A stretch of 64,000 nt of DNA from Escherichia virus TH06: the sequence record MT446386.1; one strand, 5' to 3'. A model generated the notes under the pieces. It made no database searches, was not told where the DNA came from, and saw only the letters and a program-made list of their open reading frames with translations. The translations under genes were made by a program, and so were the position numbers. Below are positions 1 to 64,000 of the stretch, piece after piece (position 1 is the stretch's first letter; each line of letters opens with the position of its first letter).

Positions 1-2
1 TC

Positions 3-1327
<1,325 letters not shown>

Positions 1328-1331
<4 letters not shown>

Positions 1332-2221
1332 ATGAAGAGGTAAAAGCTTTAAAGAAAGCTCTTGCAATTAAAATCAAACATTTAAATTTCGTCAGAGATG
1401 AGTTGGAGGAGCTATCCAACTTATCAGGATATGAGTTACAGAATGAGCTTGTAGAGTTTCAAATCAATATTGATGGCGGTAAATACGTAGAAACAACTAG
1501 AGCGATTTTACCTAAAGTTACTGGTAACAAAACTTCTCCAATAGACTACTCACATGACCACACGGAGCAATTAGAAATGGAATCTCAAGGCAATCCAGCA
1601 CTGACCAATATGGTGGGAGATTCCCATTATAAGCCTTTAGTAGTAATTCTTAATGGGCCTCCGGGTTGTGGTAAAGATACGATAGCCAATGCTTGGGTTA
1701 ATGCCCATTCATACCATCACAATTATTCAACCAAATCCTTCAAGGAGCCAATGTACAAGGTAGCTGCTGCTGCACTAGGCATACCTCTAGAAAACTTTCT
1801 AGCACGCTATGAAGACCGTGAATGGAAAGAAAAACCTAGACCAGAATGGGGAGGGAAGTCTGTAAGAGATTTGATGATTTCTACAAGTGAAGACTTCTTA
1901 AAACCTATGTTTGGCAATAATCATATGGGGACTCTTGCTGTAAAGAGCATCAAACAAGAAGGGCTAGGTCAGGATGATATTGTCGTGTTTACTGACGGAG
2001 GTTTTGATGCAGAGGTACGAGAACTAGAAAAGAATTTCCATGTCCAAGTTGTCCAAGTTCTTAGAGATGGTTGCTCTTTTGAGGGAGATTCTCGCTCATA
2101 TATTGAAGGTGAGCAGAGAAAAACATATCTACTGTATAATGACTCAACTGTTGAATCAGCAGTGTTAGATCTAGATTGGATTATTGATCAAGCTCGGGAT
2201 GATATTTATGGAAGAAGTTAA
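1328..2221 (+). CDS. P-loop NTPase, possibly a nucleotide kinase
   Basis: ATGA overlap with upstream stop; Walker A-like LNGPPGCGKDT; track start at 1322 is GTG. Confidence 0.4.
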
Positions 2222-3026
2222 GCTCCCTGAAGTTGCTCTAGTGGATGCTGACGTTCTTCGATATGAAGTGGGTGCTCTTACTCAGGAGCATCCTTTTCTT
2301 GACACAGGACGTGTTCCAGTTGATTACAATTTCATGATTGAACGACTTCAGTACAAGATTGATACGATCATATCTCGCTCAGGTTGCAGTAAGGTTGTAT
2401 TCTACTTCAGCGAAGGTGGTAACTTCCGTTTCGATGTTGCTAAGCAACAAGACTACAAGGCAAACAGACCTCCCGGAGAAAGACCTTTTCATTGGCAAAA
2501 CGTTGGTGATTACATTAAAGCCAAGTACGAATACATTGAGGTCTTTGGGAGAGAAGCTGATGATGCACTAGCTGAAAGGCAACGTAGGGATAAGAATACT
2601 ATCATCTGTACCAGAGACAAGGATTTGTTGATAACTCCCGGATGGCATTATCGCTGGGCTTGTGGAGAAAGGCAGAAAGAAGTCCCTCCTCACTATGTAT
2701 CTGATTTAGTCTCATGGCAAAACTTCTTCTATCAAATGTTGATTGGAGACGGTACGGATAATATTTCCGGATGTGGGGAACGTGAAGAAGTCATGTGGGG
2801 TGGTAAGCTTCAGCTTCGACGTCAAGGAGTAGGGAAGAAGGCAGCAGCTAAATTACTAGCTGGTGTTACAGATAAGTGGACCATGTATCATATAGTACGA
2901 ATGGAATATTATAAGAAGTTCGATACTGAAGATGAAGAGAAGATGCTTGAGAATGCGCGGCTGCTCTTTGTTGGTCAGACTCCTGAAGACCTGTTCGACT
3001 GGACATGGTTAGATAAATCTTGGTAA
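2199..3026 (+). CDS. 5'-3' exonuclease / flap endonuclease (FEN family)
   Basis: Motifs LVDADVLRY, GREADDALA, ICTRDKDLL, IGDGTDNISGCG and GKKAAAKLL (H3TH-like); start uncertain among TTG 2184, ATG 2199, ATG 2208. Confidence 0.6.
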   Translation: MIFMEEVKLPEVALVDADVLRYEVGALTQEHPFLDTGRVPVDYNFMIERLQYKIDTIISRSGCSKVVFYFSEGGNFRFDVAKQQDYKANRPPGERPFHWQNVGDYIKAKYEYIEVFGREADDALAERQRRDKNTIICTRDKDLLITPGWHYRWACGERQKEVPPHYVSDLVSWQNFFYQMLIGDGTDNISGCGEREEVMWGGKLQLRRQGVGKKAAAKLLAGVTDKWTMYHIVRMEYYKKFDTEDEEKMLENARLLFVGQTPEDLFDWTWLDKSW

Positions 3027-3039
3027 TAAGGATATTATA

Positions 3040-3219
3040 ATGGGTAAATTTGATTATCGTTCATATGATGAAAACTACTCCAACCGTGAATCTCGTAAAG
3101 ACCAAAAGATTAAACATCAACTGTTTGATCAGAGAACTGGTCGTATTCCTCGTGAGGGTAAGGTGAGCCATCGTGTAAACAAACGAGTTTGGGAAGAAGC
3201 TGATTATGGCGAAGTCTGA
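3040..3219 (+). CDS. hypothetical small protein (59 aa)
   Basis: ATG preceded by AAGGA; below the track length cutoff; overlaps the next gene start. Confidence 0.3.
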   Translation: MGKFDYRSYDENYSNRESRKDQKIKHQLFDQRTGRIPREGKVSHRVNKRVWEEADYGEV

Positions 3220-3607
3220 GAAGACTCGCTGTAGTGGAATGTGGACTGAAGCTCGTTACAACTCTTTCATCAAGTCAGGGATTCGTTCTCTGACTAGAAA
3301 GTGGAAGCCCATGTTCGATGCACTAGCAGACGCCAAGACAGAGCAGAAGATTAATCCAAAGACAGGTAGACTGGCAATGCACTTTAAGTGTGCCATGTGT
3401 GGTTCTGACCACCCTGTAAAGGATATGGCTATTGACCACATAGAACCTATAGTTCCTCTTGACCACGAAGCAACTTGGGATGAGATCATCTCTCGTGCTC
3501 TGTGTGAGAAAGAAGGTTTTCAGGTTCTGTGTAAAGACCCTTGTCATAAGATTAAAACAAAAGAAGAGAATGATGCAAGAAAACAATTCAAAAAAGGAAA
3601 TGAGTGA
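3206..3607 (+). CDS. HNH endonuclease
   Basis: Cys pairs and DHIEP ... CHKIK HNH-type motif. Confidence 0.55.
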   Translation: MAKSEKTRCSGMWTEARYNSFIKSGIRSLTRKWKPMFDALADAKTEQKINPKTGRLAMHFKCAMCGSDHPVKDMAIDHIEPIVPLDHEATWDEIISRALCEKEGFQVLCKDPCHKIKTKEENDARKQFKKGNE

Positions 3608-3827
3608 TGATCAAAAATCTACGCAACAAGTGCTTCGCTTTCGCTATCGCAATTGGAGAGGCGAGGTTTCTGACCGGTCCGTTATTCCACTCCGAACCTC
3701 CGTTGCTAGCTCCCGTTTTCATAACGGTGGCAAACCTTGTTGGATTATGACAGCAATAGATGTAGAGAAAGATGAGATTCGAGAATTCAAACTCTCTGAC
3801 ATTATTCAGTATTATGATTTAATCTAG
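3600..3827 (+). CDS. hypothetical protein (75 aa)
   Basis: In-frame ATG with RBS AAGGAA inside track ORF 3459..3827; overlaps HNH stop. Confidence 0.4.
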   Translation: MSDDQKSTQQVLRFRYRNWRGEVSDRSVIPLRTSVASSRFHNGGKPCWIMTAIDVEKDEIREFKLSDIIQYYDLI

Positions 3828-3835
3828 GAACTGAC

Positions 3836-3997
3836 ATGATCACACAAGCAGATAAAAATAAACTCTTCGACTTAATCCATGACCTACTAGAAGCTCAGAG
3901 CTTTATTGACAATGCCGATACTTGGGAGATGGAAGCAGCTGGAAAAGCTTTTGATGAAAGTGAAGAGAAACTTACTAATTTTATAAACACAATCTAG
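3836..3997 (+). CDS. hypothetical small protein (53 aa)
   Basis: Open frame from ATG 3836 to TAG 3995..3997, translated by hand. Confidence 0.25.
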   Translation: MITQADKNKLFDLIHDLLEAQSFIDNADTWEMEAAGKAFDESEEKLTNFINTI

Positions 3998-4154
3998 GGG
4001 GAGTTATATGAATGAAGAAGTTGTTATTCTTGGAAGTAAATCAGATTGGTTCTACGGAGGCATCTCAGGATGCTTTGAAGATGAACATCCAGACTTCTGA
4101 AGAGAATTGGGATGTATGACGAATTTGATGGTTTTTAAAACTTAGAAACAAATA

Positions 4155-4191
4155 AAGCCCTCTTGGATTTCTCCTTGAGGGCTTTTCTTTT
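4155..4191. terminator. bidirectional intrinsic terminator between convergent plus and minus transcription units
   Basis: Hairpin AAGCCCTC...GAGGGCTT followed by TTTTCTTTT on plus; U-rich on minus as well. Confidence 0.6.
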
Positions 4192-4192
4192 A

Positions 4193-7100
4193 TCACTCCT
4201 TAGGTCGAACTCTTACACGGAGTCTCGATTGACGCTTACTGCGTTCAAGCTTCTCTGACAATGAGCCACGTTTAATCTTCGGCTTCCCTTCGTCATTAAA
4301 CTTCTCCAAGAACTGCAAGTACTCAGTACGATTGGTTGTCTTGTAAGAAGGAATCTTAATATCAGGGTTCTCTTCAATTACACGTCTCATCTTCGCTACA
4401 TCATCCCTACCAAGCAACTTACTCTTAGCCTGTTCAGCTGTAGAACCAAAGATTTTCTCCAGTGCTCTGGATTTGTTACCACCTGCGGAAGAAGCACCAA
4501 GTTTAGCAATGGCAGAGTAATCATCAGCACTAAACCAAGCTACTGGATTATCACCATACTTCTTCTTGTTTTCAGCAGCAGTCTGCAATGCACGTACAAA
4601 GCGACGGTTGTTACCAGCCTTATCTGCACCATGAACCCTGTCTAAAACTTCAGCCACACTAACCAACTCATCCAAGCTTTTCCCACTCAAGAAAGCTTTC
4701 TCTACTTTATCAGCAAAGACCTCTTCCTGTTGTTTAATGCTTTCCAAGATATCAGAATTTGCTTGAGATCTTTCATCATCAGGCAGAGCAGAACGAATCT
4801 TCTCCATCTCCAACTCTTCCTCTTGCAGTTTCTTAATATCAGAGTCAACCTTCTGAGCCTCCTCAATAGCCTTCCTGGTATCCGCATCCAAGTTATCAAG
4901 CTTACCTTCAGTATCTCCAGTAACCTTAACAATCTCTTTCTCGATAGGGGTCATTGATTCATACTTCTTAGCAAACTTCTCAACATCAGCTTCGATACGA
5001 GAACGAGCATTCTGATGTTCAGTAGGAGTCATAGGCTTCTCAAGAAGTGCATAACGGTTATCCATATAGGAACCAGCAAATGCTTCAGCATCCTCTCTAG
5101 ATATGCCCTTATCTTCCATAGTACGCATCAGGCGGCGATGAATGTCATCACGTTGACGTTGTACTGCCATAAGGTCATTCTCACGCTCTTGGGCCGCTTT
5201 AAGCTCTTCACTGCGCTTAACTCTCTTGTCCACATCAAACTTACGGTTCATTTCTTCCGCTTGCTCATACATCTTGTTCCACTTGGCCTGACGAGCATCT
5301 TCCTCTGCATCAGTTAAACGACGCTGACGATCAAGGTAATCTGACTCGGCGTTGTGGATACGTTCAATGTAACTACGGAACTTCTCTGGAGGAACTGGAG
5401 AGTTCTTGTCATGGTGAGCAGCCAACTGTTTCAATGTACGAGATTCCTGAGCCTCACGAACAGGTTTAGGTAAACCTTCCATCATCTTCTCAATCTCACT
5501 CTTCTGAGCTGCAATAGCCTCTAGAGTTTTACGTTCATTCTCAACAGCAGCCTTAGCATCTGAACGAGCCTGAGCCTTTTTCCTGAGGGTAGCAAGACGT
5601 TCTTCACGAGCCTGTAAGTGCTTAGCAGCAGCTTCGTACTGAGAGTTCTTGTTAGCTTTGTTGAAGGCATTCACTTCTCTGTTGTAGGTGTTAATAAACC
5701 CATCCCAAATATCCTTCATCTGACCGACTTCCAAAGCCTCTTCCCTACCAGCCTTCTCTGAAGATTTAAACTTCCCATCTACAAAGTCATTCATCAGCTT
5801 ACGCATAGCATCTTTCTGAGCAGGACGTAAAGGTTCTGAATCAATCAAAGCATCAATCTCAGACTGAAGCTCTTTCTTCTGGTCAACCAGTTTAGGAGCA
5901 TCTTTCTTATCGAAAGCTTTGTTCTCTTCTAGAGCTTGTTGGTACAGTCTATCAAACTCATCCTCACGCTGCTTCTGATACAACCTTTCAGCACGACGTT
6001 TCAGACTATCCAAGTTAGTTACGTTCCCACCTAAACCTTTCTCTTCAGCACGTAATGCCTTAGTGGCAATGTCTTCTGGCAGACCACGTTCTTTAACCCA
6101 TTCAGCAAAATTAGTTCGTACAGTGTTGTTCTTAGCAGTAGCAATACCTTGCTGAGAGGCCAGCTGGTTACGAGCCATTTCTTCATGACGTTCAGTATTG
6201 ATAGCATTATCTTCCTGACGAATACGACGCATCAGTTCCTTAGGATCGCCTTTATAAGCCAAGAAGTTTTCAGCAGTAGCTTTAGCTTTAGCAGCCTTAG
6301 AGTACAGAGAACGAGCAAAGCGTTCTGCACGATCTTTAGTAGCCTGACGAGCAGCACTAGACATAGCAGCTAAACGTTCTACACCACTTGCCGGTTTAAC
6401 GTCCTGTACAGCTTCCTTAGGAGCTTTAGGAGCACGAGCAGGTAATGGCTCAGCTTTGACTGTTGGTTCCTCTACGGTTGGTTCTGGAGCCTGTGCGGCC
6501 TCTTCTTGAGCACGTTGCTGTTCCATTGCACGACGCTCCTCTAGAGGGTTACGAGCAGGGAGAGGTTCAGCCTGTGGAGCTTGTTCGACCGGAGCTTCTT
6601 GAGCTGCTGCTGCCTCTTCTTCAGCGCGACGCTGTTCAGCCTGACGGATAGCGCGTCTTTGCGCAACTAAATCACGAGCTGTGAGAGGGGTTTCTTGAGG
6701 AGTAGAAGAAGGAAGATTTTCTTCCGTCACAGTACTAGAAGAAGGCTCCCGAACCGGTTCGGTTTCCACGTCATTTTGCGTCTTAAATTTAATGTCATCA
6801 ACAACTGGTTCTTCTTCCATCTTAGCACGAGCTTCATCAGCAGTAGATTTAGCACGAGCAACTTCCAAATCACCACGAGCCAGAGAGCGGATAGCTTCAC
6901 TATTAGACTCTTGTTGCTTAACACGTTGAGAACGGGCACGCTGAGAAGAGAAGCGATTCAGAGCATATTTAGCAGCACCGAGAGTGTTCATCACCAGACT
7001 AGGAGAAGAAGCCTCACGGAATCCATCATCAGTCAAGGAAGTCCAACCACGATCTTGGTTGCTCATGAATTTAGCTGTATTGTTCAGAGTGTAAGCATCT

Positions 7101-8659
7101 TGAATAGGATTAAAACCTTCAGGCATACCTTTCAGTTTCTTCAACCCACCGATAGCTTTCTTCATCTCTGGAGAAACATTATCAGCCATCTTCTGTAGTT
7201 CAGTAGCTTTCTCTACAAAGTTATTAAAATCTTCACCTTCACGAGCTTTGAATCGATTTGCTTCATTGTAGAAAGTCTTGTAAGCATCAATGAAATCACG
7301 GTCAGCTTGTGTACGATTCTTAATATCAATCGGACTACCAGTAAAATCACCAGAAGCTCGGAGAGAAGTTAATTCACGGTCTAGGTTATCTAGAACATCT
7401 GTAAGAGCTTTCGTGTTGTCTTTGGTGTAGTCAGCCATTGCATCCTTCATAGCAACAGCCTGCTTCTGGTTGTGCTCATTATCAGCAAATGCTTTACCAC
7501 GAGTCTTAGCAGGAGAAGCTAAAGGATTAAGGCCCGGAATGTTGGAATGTTCTTTCTGAACAGAAGCAGCTTTCTCAGCACGAACTTGGTCAGTATTAAG
7601 AATACGCTGAGCAGCAGGAGAATCTACAGCAACAGCATCTGTAATACGGAATCCATTCTCATCCAGAAGGTTAAGAGCAGAAGCAGCGTTAGCAGTTTCA
7701 GCTTTAGAGTAAGCTTCTTTCAGTTCATCAATATTCTTAGCACTACGAATTAGTTCATCATCAGCAGCAATATCAGTCTTCGCATACTCTGGAGTATTCT
7801 TGAAGACAGCAGAATCCGGACGGCTAATCAAACCATGAACCCCACCAACTGCACCACCGAATGCAGCACCCATAGCACCTTCTTCGATAGCACCTTCTAA
7901 TACATTGGCAAAGGTTGTGTCATCTCCGTGCTTATTCTGAGCTTCAGCAGCACCCACAAGAGCACCACCTTTAGCACCAGCCACTGCGTTACTAGCAACG
8001 TTCTGACCAATACGTCCAAGTGTGGACTCAGCTGTACCGACAGCACCTGGAAGGATTCTCTGAGCCGCATAGTTAGCACCACCAACTAAGGCTGCATCTA
8101 GAATAGACTTATCTTCTCCCTCTTCAGGGGTTTGGTCTGCATATGCACGACCTGTCTCACGACCTGCGATGATAGCAGCAGCAGCCAATGGGTTAGCAAC
8201 TGTCAAACCGATATCACCAGCAACGCCAGCATACTGACCGACAGTTTTACCAATCCCATCCTCAATCTTATCCATACGTTCTTTCAGAAGGTTCTGAGAG
8301 TTCTCTTGGATACGCTTACCATAACTAGTTTGTGCTCCAGCTAGATTCTCACCAATCTCAACTAAACCACCAATACCTTTAGCAGCACTAGCTGCAATAT
8401 TTGCACCACCAGATTGAAGAGCATTTGACACACCTTGAGCAAACTCACCTATAGCACCACGTTCTTCTTGTTGTGGTTGTGCTACTGGTTGTTCCTCAGG
8501 AATAGAGCCACCTGCTGCCTTATATTGTTCTCTCATTTGAGCTTGTTGCTCCGGAGAGGCATTCAGATACGCAGGAGCTTTGGAAGCTTCTTCCCACGGT
8601 TTAATGTTAGCCATAACGTCTCCTTTTATAAATAAAAATGTCCTACCCCCTATATACAT
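4193..8659 (-). CDS. large internal virion / ejection protein (1488 aa)
   Basis: Last gene of late operon; long coiled-coil rich ORF; position analogous to podovirus internal core proteins. Confidence 0.45.
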   Translation of the reverse strand: MYIGGRTFLFIKGDVMANIKPWEEASKAPAYLNASPEQQAQMREQYKAAGGSIPEEQPVAQPQQEERGAIGEFAQGVSNALQSGGANIAASAAKGIGGLVEIGENLAGAQTSYGKRIQENSQNLLKERMDKIEDGIGKTVGQYAGVAGDIGLTVANPLAAAAIIAGRETGRAYADQTPEEGEDKSILDAALVGGANYAAQRILPGAVGTAESTLGRIGQNVASNAVAGAKGGALVGAAEAQNKHGDDTTFANVLEGAIEEGAMGAAFGGAVGGVHGLISRPDSAVFKNTPEYAKTDIAADDELIRSAKNIDELKEAYSKAETANAASALNLLDENGFRITDAVAVDSPAAQRILNTDQVRAEKAASVQKEHSNIPGLNPLASPAKTRGKAFADNEHNQKQAVAMKDAMADYTKDNTKALTDVLDNLDRELTSLRASGDFTGSPIDIKNRTQADRDFIDAYKTFYNEANRFKAREGEDFNNFVEKATELQKMADNVSPEMKKAIGGLKKLKGMPEGFNPIQDAYTLNNTAKFMSNQDRGWTSLTDDGFREASSPSLVMNTLGAAKYALNRFSSQRARSQRVKQQESNSEAIRSLARGDLEVARAKSTADEARAKMEEEPVVDDIKFKTQNDVETEPVREPSSSTVTEENLPSSTPQETPLTARDLVAQRRAIRQAEQRRAEEEAAAAQEAPVEQAPQAEPLPARNPLEERRAMEQQRAQEEAAQAPEPTVEEPTVKAEPLPARAPKAPKEAVQDVKPASGVERLAAMSSAARQATKDRAERFARSLYSKAAKAKATAENFLAYKGDPKELMRRIRQEDNAINTERHEEMARNQLASQQGIATAKNNTVRTNFAEWVKERGLPEDIATKALRAEEKGLGGNVTNLDSLKRRAERLYQKQREDEFDRLYQQALEENKAFDKKDAPKLVDQKKELQSEIDALIDSEPLRPAQKDAMRKLMNDFVDGKFKSSEKAGREEALEVGQMKDIWDGFINTYNREVNAFNKANKNSQYEAAAKHLQAREERLATLRKKAQARSDAKAAVENERKTLEAIAAQKSEIEKMMEGLPKPVREAQESRTLKQLAAHHDKNSPVPPEKFRSYIERIHNAESDYLDRQRRLTDAEEDARQAKWNKMYEQAEEMNRKFDVDKRVKRSEELKAAQERENDLMAVQRQRDDIHRRLMRTMEDKGISREDAEAFAGSYMDNRYALLEKPMTPTEHQNARSRIEADVEKFAKKYESMTPIEKEIVKVTGDTEGKLDNLDADTRKAIEEAQKVDSDIKKLQEEELEMEKIRSALPDDERSQANSDILESIKQQEEVFADKVEKAFLSGKSLDELVSVAEVLDRVHGADKAGNNRRFVRALQTAAENKKKYGDNPVAWFSADDYSAIAKLGASSAGGNKSRALEKIFGSTAEQAKSKLLGRDDVAKMRRVIEENPDIKIPSYKTTNRTEYLQFLEKFNDEGKPKIKRGSLSEKLERSKRQSRLRVRVRPKE

Positions 8660-8681
8660 TATAGAAGGCAGGACTTAGGTC

Positions 8682-10331
8682 TTATTGAGTAAACCAGCTA
8701 GTGTCTTCGACAGCTGATAAAGCACCATTAAGCTTAGGATTGGTTGCTGCACCACCAACTGCTTCTTCTGCTTGTTCAGAGAAAACACCTAGAGGGTCAT
8801 AGAAACCACCAGAAGGGATTGCACGGTTAACCAATGCAGTAGCTCTCTTCTTATCCATACCAGAACCGATGTAAGCTTCAATCGTAGCTCTCTTAGCATC
8901 AGCAACACCTTTCATTGCAGAGGTGTGACCAACGTTAGCTTGCTTACGAGCATAAGCAAGAGCAGAGTCAGTAGGACGCCATCCAGATTTCAGTGCAAAC
9001 TTGTTGCCAACACGAACGAAGATTGATGGGTCTTCTGCAAAGTGCCCTAAGTCTTCTTCGGTAAGAGAACGAGTAGCACCGATTTCAGCCCTTGCGGAGT
9101 TCATGATAGCCTGCATGTAAGCAGAACGAGCTGTCTGATAGTCTTTATCCTTAACAGCCTTATCAGCCAAATCCAAGTCTTTGTTAGACTGGTTAAACAG
9201 GCCACCTTTCTCTGCCCACTGCTTAGCAACCGTACCTTCAGCTGTGTTCTGAGCAAGACGAACTTCTTTCGGGTTAAAGTTAAAACTCTGAGCAGCTTGC
9301 TCAGCACGTTCAGCCTTAACCTTATCACGATAACCAATCAACTCTTTCTGACGTTCAAAGTTCATGTTAGCCCTTTCTTCAGCGGCACGACGAGTTTCAT
9401 CAGCACGCTCACGCATAGTTTGCTCTTGAATCTGTTGACGTCTATCCCATTCAGCATTTTGTCGTTCTTCACGAGCAGCATACAGTGCTTCTTTCTGAGC
9501 AGGGTCTACAGCTCTCATCTTCAGTAGAGATGGGTCTCCGTTAGCAATAGCAGCTGCGATCGAGTCTTGAGAGAAGCCTTGTTCAATCAGAGCATCACGG
9601 TTAGCTTCAAGTTGCTTCTTAGTCTCATCTTGATTAGCCATTCCCTGACCAATCTGGAAAGCTTCAATAGGAGACTTACCTGACATAATGGAAAGACCTA
9701 CACCCATCAAACCTGTGTAGAAACTAGAGTTCTGATAGAATGGTTCTTTCTGTAGTTTGTTCCAAGCTTCCGAAGGGTCTTTAGCTTTCGCAACTTGCAA
9801 GATATCGTTGTTAACACGTTCCTGATCTTTAGCACGAGTAGCAGCAGTCATTCCATCACCAGCGTCTTGTCCTTGAGCAAGAGTATTAATCACACCTTGT
9901 GCCTGTTCAACCTGAGAAGGAGTAAACTCCATAGGACCAGCTTCTAACGGTTTAGTAGGAGGTGTTACCGGAAGAGGTTCTGATTCTGGAGGAATAGAAG
10001 AAGGAGAAAGTCCAGCAGCTTGCATGGTTTCTTGATTCTCAAACTCAGGAAGAGTTACATCCTGTTGTGCTTGAGGTTGTACATCATTTGGGATATCAGA
10101 AGGAAGACCATTACTCTGAACAGGATTCAACATATTCTGATAATCTACTGAAGTTTGACCTACAAGAGAGGAAAGCCCAGCAGGTATAGCAGGACGTTGA
10201 TACATAGAAATATCTGCTGTCTGAGTTGGTCTAGCCATATAAGGAGAGGCCGAAGCCGCTCCCGGATTAACACCATAGAAAGTATTTCTCGGGTCACGAC
10301 TTCTGACCTGAGCGTAAGTTGTCTGTTGCAT
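8682..10331 (-). CDS. internal virion protein (549 aa)
   Basis: Long ORF in late operon with charged coiled-coil segment. Confidence 0.4.
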   Translation of the reverse strand: MQQTTYAQVRSRDPRNTFYGVNPGAASASPYMARPTQTADISMYQRPAIPAGLSSLVGQTSVDYQNMLNPVQSNGLPSDIPNDVQPQAQQDVTLPEFENQETMQAAGLSPSSIPPESEPLPVTPPTKPLEAGPMEFTPSQVEQAQGVINTLAQGQDAGDGMTAATRAKDQERVNNDILQVAKAKDPSEAWNKLQKEPFYQNSSFYTGLMGVGLSIMSGKSPIEAFQIGQGMANQDETKKQLEANRDALIEQGFSQDSIAAAIANGDPSLLKMRAVDPAQKEALYAAREERQNAEWDRRQQIQEQTMRERADETRRAAEERANMNFERQKELIGYRDKVKAERAEQAAQSFNFNPKEVRLAQNTAEGTVAKQWAEKGGLFNQSNKDLDLADKAVKDKDYQTARSAYMQAIMNSARAEIGATRSLTEEDLGHFAEDPSIFVRVGNKFALKSGWRPTDSALAYARKQANVGHTSAMKGVADAKRATIEAYIGSGMDKKRATALVNRAIPSGGFYDPLGVFSEQAEEAVGGAATNPKLNGALSAVEDTSWFTQ

Positions 10332-10344
10332 ATTTATCTCCTAA

Positions 10345-11313
10345 TTAAGTACTAGCCAACCCACCGATTACACCCCCAGCTAATGCACCCCAAGGCCCAA
10401 AGGAAGAGCCAGCTGCTGCACCACTCATAGCTCCACCAAGGAAACCACCTTTGCCACCAGATGTTTTAGTAGTTGTAGTTTGTCCGAGAGCACCGTTAAG
10501 TACACCTGCTGCACCGAGTTGGTTATTGATATCTTGCCATCCCCAATTAGCTGCGTTCTGAGCATTCTGGTAGGCATTATCATATTCATTCTGTTGTTGC
10601 TGTTGTTGCTGCAACCCTGCATTCCATTGATTCATTATTTGCTGTTGAGACAAATTAGCACCCTGCTGACCTAGGTTAGAAAGGTTAGAACCAATATTAG
10701 AAAGACCAGAGAGAGCAGCTGCCTGATTCTGTCGATTACCAGAGAGGATGCTTTCAGCTTGGCTAATAGCCGAGTTATAGGCACTATTGGTAATATCTGT
10801 TGCTTGGCCTTGCATCTGATTCAGAGCATCACCTTGGGCAAAAGATTTAGCCATACGAGCACCTGAACCTTGTTGACCAGCAAACTGTTGAGCTAACTGA
10901 GGAAGAGCATTACGTGCCAAGTTCTGTTGAACCTGTTCATTATTAGCTGTAATGGCTGCTTGCACAGCGTCATCATCATACAGTTGACCAGCGAGAGCAC
11001 CAATCTGTTCTCCAGTAATCCCACCTTGTCCAGAGAGGCTCTGATAGCCTTTATAGGCATTATCTAGATAACCCAAGCCTTGACCTGCTGCATCCATGTA
11101 TTGCTGTGAGAGAGTGCCCAAAGCGCCAGATTGTGCTAGGTTGTTAAGTGCCTCTGTCTGATTATTATTAAACCCTACATTATCTCGATAAACATAATCC
11201 CCTGAACTAGTATTACCGATCTGCTGGTTAAGCTGGTCAATATACTGTTGAATGTATTCAGGGCGAATCATTTGGGAAGTAGTTTTACTACCCCCGCCTC
11301 CGAAAAGTCCCAT
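10345..11313 (-). CDS. Gln/Asn/Gly-rich virion protein
   Basis: Low-complexity Q/N/G-rich sequence; N-terminus MGLFGGGGSKTT parallels the next gene. Confidence 0.4.
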   Translation of the reverse strand: MGLFGGGGSKTTSQMIRPEYIQQYIDQLNQQIGNTSSGDYVYRDNVGFNNNQTEALNNLAQSGALGTLSQQYMDAAGQGLGYLDNAYKGYQSLSGQGGITGEQIGALAGQLYDDDAVQAAITANNEQVQQNLARNALPQLAQQFAGQQGSGARMAKSFAQGDALNQMQGQATDITNSAYNSAISQAESILSGNRQNQAAALSGLSNIGSNLSNLGQQGANLSQQQIMNQWNAGLQQQQQQQNEYDNAYQNAQNAANWGWQDINNQLGAAGVLNGALGQTTTTKTSGGKGGFLGGAMSGAAAGSSFGPWGALAGGVIGGLAST

Positions 11314-11325
11314 ATCAAATCTCCT

Positions 11326-12378
11326 TTAGTTTGCTCCAAATGCCCCTAAGACACCACCTAAGATATTACTACCTGCTGTGGATAACCAGTTAGACTGACC
11401 TCTCTGTTGAGAAAGATTAGAACCTCCAATCATAGGTCCAGCCATTCCAGATTGCCCACCTGAGTTGTTATAGGAACTCCAAGCATTCTGAGTCTGTTGA
11501 TTAGGAGAGAAAGCACCCATACGACCTGCAATACCTAAACCAGTGATACCAGCACCTAGGAGCTGTTGTCCAGTATTAACACCCGGAGCAGCATTCTTAA
11601 TTGTATACCCAGCCATTGGGCTTACACTATTTAATACATTAAGTTGGTTGTTAAGCTGATTCCACCCATACTGCTGAGAGCCAATAGCGTTCTGCCAATT
11701 AATATCAGCTTGAGCTTGGGCTTGTTGCTGTTGTAGATTACCAGCCATGAGTTGATTCTGGATAGCTTGTTGAGTTGCCTGAACACCTTGAGCACCTAGG
11801 TTGAGATTCTGTCCAGCCAATCCTGACTGAGCACCAAGTAAACCTCTCTGGAAGTTTTGGTCTTGTTGAAGAGCACTGATTCCCATATTCTTGCCACTGA
11901 TAGTACGAGCTAAGTTTGTATTAGCACTGTTCAGAGCAGCACCTTGAGCAGCAGCTCTACGGAGAGAGCCTGAATCAGAACCATTTCCGAGGGATACATT
12001 GGAAGCTGCCTTACTAGTCGCTTGAGCAAGAGCTGAGTTATTCAATCCTTTACTAAAGTTATTAACACCATCAGCAGTTAGACCACCACCATTGACAATA
12101 TTCTGATACTGCTGTGCAAGAGAGTTTAATTGGTCCAACCCTTGCTGTGTACGAGGCGTGTACATATCAGCCAATTGCTTCTGAGTAGTAGAAGCTGCTA
12201 AGTTGTTCAGAGCACCCTGTTGGTTGCCATTAAACCCAGCCAGTTGTTGGGAGATGAATCCCGGATCGTTGTTCTGCATATTCTGAGCATTAGCAACAAT
12301 CTGCTTCAGCAGGGCATCAACCTGAGAGGAAGGGGCCACTGTGGTTTTGCTAGAAGCTGATTTTCCAAATAAAGACAT
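11326..12378 (-). CDS. Gln/Asn/Gly-rich virion protein (paralog of 10345..11313)
   Basis: N-terminus MSLFGKSASSKTT; Q/N/G-rich. Confidence 0.4.
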   Translation of the reverse strand: MSLFGKSASSKTTVAPSSQVDALLKQIVANAQNMQNNDPGFISQQLAGFNGNQQGALNNLAASTTQKQLADMYTPRTQQGLDQLNSLAQQYQNIVNGGGLTADGVNNFSKGLNNSALAQATSKAASNVSLGNGSDSGSLRRAAAQGAALNSANTNLARTISGKNMGISALQQDQNFQRGLLGAQSGLAGQNLNLGAQGVQATQQAIQNQLMAGNLQQQQAQAQADINWQNAIGSQQYGWNQLNNQLNVLNSVSPMAGYTIKNAAPGVNTGQQLLGAGITGLGIAGRMGAFSPNQQTQNAWSSYNNSGGQSGMAGPMIGGSNLSQQRGQSNWLSTAGSNILGGVLGAFGAN

Positions 12379-12397
12379 AAGTCCTCCTTAAAGATTA

Positions 12398-13180
12398 TTA
12401 CTTTACACCAATGCTAGCCAGACGTCTGAGCACTGCTTGTGTTTGTGGACTGTACTGAGAACCTGCTGCATGTGGTGCACTTGCCCTCTGAACTGTTTGA
12501 GAAGTGGGAGGTTTACCAGCAAGCATAGCAGCTACCCCTAATACTGCATTACCAAAGTTCTGTTGAGGTTTCTGATTTTCGCCTTCCTGCACTTCATCAG
12601 AGTAAAACTCTACTGGATTTCCACCTAAAGCACCTGTCTTAGAAGCAGCAATCTCTGCCTGAGTTGGAGCTTGTGCGGCCTTCTCTCTATCTAACAAGTC
12701 AGGACTAAACTGATTGACTGGTTGAACAGCTTGCAAAGCTCCAACAGGGTTAGCAATCTGAGAAGCTGCATCACCATAGAAAGGAAGAAAGTGTTTGTTG
12801 TTCATTGAGTCAAGGGCTTGAGGTGTAAATCCCTTTTTACCAGCGAACATTTGCTTAGCACCACCGATACCTTCTGAGTAACCAACCATTGCTTTCTTAA
12901 CATCACCATTAAAAGCCTTTAAGTTATCTCTAATATAACGAGCACCCATATCAATATTCTTTGCTGGGTCAAGTCTGTCTTCTAGTTTGTAACCGTAATC
13001 TTTAGCCAACCCTTTACTAATCTGCATTAAACCTACAGGACCAGTTCCAGAAGCCACTGTAGGACGACCACTAGACTCTCTTTGGATTACAGCATGAATC
13101 AAAGCAGCAGGAATCCCATACTTCTTTGAAGCCTGTTGAACCATTGGGTCTAGTTCTTCAATACCCATTCTAATTGACAT
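12398..13180 (-). CDS. SLT-domain lytic transglycosylase (virion-associated)
   Basis: VIQRESSGRPT and GLMQISKGLAKDYGY motifs typical of soluble lytic transglycosylases. Confidence 0.6.
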   Translation of the reverse strand: MSIRMGIEELDPMVQQASKKYGIPAALIHAVIQRESSGRPTVASGTGPVGLMQISKGLAKDYGYKLEDRLDPAKNIDMGARYIRDNLKAFNGDVKKAMVGYSEGIGGAKQMFAGKKGFTPQALDSMNNKHFLPFYGDAASQIANPVGALQAVQPVNQFSPDLLDREKAAQAPTQAEIAASKTGALGGNPVEFYSDEVQEGENQKPQQNFGNAVLGVAAMLAGKPPTSQTVQRASAPHAAGSQYSPQTQAVLRRLASIGVK

Positions 13181-13189
13181 AATAACTCC

Positions 13190-14224
13190 TTATTGTATAC
13201 TCCTGAATATTTTCCTAGCATCTAATATCGGAATGCTTAATCCGAGAGCACCACCCCCTCCTAAATCGTATTGGTCACTCCAAGAGTAAATCATCCTACC
13301 GAAACCTGTGCTGAAAGAAGAGCCATTCATCATGTGAGATCTTGTGTGTTGAAAATACCAACCACTAGTCCTGCCTCTTATTGCTCCGGCTCCGTAAGAT
13401 AGTGGTATCATTGGATAGGCCAGAGATGTGTTACCACCACTCATAGGCATAAATCCCTCAACACTAAAAGGGGTTCTATATGTAGAAAATACACACTGAT
13501 ACCCATTTGGAGAAAAGATATTTAAACCTCCATTATGAGTCGGTACTCCAGAACCATCACAGAAGACGGCAATTCTAACACCGCCAATGGATCCTGTTTG
13601 GTTTGTGTTACCATTATCATGAGACCTGTTCTGGTACACATAAACAACCCTATTGGATGGATTGTATAGAAGCCCTGCTCCTCCGTTACTCCAATTTGCG
13701 TAGACAGTTGCTCGGCTCATATCAAAACCACCAATATCTGGTATTTGAAGAGAACCATTTATGTCACCTTCCCAAGCCCAAATACATTGACCAACAACTC
13801 CAGAATCAGAGATTGAGAAATAGTCAGCAGAGTTGGAGAATGTGATTCCATAGTTCCTATTAGCTCTAGGCCATATTTGATACACATTAAAAGCCATATC
13901 AAATATCCAACCGTTTACGTTATAGTCCATAGTAACTCTGAAGGTTGAGTTATTAATAACAGATATGTCAGTTATCCAATATACATCAGATGTTAAATTG
14001 GGAGGTATGTATCTCTCCCAAACAACAGACCCTGTTGGAACTATAACTATCTGACCACTACCATCCCAACCACTTATAGGCAAGTCACAGGTATTTCCAC
14101 TAAAAGAGAAATTCCCACTGACCCTATTTCTGAGTTGAGGGAATGTGCTACCACTATCAATATAAATATCAGCAGGGGCCGCTGGACCCGGACCAACCGG
14201 GCGTGTCCATATTCCATATGCCAT
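13190..14224 (-). CDS. tail / structural protein
   Basis: ORF in tail module; no specific motif recognised. Confidence 0.35.
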   Translation of the reverse strand: MAYGIWTRPVGPGPAAPADIYIDSGSTFPQLRNRVSGNFSFSGNTCDLPISGWDGSGQIVIVPTGSVVWERYIPPNLTSDVYWITDISVINNSTFRVTMDYNVNGWIFDMAFNVYQIWPRANRNYGITFSNSADYFSISDSGVVGQCIWAWEGDINGSLQIPDIGGFDMSRATVYANWSNGGAGLLYNPSNRVVYVYQNRSHDNGNTNQTGSIGGVRIAVFCDGSGVPTHNGGLNIFSPNGYQCVFSTYRTPFSVEGFMPMSGGNTSLAYPMIPLSYGAGAIRGRTSGWYFQHTRSHMMNGSSFSTGFGRMIYSWSDQYDLGGGGALGLSIPILDARKIFRSIQ

Positions 14225-14225
14225 G

Positions 14226-15260
14226 TTACCAACTCCCTATTCTTATGCGAAGAGTTCCACTCCCATCATAAAAATCTATTCTATTACCATTCATCCACAA
14301 CTGAGAACCACCTGTACCACCCATAACAAAATCACCACCAACAGTAAGTCTCCAGTTAGAACCCCACATAGAGCCAGCAGTAATCTTATCCGCTGACAAG
14401 TTCTGAATCTGAGCATTGGAGATGGATACGTTATCGATCTGTGCCCATTGGATTCTAGCGTTAGCAATCTGAGCTGTTGTGATATTGACATTCTTTATAT
14501 CAGCAAATTCCATCCTAGCTCGCCCACCCTCAAACACGAAGGGAGTATTCCCAGAGCTACCATCACCAACAATAAATTTGTTAGCTGTTACTTGGAATTG
14601 ACTGTTTGTACCATTATTAGTTAACTTGACCCCAGCATATCTTCCGTTGACTGTAGAGTTAATACCCCACGTAGCTTCATACTCAGAGAGTTTCATATAC
14701 TGAGAAAGGCTTCCGTTGATATTTTGTAGTTCTGTCTGAACAAGAGCAATCTCTTGACCTTGATCGTTAACAATACCTTCTACTGTCTGAATTTTAGTTG
14801 TGTTACCTTCGATGCTGGTCTTAAAACCAGATACAGTGCTTTCTAGCTTCACAGGGGGTTGAACAGAATTATCCCAAATGTCCTCAGTGGACAGGTTCCC
14901 CATCTGGGTTTGGATATCTGCAATAGCTGTTTCTATCTCTGTAGTAATTCTATTCTCAAGCTCATCAAATTGTAGATTCATTGCATTAAGAGCTTTAATA
15001 CGAACATCAATCTCTTCGTGAATTTCATCTATAGCTTGGAACATTTGGTTAGTAGCTGTGCTAACTTTTTGTAATTCATCATACACGGCTACGTTATATG
15101 TTTCTGTGTCCTGTACATTATTGAGAAACCCAACGTTGTACGGGAGTGTGGTGTTATTGCGACCAGTGTTCTTACGAAAACCACCTGCACCCATAAGTTC
15201 CTCCAAAACAATAAAAGGGGCACGAAGCCCCTTGTTGTTATCTCCGCCCGCCAACAGCAA
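14226..15260 (-). CDS. tail fibre protein
   Basis: C-terminal repeat ANARIQWAQIDNVSISNAQIQNLSADKITAG resembling phage tail-fibre repeats. Confidence 0.45.
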   Translation of the reverse strand: MLLAGGDNNKGLRAPFIVLEELMGAGGFRKNTGRNNTTLPYNVGFLNNVQDTETYNVAVYDELQKVSTATNQMFQAIDEIHEEIDVRIKALNAMNLQFDELENRITTEIETAIADIQTQMGNLSTEDIWDNSVQPPVKLESTVSGFKTSIEGNTTKIQTVEGIVNDQGQEIALVQTELQNINGSLSQYMKLSEYEATWGINSTVNGRYAGVKLTNNGTNSQFQVTANKFIVGDGSSGNTPFVFEGGRARMEFADIKNVNITTAQIANARIQWAQIDNVSISNAQIQNLSADKITAGSMWGSNWRLTVGGDFVMGGTGGSQLWMNGNRIDFYDGSGTLRIRIGSW

Positions 15261-18255
15261 ACTCTATCGTTAAACCATTGATAGCAGCATTACTGTTAAC
15301 ATCATTATCTATAACATTATAGAAAAGGTATGGATGGTTCAGCCTCACAGAGACATGCCTGTCAACACCAATTGTATAAGTCTTCGATGTGTGTGGGTGT
15401 CCGTATTCATTTGAGAATTGACTACCACCAGCTTCAAATATGTAAGTACCTGAACCGGTTGTCTGAGGCCGGAACCTGTTAATATGCTTCTGATTCCACT
15501 CATTAGTCACATTATCAAAATCTATACCAGTCCTCTCCAACCTCATTTCCAGAGGCTTCTCTATAACAACATCATTTAGCCTGTCATAGAAATAATCAAG
15601 AGCACCTACATCCACTTGATAGAATCCCTTCAAGAATGAACCTACTATCGTAACCCTCTGTCTAAAGTTTGTTGCATCCTTTCTCCAAACGAGTTCTTTA
15701 ATAGATGGGTCATCCCAAGTGATTTCTTGGAAGTCAGACCAGATTGGACCTCTTTCTAAAACAGGAGGATCAACCAGACCAATACACTGAGCATATGGTA
15801 TAGTACGGAAAGACCAAGTATCAAACTCGTAGTTCCATACAGCAGCTTTAGTACAAGCGAAGCTTTCTTTTGGCTCCCCCGGTCCTACATAGAGAACCCA
15901 AACTTCTTTCTTATCCTGATGCAAGTGCACTCGAGTTGCTAGAGGGTTAACCAGACACACCTCGTTAATCAGCATATTCTTGACACGGTTAGATGCAATT
16001 GACTTCTTGGTTGCACCATTATGCAAGATTACATCATTCTGAGTAACTACGAAATGACTACCTTCTACTTCAACCACGCACTCAGGAGCAAGGATACCAG
16101 AGTCGTTAAAGAGCTTCTTGAACATTAGAGGTTGGTACGTGTTATTAGTCGGAGAACCAATATACGTTTCAAACTCTGTATAAACGAACAAGTAATCTTT
16201 AAGAGGTAGGATATCAATCAAGCTACCATTAGAATCTGCTAGATCAATATAACCAGCATACCCATTCTCTAGAGCCTGAGTCTGACCTACGATGTTAGAA
16301 GCTAAGTCCGAAGACACAACTCGATCATAGGCAAAGTCATCCCACAGTGTAGGAGCCTTGTTCTCATTGGCAAAGTTAGACCAACGAAGACGAAGCGGAT
16401 AGTTAGTGGTAACACCAGAAGCATTAGCTTCTCTCATATTCAGAGCAAAAAGACGGTTGTTAAAAGATCTCACTCTCTCACATTTCCAGTTAAACTTCTT
16501 GACTGAAGGGTTTCCATCATTATCCACAACTGTTTGCTCACCCCATCCCGGAAGATCTACAAAGTATTCTGATTCGAATTCTTTTACCTGAGGAGTTTCA
16601 TAGTGAGTTGTAGCAACTGCACAGTTAGAGATAACAGCATGATACCAAGGATAGTCATCAAAAGCATCGTAATCTTTTTGAGTCATCTGACTAACAGTAC
16701 AAGTTACGTTAATCTCTCCTTTACGAAGAGCAACCAGTTTGATAGATTTACCAGTAACTGAGGTTGTAGAAACATAACCAGTCTTATCAACAGACCACTG
16801 ATAGGAGTACTCACCTTCCGGAGAAGCTGTGGCTGTAACAACAATCTCTTCACCAACATCAAGAGAAGCGCTGACAATATCTAAGGTGACAGATGACAAA
16901 GGAGTTGCGAGTAAAGAAGCTCTTGCAAAACCTTCAATGTCATTCACGTTAGAGTAGTCGTAGAAGTTGTTACCTTCATACATCCCTGACGTATCAATAC
17001 CGGATGTAGGCTCAGCAAAATAAACCGTCTCTTCACTTTCAGGAGGAGTTACTACTTCTTCCTCTTGAGTTTCTACTGACTCTGACACAGGAGCGGCAAA
17101 TGCCATAGCACTTGTTCTCATTGTCCTTCCAGCTAAATCCACACGTACAATACAGACAGCAACTCTGTTACCTTCTTCAGTGGTAGCTGTAATCTCAGTA
17201 AAACCAGCAAGTAGAGCGTTGATCGTCCCTTGTGTACTAGTCCCTGATACTGTTGCAATATTTGGATTAGAAGAGGTCCAAGTAATATTTTGATTAGGGG
17301 CGTTAGCAGGAGAAAGGGTAGCAGTTAAGATGTACTGAGAACCTCTACTCACAGTAACATCTGACTGGCTTAAAGAGATACTATCAATCTGAGGGATAGA
17401 AACAATCTCACAAGAAGCAGTCTTAGTCCCGTTATCAGCAGTGATTGTTACATTACCTTCTCCATTCGCTGTAATGACAGCAGTTAAAGAGTTGGCGTTA
17501 GGGGTTACGGATACAATAGAAGCGTTACTGCTGGACCAAGTTACAGGAGTCTTGCCAGTAACAGCCGTGAGAGTAGTAGTCCCTCCCTTACGAATTGTAA
17601 CAGTATCTTGACTCAAGAAGATGCCTGAATCACCATCTATGATATTAACAGCAATCTGAGCCACTACGGATTCATTGGCAGTAGAGATAGTTACTACAAG
17701 ATTACCCTCTTTCTCAAAAGATGTTAGAGTAGCAAGTTTAGAGTCACTAGGGTCTACTGTAATACTTCCATAAGATGAGTTACTAACCTCCCAAACAAGA
17801 TCAGTATTGTTGGCATCAGCAGGAAGAAGAGAAACCTCTAGATTCTTGGTCTGATTGAAGTTCATTGAGATGGTTGATTCTTTAGGAACAATCTGAGAAA
17901 CAACCGGATAAATCTTAATTGAGGCAGAAGCCTTTTTAGTGACTGTAGCAACCTTACGGCTAATATCAGTCAAGCTTTCATCTGTCAGTTTATATAACTT
18001 CTTATCCGTACCTACAACAAGAAAGCTATTACCTGCGCTATAATAATCGAAAGGCATAGAAATGAAAGACAGAGGGGTTAAATCCTTATCTTCATCTACA
18101 TAAGAAAGAGGGGCATTGCCCCCCGTCTTAAATACTCTCTGCTCAACAAACCGAGCATTTATAGCATTAGTGAAAGCATTAGGAGCTAAGTCTGTCGGAG
18201 CCTGATCAGCGATAACGCCTACAGCACCTAATGACTTTATTGGATACAGCGCCAT
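15238..18255 (-). CDS. large tail protein with Ig-like (Big_2-type) repeats
   Basis: 1005 aa; several Thr/Ser-rich beta-strand repeats resembling bacterial Ig-like domains. Confidence 0.45.
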   Translation of the reverse strand: MALYPIKSLGAVGVIADQAPTDLAPNAFTNAINARFVEQRVFKTGGNAPLSYVDEDKDLTPLSFISMPFDYYSAGNSFLVVGTDKKLYKLTDESLTDISRKVATVTKKASASIKIYPVVSQIVPKESTISMNFNQTKNLEVSLLPADANNTDLVWEVSNSSYGSITVDPSDSKLATLTSFEKEGNLVVTISTANESVVAQIAVNIIDGDSGIFLSQDTVTIRKGGTTTLTAVTGKTPVTWSSSNASIVSVTPNANSLTAVITANGEGNVTITADNGTKTASCEIVSIPQIDSISLSQSDVTVSRGSQYILTATLSPANAPNQNITWTSSNPNIATVSGTSTQGTINALLAGFTEITATTEEGNRVAVCIVRVDLAGRTMRTSAMAFAAPVSESVETQEEEVVTPPESEETVYFAEPTSGIDTSGMYEGNNFYDYSNVNDIEGFARASLLATPLSSVTLDIVSASLDVGEEIVVTATASPEGEYSYQWSVDKTGYVSTTSVTGKSIKLVALRKGEINVTCTVSQMTQKDYDAFDDYPWYHAVISNCAVATTHYETPQVKEFESEYFVDLPGWGEQTVVDNDGNPSVKKFNWKCERVRSFNNRLFALNMREANASGVTTNYPLRLRWSNFANENKAPTLWDDFAYDRVVSSDLASNIVGQTQALENGYAGYIDLADSNGSLIDILPLKDYLFVYTEFETYIGSPTNNTYQPLMFKKLFNDSGILAPECVVEVEGSHFVVTQNDVILHNGATKKSIASNRVKNMLINEVCLVNPLATRVHLHQDKKEVWVLYVGPGEPKESFACTKAAVWNYEFDTWSFRTIPYAQCIGLVDPPVLERGPIWSDFQEITWDDPSIKELVWRKDATNFRQRVTIVGSFLKGFYQVDVGALDYFYDRLNDVVIEKPLEMRLERTGIDFDNVTNEWNQKHINRFRPQTTGSGTYIFEAGGSQFSNEYGHPHTSKTYTIGVDRHVSVRLNHPYLFYNVIDNDVNSNAAINGLTIEFAVGGRR

Positions 18256-18264
18256 AATTCCTCC

Positions 18265-19068
18265 TTAGCTAATACGTCTCCAAATGTGAGCTGCTCTGAA
18301 TGGTGGCAAAGTGTTAATAGGTTGACGAGAGATATCATCACGACCAAGACTTACACTACCAGAGATTGTATGAGTATGCGTGTCGTTATCAGTTCTCTGA
18401 CTGTAACCACCACCCGGACTATACCAGTTTGGTGAGCTGTTATGACCACTAGCATCTCCACGACCAAATACCATATTGTGACTGTGGGTGTTACTGGATA
18501 AGGAGAAGCTGGAGCCATTAACTGTCATCAAAGGTACGTTCTCTGTTCGAATGGTATTGAAGACACGACCACCAGTACCACCTGCTTGGAACTCAACTCT
18601 CTGAGCATTAGGGACAGAGCCATCAGGGTTTACTACACCAGTACCCATAATGACACCAGTCACTTTAGCCCAAGAACCAAACCCTAAGGAGATAGAATCA
18701 CCGGGGTTAATATCTTCTTCAGTGATGTAGTAAGAGCCAATTCGATAGAGCTTATTCTCCATCCAGTTCTTCATGAACGCTTCCATCTGACCTTTAGTGA
18801 CAACGTCCTTGTCACCAGTTCCCGGAGTAACGTTCTTGATCATAAGACCACCAACATCCATTGCATCACCAGTAAACTTGAGCTTCTCTGACATAATCTT
18901 AAAGGTGTCAGAATCAATATCAACTGGCTCTGTGACATTGGGGAATGTGTTCTGTAGTGTTTGTTTAATGAGGCGGATTTGAGCCGCCCCTTCGTAGATG
19001 TAATCCCTGTCTCTAGGATAGAGTGGGTTTAAATCGGTAATAACTACCGCATTAGTTTCGATAGCCAA
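18265..19068 (-). CDS. tail / structural protein
   Basis: ORF in tail module; Gly/Ser-rich C-terminus. Confidence 0.35.
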   Translation of the reverse strand: MAIETNAVVITDLNPLYPRDRDYIYEGAAQIRLIKQTLQNTFPNVTEPVDIDSDTFKIMSEKLKFTGDAMDVGGLMIKNVTPGTGDKDVVTKGQMEAFMKNWMENKLYRIGSYYITEEDINPGDSISLGFGSWAKVTGVIMGTGVVNPDGSVPNAQRVEFQAGGTGGRVFNTIRTENVPLMTVNGSSFSLSSNTHSHNMVFGRGDASGHNSSPNWYSPGGGYSQRTDNDTHTHTISGSVSLGRDDISRQPINTLPPFRAAHIWRRIS

Positions 19069-19080
19069 AAGGCACCTCCA

Positions 19081-19572
19081 TTAATATTTACCTTCGGTGT
19101 AAAGATTAGCTTCTGCAACTCTTCTATTATGAAGACCCTGACTTCTCTGCTTCTCTCCCTTGACCGTTATTTTATCCCAACGAAGAAATTCGGAATAAAC
19201 ATCCCCCTTAACATCTCCATTGATTACTTTCCTTAACTTAGATGTGCTCAAAGCACCACTGCCAACGTTGAAGTTGAAAGAAGTGAGTGCATCAAACTCA
19301 TGAACTAGTAAAGGAACCTTTATGTTCTTCTGAGTAGCACGAACAGAGTCTTGTGTGTCTCTATCTAGCAGAGCTAGACAATCCTCTATAGAATACGTTA
19401 ATCCTTGTCTAACCGGATAACCATTCATATCGCGCGTAGCCCCTACACATATAGTCCAGATACCTGCGGAATCTTTATAAGCCTTGGTTCTCATACCCTC
19501 ATGCTTCATGATGAATTCCATTCCAGCTGGGCTTAAGTTTAGTTGTACAGGTGGCAATGCGGCGTTATCCAT
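19081..19572 (-). CDS. GH24 (T4-type) lysozyme / endolysin
   Basis: N-terminal EFIMKHEGMRTKAYKDSAGIWTICVGAT matches the T4 lysozyme family catalytic region. Confidence 0.65.
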   Translation of the reverse strand: MDNAALPPVQLNLSPAGMEFIMKHEGMRTKAYKDSAGIWTICVGATRDMNGYPVRQGLTYSIEDCLALLDRDTQDSVRATQKNIKVPLLVHEFDALTSFNFNVGSGALSTSKLRKVINGDVKGDVYSEFLRWDKITVKGEKQRSQGLHNRRVAEANLYTEGKY

Positions 19573-19601
19573 TTCTAACCTCCTTTTGTGGTCCCTTTAA
19601 A

Positions 19602-19820
19602 TTAAGGTAGTATCTTTCTCAGAGCGTTAGATTCAGCATCAGGACAAATAACAACTAGATTATTTTGAATGGTTCGCTGCTTACATTGAGAACTAAGTTT
19701 CTCTACTGGAGCAGGTGCTGTAACTAATGGATGAACTGCGCTTACAGGGATTGCAGTAGATACCACGACTCCTGCACCTAAACAAACTAAACCATATACA
19801 GCTTGTTTCATCATTTTCAT
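19602..19820 (-). CDS. small membrane/secreted protein next to lysozyme (possible lysis protein)
   Basis: N-terminal hydrophobic segment AVYGLVCLGAGVVVSTAIPVSA; lies immediately upstream of the lysozyme. Confidence 0.3.
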   Translation of the reverse strand: MKMMKQAVYGLVCLGAGVVVSTAIPVSAVHPLVTAPAPVEKLSSQCKQRTIQNNLVVICPDAESNALRKILP

Positions 19821-19891
19821 TTGAGTGTCTCCTATAAATTAACCTCTTGGGATATATTAGTTTCATTACTTACTAAGGGTACTTACTACTA

Positions 19892-19909
19892 AAGCCCCCG
19901 AAGGGGCTT
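19892..19909 (-). terminator. hairpin downstream of tail-fibre gene
   Basis: AAGCCCC-CGAA-GGGGCTT hairpin just after the stop of 19913..22081. Confidence 0.4.
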
Positions 19910-19912
19910 ATC

Positions 19913-22081
19913 TTACTTCTCTGCTAACTTAGCTTCTAGAACTTCAATACGTTTCAACAGGTCTTGAACAACTTGCATGGTGTCGAGGAGCATTGGAGCT
20001 GAGTCTAGCTCTTTCTGTTCTTGTTCTACACCGTCGTTGTCATGGAACTTACGAGTCTTAACATAAAGAGGTTCTACCTTTTCTGCTTGCTGTGCGATAA
20101 TACCACGACGAGTTCTTCCTTGTTCGTCATTGTTGTACACGAATGATTTGAAGTCCAAACCTTTAATCGCACGAATTGCTTCATCAGGCGAGAGATCTTG
20201 AATGTTGTGTTTCAACCTTTCATCTGACACAGGATTCATAGCAAGAGTATAAGTTCCGGTTGAACTTGGCTGCCAAGTGTAGTAGTAAATCTCGTTCCTG
20301 TTTGGTCGGAGAGTTAAACGACAACCATATTTGTTGTCTTCATCTCCCGAAACATGCCAACAGGAATCAGCAAAAGATCCAGCATCATTGTGAATCATCC
20401 CTACATGGGTAGTAGTTTTGTATCCACCTTGGGATGCTTGGGAAGCACTCAGTATAGAGTTAAAAGAGTAGTTAGCACCAACCCCTTGGTTGTCTATAGA
20501 AAACGTCCCTCTGCGACTTCCTGTTTCACTCCAAGACATCAATGTTCTAGACCGAGCAACATATCTATCAGAGTTCAGGGTTCCAGAATCGTCAAAAGCT
20601 AATTGCTTGGTAACTCCTTTGGTTTTATTATAAACATTGATAATCCCATAATAAGCTCCGTCGATATAAGCATCAGTTTGGAGCGTAGTAGAGGCTTCTA
20701 CTTCTGAACCTATTTTATATTCAGAAACAACTGAACCGCTAGTTACCCTAGTTCCACCAGCAGGACGGTTTGCATCACTGTTAATAACTGACCAAGAGGT
20801 GTTAGCAGCAGTAAAACCACCATGCGCACGAATAGTCCAAACACCTACAAAGTTACGGGTCAGAATCTCCTCAGTGGAGCGACCATAAATAGGACTGGAA
20901 CGCGATGCGTCAAAGTTTGTGGATATGTATTTACCTCCAGTCCCCACTGGAGCCACATCGTCTGTAGAGGTGATTGATTGAATTGCCCCGTCAGTCGCCA
21001 CCTGCCCAGGAGCGGAGGCTAGTGTTACCATTGTGTGAGGGGACGCATATGTGATGTTCGGTGCAGCAGAATCAAACACTTGACCGTTTGCAGCAGAATT
21101 ACCACCATCACCACGGCCATATAAAGCTCTCAGTGACCCCTCTTGGATGCCATTTCGGTCAGGAACACGGAAAGTTGTTGTACCGTTTCCGGTAGAATAC
21201 CTACCCCTCTGATAGATATTAGACAACCAAAGAGAGTCTTCAATTGGGGATAGCAGTTGTGCATAAGCCCATAAATCTGGGTAGTCAGCACGATTCAAAA
21301 GCTGCCCATCCGACACAACCTCAAAAGCTGGGATGAAAGCTCGACTATCACGTAAGTGGAAATCACCAATACCAAAGTTAGAAATACCACTCATGGTAGG
21401 ACCACCAGAACCACCACCACTATTTCGGAGCTGTCTCAGTGTAACCGCATCATAATCTCCAACTGCATCAGGAACAGTAACGGGTTGAGTGAAGGTTACC
21501 TTCTGGGTAAGTTGTTTGATATCAGAGTTAATCCCTGTACGAGTAACACCAATAGTCCGACCTTTGGAATCTTTGACATAAGAACCAATTGCAGCAAAAG
21601 GCAAATCCTCAATCTCTGGACGATACCGTTTAGAATAGACCGGATATTTAGTTTCTACTCCAGAGTCGTTCTGGTCTACTACTTGAAGACGACCAGCAGA
21701 ATGAATCTCTACACCTTGAACTGAAGAGGCATAGCTACCAATCTTGATTGAGTTATCGGGAGTAACCTTCATCATATCCACAGACTCTACACCATTAGCA
21801 CCAGTAGATCGGAAAGGTGTATCATTCACAACCCAAGGGTCTGCTCTGAATAAAGCACCAGACATAAGAGGTTGAATTGAATCTAACACGTAGTCCTTAG
21901 ATGCACCTTCTGTTTTAGTTTGGTATGTAGCAGCTGCATCGGTTTTCTGTAAGTACTTATCAGTCAGATTCACAGCCCCTGCCTGACCATCTACTGTAGA
22001 AACACCAACAACTGCCGCATCTCTGGTCACAACTACGTGGGGCATCATTATGCCAGATTTGGGCATTAATTCTCTAGACAT
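19913..22081 (-). CDS. tail fibre/spike with C-terminal intramolecular chaperone (S74-like) domain
   Basis: C-terminus DERLKHNIQDLSPDEAIRAIKGLDFKSFVY resembles the autoproteolytic chaperone domain of phage fibres. Confidence 0.55.
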   Translation of the reverse strand: MSRELMPKSGIMMPHVVVTRDAAVVGVSTVDGQAGAVNLTDKYLQKTDAAATYQTKTEGASKDYVLDSIQPLMSGALFRADPWVVNDTPFRSTGANGVESVDMMKVTPDNSIKIGSYASSVQGVEIHSAGRLQVVDQNDSGVETKYPVYSKRYRPEIEDLPFAAIGSYVKDSKGRTIGVTRTGINSDIKQLTQKVTFTQPVTVPDAVGDYDAVTLRQLRNSGGGSGGPTMSGISNFGIGDFHLRDSRAFIPAFEVVSDGQLLNRADYPDLWAYAQLLSPIEDSLWLSNIYQRGRYSTGNGTTTFRVPDRNGIQEGSLRALYGRGDGGNSAANGQVFDSAAPNITYASPHTMVTLASAPGQVATDGAIQSITSTDDVAPVGTGGKYISTNFDASRSSPIYGRSTEEILTRNFVGVWTIRAHGGFTAANTSWSVINSDANRPAGGTRVTSGSVVSEYKIGSEVEASTTLQTDAYIDGAYYGIINVYNKTKGVTKQLAFDDSGTLNSDRYVARSRTLMSWSETGSRRGTFSIDNQGVGANYSFNSILSASQASQGGYKTTTHVGMIHNDAGSFADSCWHVSGDEDNKYGCRLTLRPNRNEIYYYTWQPSSTGTYTLAMNPVSDERLKHNIQDLSPDEAIRAIKGLDFKSFVYNNDEQGRTRRGIIAQQAEKVEPLYVKTRKFHDNDGVEQEQKELDSAPMLLDTMQVVQDLLKRIEVLEAKLAEK

Positions 22082-22096
22082 TTATTTCTCCTTAAA

Positions 22097-22112
22097 GCTC
22101 CCCGAAGGGAGC
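22097..22112 (-). terminator. intergenic hairpin between the two large fibre genes
   Basis: GCTCCCC-GAA-GGGAGC hairpin directly upstream of the RBS AAGGAG of the 722 aa gene. Confidence 0.35.
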
Positions 22113-22121
22113 ATTATTGTT

Positions 22122-24902
22122 TCATTTAGAAGGCATCTCAACACGAAGGTCAATCCATCTTCCAGAAGGGATATCAATTGGTTCACCATCCACCACACCT
22201 TCTATTACATTACTTGCAAAAGAAGGAACTCCCTCGTGAGTTCGATGGTAAGTTTTCAGAGTAATATCACCTTCTTCATCAACTTCATAATCAACCCAAA
22301 GAAGAGGTAATCCGTTAGAGTTCTGAGGAATAGAAAAACCACCGTCATTACCACCCCAAGAGGCATCTGAGTTAAACCCTAAGACTCCTGAGATTTTATA
22401 GACACCAACATCTAATCTTTCGGTTGTCACTCCTTGGGCTTGGTCATTAGCTTCAGAAGACCCGTCAGATTTTAGTTTGACTATAGGGGATGCAATTTTA
22501 ACAAAACCATTAACATCTACAGTGGTGTTCAAGTCCCGTACTAAGAAATCTCTCCAGTTAGTAATCAAAGCTGGGTCATTGGTTCTTTGACGATACCGAG
22601 GAGCTTGGTTGGTAATAGTAGAGAAACCAATCTGAGACCAGTTACCACCGCGACCTCCTTCTGATATAGTCATAATCTCTGCATAAGAATAAGGCGCTCC
22701 ATTACCTCCGGGGAAAGGGGAAACGTCTTGACTATAGAACCCAATACCTGTTGGTAAATCTTCACTGCCATAAAAAGTTGATTGACCATACTGACAATGC
22801 ATGGCTCCTAATTTTTCAGAACCTTCAGCTGGTGTTTTCCCTCCAGTACCACCACTTATTACTGGCAAGGCTATTCTAGAAGAATCAGAGTTATTGAAAT
22901 ACCCCCAATCTGCATCTGTAATAAAGAAGGTATGTTCTCCAGAACCATCCAGCAGTTTTGTGTCTGTTGAACTTTGAACAAGCTTATCCACCTTCAGATT
23001 GACACGAGCAGCAGCCTCAGAGGTCGCTCCTGTACCACCTTGTCCTACCCCTAAAGCTCTCCATGCTGAGTCAGCAGAACTATAAGCCCCCCAAGAGGTG
23101 TCTGAAATTGTTAAATATGAAGATTTACTAGGAGCCATAACTATGGTTTCATTGCTAGGCTGTAAAAATCTCTCCAAATTTAAGCTAATTCGAGCATCGT
23201 TTAATGTGGTTGCTCCCGTACCACCTGATTCTATAGCAAAAGGTACAACTTCTTCCGTCCCTGCATTAATAGAAGCAACAAGTCCCGAGTTATCCACTTT
23301 GAAAGCATACTCCCCGTTAGGAGATCTATAACTGTTATAAGATTGAGGATCAGCCTGATCATTACATAAAACCCCCTGGACCAACGCCGACCTACGAAGC
23401 GAGCCAATATCGGTAACACCTGTACCACCCTGAGCAACAGAAAGAGGGGTAGTCAATCCACTAAGGGATGTGATATCAGAGTTAGCGCCTGAAGATGCTG
23501 CCCCAACATTAGCAGCTGTGAGGACTACATTACCATTAGCGTCATCAGGGGCTTTTCCGTTTACGGTTACAATGTAAGGAATCTGAGATTGAACACGACC
23601 TTTGTAATTAGCATCTTTATCTGAATCAGGAGACCTGATAGCCTCACCACCAGTCCAGTCAGGAAGTCGGATACTTATAAAGTTAGTAGAATCTGCATCA
23701 GTTATACCATCAGCCAGCTTACCCCAAGAGAAATATTGACGAGCACCAGATTGCCATTCAGTTTCAGAAACAACAGGAAGTTGTCCACTGACAAGAGATG
23801 GACCTAAGTCTGAAGCAGATTCTTTAGATACTAGACGACCGTCAGCTGGAAGAACACCCGGATAGGAGATATTCTTCGTTGGGTCATAAGGGAACATCAC
23901 CATCTCACCAAGATACAGAGAAGGGTTTCCTGTTGGAATAGTAATGTCAATGTTACCACTGGAATCTGGAGAACGGGAGTTAACAGTAAGGATCCTACCT
24001 TCAGTTTTAACAGGAGTTAATGTTTTGTTAGCAGCAACAGTGTAGAACTCATACTTAGTAGCTTCCCAGACTAAGACTTTCTCACCAACTTGACGATACT
24101 GAGCGTCAGCATCAGCTTCTGCTTTTGATTGGTATGTCTTGGTAGTTTTGTCAAACTTGTCGTTAATCTCTTGACGGCTATACTGAGCAACGTTCAGAAC
24201 ATTCCCTAAACCTACCGTCTCTTTGTTGATTGTTAAGGCAACCTCTCCATCAAGAGCTGGACCACCGTTAATAGAAACAGAACGAACAGACGGGATTAAG
24301 TTGGCAATGTTCTCTAGAGTAGTCTTGTGGACAGTATTATCATCTTTGTCAACATAGAAACCCAAGTCACCTAACTCTGGAACACCGGTAGGTGCTGTAT
24401 CCAAATCCTTAACAGAACCATCCTTTCCGGGATCACCTTCTGGGATACCTAGAGAGATTACACCAGTGTTCGGATTAAAAGAGCCAGTAGCCGGAGTTCC
24501 CGGAGGAAGTGTGGTTACATCAACGGACATTCCTAACAGAACGTCAAGCTGGTTCTGGACTTCAATAAGTTTCTGATTAATTAGAGCTACAGCATTATTC
24601 GCATCTGATACCGCTGCGTTAGTTTGAGCAATCAAACTCATCAGACGAGCATCTTGATCTTTAAAGTCCTGCTTAAGATCTTCGATATCCTGCTTCATCA
24701 GAACACCTTGCTGATACAAACGTTCTACTTCAGCGATCAGGTCATCAATTGTACCAAACTTAGACTCTGCTAACAGTGCCCAATATTTGGAGTCAGCTGC
24801 ATATTCTGCGGCTTGCTTATAAGCTCCAATAGAGCCTTCAGTAGCACCAAACTGCCCAACGTTATTCACTGCATCAGGTGCTTGGTTATTATAAACGATC
24901 AT
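22122..24902 (-). CDS. tail fibre / appendage protein (926 aa)
   Basis: N-terminal coiled coil, collagen-like GIPEGDPGKDG, long beta-rich C-terminal part. Confidence 0.5.
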   Translation of the reverse strand: MIVYNNQAPDAVNNVGQFGATEGSIGAYKQAAEYAADSKYWALLAESKFGTIDDLIAEVERLYQQGVLMKQDIEDLKQDFKDQDARLMSLIAQTNAAVSDANNAVALINQKLIEVQNQLDVLLGMSVDVTTLPPGTPATGSFNPNTGVISLGIPEGDPGKDGSVKDLDTAPTGVPELGDLGFYVDKDDNTVHKTTLENIANLIPSVRSVSINGGPALDGEVALTINKETVGLGNVLNVAQYSRQEINDKFDKTTKTYQSKAEADADAQYRQVGEKVLVWEATKYEFYTVAANKTLTPVKTEGRILTVNSRSPDSSGNIDITIPTGNPSLYLGEMVMFPYDPTKNISYPGVLPADGRLVSKESASDLGPSLVSGQLPVVSETEWQSGARQYFSWGKLADGITDADSTNFISIRLPDWTGGEAIRSPDSDKDANYKGRVQSQIPYIVTVNGKAPDDANGNVVLTAANVGAASSGANSDITSLSGLTTPLSVAQGGTGVTDIGSLRRSALVQGVLCNDQADPQSYNSYRSPNGEYAFKVDNSGLVASINAGTEEVVPFAIESGGTGATTLNDARISLNLERFLQPSNETIVMAPSKSSYLTISDTSWGAYSSADSAWRALGVGQGGTGATSEAAARVNLKVDKLVQSSTDTKLLDGSGEHTFFITDADWGYFNNSDSSRIALPVISGGTGGKTPAEGSEKLGAMHCQYGQSTFYGSEDLPTGIGFYSQDVSPFPGGNGAPYSYAEIMTISEGGRGGNWSQIGFSTITNQAPRYRQRTNDPALITNWRDFLVRDLNTTVDVNGFVKIASPIVKLKSDGSSEANDQAQGVTTERLDVGVYKISGVLGFNSDASWGGNDGGFSIPQNSNGLPLLWVDYEVDEEGDITLKTYHRTHEGVPSFASNVIEGVVDGEPIDIPSGRWIDLRVEMPSK

Positions 24903-24911
24903 ATTATCTCC

Positions 24912-25661
24912 TTATACACGAGAAGTACGAATACCATAAATATCAGGCAAGCTGCTCTGAAGTCGAGTCATGTTATTCGGAATTGCGATAGGTGAACCTG
25001 AGTACTCTTGTTTCTTATTCTGTTCTACCATTTCATCAAGGATAGCTTTTCCTAATGCTGACCATTTCTGAACACCATTATCATCTTGAACAAAGAGACA
25101 AGCATGACGTAGGGTGAAGTACAGAAGAAGTTCTGGTGCTATAGTAAGAATAGTACTAGTATCTGTATCTTCATGGAATTCCGGTGGGTCTGCATAATAG
25201 CTAAGAATCACTGAGTTTTCTGCTGGAATCAAAGGGCTTCCATCATCAGGGTAGTACGGAGTATCTGCTTCGATGCTAGGGTAGAAAATGAAACGACTAC
25301 CGAAACGAGCAAAGTTGACAGGTTGGTTATTCCAGTGAGATGGGTTAATTGTTCCATGCTGTCTACGATAGCTAATCTCTTCAGGAGAGGTTACTTGGAA
25401 GATTGTGCCATCTTTGGCTCTCATCATCCATTGAGCTTCTAAGTAATCAGGAGGAATGTAAGCTACTCCATCTTTAATATCTAAATACACTTCTTTTTCC
25501 AGAGGAGGAATACGTAAGTTACGATAAATCTCTTTCTCTGCAAAGTTAATAAAGTTTGGAATTTGATTAACAAATTCGTCATCGTCCCTATCTGCCCAGA
25601 GGGCCACGGCCTTCTTTAGCCACCCATAGGTATTGATGGGGTATTGAACGTCAGGCAACAT
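24912..25661 (-). CDS. virion structural protein (putative head-tail adaptor)
   Basis: Strong RBS GGAAGGAGG 6 nt before the ATG at 25661; track start 25688 lacks an RBS. Confidence 0.4.
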   Translation of the reverse strand: MLPDVQYPINTYGWLKKAVALWADRDDDEFVNQIPNFINFAEKEIYRNLRIPPLEKEVYLDIKDGVAYIPPDYLEAQWMMRAKDGTIFQVTSPEEISYRRQHGTINPSHWNNQPVNFARFGSRFIFYPSIEADTPYYPDDGSPLIPAENSVILSYYADPPEFHEDTDTSTILTIAPELLLYFTLRHACLFVQDDNGVQKWSALGKAILDEMVEQNKKQEYSGSPIAIPNNMTRLQSSLPDIYGIRTSRV

Positions 25662-26163
25662 AGGATACCTCCTTCCAGTTTGTGCCATTGATTATCAGGC
25701 TTATTGTACTTGAAGAGACTCCAAACTTCCTAGCTAAAGCTCTAGCTCCGAACTGTCTGTCCCTCGGTTTATAGTTCTCTAAACAGAAAAGAACTTGTTC
25801 TTTAGTAAGCTTGGAATTAGGGTTATCCTCAAGATTCCTTGGTGTTGAGAGTTTTGTTTCATAAGCATGTACACAGTTTTCTTGTTGAGTACACCACTCT
25901 AGATTCTCAATCCTGTTGTCATCTTTTATTCCATTCTTATGGTTGACATAGTCCTTCCCTTCTACTTTAGGAAGAAAGAGTTCAGCTATGACCCTGTGCT
26001 CTAGGTATGATTTCTTCTTGAAGGTTAGTACACGATATCCCTTATTATTAATACATCCAGCACGTTGCCTTTTCTGTTTATTGAATATATTACTCATAGA
26101 CCAGAAAAGATGCCCTGTATTTGGGTTATATGTAAAAGCTCCTCTGAAATCTGGCATTGCCAT
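25651..26163 (-). CDS. HNH homing endonuclease
   Basis: HNH core YLEHRVIAELF...NHKNGIKDDNRIENLEW; inserted between capsid and tail genes and overlapping the downstream gene start. Confidence 0.6.
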   Translation of the reverse strand: MAMPDFRGAFTYNPNTGHLFWSMSNIFNKQKRQRAGCINNKGYRVLTFKKKSYLEHRVIAELFLPKVEGKDYVNHKNGIKDDNRIENLEWCTQQENCVHAYETKLSTPRNLEDNPNSKLTKEQVLFCLENYKPRDRQFGARALARKFGVSSSTISLIINGTNWKEVSYVA

Positions 26164-26231
26164 AGGTTGTCCTCCTTGTTATATGTAGACAAAGAATATA
26201 CATTACACACTGGCTTGTATAGGTCTTAAAA

Positions 26232-26258
26232 CGAAAAAACCCCGCCCGAAGGCAGGGT
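26232..26258 (-). terminator. intrinsic terminator after capsid genes
   Basis: Hairpin CCCTGCC-TTCG-GGCGGGG followed by TTTTTT on the minus strand. Confidence 0.6.
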
Positions 26259-26264
26259 CTAGTT

Positions 26265-26777
26265 TTAAGCAGGTGTTACACCAGTAAAAGTGCATGTTGC
26301 ATTGATGGATGGGTCAGCTGTCAAACTTGCTTGAACAGTAACTTCGCCACTTGCAGCAGCATCTAAGGTTAACGCACCAGCGGCGCTTACTGTACCAGCT
26401 TCTGTAGGGGTTACAACAAACGTGTAATCCGCAGCAGTAGAATTAGTTACAGTAAACATGGTAGTGAAGTTAGTGGAAGAACCACCAGTTTTACCCGTAA
26501 TTGGACCCTTAGCTACAATAGTAGGAGCAGGAGCAACAATTTCAGAAATGGTTGCTGTACCAGAAACACCTTCTAAAGTTGCAGTAATGGATACATCAGT
26601 GGATTGAGACGCACTCGGAGCAGTATACAAACCAGACTGAGTGATAGAACCACCTCCTGTCACTGACCAAGTAAAGCCAGTTGTTTCGGTAGAACCATCA
26701 CTTTTCTCCGCGCTTGCAGTGAACTGCCGAGTAGCCCCTGTCTCTAGACTTGCTAAAGACGCAGGGCTAACAGTCAC
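26265..26777 (-). CDS. Ig-like (Big_2-type) domain, probably expressed as a frameshifted C-terminal extension of the capsid protein
   Basis: Frame is open upstream through the capsid stop; GTG at 26777; Thr/Ser-rich Ig-like sequence. Confidence 0.45.
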   Translation of the reverse strand: MTVSPASLASLETGATRQFTASAEKSDGSTETTGFTWSVTGGGSITQSGLYTAPSASQSTDVSITATLEGVSGTATISEIVAPAPTIVAKGPITGKTGGSSTNFTTMFTVTNSTAADYTFVVTPTEAGTVSAAGALTLDAAASGEVTVQASLTADPSINATCTFTGVTPA

Positions 26778-26788
26778 ACTGTCTACTG

Positions 26789-27847
26789 TTACGCCGCCAC
26801 CTTTCCCGCGGCAGTGAACAGAACGCCGGAAGCGTACGGGTTGCGGTGACGCAGACCAACTTCCATTTCAATCATCCACTTCTCGTAAGAACCGTCTTTA
26901 GCCAGTTCAGTGCGTTTCGGAGCACGCAGAACCATCTGAGTCCAGTCAGCGCTACGGAAGAAGTAAACTGCATCGGTAGGCATCCAACGGTTAACGATGA
27001 TTTTGTAGCTCTGGCCCAGCGGGTCAGTGATGCTGTTAACTTCGTAGATGAACTGCTTGGTGTTCTCAAAGATACGCTTACGTGAACCCTGAGTATTTTC
27101 TTGCAGACCAGCGAAGATCTTAGCATGAGCCGGGTTAATCATGATGATATCTGCTTCAGAACCAGCGGTATACAGTTGCAGAGTCATATCAAAGATATCA
27201 GCTTCGTCAAAACCAATGTTAGTGGTCGGGTTAGAAGCATTCTGTGCAACTTTAACAGTTACTGCACCAGTATCCGGGTCAGCAGGACCATTCTTGGTCT
27301 TGTCAACAACGCCACCAGCAAGACCACCGTGAGCACACAGGAACTGGAATGCACCAGTCTTACGAGCTGCATGAGTGTCGTTCAGACCAACAGTTGCAGG
27401 ATCAGTTGCAGAGTTAGTCAGGTACTGATCAGCCAGAACGTCGGTACGAGCCTGACCGGACAGAAGGATTTTCTCGAGGTCACGCTTGATCTCTTTACCT
27501 TTCTTCTCCAGCTGATACATCAGTTCACGACCACGACCGTAGTTAGCGGTGGTGTTAGCAGTATCAGAAACACGAACAACCTTACGCAGAATCTGAGTAA
27601 CGTTAGATTTGATAACAGTCGGTTTCATTTCGCCGTCTTCAGCACGAGAGCCTTCGACGTGTGCGTTATTACCGTCAACGCTTGCCAGTGCATCGGTCTG
27701 CCAGCTAAAGATAGTCTGGTTGATAGACTCTTTACCGGTCATAGATACGAACGGGGTATCCTGAGGGGACAGAACAGAAATCCAGTTAGCAAAAGAAAGT
27801 TTTTTACCATTCTGGTCATACGATACAAATAAAGTTGGATTAGCCAT
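26789..27847 (-). CDS. major capsid protein
   Basis: 352 aa ORF immediately downstream of the acidic scaffold gene and upstream of a strong terminator. Confidence 0.55.
   Translation of the reverse strand: MANPTLFVSYDQNGKKLSFANWISVLSPQDTPFVSMTGKESINQTIFSWQTDALASVDGNNAHVEGSRAEDGEMKPTVIKSNVTQILRKVVRVSDTANTTANYGRGRELMYQLEKKGKEIKRDLEKILLSGQARTDVLADQYLTNSATDPATVGLNDTHAARKTGAFQFLCAHGGLAGGVVDKTKNGPADPDTGAVTVKVAQNASNPTTNIGFDEADIFDMTLQLYTAGSEADIIMINPAHAKIFAGLQENTQGSRKRIFENTKQFIYEVNSITDPLGQSYKIIVNRWMPTDAVYFFRSADWTQMVLRAPKRTELAKDGSYEKWMIEMEVGLRHRNPYASGVLFTAAGKVAA
26801..26807 (-). other. slippery heptamer G GGA AAG (candidate -1 programmed frameshift site)
   Basis: X XXY YYZ motif four codons before the capsid stop; the -1 frame continues without a stop into 26265..26777. 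Confidence 0.45.
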
Positions 27848-27888
27848 GTTATGTTAGCTCCTATACTATTAATAATTTAATTTGTCGA

Positions 27889-28965
27889 TTAATCTACGAG
27901 GAATTTGAATGCGTCTTCGTGACTAACGCGACCCTCTGCGAATGCCTTGGCAACCTTAGCGTTGTCGGGCTTATTGGAAGTGCGAGACTTTGCAGCATCA
28001 GACTTCACAACCTTGCGTGGAGCACCGGGACGTTTAATCTTAGCCATCACCTGTTGCTTACCTTTATCAAATTGGTATGCTTTATGGAGAGCTAGGAAAA
28101 TAGACGGACGGTTTTCCTTCAATACTTCTTCTTCAGTAGCACCTAAGTCAATTGCGTATTGCATTAAGTTTTGATATAAGTTTTCATCCCAATTTGGAAT
28201 CTCGCGTTTCAGAATATTAACACATTCAATACTCTTGGCTTGGAAAGCTTCCTGCTCTTTAGCTGCTGCTTCCTGCTTAATACGGACCTGAGCCTGTTCA
28301 AGCTGTTGACGGCGAGCTGTGTACTTCTCTAGGAAACGTTTGTTTTCAACATATGCTTGAGGATCTTCTACTGCAAGCTTGTCCCAATCAAAACCGTTAT
28401 AATCTTCAATTACTCGGTCTGCTTCTAAAGACGCTAGTTCTAATACATCCTTCAAACCTACTACACGTTCCTCGAATGCTTCCATATGACGCTGAAGAGT
28501 TGATTCTCGTTCTGTCATATCAGCACCAGTAAGATAGCCATTAGAAAGTTCTTCAATAGTCATCTCACGTCCATCAGGAAGGGTGATAACGGTTTCGTAG
28601 TCTACATCAAAGACTTCACCTTCACCGTCAGCAGAATCATCTTCATACTCTGCATCGCTTGAATCTTCTTCCTCTTGTTCTTCTGCTTCAGAGGATTCGT
28701 CTTCATCTTCTTCGACTTCGCCTTCCTCTTCACGATCTTCCCAACCATCTTCATCTTCGAACTTAAGCTCATCGCTTTCACCGAGAAGGTCGGTATCAAA
28801 GTCGAAATCGTCACCGTCTTTTTCCGGGAACTCATCGTCAATGTCCACTTCTGGTTCTTGTTCAGATTCTAATCGACCGAGTTCTTCTTTGAAAGAACCT
28901 TTCAGGTCATCCAGTTGGAGGAAAGATTTAAAATCGTTCGGGTCAATATAATTATCTTGTGGCAT
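27889..28965 (-). CDS. scaffolding protein
   Basis: Highly acidic Asp/Glu-rich N-terminal half, helical C-terminus, located between portal and capsid genes. Confidence 0.5.
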   Translation of the reverse strand: MPQDNYIDPNDFKSFLQLDDLKGSFKEELGRLESEQEPEVDIDDEFPEKDGDDFDFDTDLLGESDELKFEDEDGWEDREEEGEVEEDEDESSEAEEQEEEDSSDAEYEDDSADGEGEVFDVDYETVITLPDGREMTIEELSNGYLTGADMTERESTLQRHMEAFEERVVGLKDVLELASLEADRVIEDYNGFDWDKLAVEDPQAYVENKRFLEKYTARRQQLEQAQVRIKQEAAAKEQEAFQAKSIECVNILKREIPNWDENLYQNLMQYAIDLGATEEEVLKENRPSIFLALHKAYQFDKGKQQVMAKIKRPGAPRKVVKSDAAKSRTSNKPDNAKVAKAFAEGRVSHEDAFKFLVD

Positions 28966-29201
28966 TATGAAACATCTCCTGCACTATTGATAGCAGCTTT
29001 TATGACCTCTTTTAAGCTACCAACCATTTTATACTTTTGATAACAATCTTCGCGTTTCTTATTCTCATGAGGTTCTGTTTGAACTATCTCTGTCATGAGT
29101 CTTTCTTTCAATGCCTCTAATGCTGCGTCAAGACTGCCGTTAAGGTTGAGAGCCGCCAAAGCGGCGGCGTGCTCTTTATTAAATTGATGTCTAATGTTCA
29201 T
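28965..29201 (-). CDS. hypothetical protein (78 aa)
   Basis: Small ORF between portal and scaffold. Confidence 0.3.
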   Translation of the reverse strand: MNIRHQFNKEHAAALAALNLNGSLDAALEALKERLMTEIVQTEPHENKKREDCYQKYKMVGSLKEVIKAAINSAGDVS

Positions 29202-29210
29202 TCGACGTCC

Positions 29211-31454
29211 TTAGTTTTTACTTCCAAGACGTTTGCCTGGAATCCGTGAATCTTTGAGAGAAGCTTGTTGCTCTTTCTTAGTTACATTAGCTTCTTTCTT
29301 TTGGAGTTCCAAAGTTTTATCCTGAACACGAGCTTGCTGAACAATCTTCTCTTGGTCTACCTGATGAGACATAACCATCTGCAATTCTTTCAGTACAGAT
29401 TCATACTGACGGACCTGCTGTTGCATAAGAGCTAACTTGTGCTTAGCTTGTTCCAGAGTAGCATTGTTGTCTTCTTTACGGTTTTCCAGAGTCATTGCAT
29501 CTGCTGCATTTTCTTGCTTGAATTGCAACTCTTCCTGACGTAGACTTAATTCATCCGCAGCTTTCTGCTGTTCGAATGTAGTACGTTCACGTTGGTCGAA
29601 TGCATCAGCAATCATCTTCTGAGAAGAAGCCTGTACGTTCTCAACCTGTGCTTTAGTCATCTCGAGCTGGAGGATTTCCATCGGAGAAGGTTCTGGAGGT
29701 TGATACTGTTCCAGAGGCAGAAGGTATTTATGTGTGTCCTTAATGCCCATCAACTCAAAGATCTGTGCAGTCATGTAACGATCTTGCTCCAAACCAAAGA
29801 GAGGCGCTAACTGTGCATCTGCTGCAATCAGCTGTTTCAAGCTAATCAGTTTCTGTGCACGTTCTGCTTTCTCATTAGGAGAGATAGCTACAACAACTTG
29901 AAGATTGTGACGAGCTGGCAGTTGTTTTGGATTTACCTGAATCATACCACGAGGGGTTTGTACCTCGATAGGAACTTCACCATTTTCTCTGATAAGGTTG
30001 TAAATACCACGCATCAATTCAACCATACCGTTGTGAGCAATGTTACGACATACCATACGGAGGCGGTTCTGTGCAGCATTCATCATCAAGCCTACGGTTG
30101 CATAAGCGTTATCATTCTTAAACACATCAGGGTTGATACCCATGCCTAGTTTGGTTACACCGGTACGTGTCTCTTTAAGCTCCTCAGACATGCCTAGAAG
30201 GCCGTCAATACCTTGAGGTAGGTTATGGTATGGGAACAGGTCAATAGCGTCCTGACGTTCCATTTCAACCACTCCACCGGGACGGTTATCAAGCAGAGAG
30301 CGACGGTCGTATGCACCAACAAGAGCTTTGTATCGACCATAGTTAGCATTGTTGACGTTATCAATATAACCACGAACTAACGCGGTACGTAAATCTTGAA
30401 TATCTTTCGTAATGTCATAGACCGATTGACCATAGAAGGAACCCGGAATCGGATACGGACAGAAGGTTACAAACGGAATGTGAGTTACTTCTTCAGTGTG
30501 AAGGATATGCTCACCAGCTTGAATAACCTGATAGAGTTTAGACTCTTTATTCTTATCTAGAACACCAGTACGAATATAGTGCTCATAAACCCAAACCATA
30601 GAAGCGATATCTTCGGTATCTGTACCAATATCAGCATCAATATCCTGACGCCAGTCAGTACGAGACCAAGCAACTGTAGATTGAGTGGTATCCATCGTGT
30701 CTGTCCAGTCGTTGAATGCTTCAATCTCATCTTTAGGGAAGCCCATAGCAACCAGATCTTCTTTAGAGCGACGTACACGATGACAGAAATATTGTGCATC
30801 TGCGAAAGAGGTAGCATGTTCATCAACAAAGATTTGCTCTGAAGGAACATATTCAACTTTCACACGTTTAACAGTTTGTTCGTAAGTAACTTTAACATCT
30901 ACTGTACCATCTTCATTTTCTTCAGTGAAGATTTCCAGATTCTTGAGTCCACCAGCTTCTAATCCCTGAACATATGCAGCCAATGCTTCCGGTGGTACAC
31001 CTTCAGCCTCTTCAGTTTGAGTAGAAGTTTGCTCATCCCAATAATACTTGATAAAAGAGTTACGAGTAACTAGACATTCTTGTGCAGCAGAAGAGATAAT
31101 ATTGTATCCCGGATTATCACGCAGAAGAATTTGGTTAACTAATTTAGTTGCTACATCAGCAGCATCAGAATCCTGTTGGTTGTCAGCTACGAAAGTAACT
31201 GCTTCATCACCAGAACAGAATACGTTAATAATATCTTGCAATGTACCGTTAACAGATTCCCAAACAGTACGATCTACCCAACTAGAGCTGCCAGCAGTTA
31301 CTGGTGCAGGTAAGTTACCATAGAAATATTCCCAAGCTTCACGAGCATAGCCCTTAACAGCCATGTCCACGTAACCTTGAGCGTAATTAAAACGACGTTG
31401 AAGGTCAACACGTAACTCGTCCAACACCTCTTCACTATATTTTTGCTTAGCCAT
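29211..31454 (-). CDS. portal protein
   Basis: 747 aa ORF immediately downstream of large terminase; size and position typical of podovirus portals. Confidence 0.55.
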   Translation of the reverse strand: MAKQKYSEEVLDELRVDLQRRFNYAQGYVDMAVKGYAREAWEYFYGNLPAPVTAGSSSWVDRTVWESVNGTLQDIINVFCSGDEAVTFVADNQQDSDAADVATKLVNQILLRDNPGYNIISSAAQECLVTRNSFIKYYWDEQTSTQTEEAEGVPPEALAAYVQGLEAGGLKNLEIFTEENEDGTVDVKVTYEQTVKRVKVEYVPSEQIFVDEHATSFADAQYFCHRVRRSKEDLVAMGFPKDEIEAFNDWTDTMDTTQSTVAWSRTDWRQDIDADIGTDTEDIASMVWVYEHYIRTGVLDKNKESKLYQVIQAGEHILHTEEVTHIPFVTFCPYPIPGSFYGQSVYDITKDIQDLRTALVRGYIDNVNNANYGRYKALVGAYDRRSLLDNRPGGVVEMERQDAIDLFPYHNLPQGIDGLLGMSEELKETRTGVTKLGMGINPDVFKNDNAYATVGLMMNAAQNRLRMVCRNIAHNGMVELMRGIYNLIRENGEVPIEVQTPRGMIQVNPKQLPARHNLQVVVAISPNEKAERAQKLISLKQLIAADAQLAPLFGLEQDRYMTAQIFELMGIKDTHKYLLPLEQYQPPEPSPMEILQLEMTKAQVENVQASSQKMIADAFDQRERTTFEQQKAADELSLRQEELQFKQENAADAMTLENRKEDNNATLEQAKHKLALMQQQVRQYESVLKELQMVMSHQVDQEKIVQQARVQDKTLELQKKEANVTKKEQQASLKDSRIPGKRLGSKN

Positions 31455-31515
31455 CTATTCTCTCCCTCGGTTGATAGCTTAAATAAAAGAAGGGAGGACA
31501 AACCTCCCCCTTACT

Positions 31516-33057
31516 TTAGTAACTCTGATTCCATCTGCTTACGTTTGCCTCATACAGAGAAGCACTTCCGTAGCTAACGTCATGCTTAGAGCGACCACGA
31601 TGTGTAACAGAGCACGCTGAATAGCGCATTGCATCCATTAAGTCATCATGTTCTTTAATAATCTTACCAACCTTACGGTGATATCTAGCTTTCTCTTCGA
31701 ATAGCTTAGCATTAGCGGCTGTGTTAAAGATTTTAAAGCGTCCACTCATCATTCTTTCTCGGATATCTGTGATTCCCGGTTCTACAAAGAAGTTCTTTTT
31801 ACCATCCATTCCAATTTTGTTGTAGAAGGTCTCACTCTGTACGTTAACTCCTGCATTCTTATAGAATTGAGCAACAGATGAGCCACTACCTTTCTCAATA
31901 TTGTCCGCATCGTGCGGTAGGATGACAGGAATCCACTGACCACGACCATTAATAGCTGGAGCATGATACACTGGAGTAAAGCCACCTTCTTTATATGAGT
32001 CGTAAACATAGATAGTATCCGTGTTTGCATCGTAAGCTGTCCAAACAGCAGCAGTTGGGTGATCAATACCAATATCAATTGCACAGACACGTTTCCACGT
32101 ATCAGGAATTTCGAATGGTTCACATTTAATTGTGTCATCCGATACATCATAAATCAAACCACTTCCTAACAATGGCATACCTTTCGAACGCATCTCTAAC
32201 TGCCACGCTGGAATACCTTCAGTCATATCTTTTATATCTTGGTCAGTGATATGTCCACCTAGGTCTGCATGAGCATCCCACCAAGAAGCGTTCTGGAAAT
32301 ATAGAGAACCTGTGTTCTCATCCCCTTCACCTTTCATAAATTTATCTACCAGTTCAGTTAAACCGTTCTCTGGTGTAGCTGTAATTGTAACTAGACCTTT
32401 AGTTGTGAGTGTACGTGTGACGCACTGTGCGAATATAGCCATAGACTCGTATGGATCTTCTTCGTCTAACCAAATGTAGTCAACTGTTGCACCCATCAAT
32501 GTGTGTTCACCCTGTTGGGTTGAACGGAATTCTAATGTACTTAAACCGTCAAACTCCCCTCTCTCATTTTGATGTTTGATTTGTACGATTTGAAGTTTGT
32601 TACCATCTCGTTCTATCGTGTCAATGACGATAGCATCACGAGGAATGACACCTGTCCCCAATAAGTTTGTATCCTTTCCGATAGGTGTACCAAACAATTC
32701 CTTTTGCAATACTTTCCTTGTGGAATCCCCTGTAATACCAACTGCCCATGCTAAGATAGGTCTTTTAAATTTATATCCTGTCCACCAAGTTGGGTAGCGA
32801 CCTGTGACATGACAAGCAAACTCGTATGCCTCGCTATAAGATTTACCAACACGGTTCGCTGCACACAAGAATCTAAAGCGATGCTTCAATCCTGCTGCAT
32901 AAAATTTCTTTTGGAAGTCATACGCCTTGAAAGACAAAATCTTATTATACTTCCTCCATTGGTCACGCTCTTTCAACATATTCAATAGTGCTTTCTTTTC
33001 CTCTACACTAAGATTGTTACCAGTTAGAGCTTCATAAATTTGTTTATCTAATGACAT
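31516..33057 (-). CDS. terminase large subunit
   Basis: Walker A-like CAANRVGKS, Walker B-like WLDEEDP, C-terminal nuclease-like DIGIDHPTAAV. Confidence 0.75.
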   Translation of the reverse strand: MSLDKQIYEALTGNNLSVEEKKALLNMLKERDQWRKYNKILSFKAYDFQKKFYAAGLKHRFRFLCAANRVGKSYSEAYEFACHVTGRYPTWWTGYKFKRPILAWAVGITGDSTRKVLQKELFGTPIGKDTNLLGTGVIPRDAIVIDTIERDGNKLQIVQIKHQNERGEFDGLSTLEFRSTQQGEHTLMGATVDYIWLDEEDPYESMAIFAQCVTRTLTTKGLVTITATPENGLTELVDKFMKGEGDENTGSLYFQNASWWDAHADLGGHITDQDIKDMTEGIPAWQLEMRSKGMPLLGSGLIYDVSDDTIKCEPFEIPDTWKRVCAIDIGIDHPTAAVWTAYDANTDTIYVYDSYKEGGFTPVYHAPAINGRGQWIPVILPHDADNIEKGSGSSVAQFYKNAGVNVQSETFYNKIGMDGKKNFFVEPGITDIRERMMSGRFKIFNTAANAKLFEEKARYHRKVGKIIKEHDDLMDAMRYSACSVTHRGRSKHDVSYGSASLYEANVSRWNQSY

Positions 33058-33126
33058 ACTTCCTCCAATTTAAAAATAGAAAAGGGAAAGTCCCTTCGTC
33101 AAAGAACCTCCCCTTCTTTCCTTTAC

Positions 33127-33600
33127 TTAACTCTCGTCCGCTTCCTCCCCCTTTTCAGCGTCCTCAGAGTTGTCTTCTTCTGGAGGCATAACGTCGATAC
33201 CAAGTGCTCCAGTCAAGAAGTCCTTGATTTGTGCATTCAATGATTCTTCGTTGATTACATTCTCTTCCTCAATCTTAACTTCAACAGAGGCCGCCTTAGG
33301 ATATACCAGATCTGCAACTTTTGATGCAGCCTTGAATCTAAGATCAGGTGGAATATTAGGATCTTCGTAAATTTGAATTAACACTTCATCAGGAGACAAA
33401 TGACTTGCAGCAACACGGTCCAACATTAATTGTGTCAGTTTACCTCTACTACCTCTGGGTCGTCCGAATTTATTTCCCTTTTGAAACTTCCCATTGCTTG
33501 GATTCATACCACGGCCTTCAAGTTCTTCCGTTACTCCGGGTAATCTTCCTGTAATCTCAGCTACCTGTGCAGGCGTGAGTTCTCCGTTTTCTCCAAACAT
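33127..33600 (-). CDS. terminase small subunit (putative)
   Basis: Basic segment GNKFGRPRGSRGKLTQ and acidic C-terminus; directly upstream of large terminase. Confidence 0.45.
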   Translation of the reverse strand: MFGENGELTPAQVAEITGRLPGVTEELEGRGMNPSNGKFQKGNKFGRPRGSRGKLTQLMLDRVAASHLSPDEVLIQIYEDPNIPPDLRFKAASKVADLVYPKAASVEVKIEEENVINEESLNAQIKDFLTGALGIDVMPPEEDNSEDAEKGEEADES

Positions 33601-33656
33601 TTTATACTCCTTCTACATTATCAACAACACAAAAAGCCTCCCAACGGAGGCAAATA

Positions 33657-34289
33657 TTACTTACAATCACCAACGGACAGGTTAAACATCTTACCTAGAG
33701 CAATCGTCTCACCTTCCCACGGAAGTTCTGCACCCTTCTCTTCCTCTAAAAGAATAGAGCCGTCGACCAAAAATTTTTCGTAGTCTCGCAGTGCGTCGTC
33801 TACTAGCTCACTCTTGTGAATCCATGTAATTGTTTCTGTACCATCCTCTTCGATTCTAACATCACGATGCCATTCATCTTTGGAGGTAATATAATCATGG
33901 AGCATTTCGTATTCAGCTTCTTCAATCATCTCAATCATTGCACGAGCATAGTCAGGGAGGTGATCATGTTTAGTAGATTCGTATTCAACTACTTCCAGAG
34001 TAGAAGGCTTAGCCCGTGCAACTTCTTCAAGTACTTTTGAGCGATCTTTGTAGTAGTTCTCATATTTATCACCAATAGTACCGACTTGAAGTCCACGGTA
34101 TTGTTCTACTAAACTCATCATATCTTTCTTCTCCGTAATAGTTGGTTTAAGAATACTTCCACTATATAAATCTTGTACAGCCAATCCTGAAACATTTCCC
34201 ATAGTTTCTAAATGCTGTAAGCTACAACCAGATCGACATAGCTGTGAATTGTAATCGTTAAGGTCCATCGCTTGGATTAAATTATTCAT
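33657..34289 (-). CDS. hypothetical protein
   Basis: Start chosen at MNNLIQ with RBS AGGGAGA; track start 34364 would overlap the upstream gene. Confidence 0.4.
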   Translation of the reverse strand: MNNLIQAMDLNDYNSQLCRSGCSLQHLETMGNVSGLAVQDLYSGSILKPTITEKKDMMSLVEQYRGLQVGTIGDKYENYYKDRSKVLEEVARAKPSTLEVVEYESTKHDHLPDYARAMIEMIEEAEYEMLHDYITSKDEWHRDVRIEEDGTETITWIHKSELVDDALRDYEKFLVDGSILLEEEKGAELPWEGETIALGKMFNLSVGDCK

Positions 34290-34536
34290 TTGTATCTCCC
34301 TTGCTGTAATCTTTGTATGTTTCTTTTCTGTAAGTGCGGAATGCTCTGAAGAAGAGCCAACCAAAACTACTTACATCAATTGTAATATCGAAATCTGTTT
34401 CATCATCTAAATCAACAAGACGGCCTAAGCAAGTAGCTTCCATCCCTTCTTCAGAGTCACTGTTGACCACGAAAGCGTATGTCTCCGTTCTGAACCGAGG
34501 CACCATCTCTGATAAAAAGTCTAGTACTAAATTCAT
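34282..34536 (-). CDS. hypothetical acidic protein (84 aa)
   Basis: ATG preceded by GAGGAGAAG. Confidence 0.4.
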   Translation of the reverse strand: MNLVLDFLSEMVPRFRTETYAFVVNSDSEEGMEATCLGRLVDLDDETDFDITIDVSSFGWLFFRAFRTYRKETYKDYSKGDTNE

Positions 34537-34768
34537 AATTCTTCTCCTCTGAATAAGAGTATAAAGGGCACATCATAAGACCTACCCGTAAAGGCCACCT
34601 CACATTAACACCCGTGAGAATACCTGTATTCATTTTCGTAGTCTTCTTCAGAGAAGCTACCGTATTCATCTTCTGTCATACATCCCTCTGATAAAGTTAA
34701 GACATAAAGGGGACGTCATCTTTGATGACTACTTCACATTAAGGCACCCCCATAAAGGCCATGTCACG

Positions 34769-34933
34769 TTAAGGCCTATCCATCCATGTGCTGTGTTTAA
34801 GCTTACCACATTTACTACATCTCCAAGTGGACTTATAAAGGGTGTGAACTCTTTCATCCCCGTAAGCTTTGCGTATCCGATAGTACTCATGATCACATTT
34901 GAATTGCTTAATGATTAACTTAATTTTCCACAT
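34769..34933 (-). CDS. small Cys-containing protein (54 aa), first ORF of the late operon
   Basis: Hand-translated MWKIKLIIKQFKCDHEYY...WRCSKCGKLKH; below the track cutoff. Confidence 0.3.
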   Translation of the reverse strand: MWKIKLIIKQFKCDHEYYRIRKAYGDERVHTLYKSTWRCSKCGKLKHSTWMDRP

Positions 34934-35658
34934 AAGTTCTCTTTCAACCTTATATATAAGAGTTTAAAATTCTGATTTGACTGAGTAGGGCTAGCCGCTT
35001 CCCGCGCGTTTCCTAAAAGGGGGGAGTCCTCATTTAAAAAAGGGTTATTGGCAATGCCTTTACCTTCCTTTTCAACGTTCCACTTTTCCCCGTGCCTACT
35101 CCCCGTTATTCTTTCCCCGTGTATACCATCCTATTCATTAGCTACCCGTTTATTTAGTACCCCTTTAAAGAGTGAGAGAAAGGCTATACTCTGATAACGG
35201 TCTGTTAAGGCGTGATAATAACAGGTCTAATAATACCCCTAGTTACTACCCCATTCCCCCATAGTTACGTTGATAATAGTTTCAATAGTAATGATTATGA
35301 GTGCAATAATGATATATGTATTAATTAAGTGGATGATTGTGTTTCTTTTATTCTTTTCTTTTTCAGCGTGCCTTTGTGAGCGTAGCGAACGTCTTTGATG
35401 TTTGAGTTATACAATTATTTAAGTGGTATATTATTACCGCACTATCTTGCTATGTTTCCCCGTGGTCTGTTCTGCGGTTGTGTGTTCCCCGTTTGCCCTG
35501 GTCTGTTGGTCTGCTACCCGTAGCACCAGCGTAACACCCGTAGGATTAGTGTTATAAAGTAACAATAGCTAGTAAGCTGATTCTCTGAGTATGGAAAGTT
35601 TAGTAAATTAAATTCCTTTAGTTTTCAGTGAGTTATAAGAAAGTTAGAAAATAAATGG

Positions 35659-35686
35659 TTGACAGGTTTTTCCTTTATTATATAGT
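35659..35686 (+). promoter_or_regulatory. sigma70-type early promoter
   Basis: TTGACA, 16 nt spacer, TATAGT; A-rich upstream; about 45 nt before the ATG at 35731. Confidence 0.5.
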
Positions 35687-35730
35687 TGCGATTGTAATTT
35701 GTAGTTTTCATCAACCATAAGGAATATCAA

Positions 35731-36603
35731 ATGTCTAAAGTAGCAATTAACCACTTGAACAAAGCAAACGAAAGTCTTTCCTCTTTAGGCTTAACTGTTG
35801 GTAGTCCTGATGCGTGGATGGAAAACGAAAGCGCACGTAAAGGATTCAAAAACTCTGTAATGCTGGCTTGCTTGATCATTAATTCTACTGCGAACGCTTT
35901 ACAGTGTGAAGATGAAAGCACGTTCAAAGAGAACGGTTTTACCGATATGCAGGACGCTATCAATTGTTACATTCAAGCGAATTTGGATAGCTGGAATCAG
36001 AAAGATTGGCCTGAGTCATGCCGTGATGTGAAAGCTGAATTATCCCGCTTGTCTGTCATGGTTGAAGCATGGAACAAGAAAAACAAGAAACAGCCAATCA
36101 AGCCTACTGTTGCAAGTAAGATTATGAAGTCTGTTAATCTGGCAAGTTATGCACTGGTTGCAGCTATCGGTGTTAGTGCACTGGTCACATCTCTTTCTGA
36201 TAAGGCTATCGCTAGTCCTGCTCCTGCAACTGATGCGGCTAGTGTCTTCTCTAGTTCCATCAATAAGGGTTGGATGATTTGCAACGGTGCGGATAGTGAC
36301 AGCAATAATATCGTGCTAAAGATGAAATTTAGCAACGTAACAAATGATGGCGTTCTCTTTCAATCTAAAACGTTAGATAATCAGCCTAACAGTGATCTAG
36401 TTCTCAAGCGTACTGATAACGATGCGGATATGGTGACATTTGGCACTGTACAACGTTACGAAGACGTTAAAGCTGTAACCAACCTAGTGAGCTATGGCCC
36501 GATCAATGAGTCGATGATTGCTACAACTGTTTACAATAACGCTGATAACGCTGTTTATACCGTTCACGTTAATTTAGCCAACTGTATTAAGGCTAGTAAG
36601 TAA
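35731..36603 (+). CDS. early membrane-associated protein
   Basis: RBS AAGGAA; central hydrophobic helix VNLASYALVAAIGVSALVTSL. Confidence 0.5.
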   Translation: MSKVAINHLNKANESLSSLGLTVGSPDAWMENESARKGFKNSVMLACLIINSTANALQCEDESTFKENGFTDMQDAINCYIQANLDSWNQKDWPESCRDVKAELSRLSVMVEAWNKKNKKQPIKPTVASKIMKSVNLASYALVAAIGVSALVTSLSDKAIASPAPATDAASVFSSSINKGWMICNGADSDSNNIVLKMKFSNVTNDGVLFQSKTLDNQPNSDLVLKRTDNDADMVTFGTVQRYEDVKAVTNLVSYGPINESMIATTVYNNADNAVYTVHVNLANCIKASK

Positions 36604-36628
36604 ATAACCTATTTTCAGGAGTGTAAAA

Positions 36629-36892
36629 ATGGCTATCAAAGAAGTTAGATTATCTAATGGCTATTCTGTTTTTGTTGGCGATACCGCTATCACGTTTAAT
36701 CTGCGTCATGGTCAGTTAACGTTGCCTGTTGTTACTTTCTGCGTTATGGATTTTAAACAGGCTAAAAATTGGCTATCTGCTATCGGCGTTGAAATTAACC
36801 GTGATGATTTTCGTTCTATATATTTTGACGGTGGCTTGTCACTGGCTAACCTGCTCAATCATGGCCTTGTTGGAGGTGGCACTAATGGGTAA
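36629..36892 (+). CDS. hypothetical protein
   Basis: ORF with RBS GGAG upstream. Confidence 0.45.
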   Translation: MAIKEVRLSNGYSVFVGDTAITFNLRHGQLTLPVVTFCVMDFKQAKNWLSAIGVEINRDDFRSIYFDGGLSLANLLNHGLVGGGTNG

Positions 36893-37139
36893 TGAAACAA
36901 TCGCACTGATTGACACGCACAATTACGGTGGCGTTACGCTCTCCTTTGATGAGTCAATCGACTACACTTATTTGTCCTTTCTAACTAAGGGTGAAATAAA
37001 AACTATTAGCTTTCCTGCGGTCTATTTAGTACAGGATTATCTCACTATTGGGAAGTATTTAGCCCAACGCGGGATTCTTCTGTCGCTGGAAGAAGTGGAA
37101 CAGGTTAGCGTAGCATTTTTTGGCGAGGATAGCAACTAG
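36889..37139 (+). CDS. hypothetical protein
   Basis: ATG at 36889 overlapping the upstream stop. Confidence 0.4.
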
Positions 37140-37243
37140 TGATTCATGATTATTTTTGGCGTTGCTTGTTCGTTGTTACAGTGGCGTTATTCGTCGCTGA
37201 TATGCTTTATTCTTATATTCTCTAACTATAGGTGATTATTATC

Positions 37244-37609
37244 ATGGGTATTATCAAATTTGTAGTAAAAGTATTCGTGGGCTTCTTCCTTGTCGTTCTC
37301 CTGCTGGGTGTGCTCCTATCGGCTATGGGTAGCGTTAAGGCTGCAACATTCTCCCCTGCTACGGTTGACGGCTTGCAATGTACTTATCTTGTAGAAAACT
37401 ATGAAACCGGTAAAAAGTCACCTAAAGTTATTATTTTGCATGTAAATGATTTCGATCATGTGCAATCATATGATAAAACTGTTCAACTGGTAAATGAAAC
37501 AACCGGTAAACAAGTCATGATTGATCACTTGATGCGCTCATCGTTAACGCTCTTTGATGAGTCCATGAATGAAATTGAATCCGGTAACGGTCAATGTGTA
37601 AATCCATAG
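37244..37609 (+). CDS. secreted/membrane protein
   Basis: RBS AGGTGA 9 nt upstream; N-terminal signal-like hydrophobic region. Confidence 0.45.
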   Translation: MGIIKFVVKVFVGFFLVVLLLGVLLSAMGSVKAATFSPATVDGLQCTYLVENYETGKKSPKVIILHVNDFDHVQSYDKTVQLVNETTGKQVMIDHLMRSSLTLFDESMNEIESGNGQCVNP

Positions 37610-37685
37610 GGTTACTATTTCTGCTTTATTGTGCCGTGGTCATGCCTATGGTCATAATTTATCTGATACTTTAAAACCTTCCTAT

Positions 37686-37709
37686 AAGCCTCGCTATGAG
37701 GCTTTTTTC
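37686..37709 (+). terminator. intrinsic terminator
   Basis: AAGCCTC-GCTAT-GAGGCTT followed by TTTTTT. Confidence 0.65.
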
Positions 37710-37913
37710 ATTTCTAGGGTGATTGTATGGCTTACTCCCTTTTAGCTCGCTACAGTGCGTTTCAGGCCGCTTATTATTGCTTTACAAGCCGTTTTCTATG
37801 ATGTATCACGCGCCCCCGCTCTTTTACCTCCTGATTTCTTCCGGTGTCCTACCGACAATAAAATAAATTCCTTTATAAAACAGTGAGATGAAAAATAATT
37901 TGAAAAAAGGGTA

Positions 37914-37941
37914 TTGACATGATTTTCCTTTATAGTAATAT
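37914..37941 (+). promoter_or_regulatory. sigma70-type promoter with A-tract UP-like element
   Basis: AAAAAAGGGTA TTGACA, 16 nt spacer, TAATAT; spacer resembles that of the 35659 promoter. Confidence 0.5.
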
Positions 37942-38070
37942 GAATCCCGTAGTAAGCAGTAAGTAACAACAAGTAGTAAAAACTCCTCGATAGGTGATTA
38001 GCATCACGGTAAAAGGCTTCAACGGGGAGCGGTAGGAATACCGACAGTAAGACGCACAATGAAGGTGCTA

Positions 38071-38084
38071 CGCTCTTTAAAAAT
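38071..38084 (+). repeat. copy 1 of CGCTCTTTAAAAAT motif
   Basis: Exact 14-mer. Confidence 0.6.
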
Positions 38085-38119
38085 CAGGCTAGAAAGTGAA
38101 AATATTCTTAAAAAGAGTA

Positions 38120-38148
38120 TTGACACCAGAAAAAGCCTGATACATAAT
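38120..38148 (+). promoter_or_regulatory. sigma70-type promoter
   Basis: AAAAAGAGTA TTGACA, 17 nt spacer, CATAAT; downstream GAGCACTCA nearly identical to the 38608 promoter. Confidence 0.55.
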
Positions 38149-38179
38149 GAGCACTCATTCAGCGATGAATCAAAACATC

Positions 38180-38194
38180 CCGCTCTTTAAAAAT
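38180..38194 (+). repeat. copy 2 of CCGCTCTTTAAAAAT motif
   Basis: Exact 15-mer followed by ATGA. Confidence 0.6.
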
Positions 38195-38449
38195 ATGATT
38201 TGTCTTACAGGTGGCGGTAACGTCATTACTATAAGGCGCTTAGTTGATCGCTAGAATTGATTCCTGATTCATACGTGAATAGGCGGACGAAGAGCAACAA
38301 AATAAGCCTCATTTGTTCGATACTTTCAAATGGTCGATGCTTGAAAGCGCACTAGATTCCTAAAAGACAAATCAGACTTATCATCTTGCCCTTTCGCAAA
38401 GATTCAAGCGAGATAAGGGAACGGAATAAAAGAAGATGATAAAAAGAGT

Positions 38450-38477
38450 TTGACAAGCTAACACGATGTGTTAAGCT
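38450..38477 (+). promoter_or_regulatory. sigma70-type promoter (weaker -10)
   Basis: AAAAAGAGT TTGACA, 16 nt spacer, TGnTAAGCT extended -10. Confidence 0.4.
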
Positions 38478-38489
38478 GTAAATGCTCCA

Positions 38490-38504
38490 CCGCTCTTTAA
38501 AAAT
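38490..38504 (+). repeat. copy 3 of CCGCTCTTTAAAAAT motif
   Basis: Exact 15-mer followed by ATGA. Confidence 0.6.
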
Positions 38505-38607
38505 ATGAATCATAAGTTTAAGCCTCACCGCTTAATCCTCAATCAAATAAAGCTGATTGATATATCCTCCCAATAGCGGGAACGACGAAAAAAGATTAAA
38601 AAAGTGG

Positions 38608-38636
38608 TTGACAGCGAAAACAACATGATTCATAAT
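38608..38636 (+). promoter_or_regulatory. sigma70-type promoter
   Basis: AAAAAAGTGG TTGACA, 17 nt spacer, CATAAT. Confidence 0.55.
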
Positions 38637-38725
38637 GAGCACTCACTAAGCAAATCACCGCTTCAGTGAAAAGCGCAACAACGGCTAACAGTTGCATAGC
38701 GTGAGAAAGCACGCTGATAGGTTTA

Positions 38726-38740
38726 CCGCTCTTTAATAAT
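38726..38740 (+). repeat. copy 4 (variant) CCGCTCTTTAATAAT
   Basis: One mismatch relative to the other copies. Confidence 0.5.
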
Positions 38741-39557
38741 TTAAACATTCTCCTATATCGGTTGAATATGCTTGATGATAATAACCATCGGAAAGCATAC
38801 CAGATAAAACGGTGTAAGATTCTCTAAACTATCAGAGAAAACAATCTTACAATCCCTTGCTGGAAACGTCACCACTGATAAACGGATTCATTGAGTGTAC
38901 GCAAAGACTTAAGCTAATCGCCCACGGTTAAGGGTAGCGGCGGTCATCGCTAACAAGGCGCTACAGTGAAAGAAGTTAATCAGGGTAGGCAAGCCCGAAG
39001 AATTAACGCTCAATTGAGAGCGGCGGGGAGTGGTTAAAAAGTGGCAAATTGCTATTTAACAATAAGGTTTAGTGTGAACGTTTACGATGTGAATGATTTG
39101 AGGCCACTATCGATGGCGTACATAGTCAGTTTATGTAGTAAACTTGCCGAAAGATATAAAACGTCAGAACATTAGACGGTCAATGACTCTTTCACAATAG
39201 CATCCCGTTGTGGGCGATGGCTAGTGATTGAGAGTTGATACAAAAGGATAGGCGAGAGCGAAAGCAAAGTAGACGATATTGCCGACGGTTACAATAAACG
39301 TAACTAATTAGAGTCGGACGCACTGCCTTATTGTGATGATTGATCATCGCTATCAGGTCGGCTTCGTTTATAGCGACTAATTAAAGATACCAGATGAAAC
39401 ATCACGGATAAGGGGGCGGCAAGGTTAACTCCTGATAAGACCGCCCCGCTTATCAATAATTACTTAACAATGAGTGGTTATTGATAAGTTAATAGTGACT
39501 TAAACAAGCTCATAGAGAGCGGGGCAATAGCGCCCTTACAATTGAAAGGTGAATATC

Positions 39558-40457
39558 ATGGCTAAAGTTTTTACTCTGGTTAACGAATCTGGTTTTAATG
39601 CACTGGCTAACAACATTCGTAGCAATAACGCGGCGATCAAACAAGATGTCTCTAACTTCCTGTTAGGGCACTTACAGCACTTCCGCAGTAACGGTAAAAA
39701 GCTGGACGTATTGCAGACGGCGGTTGACTTCTTGTTAACTGAACGTTTTCGTGATATGGATGTGATTGCCACTGCAATTACTTTCTTAACTCCTATCAAG
39801 TTTAACACTGATGCGGCAAATGGTCGTAAAAAGTGGATTAATCTGGAAGGTGAGGCGAAAGCTAAAGAAGACGCGAAAGAAGCGCAAATTAAAACCAAAA
39901 TGGAACAAAACCGCGCTCGCTGGTCAAACGCTTTCGAAAACTTTGCTTTAGGCCGTGAAATTGAAGTCGATAACCCTAACTTTTACAAGGGTTGCAATGA
40001 CAATGTGGCGGCACACCTGCAAATCCCGGCGAAAAACAAGGAAGACTTTAACCAAGATATTTACGCTTTGGTTGAACGCTTGAATGCAATCCGTATTGAA
40101 GCCAAATTACTGGCTGATGAGCGCAACGGTGCAACTAGTGATAACACTATCGCCCTGAGTGAAGAAGTAGGAAAGGTTAAGAAATCTTTTGATTCACTCA
40201 TCAAGAAAGTCACGGCCTCAACGGTAGCGATCTCTGATAACTACCTGATGAACGCATCAAGCAAGGAATTAGAATCACTCGATTCATACGCTGATGAAAT
40301 GGAAAAGACTGTTGCAGCTATGCAGGAGAAGTTAGAAAGTCTGCGCGGTCGTATCTCTTCAACGGTTGCTACCCGTACCGAACAAGCTGCGAAAGCAGAA
40401 GAGGAAGAAGTATTGCGTAAAGCGGCTGAAATTATGGCGGCACGTCAAGCGGCATAA
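39558..40457 (+). CDS. hypothetical coiled-coil protein
   Basis: RBS AAAGGTGA 7 nt before the ATG; track start 39549 is GTG. Confidence 0.5.
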   Translation: MAKVFTLVNESGFNALANNIRSNNAAIKQDVSNFLLGHLQHFRSNGKKLDVLQTAVDFLLTERFRDMDVIATAITFLTPIKFNTDAANGRKKWINLEGEAKAKEDAKEAQIKTKMEQNRARWSNAFENFALGREIEVDNPNFYKGCNDNVAAHLQIPAKNKEDFNQDIYALVERLNAIRIEAKLLADERNGATSDNTIALSEEVGKVKKSFDSLIKKVTASTVAISDNYLMNASSKELESLDSYADEMEKTVAAMQEKLESLRGRISSTVATRTEQAAKAEEEEVLRKAAEIMAARQAA

Positions 40458-40481
40458 GTAAGACAGTTTAAATAAACATAA

Positions 40482-40514
40482 GGTGCTATCTTAACGGGTA
40501 GCGCCTTTTCTTTT
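40482..40514 (+). terminator. intrinsic terminator
   Basis: GGTGCTA...TAGCGCC hairpin with one G-U pair followed by TTTTCTTTT. Confidence 0.5.
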
Positions 40515-40568
40515 ATCAGTGCATTGATTCAGTGCATTAATCAAAGAATTTAATCAAAGGTGATGATC

Positions 40569-40787
40569 ATGTTAATTACGCATACCACGATTTATAGGAA
40601 TCTTGTCAACGGTCAACATTACCGCCTATCTAAAAAGTATGGCGTTGAATGTAAATGTGTTATTACCGGTGAATGGTATCCGTCACCAATGAAGATTGAA
40701 ACGTTGGAACGTGAAGCGATCAGCTATATTATCACGCAAGAAACAACGTTAGGCCGTATCTTAAGAAAGTTGGGATTGAGAAAATGA
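40569..40787 (+). CDS. hypothetical protein
   Basis: ATG with AAAGG RBS; track start is GTG at 40560. Confidence 0.4.
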   Translation: MLITHTTIYRNLVNGQHYRLSKKYGVECKCVITGEWYPSPMKIETLEREAISYIITQETTLGRILRKLGLRK

Positions 40788-41008
40788 TATTCAGTAGCAA
40801 TTTTGGCAAGTGTCCTATTTGTGAGAAACATCGCAGCACGGGAAACCATCGCAAATGTAGTAAGATATTACAGCGCCAACGTGATAACAACCATTGGGAT
40901 ACTGTACACGCTAATCAGCGTAAAGAAGAAGTTAAAGAAATGGCTGTTAAAGCATCCTTTGCCCAATCCACCCGTATTGAACACATCCAAAGGTATCAAG
41001 CATTATGA
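40784..41008 (+). CDS. small Cys-containing (zinc-ribbon-like) protein
   Basis: CPICEKH ... HRKCSK; ATGA overlap with upstream stop. Confidence 0.4.
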   Translation: MIFSSNFGKCPICEKHRSTGNHRKCSKILQRQRDNNHWDTVHANQRKEEVKEMAVKASFAQSTRIEHIQRYQAL

Positions 41009-41214
41009 TCACTAATATTTCAGAGTTTAAGAAAGCGCCTTCTCGTCTGTTAGGTCGTCGTGTTGTGTATCTTTATAGCAATAAAGGTAAAGCTACAACT
41101 GGACGAATTACAACAGTAAGTAGTGTTACTAAAGGTTTGCTCAAGTTATGTGTAGATATGGACGATGGTACAATCCTGCTACGCAGTTGGAAGTCGTTTA
41201 GTTTACTTGATTAA
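41005..41214 (+). CDS. hypothetical protein
   Basis: ATGA overlap; weak similarity to the small paralog family. Confidence 0.35.
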   Translation: MITNISEFKKAPSRLLGRRVVYLYSNKGKATTGRITTVSSVTKGLLKLCVDMDDGTILLRSWKSFSLLD

Positions 41215-41283
41215 GTTGTTTGTTCAAGCCTATCACCTTGATGGGCTTGCCCGATATAACTTATCACTAAAAGGAATAAGATT

Positions 41284-41727
41284 GTGGCTAAATCAAAAAT
41301 CAGCATGAAGGGCGGGCGTTGTTTTGCTATCTCTGAACTGGAGAAAGAGAAGCCAAAGGCAACCAATCACGTCAGCAAGCGTAGTTTAAAACGTCGTGCT
41401 GCAAAGGCTGAGGCTGAATCTCATGTTCCTTCTAGTATACCTAAGCGCGTAGGCCATCGCGTTCATCGTGCTGATGCGTTATTGTTAGCTGATCATAAAC
41501 GATCTTTGTTACAGAGCGGGGGCGCTAAAACAGAAGAAGAGAAGAAGTTAGAAATCTTCTGTAATGGTCGCACCCGTGGTAAACAGAAGTTTAAGGGTAG
41601 CACGAAAGACCCGCAGGCTTTCCCTAAGACAAGCCAATGCGCACCTGATGTTTTCTACGCAGACAGTAAACATAAATGGGGCGTTGAGAAATACATTGAC
41701 CCCATCAAAGAGGCAAGGGTTAAGTAG
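41284..41727 (+). CDS. basic hypothetical protein
   Basis: GTG start 8 nt after AAGGA; Lys/Arg-rich. Confidence 0.4.
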   Translation: MAKSKISMKGGRCFAISELEKEKPKATNHVSKRSLKRRAAKAEAESHVPSSIPKRVGHRVHRADALLLADHKRSLLQSGGAKTEEEKKLEIFCNGRTRGKQKFKGSTKDPQAFPKTSQCAPDVFYADSKHKWGVEKYIDPIKEARVK

Positions 41728-41806
41728 TAGGAATATAGCCCCTCTTTTAGTACTATGACGCTCTTTCTGTAGCGTCGTGCCCTCTCCCCATTTGAAGATT
41801 CCGCAT

Positions 41807-41829
41807 AGCCGCCTTTGAGCGGCTTTTTG
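41807..41829 (+). terminator. intrinsic terminator
   Basis: AGCCGC-CTTTGA-GCGGCT then TTTTT. Confidence 0.65.
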
Positions 41830-41891
41830 CGTTGCTGTAAGTGCATTTGCGAGTGTATTTATAGCAACGGTCATGTGTTGCTTTCAGGTTT

Positions 41892-41918
41892 GCCCCGGCT
41901 ACGGCTGGGGCTTTTTTA
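41892..41918 (+). terminator. intrinsic terminator
   Basis: GCCCCGGC-TACG-GCTGGGGC then TTTTTT. Confidence 0.6.
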
Positions 41919-41966
41919 TGCCCGTAAAACAGGAGGTATCAAGTTCTGATAACAACGGCCCAGCTA

Positions 41967-42356
41967 ATGTTGACATTGACTATTTATTATGAGGCAGGGA
42001 ATCAGCCAACCGCATGTAAGGCTTTAGTTGCGGATACCGTAATAAATAGAATGGCACAACGAAAACTGACCGCTGAACAGGTGATAAGACAAAAGAACCA
42101 GTTTGAGTGGATTCCGGTACTATTAAAACAGGAGAAACCTTATAAACGTTATGTAAAGCTGATTCGTGATAAAAATCCGATGACTAAGCAAGCCATTGGA
42201 GAAAGCGAGCGGCTAGCTAAACGTGCCCTTAAGAAGAATTATGTTCCGCTTTATAGTGGGACTTACTTTCAGAGTAAGAGCGAAGGGGTGCCAAAATGGT
42301 ATGCCAATCCTATGTATTGTGGTGATTTAGTGTTCGATAATAGCTCTAGGGAATAA
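41967..42356 (+). CDS. SleB/CwlJ-like cell-wall hydrolase domain protein
   Basis: IYYEAGNQ...ALVADTVINR and NQF motifs match the Hydrolase_2 pattern Y.EA...VA..V.NR ... QFS. Confidence 0.45.
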   Translation: MLTLTIYYEAGNQPTACKALVADTVINRMAQRKLTAEQVIRQKNQFEWIPVLLKQEKPYKRYVKLIRDKNPMTKQAIGESERLAKRALKKNYVPLYSGTYFQSKSEGVPKWYANPMYCGDLVFDNSSRE

Positions 42357-42555
42357 TCTCTAGTGCCAGATTTAACAAACTAAATTCCTTTATAAACCAA
42401 CCACTTAGTAAATTTATTGAAAAAGATGGTAGTATTCTGGGACTATGGGTAATGCTCTGTATATAGACCCTTTGAAAATTTCTTAGAAAATAAGTTTACT
42501 AAATATAACTTACTTAAATAATATTACTTTTAATCTCTGATAAAGGGTAAATAAT

Positions 42556-42852
42556 ATGACTTTAGAGGTATATAAATTCCTTTTTGTAAGCTGTTTAACT
42601 ATCAGCGTTATAGGGTTTATTGTTCTCAGAAACAAAGCAGCAAGCTGGGAGAGAATGTATAAATCTCTAGTCCGAGTGGATGAGATGTATAATGAGAAAG
42701 TTAAAGTAACACTTAATGATCTTATTATGCAAGTTGAAGACAGAAATAAGCGTCTTCAGAACCTCAACCATGAAGTATTACGACTTGCTCGTGCTAATGA
42801 AGACTTGCGAGTAGCTATTGCTAAGCAGCAGGAGATTAACAGTGAAAGTTAA
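42556..42852 (+). CDS. membrane-anchored coiled-coil protein
   Basis: N-terminal TM helix followed by a heptad-rich segment. Confidence 0.4.
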   Translation: MTLEVYKFLFVSCLTISVIGFIVLRNKAASWERMYKSLVRVDEMYNEKVKVTLNDLIMQVEDRNKRLQNLNHEVLRLARANEDLRVAIAKQQEINSES

Positions 42853-43078
42853 TATTAAATCTGATCGTACAATGCTTCGATTAAATAACATGAAGCCGGG
42901 GGTTCTGTTTGAGCGTAAAGAATCCCTTTACATCAGAACCGACACATTGTACGCAGACAATTATGTCAACTGTGTTGATGTGGTAACTGGAAAGCTCATG
43001 CCTTTTAAACGGGATGAAGTTTGCCAAGTACGCAGTGATCTCCATATAACCAACATAGAGGCTAAAGATGAAGATTAA
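42842..43078 (+). CDS. small paralog-family protein (array 1, member 1)
   Basis: GTG start after AGGAG; motif KPGVLF; family resemblance to the following genes. Confidence 0.4.
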   Translation: MKVNIKSDRTMLRLNNMKPGVLFERKESLYIRTDTLYADNYVNCVDVVTGKLMPFKRDEVCQVRSDLHITNIEAKDED

Positions 43079-43325
43079 TCTTGAAGTAAATGAACCGTCT
43101 TTGTGTGTTGGTGATCTCAAACTTGGGGATGTATTCCAAATCAGGGAAACACGAGCAGATTTCTACATGGTTGTTCAGCTATTTACCTCACAGATTGAAG
43201 AGACCAAGCCTTCTGATGGGGGTTGTGTCGTCCTTAGTCTGACAAATAAGCAAGTCCTTAAACTTAGCTCGAAAAGCAAGGTTGTTCTTCTTCATGATGT
43301 TGTTATTACTAACAAGGGCAAGTAG
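43068..43325 (+). CDS. small paralog-family protein (array 1, member 2)
   Basis: MKINLEV ... LGDVFQI ... FYMVV. Confidence 0.45.
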   Translation: MKINLEVNEPSLCVGDLKLGDVFQIRETRADFYMVVQLFTSQIEETKPSDGGCVVLSLTNKQVLKLSSKSKVVLLHDVVITNKGK

Positions 43326-43544
43326 ATGGAAATTAAAGTAGTTGATTATCCTAAATATGCAAATGCAGAAGATGTTAAAGGTGGTGATGTTTTCTCTTAC
43401 GACAGACGTTTCTGGCTGATGTTAGAAGATAAAACTCCCGATGGTTTATGTAAGGCCGCCAATCTGAACAGCGGTTCTGTTGAAGTCTTCGGTCTATCAA
43501 CCACTGTTATGCCACGCCCTGATCTGTGTTTATCCCAAAAGTAA
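43326..43544 (+). CDS. small paralog-family protein (array 1, member 3)
   Basis: MEIKVVD ... GGDVFSY ... FWLML. Confidence 0.45.
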   Translation: MEIKVVDYPKYANAEDVKGGDVFSYDRRFWLMLEDKTPDGLCKAANLNSGSVEVFGLSTTVMPRPDLCLSQK

Positions 43545-43552
43545 CATCGACT

Positions 43553-43655
43553 TATAGCCCTTGTGTTTATCAGAGGGCTATGTGAGGGTGTTCCTCATTA
43601 ACTTATTAATTCAGGCATATGCCACACCGCTAGGGAGAGCTTGCTCGAACATCCG
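43553..43655 (+). repeat. conserved ~100 bp element, copy 1
   Basis: Shares TATAGCC hairpin with GAGGGCTATGTGAG, GCTAGGGAGAG and CTCGAACATCCG with 49016..49126. Confidence 0.55.
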
Positions 43656-43902
43656 GTGTTAGACTAAAACCTGTTCAATTTCGGTAGACTTTCCACTACG
43701 TAGGGGTACGTATTGGTTTGGGATTCAGGAGATCTCCTAGGGGTAGGAGGTCTTCACCAGTTGGGATAAGAGATAGCTCTAGAACCTGAACTCTTAGGCA
43801 GAGAGGGTCGGCAATGAGTACGCGGTCAGAATTAGCCTCCTGACTAGGGCTATCCCTTATATCAACTGGCAATAATGCCTCCACTAATAAAGAGAGAACG
43901 TT

Positions 43903-44043
43903 ATGAAGAAGTCAACCAAGCGTATGAACCGTCCTGAGCGTATGGATGCAGTAGCAAATGGTGCACTGAAGATCGAGTCTGCCATGCTGCGTCTGATGGG
44001 TAACATCCGTAAGCGTCAAGGTGGTTGGGTTTACAATAACTGA
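43903..44043 (+). CDS. hypothetical small basic protein (46 aa)
   Basis: Hand-translated MKKSTKRMNRPERMDAV...; weak RBS. Confidence 0.25.
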   Translation: MKKSTKRMNRPERMDAVANGALKIESAMLRLMGNIRKRQGGWVYNN

Positions 44044-44209
44044 TTTAATAAAAGGCTGCCTAGAAATAGGTGGCCTTTGTTGTTTTAATTAAGGGTCAAC
44101 TCTTACTTAAACTAACAACGGGTGTATGGTATTGACAGGCATCGGCACGGAACTTGTTACCAACAAGGTTGGCGAATCAAGACCTCTGTGAAGCTCCGAA
44201 GAAATCAAG

Positions 44210-44237
44210 GCAGGTTCGACTCCTGCTCCCCGACCAA
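44210..44237 (+). other. tRNA-like T-arm plus acceptor-3'-like segment (not a complete tRNA)
   Basis: GCAGG-TTCGACT-CCTGC followed by TCCCCGACCAAATC; no matching 5' acceptor strand found. Confidence 0.2.
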
Positions 44238-44256
44238 ATCAGCAAGAGGTGCTTAT

Positions 44257-44610
44257 ATGAGAAGCATGGTTAAAGATTGGGTAACTAAATCAGGTCTTCG
44301 TGCTGTGATTATGCACATGAACGACTCCCACTTTTGTGGATATGTAGAGCTACCAGACAGCTTAAAACATAAAAACTTCACCGGATATAACGGGAATGAA
44401 GAAGTTTGTTATGTAAGTGTTCATGGTGGTGTCACATGGCAAGATACCCTTGAAGAGATGGATGGTTTAGATACAATCGGATTTGATTGTGCCCATGCAG
44501 GTGATAAGACACGGTTCAACCCTAACGGGGTTCCAAGAACAGAAACGTTCTGCATCAACGAATGCGAACAAATGGCTGAACAACTAAGAGATCTCGAATC
44601 AAATGTCTAA
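44257..44610 (+). CDS. hypothetical protein
   Basis: ATG with RBS AGAGGTG; the track's longer form starts in unlikely upstream sequence. Confidence 0.45.
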   Translation: MRSMVKDWVTKSGLRAVIMHMNDSHFCGYVELPDSLKHKNFTGYNGNEEVCYVSVHGGVTWQDTLEEMDGLDTIGFDCAHAGDKTRFNPNGVPRTETFCINECEQMAEQLRDLESNV

Positions 44611-44779
44611 GCAAACAATCAAACATACGCAAGCTGGTTACTCTTATATCAACTCTCCTTGTTGTGGTGCTCGTGTGAATCTGGTTAAGGAAGAGGTTCG
44701 TATCGTTCAGCGTGGCGCTACTGTTGTCCGTTCATGCTGTGTCTGTGGTAATGACATTTTTATCAAAGGTAAAGTATGA
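44603..44779 (+). CDS. small zinc-ribbon-like protein (58 aa)
   Basis: SPCCGARV ... SCCVCGND; below the track cutoff; ATGA overlap with next gene. Confidence 0.35.
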   Translation: MSKQTIKHTQAGYSYINSPCCGARVNLVKEEVRIVQRGATVVRSCCVCGNDIFIKGKV

Positions 44780-45027
44780 AAAACTTCCAAGCTGCACCAA
44801 TCACGAAAGTTATTTCAGTTGATGATGTGATGATGACTGTTCCTCTGAACACTCGTTACATTGCAATTGACAAGATGGGTTATGTATGGGCTTGGAAGAT
44901 TAAGCCTAGCTATAACGCACTGTTCGACGAGTTTGTTTGTACTGGTACGTATAGCCCTACGTTCTTGGGTTTGTTTGGAGAGTTCGAAGGTCAGTATAAA
45001 ATCATCACTCTCCCTGCTTGTGCTTGA
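44776..45027 (+). CDS. hypothetical protein
   Basis: ORF with start/stop overlap. Confidence 0.45.
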   Translation: MKNFQAAPITKVISVDDVMMTVPLNTRYIAIDKMGYVWAWKIKPSYNALFDEFVCTGTYSPTFLGLFGEFEGQYKIITLPACA

Positions 45028-45034
45028 GGTTAGT

Positions 45035-45199
45035 ATGTTCAAGTGGTTTAAACGTCTATTCCATCTGCACGATTGGGTAATTCTCGAGAAGTATACACTA
45101 AAGATCACTGATGATTATGGTGGTACGAAACATAAAGGTTTACGTTATATCATGCAGTGCAAAACATGTGGTTGTATCACCAAGCGGGATATGATCTAA
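45035..45199 (+). CDS. small Cys-containing protein
   Basis: RBS GAGGT; CKTCGC motif; C-terminal part of track ORF 44861..45199. Confidence 0.35.
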   Translation: MFKWFKRLFHLHDWVILEKYTLKITDDYGGTKHKGLRYIMQCKTCGCITKRDMI

Positions 45200-45207
45200 A
45201 TAATTCT

Positions 45208-45283
45208 GCGCTCTTAGCTCAATGGATAGAGCAGTAGCCTTCTAAGCTATTGGTTACAGGTTCGAGTCCTGTAGGGCGCACCA
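45208..45283 (+). tRNA. tRNA-Arg (anticodon TCT)
   Basis: Hand-folded cloverleaf: acceptor GCGCTCT/AGGGCGC with one G-U, D-arm GCTC/GAGC, anticodon stem GTAGC/GCTAT, loop CTTCTAA, T-arm ACAGG-TTCGAGT-CCTGT, encoded CCA. Confidence 0.7.
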
Positions 45284-45377
45284 CATTTAGGGCTAGTATG
45301 GGTGCGGCACCAGAGTTAGTGTATCCCTGTTGAGGCAAGTGCTTTTATAACAGTGGGAATTACTTTCTTAGTGAGCT

Positions 45378-45404
45378 TCTGGTTCGATTCCAGATAGTCC
45401 ACCA
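45378..45404 (+). other. second tRNA-like T-arm plus 3' segment (no canonical cloverleaf)
   Basis: TCTGG-TTCGATT-CCAGA followed by TAGTCCACCAAATC; shares the ACCAAATC tail with 44210..44237. Confidence 0.2.
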
Positions 45405-45423
45405 AATCTAATAGGAGGTAATT

Positions 45424-45723
45424 ATGAGTTGGGGTGGTGTAATATCCTTAATCTGTATCTTCCTTGTCTGTGTGGCCCTTACAGGCTGCGTACAGAGCCG
45501 CCCTGATGGGTGGTGTGCAGTAGCAGTGGATGGTATTTGTGTATCTCGCTGGCATTCAGGAAACAAGATTCCTAGTGGTGAGATTGATATGCGCTACAAC
45601 GGGGCAACCTGCTCTAATGCTAACCCTTCTATCAACGAAGAGAAGTCTACGCCAGACAATGTTGTGATCGATACAGCGTTGTGGTGTGGCGGTTCTGTAA
45701 CAACAACCGGTAAGGAGTGGTAA
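45424..45723 (+). CDS. lipoprotein (possible superinfection-exclusion protein)
   Basis: Signal peptide with lipobox ALTGC; Cys-rich mature part; early-region location. Confidence 0.45.
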   Translation: MSWGGVISLICIFLVCVALTGCVQSRPDGWCAVAVDGICVSRWHSGNKIPSGEIDMRYNGATCSNANPSINEEKSTPDNVVIDTALWCGGSVTTTGKEW

Positions 45724-45724
45724 T

Positions 45725-45886
45725 GTGACTATTGAAGAACTCATTAGAACTCTTGAAAACTTATCTGTTACTTGTGGTCCAGATGCTATCGTCTACATCG
45801 AAGAACCTTCAGGGAATGAATACCCTGTGAAAGAGGTTCTTGAGTACTCAGTAGGAGATCTTTCATCAGTAACCCTAAGACATTGA
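45725..45886 (+). CDS. hypothetical small protein (GTG start)
   Basis: AAGGAG 7 nt upstream of GTG; hand-translated. Confidence 0.25.
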   Translation: MTIEELIRTLENLSVTCGPDAIVYIEEPSGNEYPVKEVLEYSVGDLSSVTLRH

Positions 45887-45887
45887 G

Positions 45888-46142
45888 GTGTATATGACAG
45901 CTCATTATTGGAATACAAAGAAGCTTCTTGAAGAGATGGCTGGGGGTAGTAAGTTCCAGTTAAACTCCATGCTTCGAATGGATGCCCGCTCTTTACGTTT
46001 CCAAGTAAAGATTGGTAACTTCAGTGATGGACTTTATTATACCTTGAAAGAAAGGATTAAGAAGACTCACTTCATCATATATGGACTCAAACCGAGAACA
46101 TATGTTAACTACATGTATTGGGATACATGCTACGATAATTGA
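45888..46142 (+). CDS. hypothetical protein
   Basis: RBS GAGGTG. Confidence 0.45.
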   Translation: MYMTAHYWNTKKLLEEMAGGSKFQLNSMLRMDARSLRFQVKIGNFSDGLYYTLKERIKKTHFIIYGLKPRTYVNYMYWDTCYDN

Positions 46143-46149
46143 GGTTATT

Positions 46150-46371
46150 ATGTTATTTGAAGCTAAGCAAACATTACCAGTAGTTCCTTTGTCTACACTT
46201 CTTAGTGGGAGTGCTTTTAGACATGATAATGGTTTTTGGATTAAGGGCGACCAAGAGGTTGGAGGGTATATTACCTGCATCAACATCTGCAACGGCGTTG
46301 TTGACGGATTTCGTCCAGCCGCTGAAGTCACTCCTCAATCCAACGCAAAGGTTGTAGGTTTAGTTTACTAA
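46150..46371 (+). CDS. hypothetical protein
   Basis: In-frame ATG with RBS GAGG inside track ORF 46081..46371. Confidence 0.4.
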   Translation: MLFEAKQTLPVVPLSTLLSGSAFRHDNGFWIKGDQEVGGYITCINICNGVVDGFRPAAEVTPQSNAKVVGLVY

Positions 46372-46380
46372 GGAGCCTGT

Positions 46381-46554
46381 ATGAGTTGTTTTGGTGGCGG
46401 TGAAGTAGATGACGATGATGACATGGAATCCAACGGTACATGCCCTGATTGTGGGTGTGAGACATTTGATGGGGTGTCAGTATATCCTGCCTGTAGTTAC
46501 TCACCAGTGATCTGTAAAACATGTGGAGATCAGCCTTGTGATCAATCTTGTTAA
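46381..46554 (+). CDS. small Cys-rich acidic protein (57 aa)
   Basis: Strong RBS AAGGAG; CPDCGC ... CKTCGDQPC. Confidence 0.4.
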   Translation: MSCFGGGEVDDDDDMESNGTCPDCGCETFDGVSVYPACSYSPVICKTCGDQPCDQSC

Positions 46555-46563
46555 GAGAATCTT

Positions 46564-46695
46564 ATGACTGAAGAATTTTTAGAGTGGTTTAGTGACACCT
46601 TCAAAGAATACCTATTCACTCCAGAAAGTTTAGAAGAGTTGAAAACCTACACTTGGTTGGCTTGGAGAGATAGCCGACGAAAAATGAATAAGTAA
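46564..46695 (+). CDS. hypothetical small protein (43 aa)
   Basis: Hand-translated. Confidence 0.25.
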   Translation: MTEEFLEWFSDTFKEYLFTPESLEELKTYTWLAWRDSRRKMNK

Positions 46696-46706
46696 GAGAC
46701 GATTAA

Positions 46707-46964
46707 ATGGGTTTACTTGATATTTTTATCTCAGTTTACTTTATTGGAGTATTCCTCTCTGTTTTAGTGCTGAAACTGCTATACAAGAAAGGTCTACTAA
46801 AAGGGGTCATTACAACAGAGTCTACCAGCTCTGAACCTGATGAGATGATGGTTGTGCTCTTAATTGTGTTGTGGCCTATCTCAATACTGGCAGGAGTTTT
46901 TTATCCAATAGGTTTGCTTCTGTTTAAAGCATATGACGCAGTTATGCATTTTATCTTTAAGTAA
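46707..46964 (+). CDS. small membrane protein
   Basis: Two hydrophobic helices. Confidence 0.45.
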   Translation: MGLLDIFISVYFIGVFLSVLVLKLLYKKGLLKGVITTESTSSEPDEMMVVLLIVLWPISILAGVFYPIGLLLFKAYDAVMHFIFK

Positions 46965-47175
46965 TATCGTGAAGGATTCTTACGAGAGTCCTTTGAGATA
47001 GGACTTCAGATCTCCTATCAAACTAACATTCATGTAACTAGCCCATAAGGGCGTTACCCTTTAATAACCCAGCCCACTAAGGGGGCGGGAGTTTAGTGCT
47101 GGATTGGCTTTACGCTTATTCCTACAAAGGCAACCGATTGTTAGATCTTACATGCAATATTAACTAATAGGATAA

Positions 47176-47206
47176 GGGAGGATTCGTCCCCTCCCCCTAT
47201 TTTATT
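47176..47206 (+). terminator. intrinsic terminator (weaker U-tract)
   Basis: GGGAGG-ATTCGTC-CCTCCC then CCTATTTTATT. Confidence 0.45.
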
Positions 47207-47254
47207 GAATCTTTATCTAAGCAAGTCTTACATAAATATTTAATTGGAGGATGT

Positions 47255-47566
47255 ATGAAAGCTCGAAGAACTATATGGACTCCGATGCAGATTGAAAATC
47301 TTCGGAGACTAATCAAAGAGTACTCGGTTCAAGAAGTTGCTCAGATTATGAATGTAACGGAGAATGCAGTTAACACAGCTTGTACTAAATTCGGAATATC
47401 AAGAGCTTCAGTCCGAGTTAAATGGTCTGAAGAAGAAGATCAGTTCCTTATCCGTAATGCTGGGTTCATGCCTATTCAGAGAATGGCTGACATGCTCGGT
47501 AGAAGTTATGCTGCTGTACAGAACAGGGCATGTATGCACCTTAATATTAGCCTCAAACTTAAATAG
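47255..47566 (+). CDS. putative DNA-binding protein with two HTH-like repeats
   Basis: Internal repeat W(T/S)..Q...L...I...... both ending in A(V/A)(N/Q)(T/N)(A/R)A. Confidence 0.4.
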   Translation: MKARRTIWTPMQIENLRRLIKEYSVQEVAQIMNVTENAVNTACTKFGISRASVRVKWSEEEDQFLIRNAGFMPIQRMADMLGRSYAAVQNRACMHLNISLKLK

Positions 47567-47574
47567 GAATCAAT

Positions 47575-47823
47575 ATGAAGATTACTCACAAGAAAGAAGA
47601 AGTGTCCACGGTTGATATCAACTCTCTTCCTAGTGGAGCAGTATTTAAATTCCCTGAGAGTTCTACTCTCTATGTCAAAGGGTCTGTGTCTGAAAGTCCT
47701 AATGTAACCGTTAACTCCGATCGAGCAATCACTCTTCGTCTATCTGATGGTAACGTAACAGCCCCTTCTATCTGGTGCCGAGTTGTCCCTGTATCGGCAG
47801 AACTTTTGGTGGATAATACATAA
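47575..47823 (+). CDS. small paralog-family protein (array 2, member 1)
   Basis: MKITHKK ... SGAVFKF ... LYVKG. Confidence 0.45.
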   Translation: MKITHKKEEVSTVDINSLPSGAVFKFPESSTLYVKGSVSESPNVTVNSDRAITLRLSDGNVTAPSIWCRVVPVSAELLVDNT

Positions 47824-48068
47824 TGAAAATCATCCCAAAGAAAAAGGATAATACGGTACGATTGGAAACAATCATTCCCGGAAACCCTTTCGTGGTTCAG
47901 AACGGAAGTGCCTCTCCTCAGTATTACATGAGGGTTGAAAATGCTTCTGGTAACATTCGTATAGCCAGTGGTTGGGTTCCTGTGGTAAACCTTTCCACAG
48001 GTGTGTTATCTGTTAAAGGTCTTGATGATCAGGTAGAAATGATTCGTATGTCAGTGGTTCAGGAGTAG
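47823..48068 (+). CDS. small paralog-family protein (array 2, member 2)
   Basis: MKIIPKK ... PGNPFVV ... YYMRV. Confidence 0.45.
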   Translation: MKIIPKKKDNTVRLETIIPGNPFVVQNGSASPQYYMRVENASGNIRIASGWVPVVNLSTGVLSVKGLDDQVEMIRMSVVQE

Positions 48069-48322
48069 TGCATATGAGCATTATTAACATTAAAGTTAAA
48101 GACAAAGAGGAAAAAATCCTCCGCGTCAGAGATCTAAATATGTCAGATGTGTTCACTCTCCAAGAGTGCCAAAATCAAAAGGTTTATATGATGACAGCTA
48201 AAAGCAGGGGTTGTCAACCTGCTGGAGCTGTTAACCTAGGCACTGGAGAACTACGTGTCATCTCTGGTGATATGGTTGTTGGTGAGAAGTTTATTAAGGC
48301 TGAAATCATCTTAACTTCGTAG
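48068..48322 (+). CDS. small paralog-family protein (array 2, member 3)
   Basis: MSDVFTLQ ... VYMMT. Confidence 0.45.
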   Translation: MHMSIINIKVKDKEEKILRVRDLNMSDVFTLQECQNQKVYMMTAKSRGCQPAGAVNLGTGELRVISGDMVVGEKFIKAEIILTS

Positions 48323-48330
48323 GAAAACAA

Positions 48331-48447
48331 ATGAGACGTAAAGCATATTCTTATGACGATATGATTAACCAGAAAGGCTTCGGTCAACGACAGCCTGACG
48401 GTTCAATTATCTGGTTCGTAAACGGACAGAAAAAGGTAGCTAAATAG
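48331..48447 (+). CDS. hypothetical small protein (38 aa)
   Basis: Hand-translated; weak support. Confidence 0.2.
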   Translation: MRRKAYSYDDMINQKGFGQRQPDGSIIWFVNGQKKVAK

Positions 48448-48553
48448 GCTCTCTTCTCTCCTCCTTTTAGTACTATGACGCCTCTCTGTGGGCGGCCCAA
48501 TTTGCGTAGGGAATTCCCTCTACGCAGCCATAACTTTTTAAGGAATTTCCCCT

Positions 48554-48787
48554 ATGTCTAAAGTAAGCGCAATTGATGCAATCCGTCAACCATTCCAGTT
48601 CCAATCTAAATCAACCCAAACCTTCAGTGAGCCTAAGCAAATTCGCTTGGGCGGCACAGAGAAGACTGTGTTTGATCTGGCTAAAAACAAGAGCGTTACT
48701 GTAGTTGATGGTGGCACTCTGGTTAACGTTTCCCATCGCATCCGCACTGGCAAAACTGCCAAAGATCGTGCTAAGAAAGGCGAGTAA
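48554..48787 (+). CDS. hypothetical protein
   Basis: ORF with start/stop overlap to the next gene. Confidence 0.45.
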   Translation: MSKVSAIDAIRQPFQFQSKSTQTFSEPKQIRLGGTEKTVFDLAKNKSVTVVDGGTLVNVSHRIRTGKTAKDRAKKGE

Positions 48788-49002
48788 TGATAACACTTGT
48801 GTCGATCGTTTACAGAATACACTACCGTCTAGACAAAGGTAAAACCTATAAGTGCAAGAGTAAGACAGGCAATAGATGCTCTGTAGAAAACAACTCTGGT
48901 CAATGGGTGGATGTACCTTGTTGTTGGTTCAGGAAAGACTTGACTAACAAAGAAATTGACGAAATCCTTAGTGATGGTTTTGTAAAATCAAGTGATTTTT
49001 AG
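48787..49002 (+). CDS. hypothetical Cys-containing protein
   Basis: ATGA overlap. Confidence 0.4.
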   Translation: MITLVSIVYRIHYRLDKGKTYKCKSKTGNRCSVENNSGQWVDVPCCWFRKDLTNKEIDEILSDGFVKSSDF

Positions 49003-49015
49003 TTGTAGTAACGCC

Positions 49016-58928: not shown

Positions 58929-59348
58929 ATGTCAGAAGTAATTTACGTAGCAACTTATGGTTCTCTTCGTCGTGGTCAAGCTAACTATTTAGTTAATGAT
59001 CGAGCTGGTGCTAAGTCAATTGGTGAAGGTTGGACTGAAGACAACTTTGATCTGTTCCGTTACGGTGGTTCCTACTTCCCGAGCATCTCTCTCGCACACA
59101 GCAATAACAATAAGCCTGTTCGTGTAGAAGTGTTTGCTACTGACAAAGCAGGTCTGGAAGGTCCGTATGACCGTCTGGAAGGTTACAATAAACGTAGCCC
59201 TGAAGACAGCTTCTATCAGCGTACTCAGATTGCCGTTAAGCTGGACTCAGGTGAAACTGTTATCGCTTGGATTTATCATATCGACGAAGAACAAGATGTT
59301 CTGGTTGAATCTGGCGACTGGTCAGAGTATCTGAAAAGTGAATCTTGA
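58929..59348 (+). CDS. gamma-glutamyl cyclotransferase (GGCT/AIG2)-like protein
   Basis: N-terminal YVATYGSLRRGQANY and downstream YDRLEGY resemble the GGCT fold signature. Confidence 0.45.
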   Translation: MSEVIYVATYGSLRRGQANYLVNDRAGAKSIGEGWTEDNFDLFRYGGSYFPSISLAHSNNNKPVRVEVFATDKAGLEGPYDRLEGYNKRSPEDSFYQRTQIAVKLDSGETVIAWIYHIDEEQDVLVESGDWSEYLKSES

Positions 59349-59541
59349 GAAAAGACAGGCTCTTCGGAGACTTGAAGCCAAGTATTTAATGCTACGGTGC
59401 AAAATCAATCGACATGAACGTTTCGTTGAAGCTGCACAATCTAAAAACTTTGAATCATCAGTGGAGATGTTCAAGACCCAACTTTCTTTTTATAGGAAAG
59501 AACAGGAACAAGTGTGGGATGAAATTCGTTCGTTCTACTAA
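59338..59541 (+). CDS. hypothetical small protein
   Basis: ORF. Confidence 0.35.
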   Translation: MNLEKRQALRRLEAKYLMLRCKINRHERFVEAAQSKNFESSVEMFKTQLSFYRKEQEQVWDEIRSFY

Positions 59542-59567
59542 GCTCAAGGATTCCAAGGAGGAAGAGC

Positions 59568-61358
59568 ATGTCAAAGATCATTTTGGGAGACACAGGTTGT
59601 AAGGAATGTATCTCTCATGGTCGTGATAAAACCCACAACCACATGATTCTCTTCCGTAACGAAGAGACTGGTGAGGAGTGGGGAAGTTGTAACCGTTGTG
59701 GGAATTACGAAGTGTTCGAAAAGGGCACTACACCTACTCCAAACGAGAAGAAAGAGTTATCCCCTGAAGAGTTGAGAGAAGTCTTAGATGATTGCTTAGA
59801 GCTTCCTCAGGGTGAACTTACTCGCCGTTTAATCCCAAAAGCTGTATCAGAGCGTTTTGAGTGTCGTATTGGCCTCAGTCAAACTGATGGTCAGACACCA
59901 GACAGTTACTTCTTTCCTCGTGAACGTGATGGAAACATTGTCGGATATGAGGTTAAGCTGCTAGATAGTAAGAAGTTCTATTACGTCGGCAGTGTGAAAG
60001 AAGCAGATTTGTTCGGTATGGCACAAGCTCAACGTGGAGATGTGTACAACAAGAAGCTGTTCATTTTTGAAGACCCGCTATCCTGTATGTCAGGTTTCCA
60101 TGTCCTTACGGCTTTTACAAATGCAACAAACATTAAACCAGCATGTGTTTCTTTACCGTTCGGTGCAGGTTCAATCTCTTCTGTGTTGTCTCGTAACCGA
60201 GACTTCGTAAATGGTTTTGAGGAGGTTGTGCTCTGCATGGACAACGATGATGCAGGTGAGATAGCTTTAACAAAAGGTCGTTCTTTATTCCCTCATGTTA
60301 AGTTTGCTCGTATTCCTAAAGGAACTTTCCCATACAACGGTGTGGAGAAAGAGATTAAGGATGCGAATGACATGCTTCTGTCTGGTCGTGGTCAAGAGTT
60401 ATTCAACATTCTCAAGTACTCAGCAAAGCGGGAATCTCCTGCTGGAGCTGTAACAATCTTTGATTGTCTTGATGATGCTCTGAAGAAAGCGGAGTGGGGT
60501 ATCCCATATCCGTGGAAGACTCTGAATGAGATGACCTTCGGTATTCGATGGGGAGAGGTGGTAGCAATTGGTGGTGGAGTAGGGAGTGGTAAAACACTCA
60601 TTGCTCACGAGCTGGTTGCCCATCTGTGCTTAGAGCATGGTTTTAATGGAGGTGGCTTCTTCTTGGAAGAGAAGGTAGGCATGTCTGTTAAGAACATTGC
60701 TGGTAAGTCAGCATCAATTCCTTTCCACCGACCTGATGTTGAATATGATGAGGAGGATTTGCGTAATGAAGCACTTCGTTATGCAGACAAATTCTTCTTG
60801 TATGACAACTTCGGACAGAACGAATGGGAAGACATTAAACAGTGTATCCGTTTCTGGGTAGTTGAAAACCAGTGTAAGTTTATCATCCTTGATAACATTA
60901 CCGCTCTGGTATCTCATTTAACACCTTCAGAGATTAACACTGAAATCAGTAAGATTGCTTCCGAGCTTGCTGGTATGTGTAAAGAGTTAGACTTTACCGC
61001 TTTCGTGCTATCTCACCTTAATGCTCCGGCAGGTGGTGCTCCTCATGAAGAAGGTGGACAGGTACGTGAAGTGCAGTTCACTGGTTCTCGTTCCCTTATG
61101 CGTTGGTGTCAGTGTATCATTGGCTTTGAGCGCGACAAGCAAGCTGATGGCTTAGCTAAGAACCTCTCAGTCATTCGATTACTGAAAGAACGTAACTACG
61201 GTCAGACGGGTGTCTGCTATACTAAGTATATCAGTGAAACCGGTAGACTTGTAGAAAGGGAAGACTTTGAAGTTGATGAAGATAATCCATTCGTTTTAAC
61301 TAACGGAGAGGATGCAGCTTCTCTCGTCAACCAAGCAGATGGAGCTTCACCGTGGTAA
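59568..61358 (+). CDS. DNA primase-helicase (T7 gp4-like)
   Basis: N-terminal zinc finger (CKEC...CNRC), TOPRIM-like [10 protein letters not shown], Walker [10 protein letters not shown], Walker B-like FIILDN. Confidence 0.7.
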
Positions 61359-61909
61359 AGAAAAAGAAGAAAGTGTTTGCATTCGATATCGAGAGTAATG
61401 CACTGTACGATGACATAACTAAAGTATGGTGTATTTACATCTTCAATGTTGAAACTGGTGAAAGGTGGGGCTATCGGCCTCACCAAATTGAAGACGGGAT
61501 TCGTAAACTTACAGAAGCTGATGTGCTCGTTGGTCATAACATTATTGACTTCGACTTACCTGCTCTGAAGAAGATGTATCCTTCTTTGATTAAATATCAT
61601 TTTAACGTCTTTGACACTCTATGTCTTAGTCGATATCTTAAACCTGACCGTATTGGTGACAGTCCTGAGTATCCGAAAGGCGACCCTAGACATGGCCCAA
61701 GAGGTCATGGCTTGAAGCAGTGGGGTGAGTTCTTAGAGGAACTTAAAGGAGATTACGGTGAGCAAGAGGAAGCATGGGATGCTTTCACTGAAGATATGTT
61801 TACTTATTGTGAACAGGACGTTAACTTAACCGTTAAGGTTTATAAATACTTGTGTGAACTCACAGGATTCGACCCTTACGACCCACCTTCATTATATTGG
61901 AAAATGTAA
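61352..61909 (+). CDS. DnaQ-like 3'-5' exonuclease (stand-alone)
   Basis: Exo I FDIES, Exo II HNIIDFD, Exo III YCEQD. Confidence 0.6.
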
Positions 61910-61910
61910 A

Positions 61911-63272
61911 ATGATTGTTATCCCGATTAACCAAATTGAAGATAAGGTTTCTCAACAACCTGATATCACTGTTGGTCGTCACTTCATTGAGCAATTGATT
62001 AATAACAACTTAATTCCAGACGGTATCTGTCCCATCATTACTGGTGGGGCTGTTCGAGATGCTGTGCTTAATAACACAGCTCCACATGACATTGATATCT
62101 TTATTGTCAGAGGACAAACACCAAGAACTCAAAACACATTCATCCCAACTGACCGTTGGCAAGCTCTTGGAAGAGAGATTGAAAGTAATGTGAAGGAATG
62201 GCTAGAGTCACAAGATATCGAGTATGCATCCCTTCTTGCTGAAGCTACGAACGAATCCTATGCTGGGGGTTCTCAATTAACATTCACTGATATTATTGAG
62301 TTTCAGTGGAATGGGGTTCGTATCCAATTCATGTTTAATTATCCTACTTCTATTGAAGAGGTATTGGATAATTTTCCTATGATGTGTCGTGGTGCGATGA
62401 CTCTTGACAATTTATTCATGACTTCTCATGGGTATTTGGCTATGACCGCCCCCTGTCCAGTGGTTGTTTCTAGTCGTGAAATCAGATACGTTCACAAGAA
62501 GTGGCCTAACTCGCAAGTATTGAGATTTTCCTCTCCAGCAGTTGCACATCAATACATGGCCCAAACTCGATATCTTCCCACACCCCAGCCGGTTAGTCAT
62601 CTGGTTAATGGATTAGGTCAGGTTTCTCTTATTGAGGATACAACAAGTGCTCAATATTGTGTTAACCGAGACATGAGTCGATTCTTTGGAATCCCTTATG
62701 AAGAGATTCAGTTAATGTCAAGCATTCATGGCTCTAGCCAGATTCGTGCATATTGGTCTGAAGGGTTGACAAACTTAACAACTAATACAGGAGGAGATCT
62801 CCTTGGTCGAGAAGATGAACCTAATCGGCACAATGCAATTGAAGGGGTGTTTGTAGCCCCTGCAATGCGCCGAGCACAAGAGTCACGAAGAGTAAGCCCT
62901 ACTCGTAGAACATCTTTTGAAGAAGCTCTTGGTATTACAAGTGATTCTATGGAGAGATGGATGGCTAGTCCTTCTCGTGGTCGTCCAAATGGTTTAACTG
63001 TTAGCGCACGTCAGTTCTCTGGTCAGGGTTTTGCTGTTGGTGATATCAACGCACCTGTTAGGGCTGTGTGGACTGATGAAGGTGTGGCCCAAGATGTGGC
63101 AGGTAGTCTTGATGTTCCTTCTCATGAGGAACTTGCTGAGACCATCAGTCGAAATCTCGCTGACCGCTTTGTTGCTAACAACCCTGAAGTATTAGAACCT
63201 CAAACCCGCACAGTTCGGTTTGCCGATGAAGCGGGTCGTGGAATCTCTTTTGACATGGAAACAAACAACTAA
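61911..63272 (+). CDS. Pol-beta-superfamily nucleotidyltransferase with a CCA-adding-enzyme-like head motif
   Basis: ITGGAVRDAVL...HDIDIF resembles the GG(A/S)VRD ... D.D motif of class II tRNA nucleotidyltransferases; start chosen at the ATG after the exonuclease stop. Confidence 0.4.
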   Translation: MIVIPINQIEDKVSQQPDITVGRHFIEQLINNNLIPDGICPIITGGAVRDAVLNNTAPHDIDIFIVRGQTPRTQNTFIPTDRWQALGREIESNVKEWLESQDIEYASLLAEATNESYAGGSQLTFTDIIEFQWNGVRIQFMFNYPTSIEEVLDNFPMMCRGAMTLDNLFMTSHGYLAMTAPCPVVVSSREIRYVHKKWPNSQVLRFSSPAVAHQYMAQTRYLPTPQPVSHLVNGLGQVSLIEDTTSAQYCVNRDMSRFFGIPYEEIQLMSSIHGSSQIRAYWSEGLTNLTTNTGGDLLGREDEPNRHNAIEGVFVAPAMRRAQESRRVSPTRRTSFEEALGITSDSMERWMASPSRGRPNGLTVSARQFSGQGFAVGDINAPVRAVWTDEGVAQDVAGSLDVPSHEELAETISRNLADRFVANNPEVLEPQTRTVRFADEAGRGISFDMETNN

Positions 63273-63281
63273 GGAATAAGA

Positions 63282-63815
63282 ATGAGTTTACTAGGAAGTG
63301 TTGAACTGCACGATGTAATTGACAATGGCTATCTGGATGCGGAGCATAAGTATGTTAACGCTGCTAGTGTGGATATCCGTATTGGTGATACTATCCTTGT
63401 TGAAGAACAGGCTGATGGCATCGTTGATATTGATGCGAAAGAGAATCTTCAGTGGAAGGAAGTAAAGATTCCTGAAGAGGGTTTGGTTATCACTCCGGGT
63501 CAGTTCTTCTTGGCTCACTCTATGGAGGAGTTTAATCTTCCAGATAACATCTCAAGTCTGTTTGTTCTGCGTTCATCTATGGCTCGTTGTGGTTTGAACC
63601 ATCTCCACGCTGGGTGGGCAGACGCAGGGTTTAATAGCAGTAAGCTGACATTTGAATTCCATAACGTAACCAAGCATCATAGCTTACGAGTTCGTGCTGG
63701 TATGCGTGTTGGTCAGATGGTTATGTTTGAGCACTCTCATGCAGGGGAGCACTCCTATGCAGTGAAGGGTCGTTATAATAACTCTGAAGGTGTAGTTGCA
63801 TCTAAAGGTGTGTAA
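63282..63815 (+). CDS. dCTP deaminase (Dcd family)
   Basis: SVDIRIG, VITPGQFFLAHSMEEF, RSSMARCG. Confidence 0.55.
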   Translation: MSLLGSVELHDVIDNGYLDAEHKYVNAASVDIRIGDTILVEEQADGIVDIDAKENLQWKEVKIPEEGLVITPGQFFLAHSMEEFNLPDNISSLFVLRSSMARCGLNHLHAGWADAGFNSSKLTFEFHNVTKHHSLRVRAGMRVGQMVMFEHSHAGEHSYAVKGRYNNSEGVVASKGV

Positions 63816-64000
63816 ATGAAAAAGTGGATTGTTCGTGTACATGATAACACGACTGGAGAGTTAGTAGCTGTAGATTTTGTTAAGACTCGAGAGCACGCAC
63901 GTAGGGTCAAAAATCAATACAAATCTACTTTTAGACTTAATAAGGTTACACTAGGAAAAGCTATCGTGAATAGTGAAGGTGCTTTTTGTGTTAACAGTAA
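63816..64000 (+). CDS. hypothetical protein, 3' end outside window
   Basis: ATG directly after the dCTP deaminase stop; open to the window edge. Confidence 0.35.
   Translation, partial: MKKWIVRVHDNTTGELVAVDFVKTREHARRVKNQYKSTFRLNKVTLGKAIVNSEGAFCVNS

Follow-up and report, generated by a model that had tools for sequence, protein, structure and literature searches.

A core nucleotidyltransferase in the replication block of Kuravirus TH06, with a predicted class II head and probable kinship to small phage nucleotidyltransferases and Gad2

The nucleotidyltransferase gene and its neighborhood

The window analyzed here is a 64-kb stretch of DNA (64,000 nucleotides, MT446386.1) from Escherichia virus TH06, a phage of the Kuravirus type (phiEco32/SU10-like). 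It contains a complete gene for a nucleotidyltransferase (NTase) within a block of replication genes:

59568..61358, plus strand: T7 gp4-like primase/helicase, invariant upstream member of the gene block
61352..61909, plus strand: stand-alone 3'-5' exonuclease, a homologue of the T7 DNA polymerase exonuclease domain
61911..63272, plus strand: NTase coding sequence, complete (453 amino acids plus stop), homologue of phiEco32 gp73, SU10 CDS74, and phrog_12715
63282..63815, plus strand: dCTP deaminase, invariant downstream neighbor of the NTase

The order primase/helicase, exonuclease, NTase, and dCTP deaminase was kept in every relative examined. The NTase was carried by all 97 relatives (97/97) and is thus a core gene of the phiEco32-like phages (Gordonclarkvirinae); a close exonuclease (at least 60% identical) was likewise present in 97 phage records. 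As a sequence-only reading had placed it, the NTase gene lies behind the stand-alone exonuclease, beginning one base past its stop. In relatives, the same junction is a 4-nt overlap (L005-L007) or a short gap (L010). Because the exonuclease stop and the NTase start are so close, the two genes are probably translationally coupled.

The exonuclease and the corresponding domain of T7 gp5 share 32% identity, and its tblastn search gave 1,901 matches, of which a spread sample fell almost entirely on phage DNA polymerase genes. An RNase D-like identity, with the exonuclease acting on RNA alongside a tailing enzyme, was therefore rejected. Just upstream lies a cluster of amidoligase, ATP-grasp, amidotransferase, and gamma-glutamyl cyclotransferase genes, and many nucleotide-metabolism genes are found nearby.

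Profile comparison matched the NTase to phrog_12715 over its full length (E 4.1e-262, 1-453 / 1-457). Its orthologues, represented by phiEco32 gp73 (YP_001671818.1), SU10 CDS74, and phrog_12715, show 84.5-95% amino acid identity, and the copies in Escherichia phages EC.W2-6 and EC.W8-1 are 100% identical to that of TH06. The label "nucleotidyltransferase" is already public for this gene in GenBank, in PHROGs, and in two papers, and a 2014 description of a gp73 homologue reported a class II CCA-adding-enzyme domain.

Domains and catalytic motifs

The protein can be divided into a conserved core, a helical subdomain, and a tail, with the following features:

61911..62525, plus strand: residues 1-205, conserved catalytic core (Pol-beta head of the class II type and rudimentary neck)
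62025..62108, plus strand: motif A, ICPIITGGAVRDAVLNNTAPHDIDIFIV, aligned to GGAVRD...DxD of CCA-adding enzymes in the PDB
62289..62291, plus strand: D127, probable third catalytic carboxylate, judged from conservation and from its place on the strand adjoining the DxD strand
62370..62387, plus strand: N-F-P-M-M-C, residues 154-159, motif B site, opposite "RRDFTIN" of class II enzymes
62457..62507, plus strand: PVVVSSREIRYVHKKWP, residues 183-199, equivalent of the motif D helix
62526..62768, plus strand: residues 206-286, small family-specific helical subdomain (pLDDT 76-91)
62769..63269, plus strand: residues 287-453, predicted disordered acidic tail, rich in indels (pLDDT 26-52)

The 453-residue open reading frame encodes GGAVRD...DIDIF, in agreement with the GG(S/A)VRD...D.D-like head motif noted in the sequence-only reading. 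Across the NTase family, G45, G46, R49, D50, D60, and D62 never vary, and each of the 27 family representatives has D or E at position 127. D127 is thus the probable third catalytic carboxylate, as judged from the alignment. E130 was also considered for this role and was rejected, since it varies (E/Q/D/N/S), whereas position 127 is always acidic. The Pol-beta-type head therefore carries GGxVRD...DxD together with a candidate third carboxylate, one of the features by which class II CCA enzymes are recognized. The core evolves slowly (dN/dS 0.05-0.08), and its residues 1-205 correspond to the entire length of the ~200-amino acid nucleotidyltransferases of T7-like phages.

The remaining class II motifs have diverged. 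Because a direct hhalign comparison with E. coli Cca, alone or with PcnB, covered motif A only (11-13.5%, 25 columns), motif B was mapped through the profile of the small phage nucleotidyltransferases to "RRDLTIN" of human TRNT1 and "RRDLTIN" of E. coli. At this site, the NTase has N154-F155-P156 where class II enzymes have RRD, and the RRD triad is absent; the small phage enzymes and Gad2 read FDFT(I/V)C. In the motif D equivalent, P183, R189, Y193, K196, and W198 align with P, R, Y, K, and the final Y of the Gad2 segment YPVVSALRVQKYEDKGY. CCA enzymes have an E-D-x-x-R triad here, which the NTase has lost: with P183 placed on the P of "EDPLR", the triad sites are occupied by P181, C182, and V185, and alternative alignments did not restore E-D-x-x-R in motif D either.

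The AlphaFold2 model of the NTase is confident over residues 1-286. Together with its structural neighbors, it supports both the Pol-beta fold proposed in the sequence-only reading and descent of the head from the class II (CCA/PAP) group; neither a lack of that fold nor a lack of the two catalytic carboxylates, either of which would speak against that reading, was found. Taken together, alignment and model make the TH06 NTase best read as a catalytically intact, phage-specific "minimal" nucleotidyltransferase with a predicted head of the class II (CCA-adding/poly(A) polymerase) type.

The helical subdomain evolves fast (74% identity to phiEco32, dN/dS 0.10-0.25). The tail predicted to be disordered has a pI of 4.9 and, despite its indels, a dN/dS of 0.11-0.19, which indicates purifying selection; the NTase as a whole is acidic throughout (pI 4.85-4.9). 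The C-terminal residue is aromatic in 10 of the 27 family representatives, and the Kuravirus protein itself ends in ...FDMETNN. The TH06 primase/helicase ends in ...ASPW. In T7, gp4 and gp2.5 have acidic, Phe-terminated tails that dock on the polymerase. An S-F-x-x-A-x-G motif in the NTase tail was rejected as a family feature, as it occurs only in Kuravirus, Nieuwekanaalvirus, Suseptimavirus, and one metagenomic clade.

Relationship to small phage nucleotidyltransferases and Gad2

A word-indexed homologue search found Kuravirus orthologues only; an alignment query combined with an exhaustive search of representatives reached 27 family clusters and the small nucleotidyltransferases of other phages. 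The TH06 protein matched the small-enzyme family phrog_1614 with an E of 1.2e-7, and hhalign of the NTase family against the small phage enzymes gave 99.5-99.7% (E 2e-25 / 3e-23) over 154-157 columns. Structural comparison pointed to the same group, since the best matches among viral proteins in BFVD were those of phages phiAS7, PS3, VEN, and LKD16 (E 1e-6 to 4e-5).

The small enzymes, in turn, matched the Gad2 family in hhalign at 98.2-99.5%. The direct comparison of the NTase and Gad2 families gave 88-91% (E 1-3e-6, 123-129 columns), and the NTase family profile against a single Gad2 sequence was not significant. The outlier P0056 had a strong precomputed match to Pfam PF26128 ("Gad2"), the syntenic P0055 a weak one, and the Kuravirus protein P0001 a faint one; a local Pfam scan of the NTase did not return PF26128. 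A tblastn search of phage genomes with the PF26128-positive P0056 gave nothing useful, the Gad2 N-domain profile found no solved structure, and the BASEL supplementary files, including the AntiDefenseFinder predictions, contain no "gad2" entry. Thus, profile comparisons indicate that the NTase, the small nucleotidyltransferases of T7-like phages, and Gad2 belong to one superfamily, in which the relation of the Kuravirus enzyme to Gad2 appears remote. PADLOC models gave no match to the NTase; defense-type nucleotidyltransferases (CD-NTase, MenT/AbiEii, and MNT antitoxin) were neither matched by PADLOC nor the closest structural neighbors.

According to published work, Gad2 is a predicted nucleotidyltransferase that is toxic when expressed; it is necessary for the resistance of phage SPbetaL7 to Gabija, and a homologue is sufficient. 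In E. coli and P. putida, overexpression of some small phage nucleotidyltransferases is likewise toxic, and part of this group bears a Gad2-family annotation. Since the closest functional relative is the anti-Gabija protein Gad2, a role in counter-defense or DNA metabolism is more likely for the NTase, as far as homology can tell, than one in tRNA repair.

Relationship to tRNA CCA-adding enzymes

The structural neighbors of the NTase are CCA-adding enzymes, but the alignments with these proteins, which are 344-517 residues long, span 171-176 residues only. At the sequence level, PF01743 scored 20.4 bits, under its gathering cutoff of 23; no NCBIfam match was found at E <= 10, and neither did phmmer against PDB sequences return any match at that threshold. 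Because RRD, EDxxR, and the tRNA-binding body and tail have been lost, the NTase, as judged from sequence and model, shares only the catalytic head with CCA-adding enzymes and is not one of them.

The phage carries a tRNA-Arg(UCU) and two tRNA-like fragments (T-arm, acceptor, and CCA), and CCA is genome encoded in the tRNA-Arg and in both 3' fragments. The stretch containing the fragments is covered to at least 80% by only 16 public records, whereas the NTase is a core gene. The link to tRNA 3' ends that had been drawn from the sequence alone is therefore unsupported: motifs B and D are lost, body and tail are missing, the protein is acidic, CCA is already encoded, and the fragments vary while the enzyme is core. 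The fallback offered in the same reading, a different template-independent nucleotidyltransferase, appears to be the better description.

Possible functions

An enzyme repairing the 3' (CCA) ends of the phage tRNA-Arg, of the tRNA-like fragments, or of toxin-damaged host tRNAs would account for the class II type of motif A, for the CCA-adding enzymes among the structural neighbors, and for the presence of tRNA-Arg(UCU) and the two fragments in the phage. The divergence of motifs B and D, the acidic nature of the protein, its lack of a body or tail domain, the encoded CCA, and the variability of the tRNA region among Kuraviruses that share the enzyme all count against it, as does the fact that the host has its own CCA enzyme, and we regard such a role as extremely unlikely. 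An RNA 3'-tailing enzyme, adding poly(A) or another homopolymer to host or phage RNAs and so altering how stable these are (faster decay of host mRNA, for example, could feed nucleotide recycling), is very unlikely too: the protein is acidic and has no RNA-binding domain, the base-selecting EDxxR is lost, and placement in a DNA replication block lends no support.

A terminal transferase accessory to the replisome would extend 3' ends of DNA or primers by untemplated nucleotides, serving end processing, concatemer formation, or protection of the linear, terminally redundant genome. It would work with the cotranslated exonuclease and the T7-like replisome, tethered by its acidic tail to polymerase or helicase, with no defense system needed. 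The invariant place between exonuclease and dCTP deaminase, where start and stop codons abut or overlap, is in line with this, as are the homology of the exonuclease to that of T7 gp5 and the position of small T7-like homologues between primase/helicase and DNA polymerase. The RRD of class II enzymes reads the ribose 2'-OH, and its loss is therefore compatible with dNTP use. The acidic tail under purifying selection, the aromatic last residue in part of the family (10/27), and the ...ASPW end of the primase/helicase recall the T7 gp4 and gp2.5 tails, but the Kuravirus protein lacks a terminal aromatic. Moreover, a need for a terminal transferase is not known from any T7-type replication system, the gene is absent from T7 and present in a minority of Autographiviridae, and an acidic protein without an evident DNA-binding surface would be an odd DNA-end enzyme; we consider this role rather unlikely. 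A part in covalent DNA modification, together with dCTP deaminase and thymidylate synthase, is unlikely. To our knowledge, no DNA hypermodification pathway uses a class II Pol-beta-type nucleotidyltransferase, no Kuravirus DNA modification was reported in the literature searched, and dCTP deaminase with ThyX amounts to ordinary dTTP supply. In its favor are the nearby nucleotide-metabolism genes and the upstream amidoligase-containing cluster, and the BASEL authors, who suggested such a modification behind the restriction-modification (RM) resistance of Gordonclarkvirinae, point explicitly to the dCTP deaminase and nucleotidyltransferase locus. According to the same study, these phages are strongly RM resistant despite many recognition sites and have no known modification or inhibitor genes.

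The explanation that we find best, and hold tentatively, is by analogy with Gad2: an active NTase working on a non-tRNA acceptor may protect replicating phage DNA from Gabija-type immunity. Expressed with the replication block, where its gene comes right after that of the separate proofreading exonuclease of the polymerase, the enzyme would use Mg2+ and an NTP or dNTP for nucleotide transfer. The acceptor might be a nucleic acid 3' end arising in phage DNA replication or a host protein, and the conserved acidic tail might be where a partner protein docks. Such an activity could shield replicating DNA enzymatically from Gabija-type nuclease immunity, which senses DNA ends and nucleotide levels, as with Gad2. 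Consistent with this are the confident fold over residues 1-286, the invariant G45, G46, D60, and D62, the acidic position 127, and the low core dN/dS; the profile network joining the NTase family, the small nucleotidyltransferases, and Gad2; the need for Gad2 against Gabija and the toxicity of small phage enzymes; and the resistance of Gordonclarkvirinae to RM systems. However, the Gad2 link is remote, with a nonsignificant single-sequence match and a faint Kuravirus Pfam match, and known anti-defense genes usually occupy accessory, variable loci, whereas the NTase is strictly conserved in a replication block. Because of this strict core status, a housekeeping role in DNA metabolism fits equally well. 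An analogy with Gad2 also points to no particular chemistry. The BASEL defense panel applied to Gordonclarkvirinae did not include Gabija. A bolder version seems improbable: during phage DNA synthesis, a replisome-tethered, Gad2-related NTase would add covalent caps or tails to the DNA ends or would nucleotidylate a nuclease complex of the host. It would so block end-sensing systems such as Gabija and RecBCD, and perhaps restriction enzymes, and would be the factor behind the broad nuclease resistance of Gordonclarkvirinae.

Implications

Many lytic phages, among them therapy candidates from the Kuravirus and T7-like groups, carry small class II-like nucleotidyltransferases, and placing the Kuravirus NTase in the superfamily of these enzymes corrects a tempting "tRNA CCA-adding" reading. 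The placement also ties the enzyme to the restriction resistance of Gordonclarkvirinae and to a relative, Gad2, that defeats the widespread defense system Gabija. Moreover, the Kuravirus NTase is a genetically tractable core-gene member of the superfamily, as the BASEL phages Bas86-94 infect E. coli K-12 with restored O16 O-antigen. If DNA-end capping or nuclease nucleotidylation proved true, it would be the first chemistry for the superfamily of Gad2 and the small phage enzymes, and it would mean that a core replication module can have anti-defense activity built in. If the function is ordinary, such as a dispensable accessory activity, the finding is a refined annotation only.

Comparison with known systems

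The orthologues phiEco32 gp73 and SU10 CDS74 are of the same length class as the TH06 NTase and also lie between the exonuclease subunit and dCTP deaminase, with no material difference. The class II tRNA nucleotidyltransferases, like bacterial poly(A) polymerase I, have a PF01743 head (e.g., PDB 3AQL, 1MIV, 3H37, and 1OU5) and are 13-17% identical to the TH06 NTase. CCA-adding members have RRD in motif B, which contacts ribose and triphosphate, and EDxxR in motif D, a protein template selecting CTP or ATP, neither of which the NTase conserves. They bind the top half of tRNA with all-helical body and tail domains, both missing from the acidic phage protein.

Closer relatives are the small nucleotidyltransferases (~180-230 amino acids; phrog_1614, 7967, 10174, and 4400) of T7-like and other phages, such as LKD16 Q0E649, fHe-Kpn01 Gp22, Emajogi gp22, and Pectobacterium phage PP47 gp28. 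They share with the TH06 NTase the fold and the motifs AGGAVRD...DxDIF, hQhh, F-x-x-x-x-C, and P...R...K, and they too adjoin primase/helicase and DNA polymerase genes. They consist of the core alone, whereas the TH06 enzyme continues into a helical subdomain and an acidic tail of 170 residues that is predicted to be disordered; their motif B equivalent has F-D instead of F-P.

Gad2 (PF26128; Bacillus phage SPbetaL7 and a Brevibacillus laterosporus prophage) has an N-terminal nucleotidyltransferase domain that appears remotely homologous to the NTase. Its motif set comprises AGG..., DxD(I/V)(Y/F)F, hQhI, FDFT(V/I)C, and YP...LRV.KY..KGY, of which GG, DxDIF, IQFM, P183, R189, Y193, and K196 have counterparts in the NTase, the last four aligning with "YP..S.LRV.KY..KGY". 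Both proteins are phage borne, and both are without the body and tail of CCA enzymes. However, Gad2 has AGG(A/T)ITS where the NTase has the CCA-type GGAVRD, and F-D-F-T-V-C where the NTase has F-P-M-M-C. The C-terminal half of Gad2 is a different ~200-amino acid fold (about residues 190-400) with no counterpart in the NTase, and the alignments stop at Gad2 residue ~163. Last, Gad2 sits in an accessory anti-defense locus of temperate phages, while the NTase is part of the core replication block.

Identity of the gene and its domain anatomy

The window is the genome of a phiEco32-like E. coli podovirus (Kuravirus, Gordonclarkvirinae), in which the predicted nucleotidyltransferase (NTase) is encoded as follows:

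61911-63272, + strand: NTase ORF, ATG 61911 to TAA 63270-63272, 453 aa

As the sequence-only reading had described, the ORF carries the motif peptide ICPIITGGAVRDAVLNNTAPHDIDIFIV (residues 39-66) and follows a stand-alone 3'-5' exonuclease, a 185-aa DEDD protein; it begins 1 base past the exonuclease stop. A GTG start at 61854 is mechanically possible; it was rejected because every homologue starts at the ATG, with 'MI.IP'. The 1,362-base gene is 100% identical to that of Escherichia phages EC.W2-6 and EC.W8-1 and is matched over at least 80% of its length by 69 records, while phiEco32 gp73, at 84.5% identity, is its orthologue. The label 'nucleotidyltransferase' is used in RefSeq, in many GenBank records, and for PHROG family phrog_12715, which matches the protein full-length (E 4e-262). 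Mass spectrometry of a preparation concentrated with PEG but not purified on CsCl picked up one peptide of a homologue (PMC4281155), and our literature search for experiments on the protein found none. The gene and its annotation are already public. The present analysis adds a negative test for membership of the CCA-adding enzymes, an account of the domains, and the finding that the gene is core; it also adds a link, remote but reproducible, to Gabija anti-defence 2 (Gad2) and to the small NTases that T7-like phages carry.

An AlphaFold2 model based on 37 sequences had high confidence over residues 1-286 (block means mostly in the range 85-96); confidence dropped sharply over residues 287-453 (pLDDT 26-52), where only short helices formed. 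By tblastn, alignments across Kuravirus, Nieuwekanaalvirus, and Suseptimavirus were limited to the first ~260 residues, with identities of about 40% to KBNP1711 (Nieuwekanaalvirus) and about 33% to SU7 (Suseptimavirus). Despite abundant indels, the tail is under purifying selection: dN/dS against phiEco32 and Bas91 was 0.11-0.19 in the tail and 0.05-0.08 in the core. Core and tail are both acidic, with pI values of 4.85 and 4.90, respectively, which is not what a general nucleic-acid-binding protein would show.

A core gene beside a detached proofreading module

The gene lies in a conserved replication block, for which the relevant features are:

57025-58227 and 58929-59348: ligase/amidoligase cluster (phiEco32 locus L001, 1-6438)
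59568-61358, + strand: T7 gp4-like primase/helicase, C terminus ...NQADGASPW
61352-61909, + strand: exonuclease module (phiEco32 L001, 8442-8999)
phiEco32 L001, 16991-18835: polymerase body, 614 aa

The order primase/helicase, exonuclease, NTase, and dCTP deaminase was found in phiEco32, Bas91, KBNP1711, and SU7, and in all of the metagenomic relatives examined, the most distant at about 30% identity. In relatives L005-L007, the start of NTase and the stop of the exonuclease gene share 4 nt; in L010, a few bases separate the two genes. Among the relatives examined, the sole interruption of the block was an HNH/NUMOD4 homing endonuclease gene placed exactly between NTase and dCTP deaminase (L005 9036-9524; ENA ERZ1305919). 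Close relatives of the exonuclease (at least 60%) numbered 97 in the phage collection, the same as the records bearing NTase; thus, NTase is a core gene of the lineage. The exonuclease is a homologue of the T7 DNA polymerase (gp5) exonuclease domain, with 32% identity, and the phiEco32 polymerase body, annotated 'lacks 5'-3' and 3'-5' exonuclease domains', lies 8 kb downstream. The polymerase is a split T7-type (family A) enzyme, with its proofreading subunit detached and encoded next to NTase.

Between the exonuclease and the polymerase body lie the genes for NTase, dCTP deaminase, a Dps-like protein, thioredoxin, ThyX, ligase, and PhoH. At the end of the primase/helicase, a flexible stretch of acidic or neutral character leads to an aromatic last residue. 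An 82-aa ORF (58234-58482, + strand), recorded as a hypothetical protein, occupies the position of phiEco32 gene 79, whose product is the phage inhibitor of host RNA polymerase. The cluster directly upstream of the replication genes encodes a COOH-NH2 ligase, an amidoligase, a GlmS-like glutamine amidotransferase, a RimK-like ATP-grasp ligase (400 aa), and a gamma-glutamyl cyclotransferase, and is conserved even in distant metagenomic relatives. Given that the restriction-modification (RM) resistance of these phages is unexplained (PMC11990801), this cluster may conceivably modify DNA or protein with a peptide-type group.

A class II active site without tRNA specificity elements

The earlier proposal of a CCA-like catalytic head called for a Pol-beta fold with catalytic carboxylates, and both are supported: the structural neighbors of the model are class II enzymes, and the carboxylates are conserved.

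Structural neighbors of NTase (entry, protein, score)
3AQL, bacterial poly(A) polymerase, 10.3
1MIV, B. stearothermophilus CCA enzyme, 9.6
4WBY, poly A polymerase family tRNA-processing enzyme, 9.5
3H37, T. maritima CCA enzyme, 9.1
1OU5, human CCA enzyme, 8.7

G45, G46, R49, D50, D60, and D62 are invariant in the family, and position 127 is D or E in 27 of 27 representatives, making D127 the probable third carboxylate. E130 was also considered and was rejected as its position varies. The two-metal Pol-beta active site is intact and under strong purifying selection.

Direct similarity to class II enzymes ends past motif A. PF01743 scored 20.4 bits, under its cut-off of 23, over profile positions 3-82 only; the family profile aligned with CCA enzymes in the PDB over residues 43-121 only and with E. 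coli Cca/PcnB over only 25 columns. Later motifs were mapped through a profile of the small (~200-aa) phage NTases. An exhaustive search of 1.84 billion representatives returned only 26 proteins at E <1e-20, with the domain nearly always starting at residue 1, and further phage proteins of ~190-230 aa at E 1e-6 to 1e-3 (phrog_1614, 7967, 10174, and 4400). The small phage NTases aligned with human TRNT1 across the whole span of motifs A to D (E 1.5e-6 over 169 positions), with E. coli Cca/PcnB at 95% (145 columns), and with the NTase family at 99.5-99.7%. Through this intermediate, motif B 'RRDLTIN' corresponds to 'sFDfniC' and then to N154-F155-P156-M-M-C159 of NTase, and motif D 'EDPLR' to P181-C182-P183-V184-V185. 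In the CCA enzymes of Bst and human, contact with the ribose is made through motif B, while motif D is the protein template selecting CTP and ATP; by these alignments, NTase has lost both. Neither the model nor the structural comparison revealed a tRNA-holding helical body or tail. NTase thus lacks the elements that give class II enzymes their tRNA and C/A specificity. Class II ancestry, motif A, and the carboxylates were borne out, and NTase is most probably not a CCA-adding or tRNA enzyme.

The one phage tRNA, Arg(UCU), which the earlier proposal had connected with the enzyme, already has a genome-encoded CCA, and an Rfam scan of the window found nothing else at threshold. The tRNA-like 3' fragments do exist:

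45208-45283: tRNA-Arg(UCU), CCA encoded
about 44205-44236, + strand: T-arm GGTTCGAxTCC, 3' acceptor strand, and CCA
about 45372-45404, + strand: T-arm GGTTCGAxTCC, 3' acceptor strand, and CCA

Both remnants lack the 5' half, including the 5' acceptor strand, and neither ARAGORN nor Rfam called them. The T-loop motif with at most one mismatch occurred 6 times in the window versus 2.2 expected, a count reached in 1 of 100 shuffles. Each remnant lies between genes, with a Shine-Dalgarno sequence and ATG following about 20 nt downstream, and the two flank the genuine tRNA. They may have arisen by decay of tRNA genes or as scars of recombination, or they may serve as mRNA processing signals. The surrounding segment of small ORFs (44150-45420) is 94.4% identical to EC.W2-6, as compared to 100% for the NTase gene, and has coverage of 80% or more in only 16 records; it is a mosaic, fast-turnover segment, variable among Kuraviruses. 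That the remnants encode CCA, lack a 5' acceptor strand, and lie in a variable region while NTase is core argues against a link between them and the enzyme.

Relationship to Gad2 and the small phage NTases

A precomputed Pfam match to PF26128 (Gad2) was present on the borderline relative P0056, recorded as 'weak' on P0055, which shares the exonuclease-NTase-dCTP deaminase synteny, and as 'faint' on a Kuravirus orthologue. We compared profiles using nine Gad2 homologues (Supplementary Table 10 of Yirmiya et al.). The small phage NTases matched Gad2 at 98.2-99.5% (E 3.6e-14 and 2.3e-23, 156-158 columns) and the NTase family matched the Gad2 family at 88-91% (E 1.1e-6 and 2.9e-6, 123-129 columns); against a single Gad2 sequence, the NTase family gave no significant match (E 0.026, 26 columns). 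In the family-to-family alignment, P183, R189, Y193, K196, and W198 align with 'YPVVSALRVQKYEDKGY' of Gad2. On the basis of these alignments, NTase is best placed as a putative divergent branch of a phage-specific superfamily that originated from a class II head and neck and includes Gad2.

The strongest PF26128 match belongs to the outlier P0056 (287 aa; L012, Logan SRR20819506, gene 2161-3024), whose gene adjoins a ClpP protease gene and not replication genes; the superfamily thus occurs outside replication modules too. The BASEL supplementary files, AntiDefenseFinder predictions included, contain no 'gad2' entry, a further point against counting NTase as a clear Gad2 family member.

SPbeta-like Bacillus phages carry Gad2 as their second Gabija anti-defence protein: its deletion renders SPbetaL7 Gabija-sensitive, a Brevibacillus prophage homologue alone suffices against Gabija, AlphaFold predicts a nucleotidyltransferase domain, and expression of SPbetaL7 Gad2 is toxic (Yirmiya et al. 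preprint). As of February 2026, the mechanism of Gad2 was still given as unknown (PMC12904381).

Possible functions

NTase would use an NTP or dNTP as donor and pass a nucleotide on to an acceptor other than a tRNA end, and the chemistry may be DNA end-tailing or capping, or nucleotidylation of a host protein. We tentatively rank a counter-defence role first, because Gad2, the only superfamily member with a phenotype, is an enzymatic inhibitor of a nuclease-based defence and these phages show unexplained nuclease resistance. According to a recent review, Gabija responds both to inhibition of RecBCD and to DNA ends. The main rival, a housekeeping role in the replisome, is rather unlikely in our estimate; the core status of NTase and its coupling to the exonuclease favor it. 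T7 gp4 and gp2.5 have acidic, Phe-terminated tails, and gp4 docks on its polymerase through the tail; the acidic NTase tail, the aromatic last residue (F, W, or Y) in 10 of 27 family representatives, and the ...ASPW end of the primase/helicase recall this arrangement and are suggestive of such a role.

The BASEL study found the RM resistance of Gordonclarkvirinae remarkable and offered dCTP deaminase and the nucleotidyltransferase as a possible explanation (PMC11990801); we consider a part for NTase in DNA modification unlikely, and RNA tailing more doubtful still. Repair of tRNA CCA ends is very improbable, given the loss of motifs B and D, the missing tRNA-holding body and tail, the CCA already encoded by the phage tRNA and the remnants, and the cca gene that the host itself possesses. 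No surprising feature has been demonstrated for NTase; its value is as a tractable starting point for working out the chemistry of the superfamily.

Small homologues in Autographiviridae lie between primase/helicase and DNA polymerase (PMC7693777); one small phage NTase, Emajogi gp22, adjoins gp23, and overexpression was toxic for two such homologues. NTase is not a clear member of the Gad2 family: the C-terminal half of Gad2 has no counterpart in it, the F-D of Gad2 at the motif B equivalent is F-P in NTase, and its motif A, GGAVRD, is more CCA-like than the AGGxITS of Gad2.
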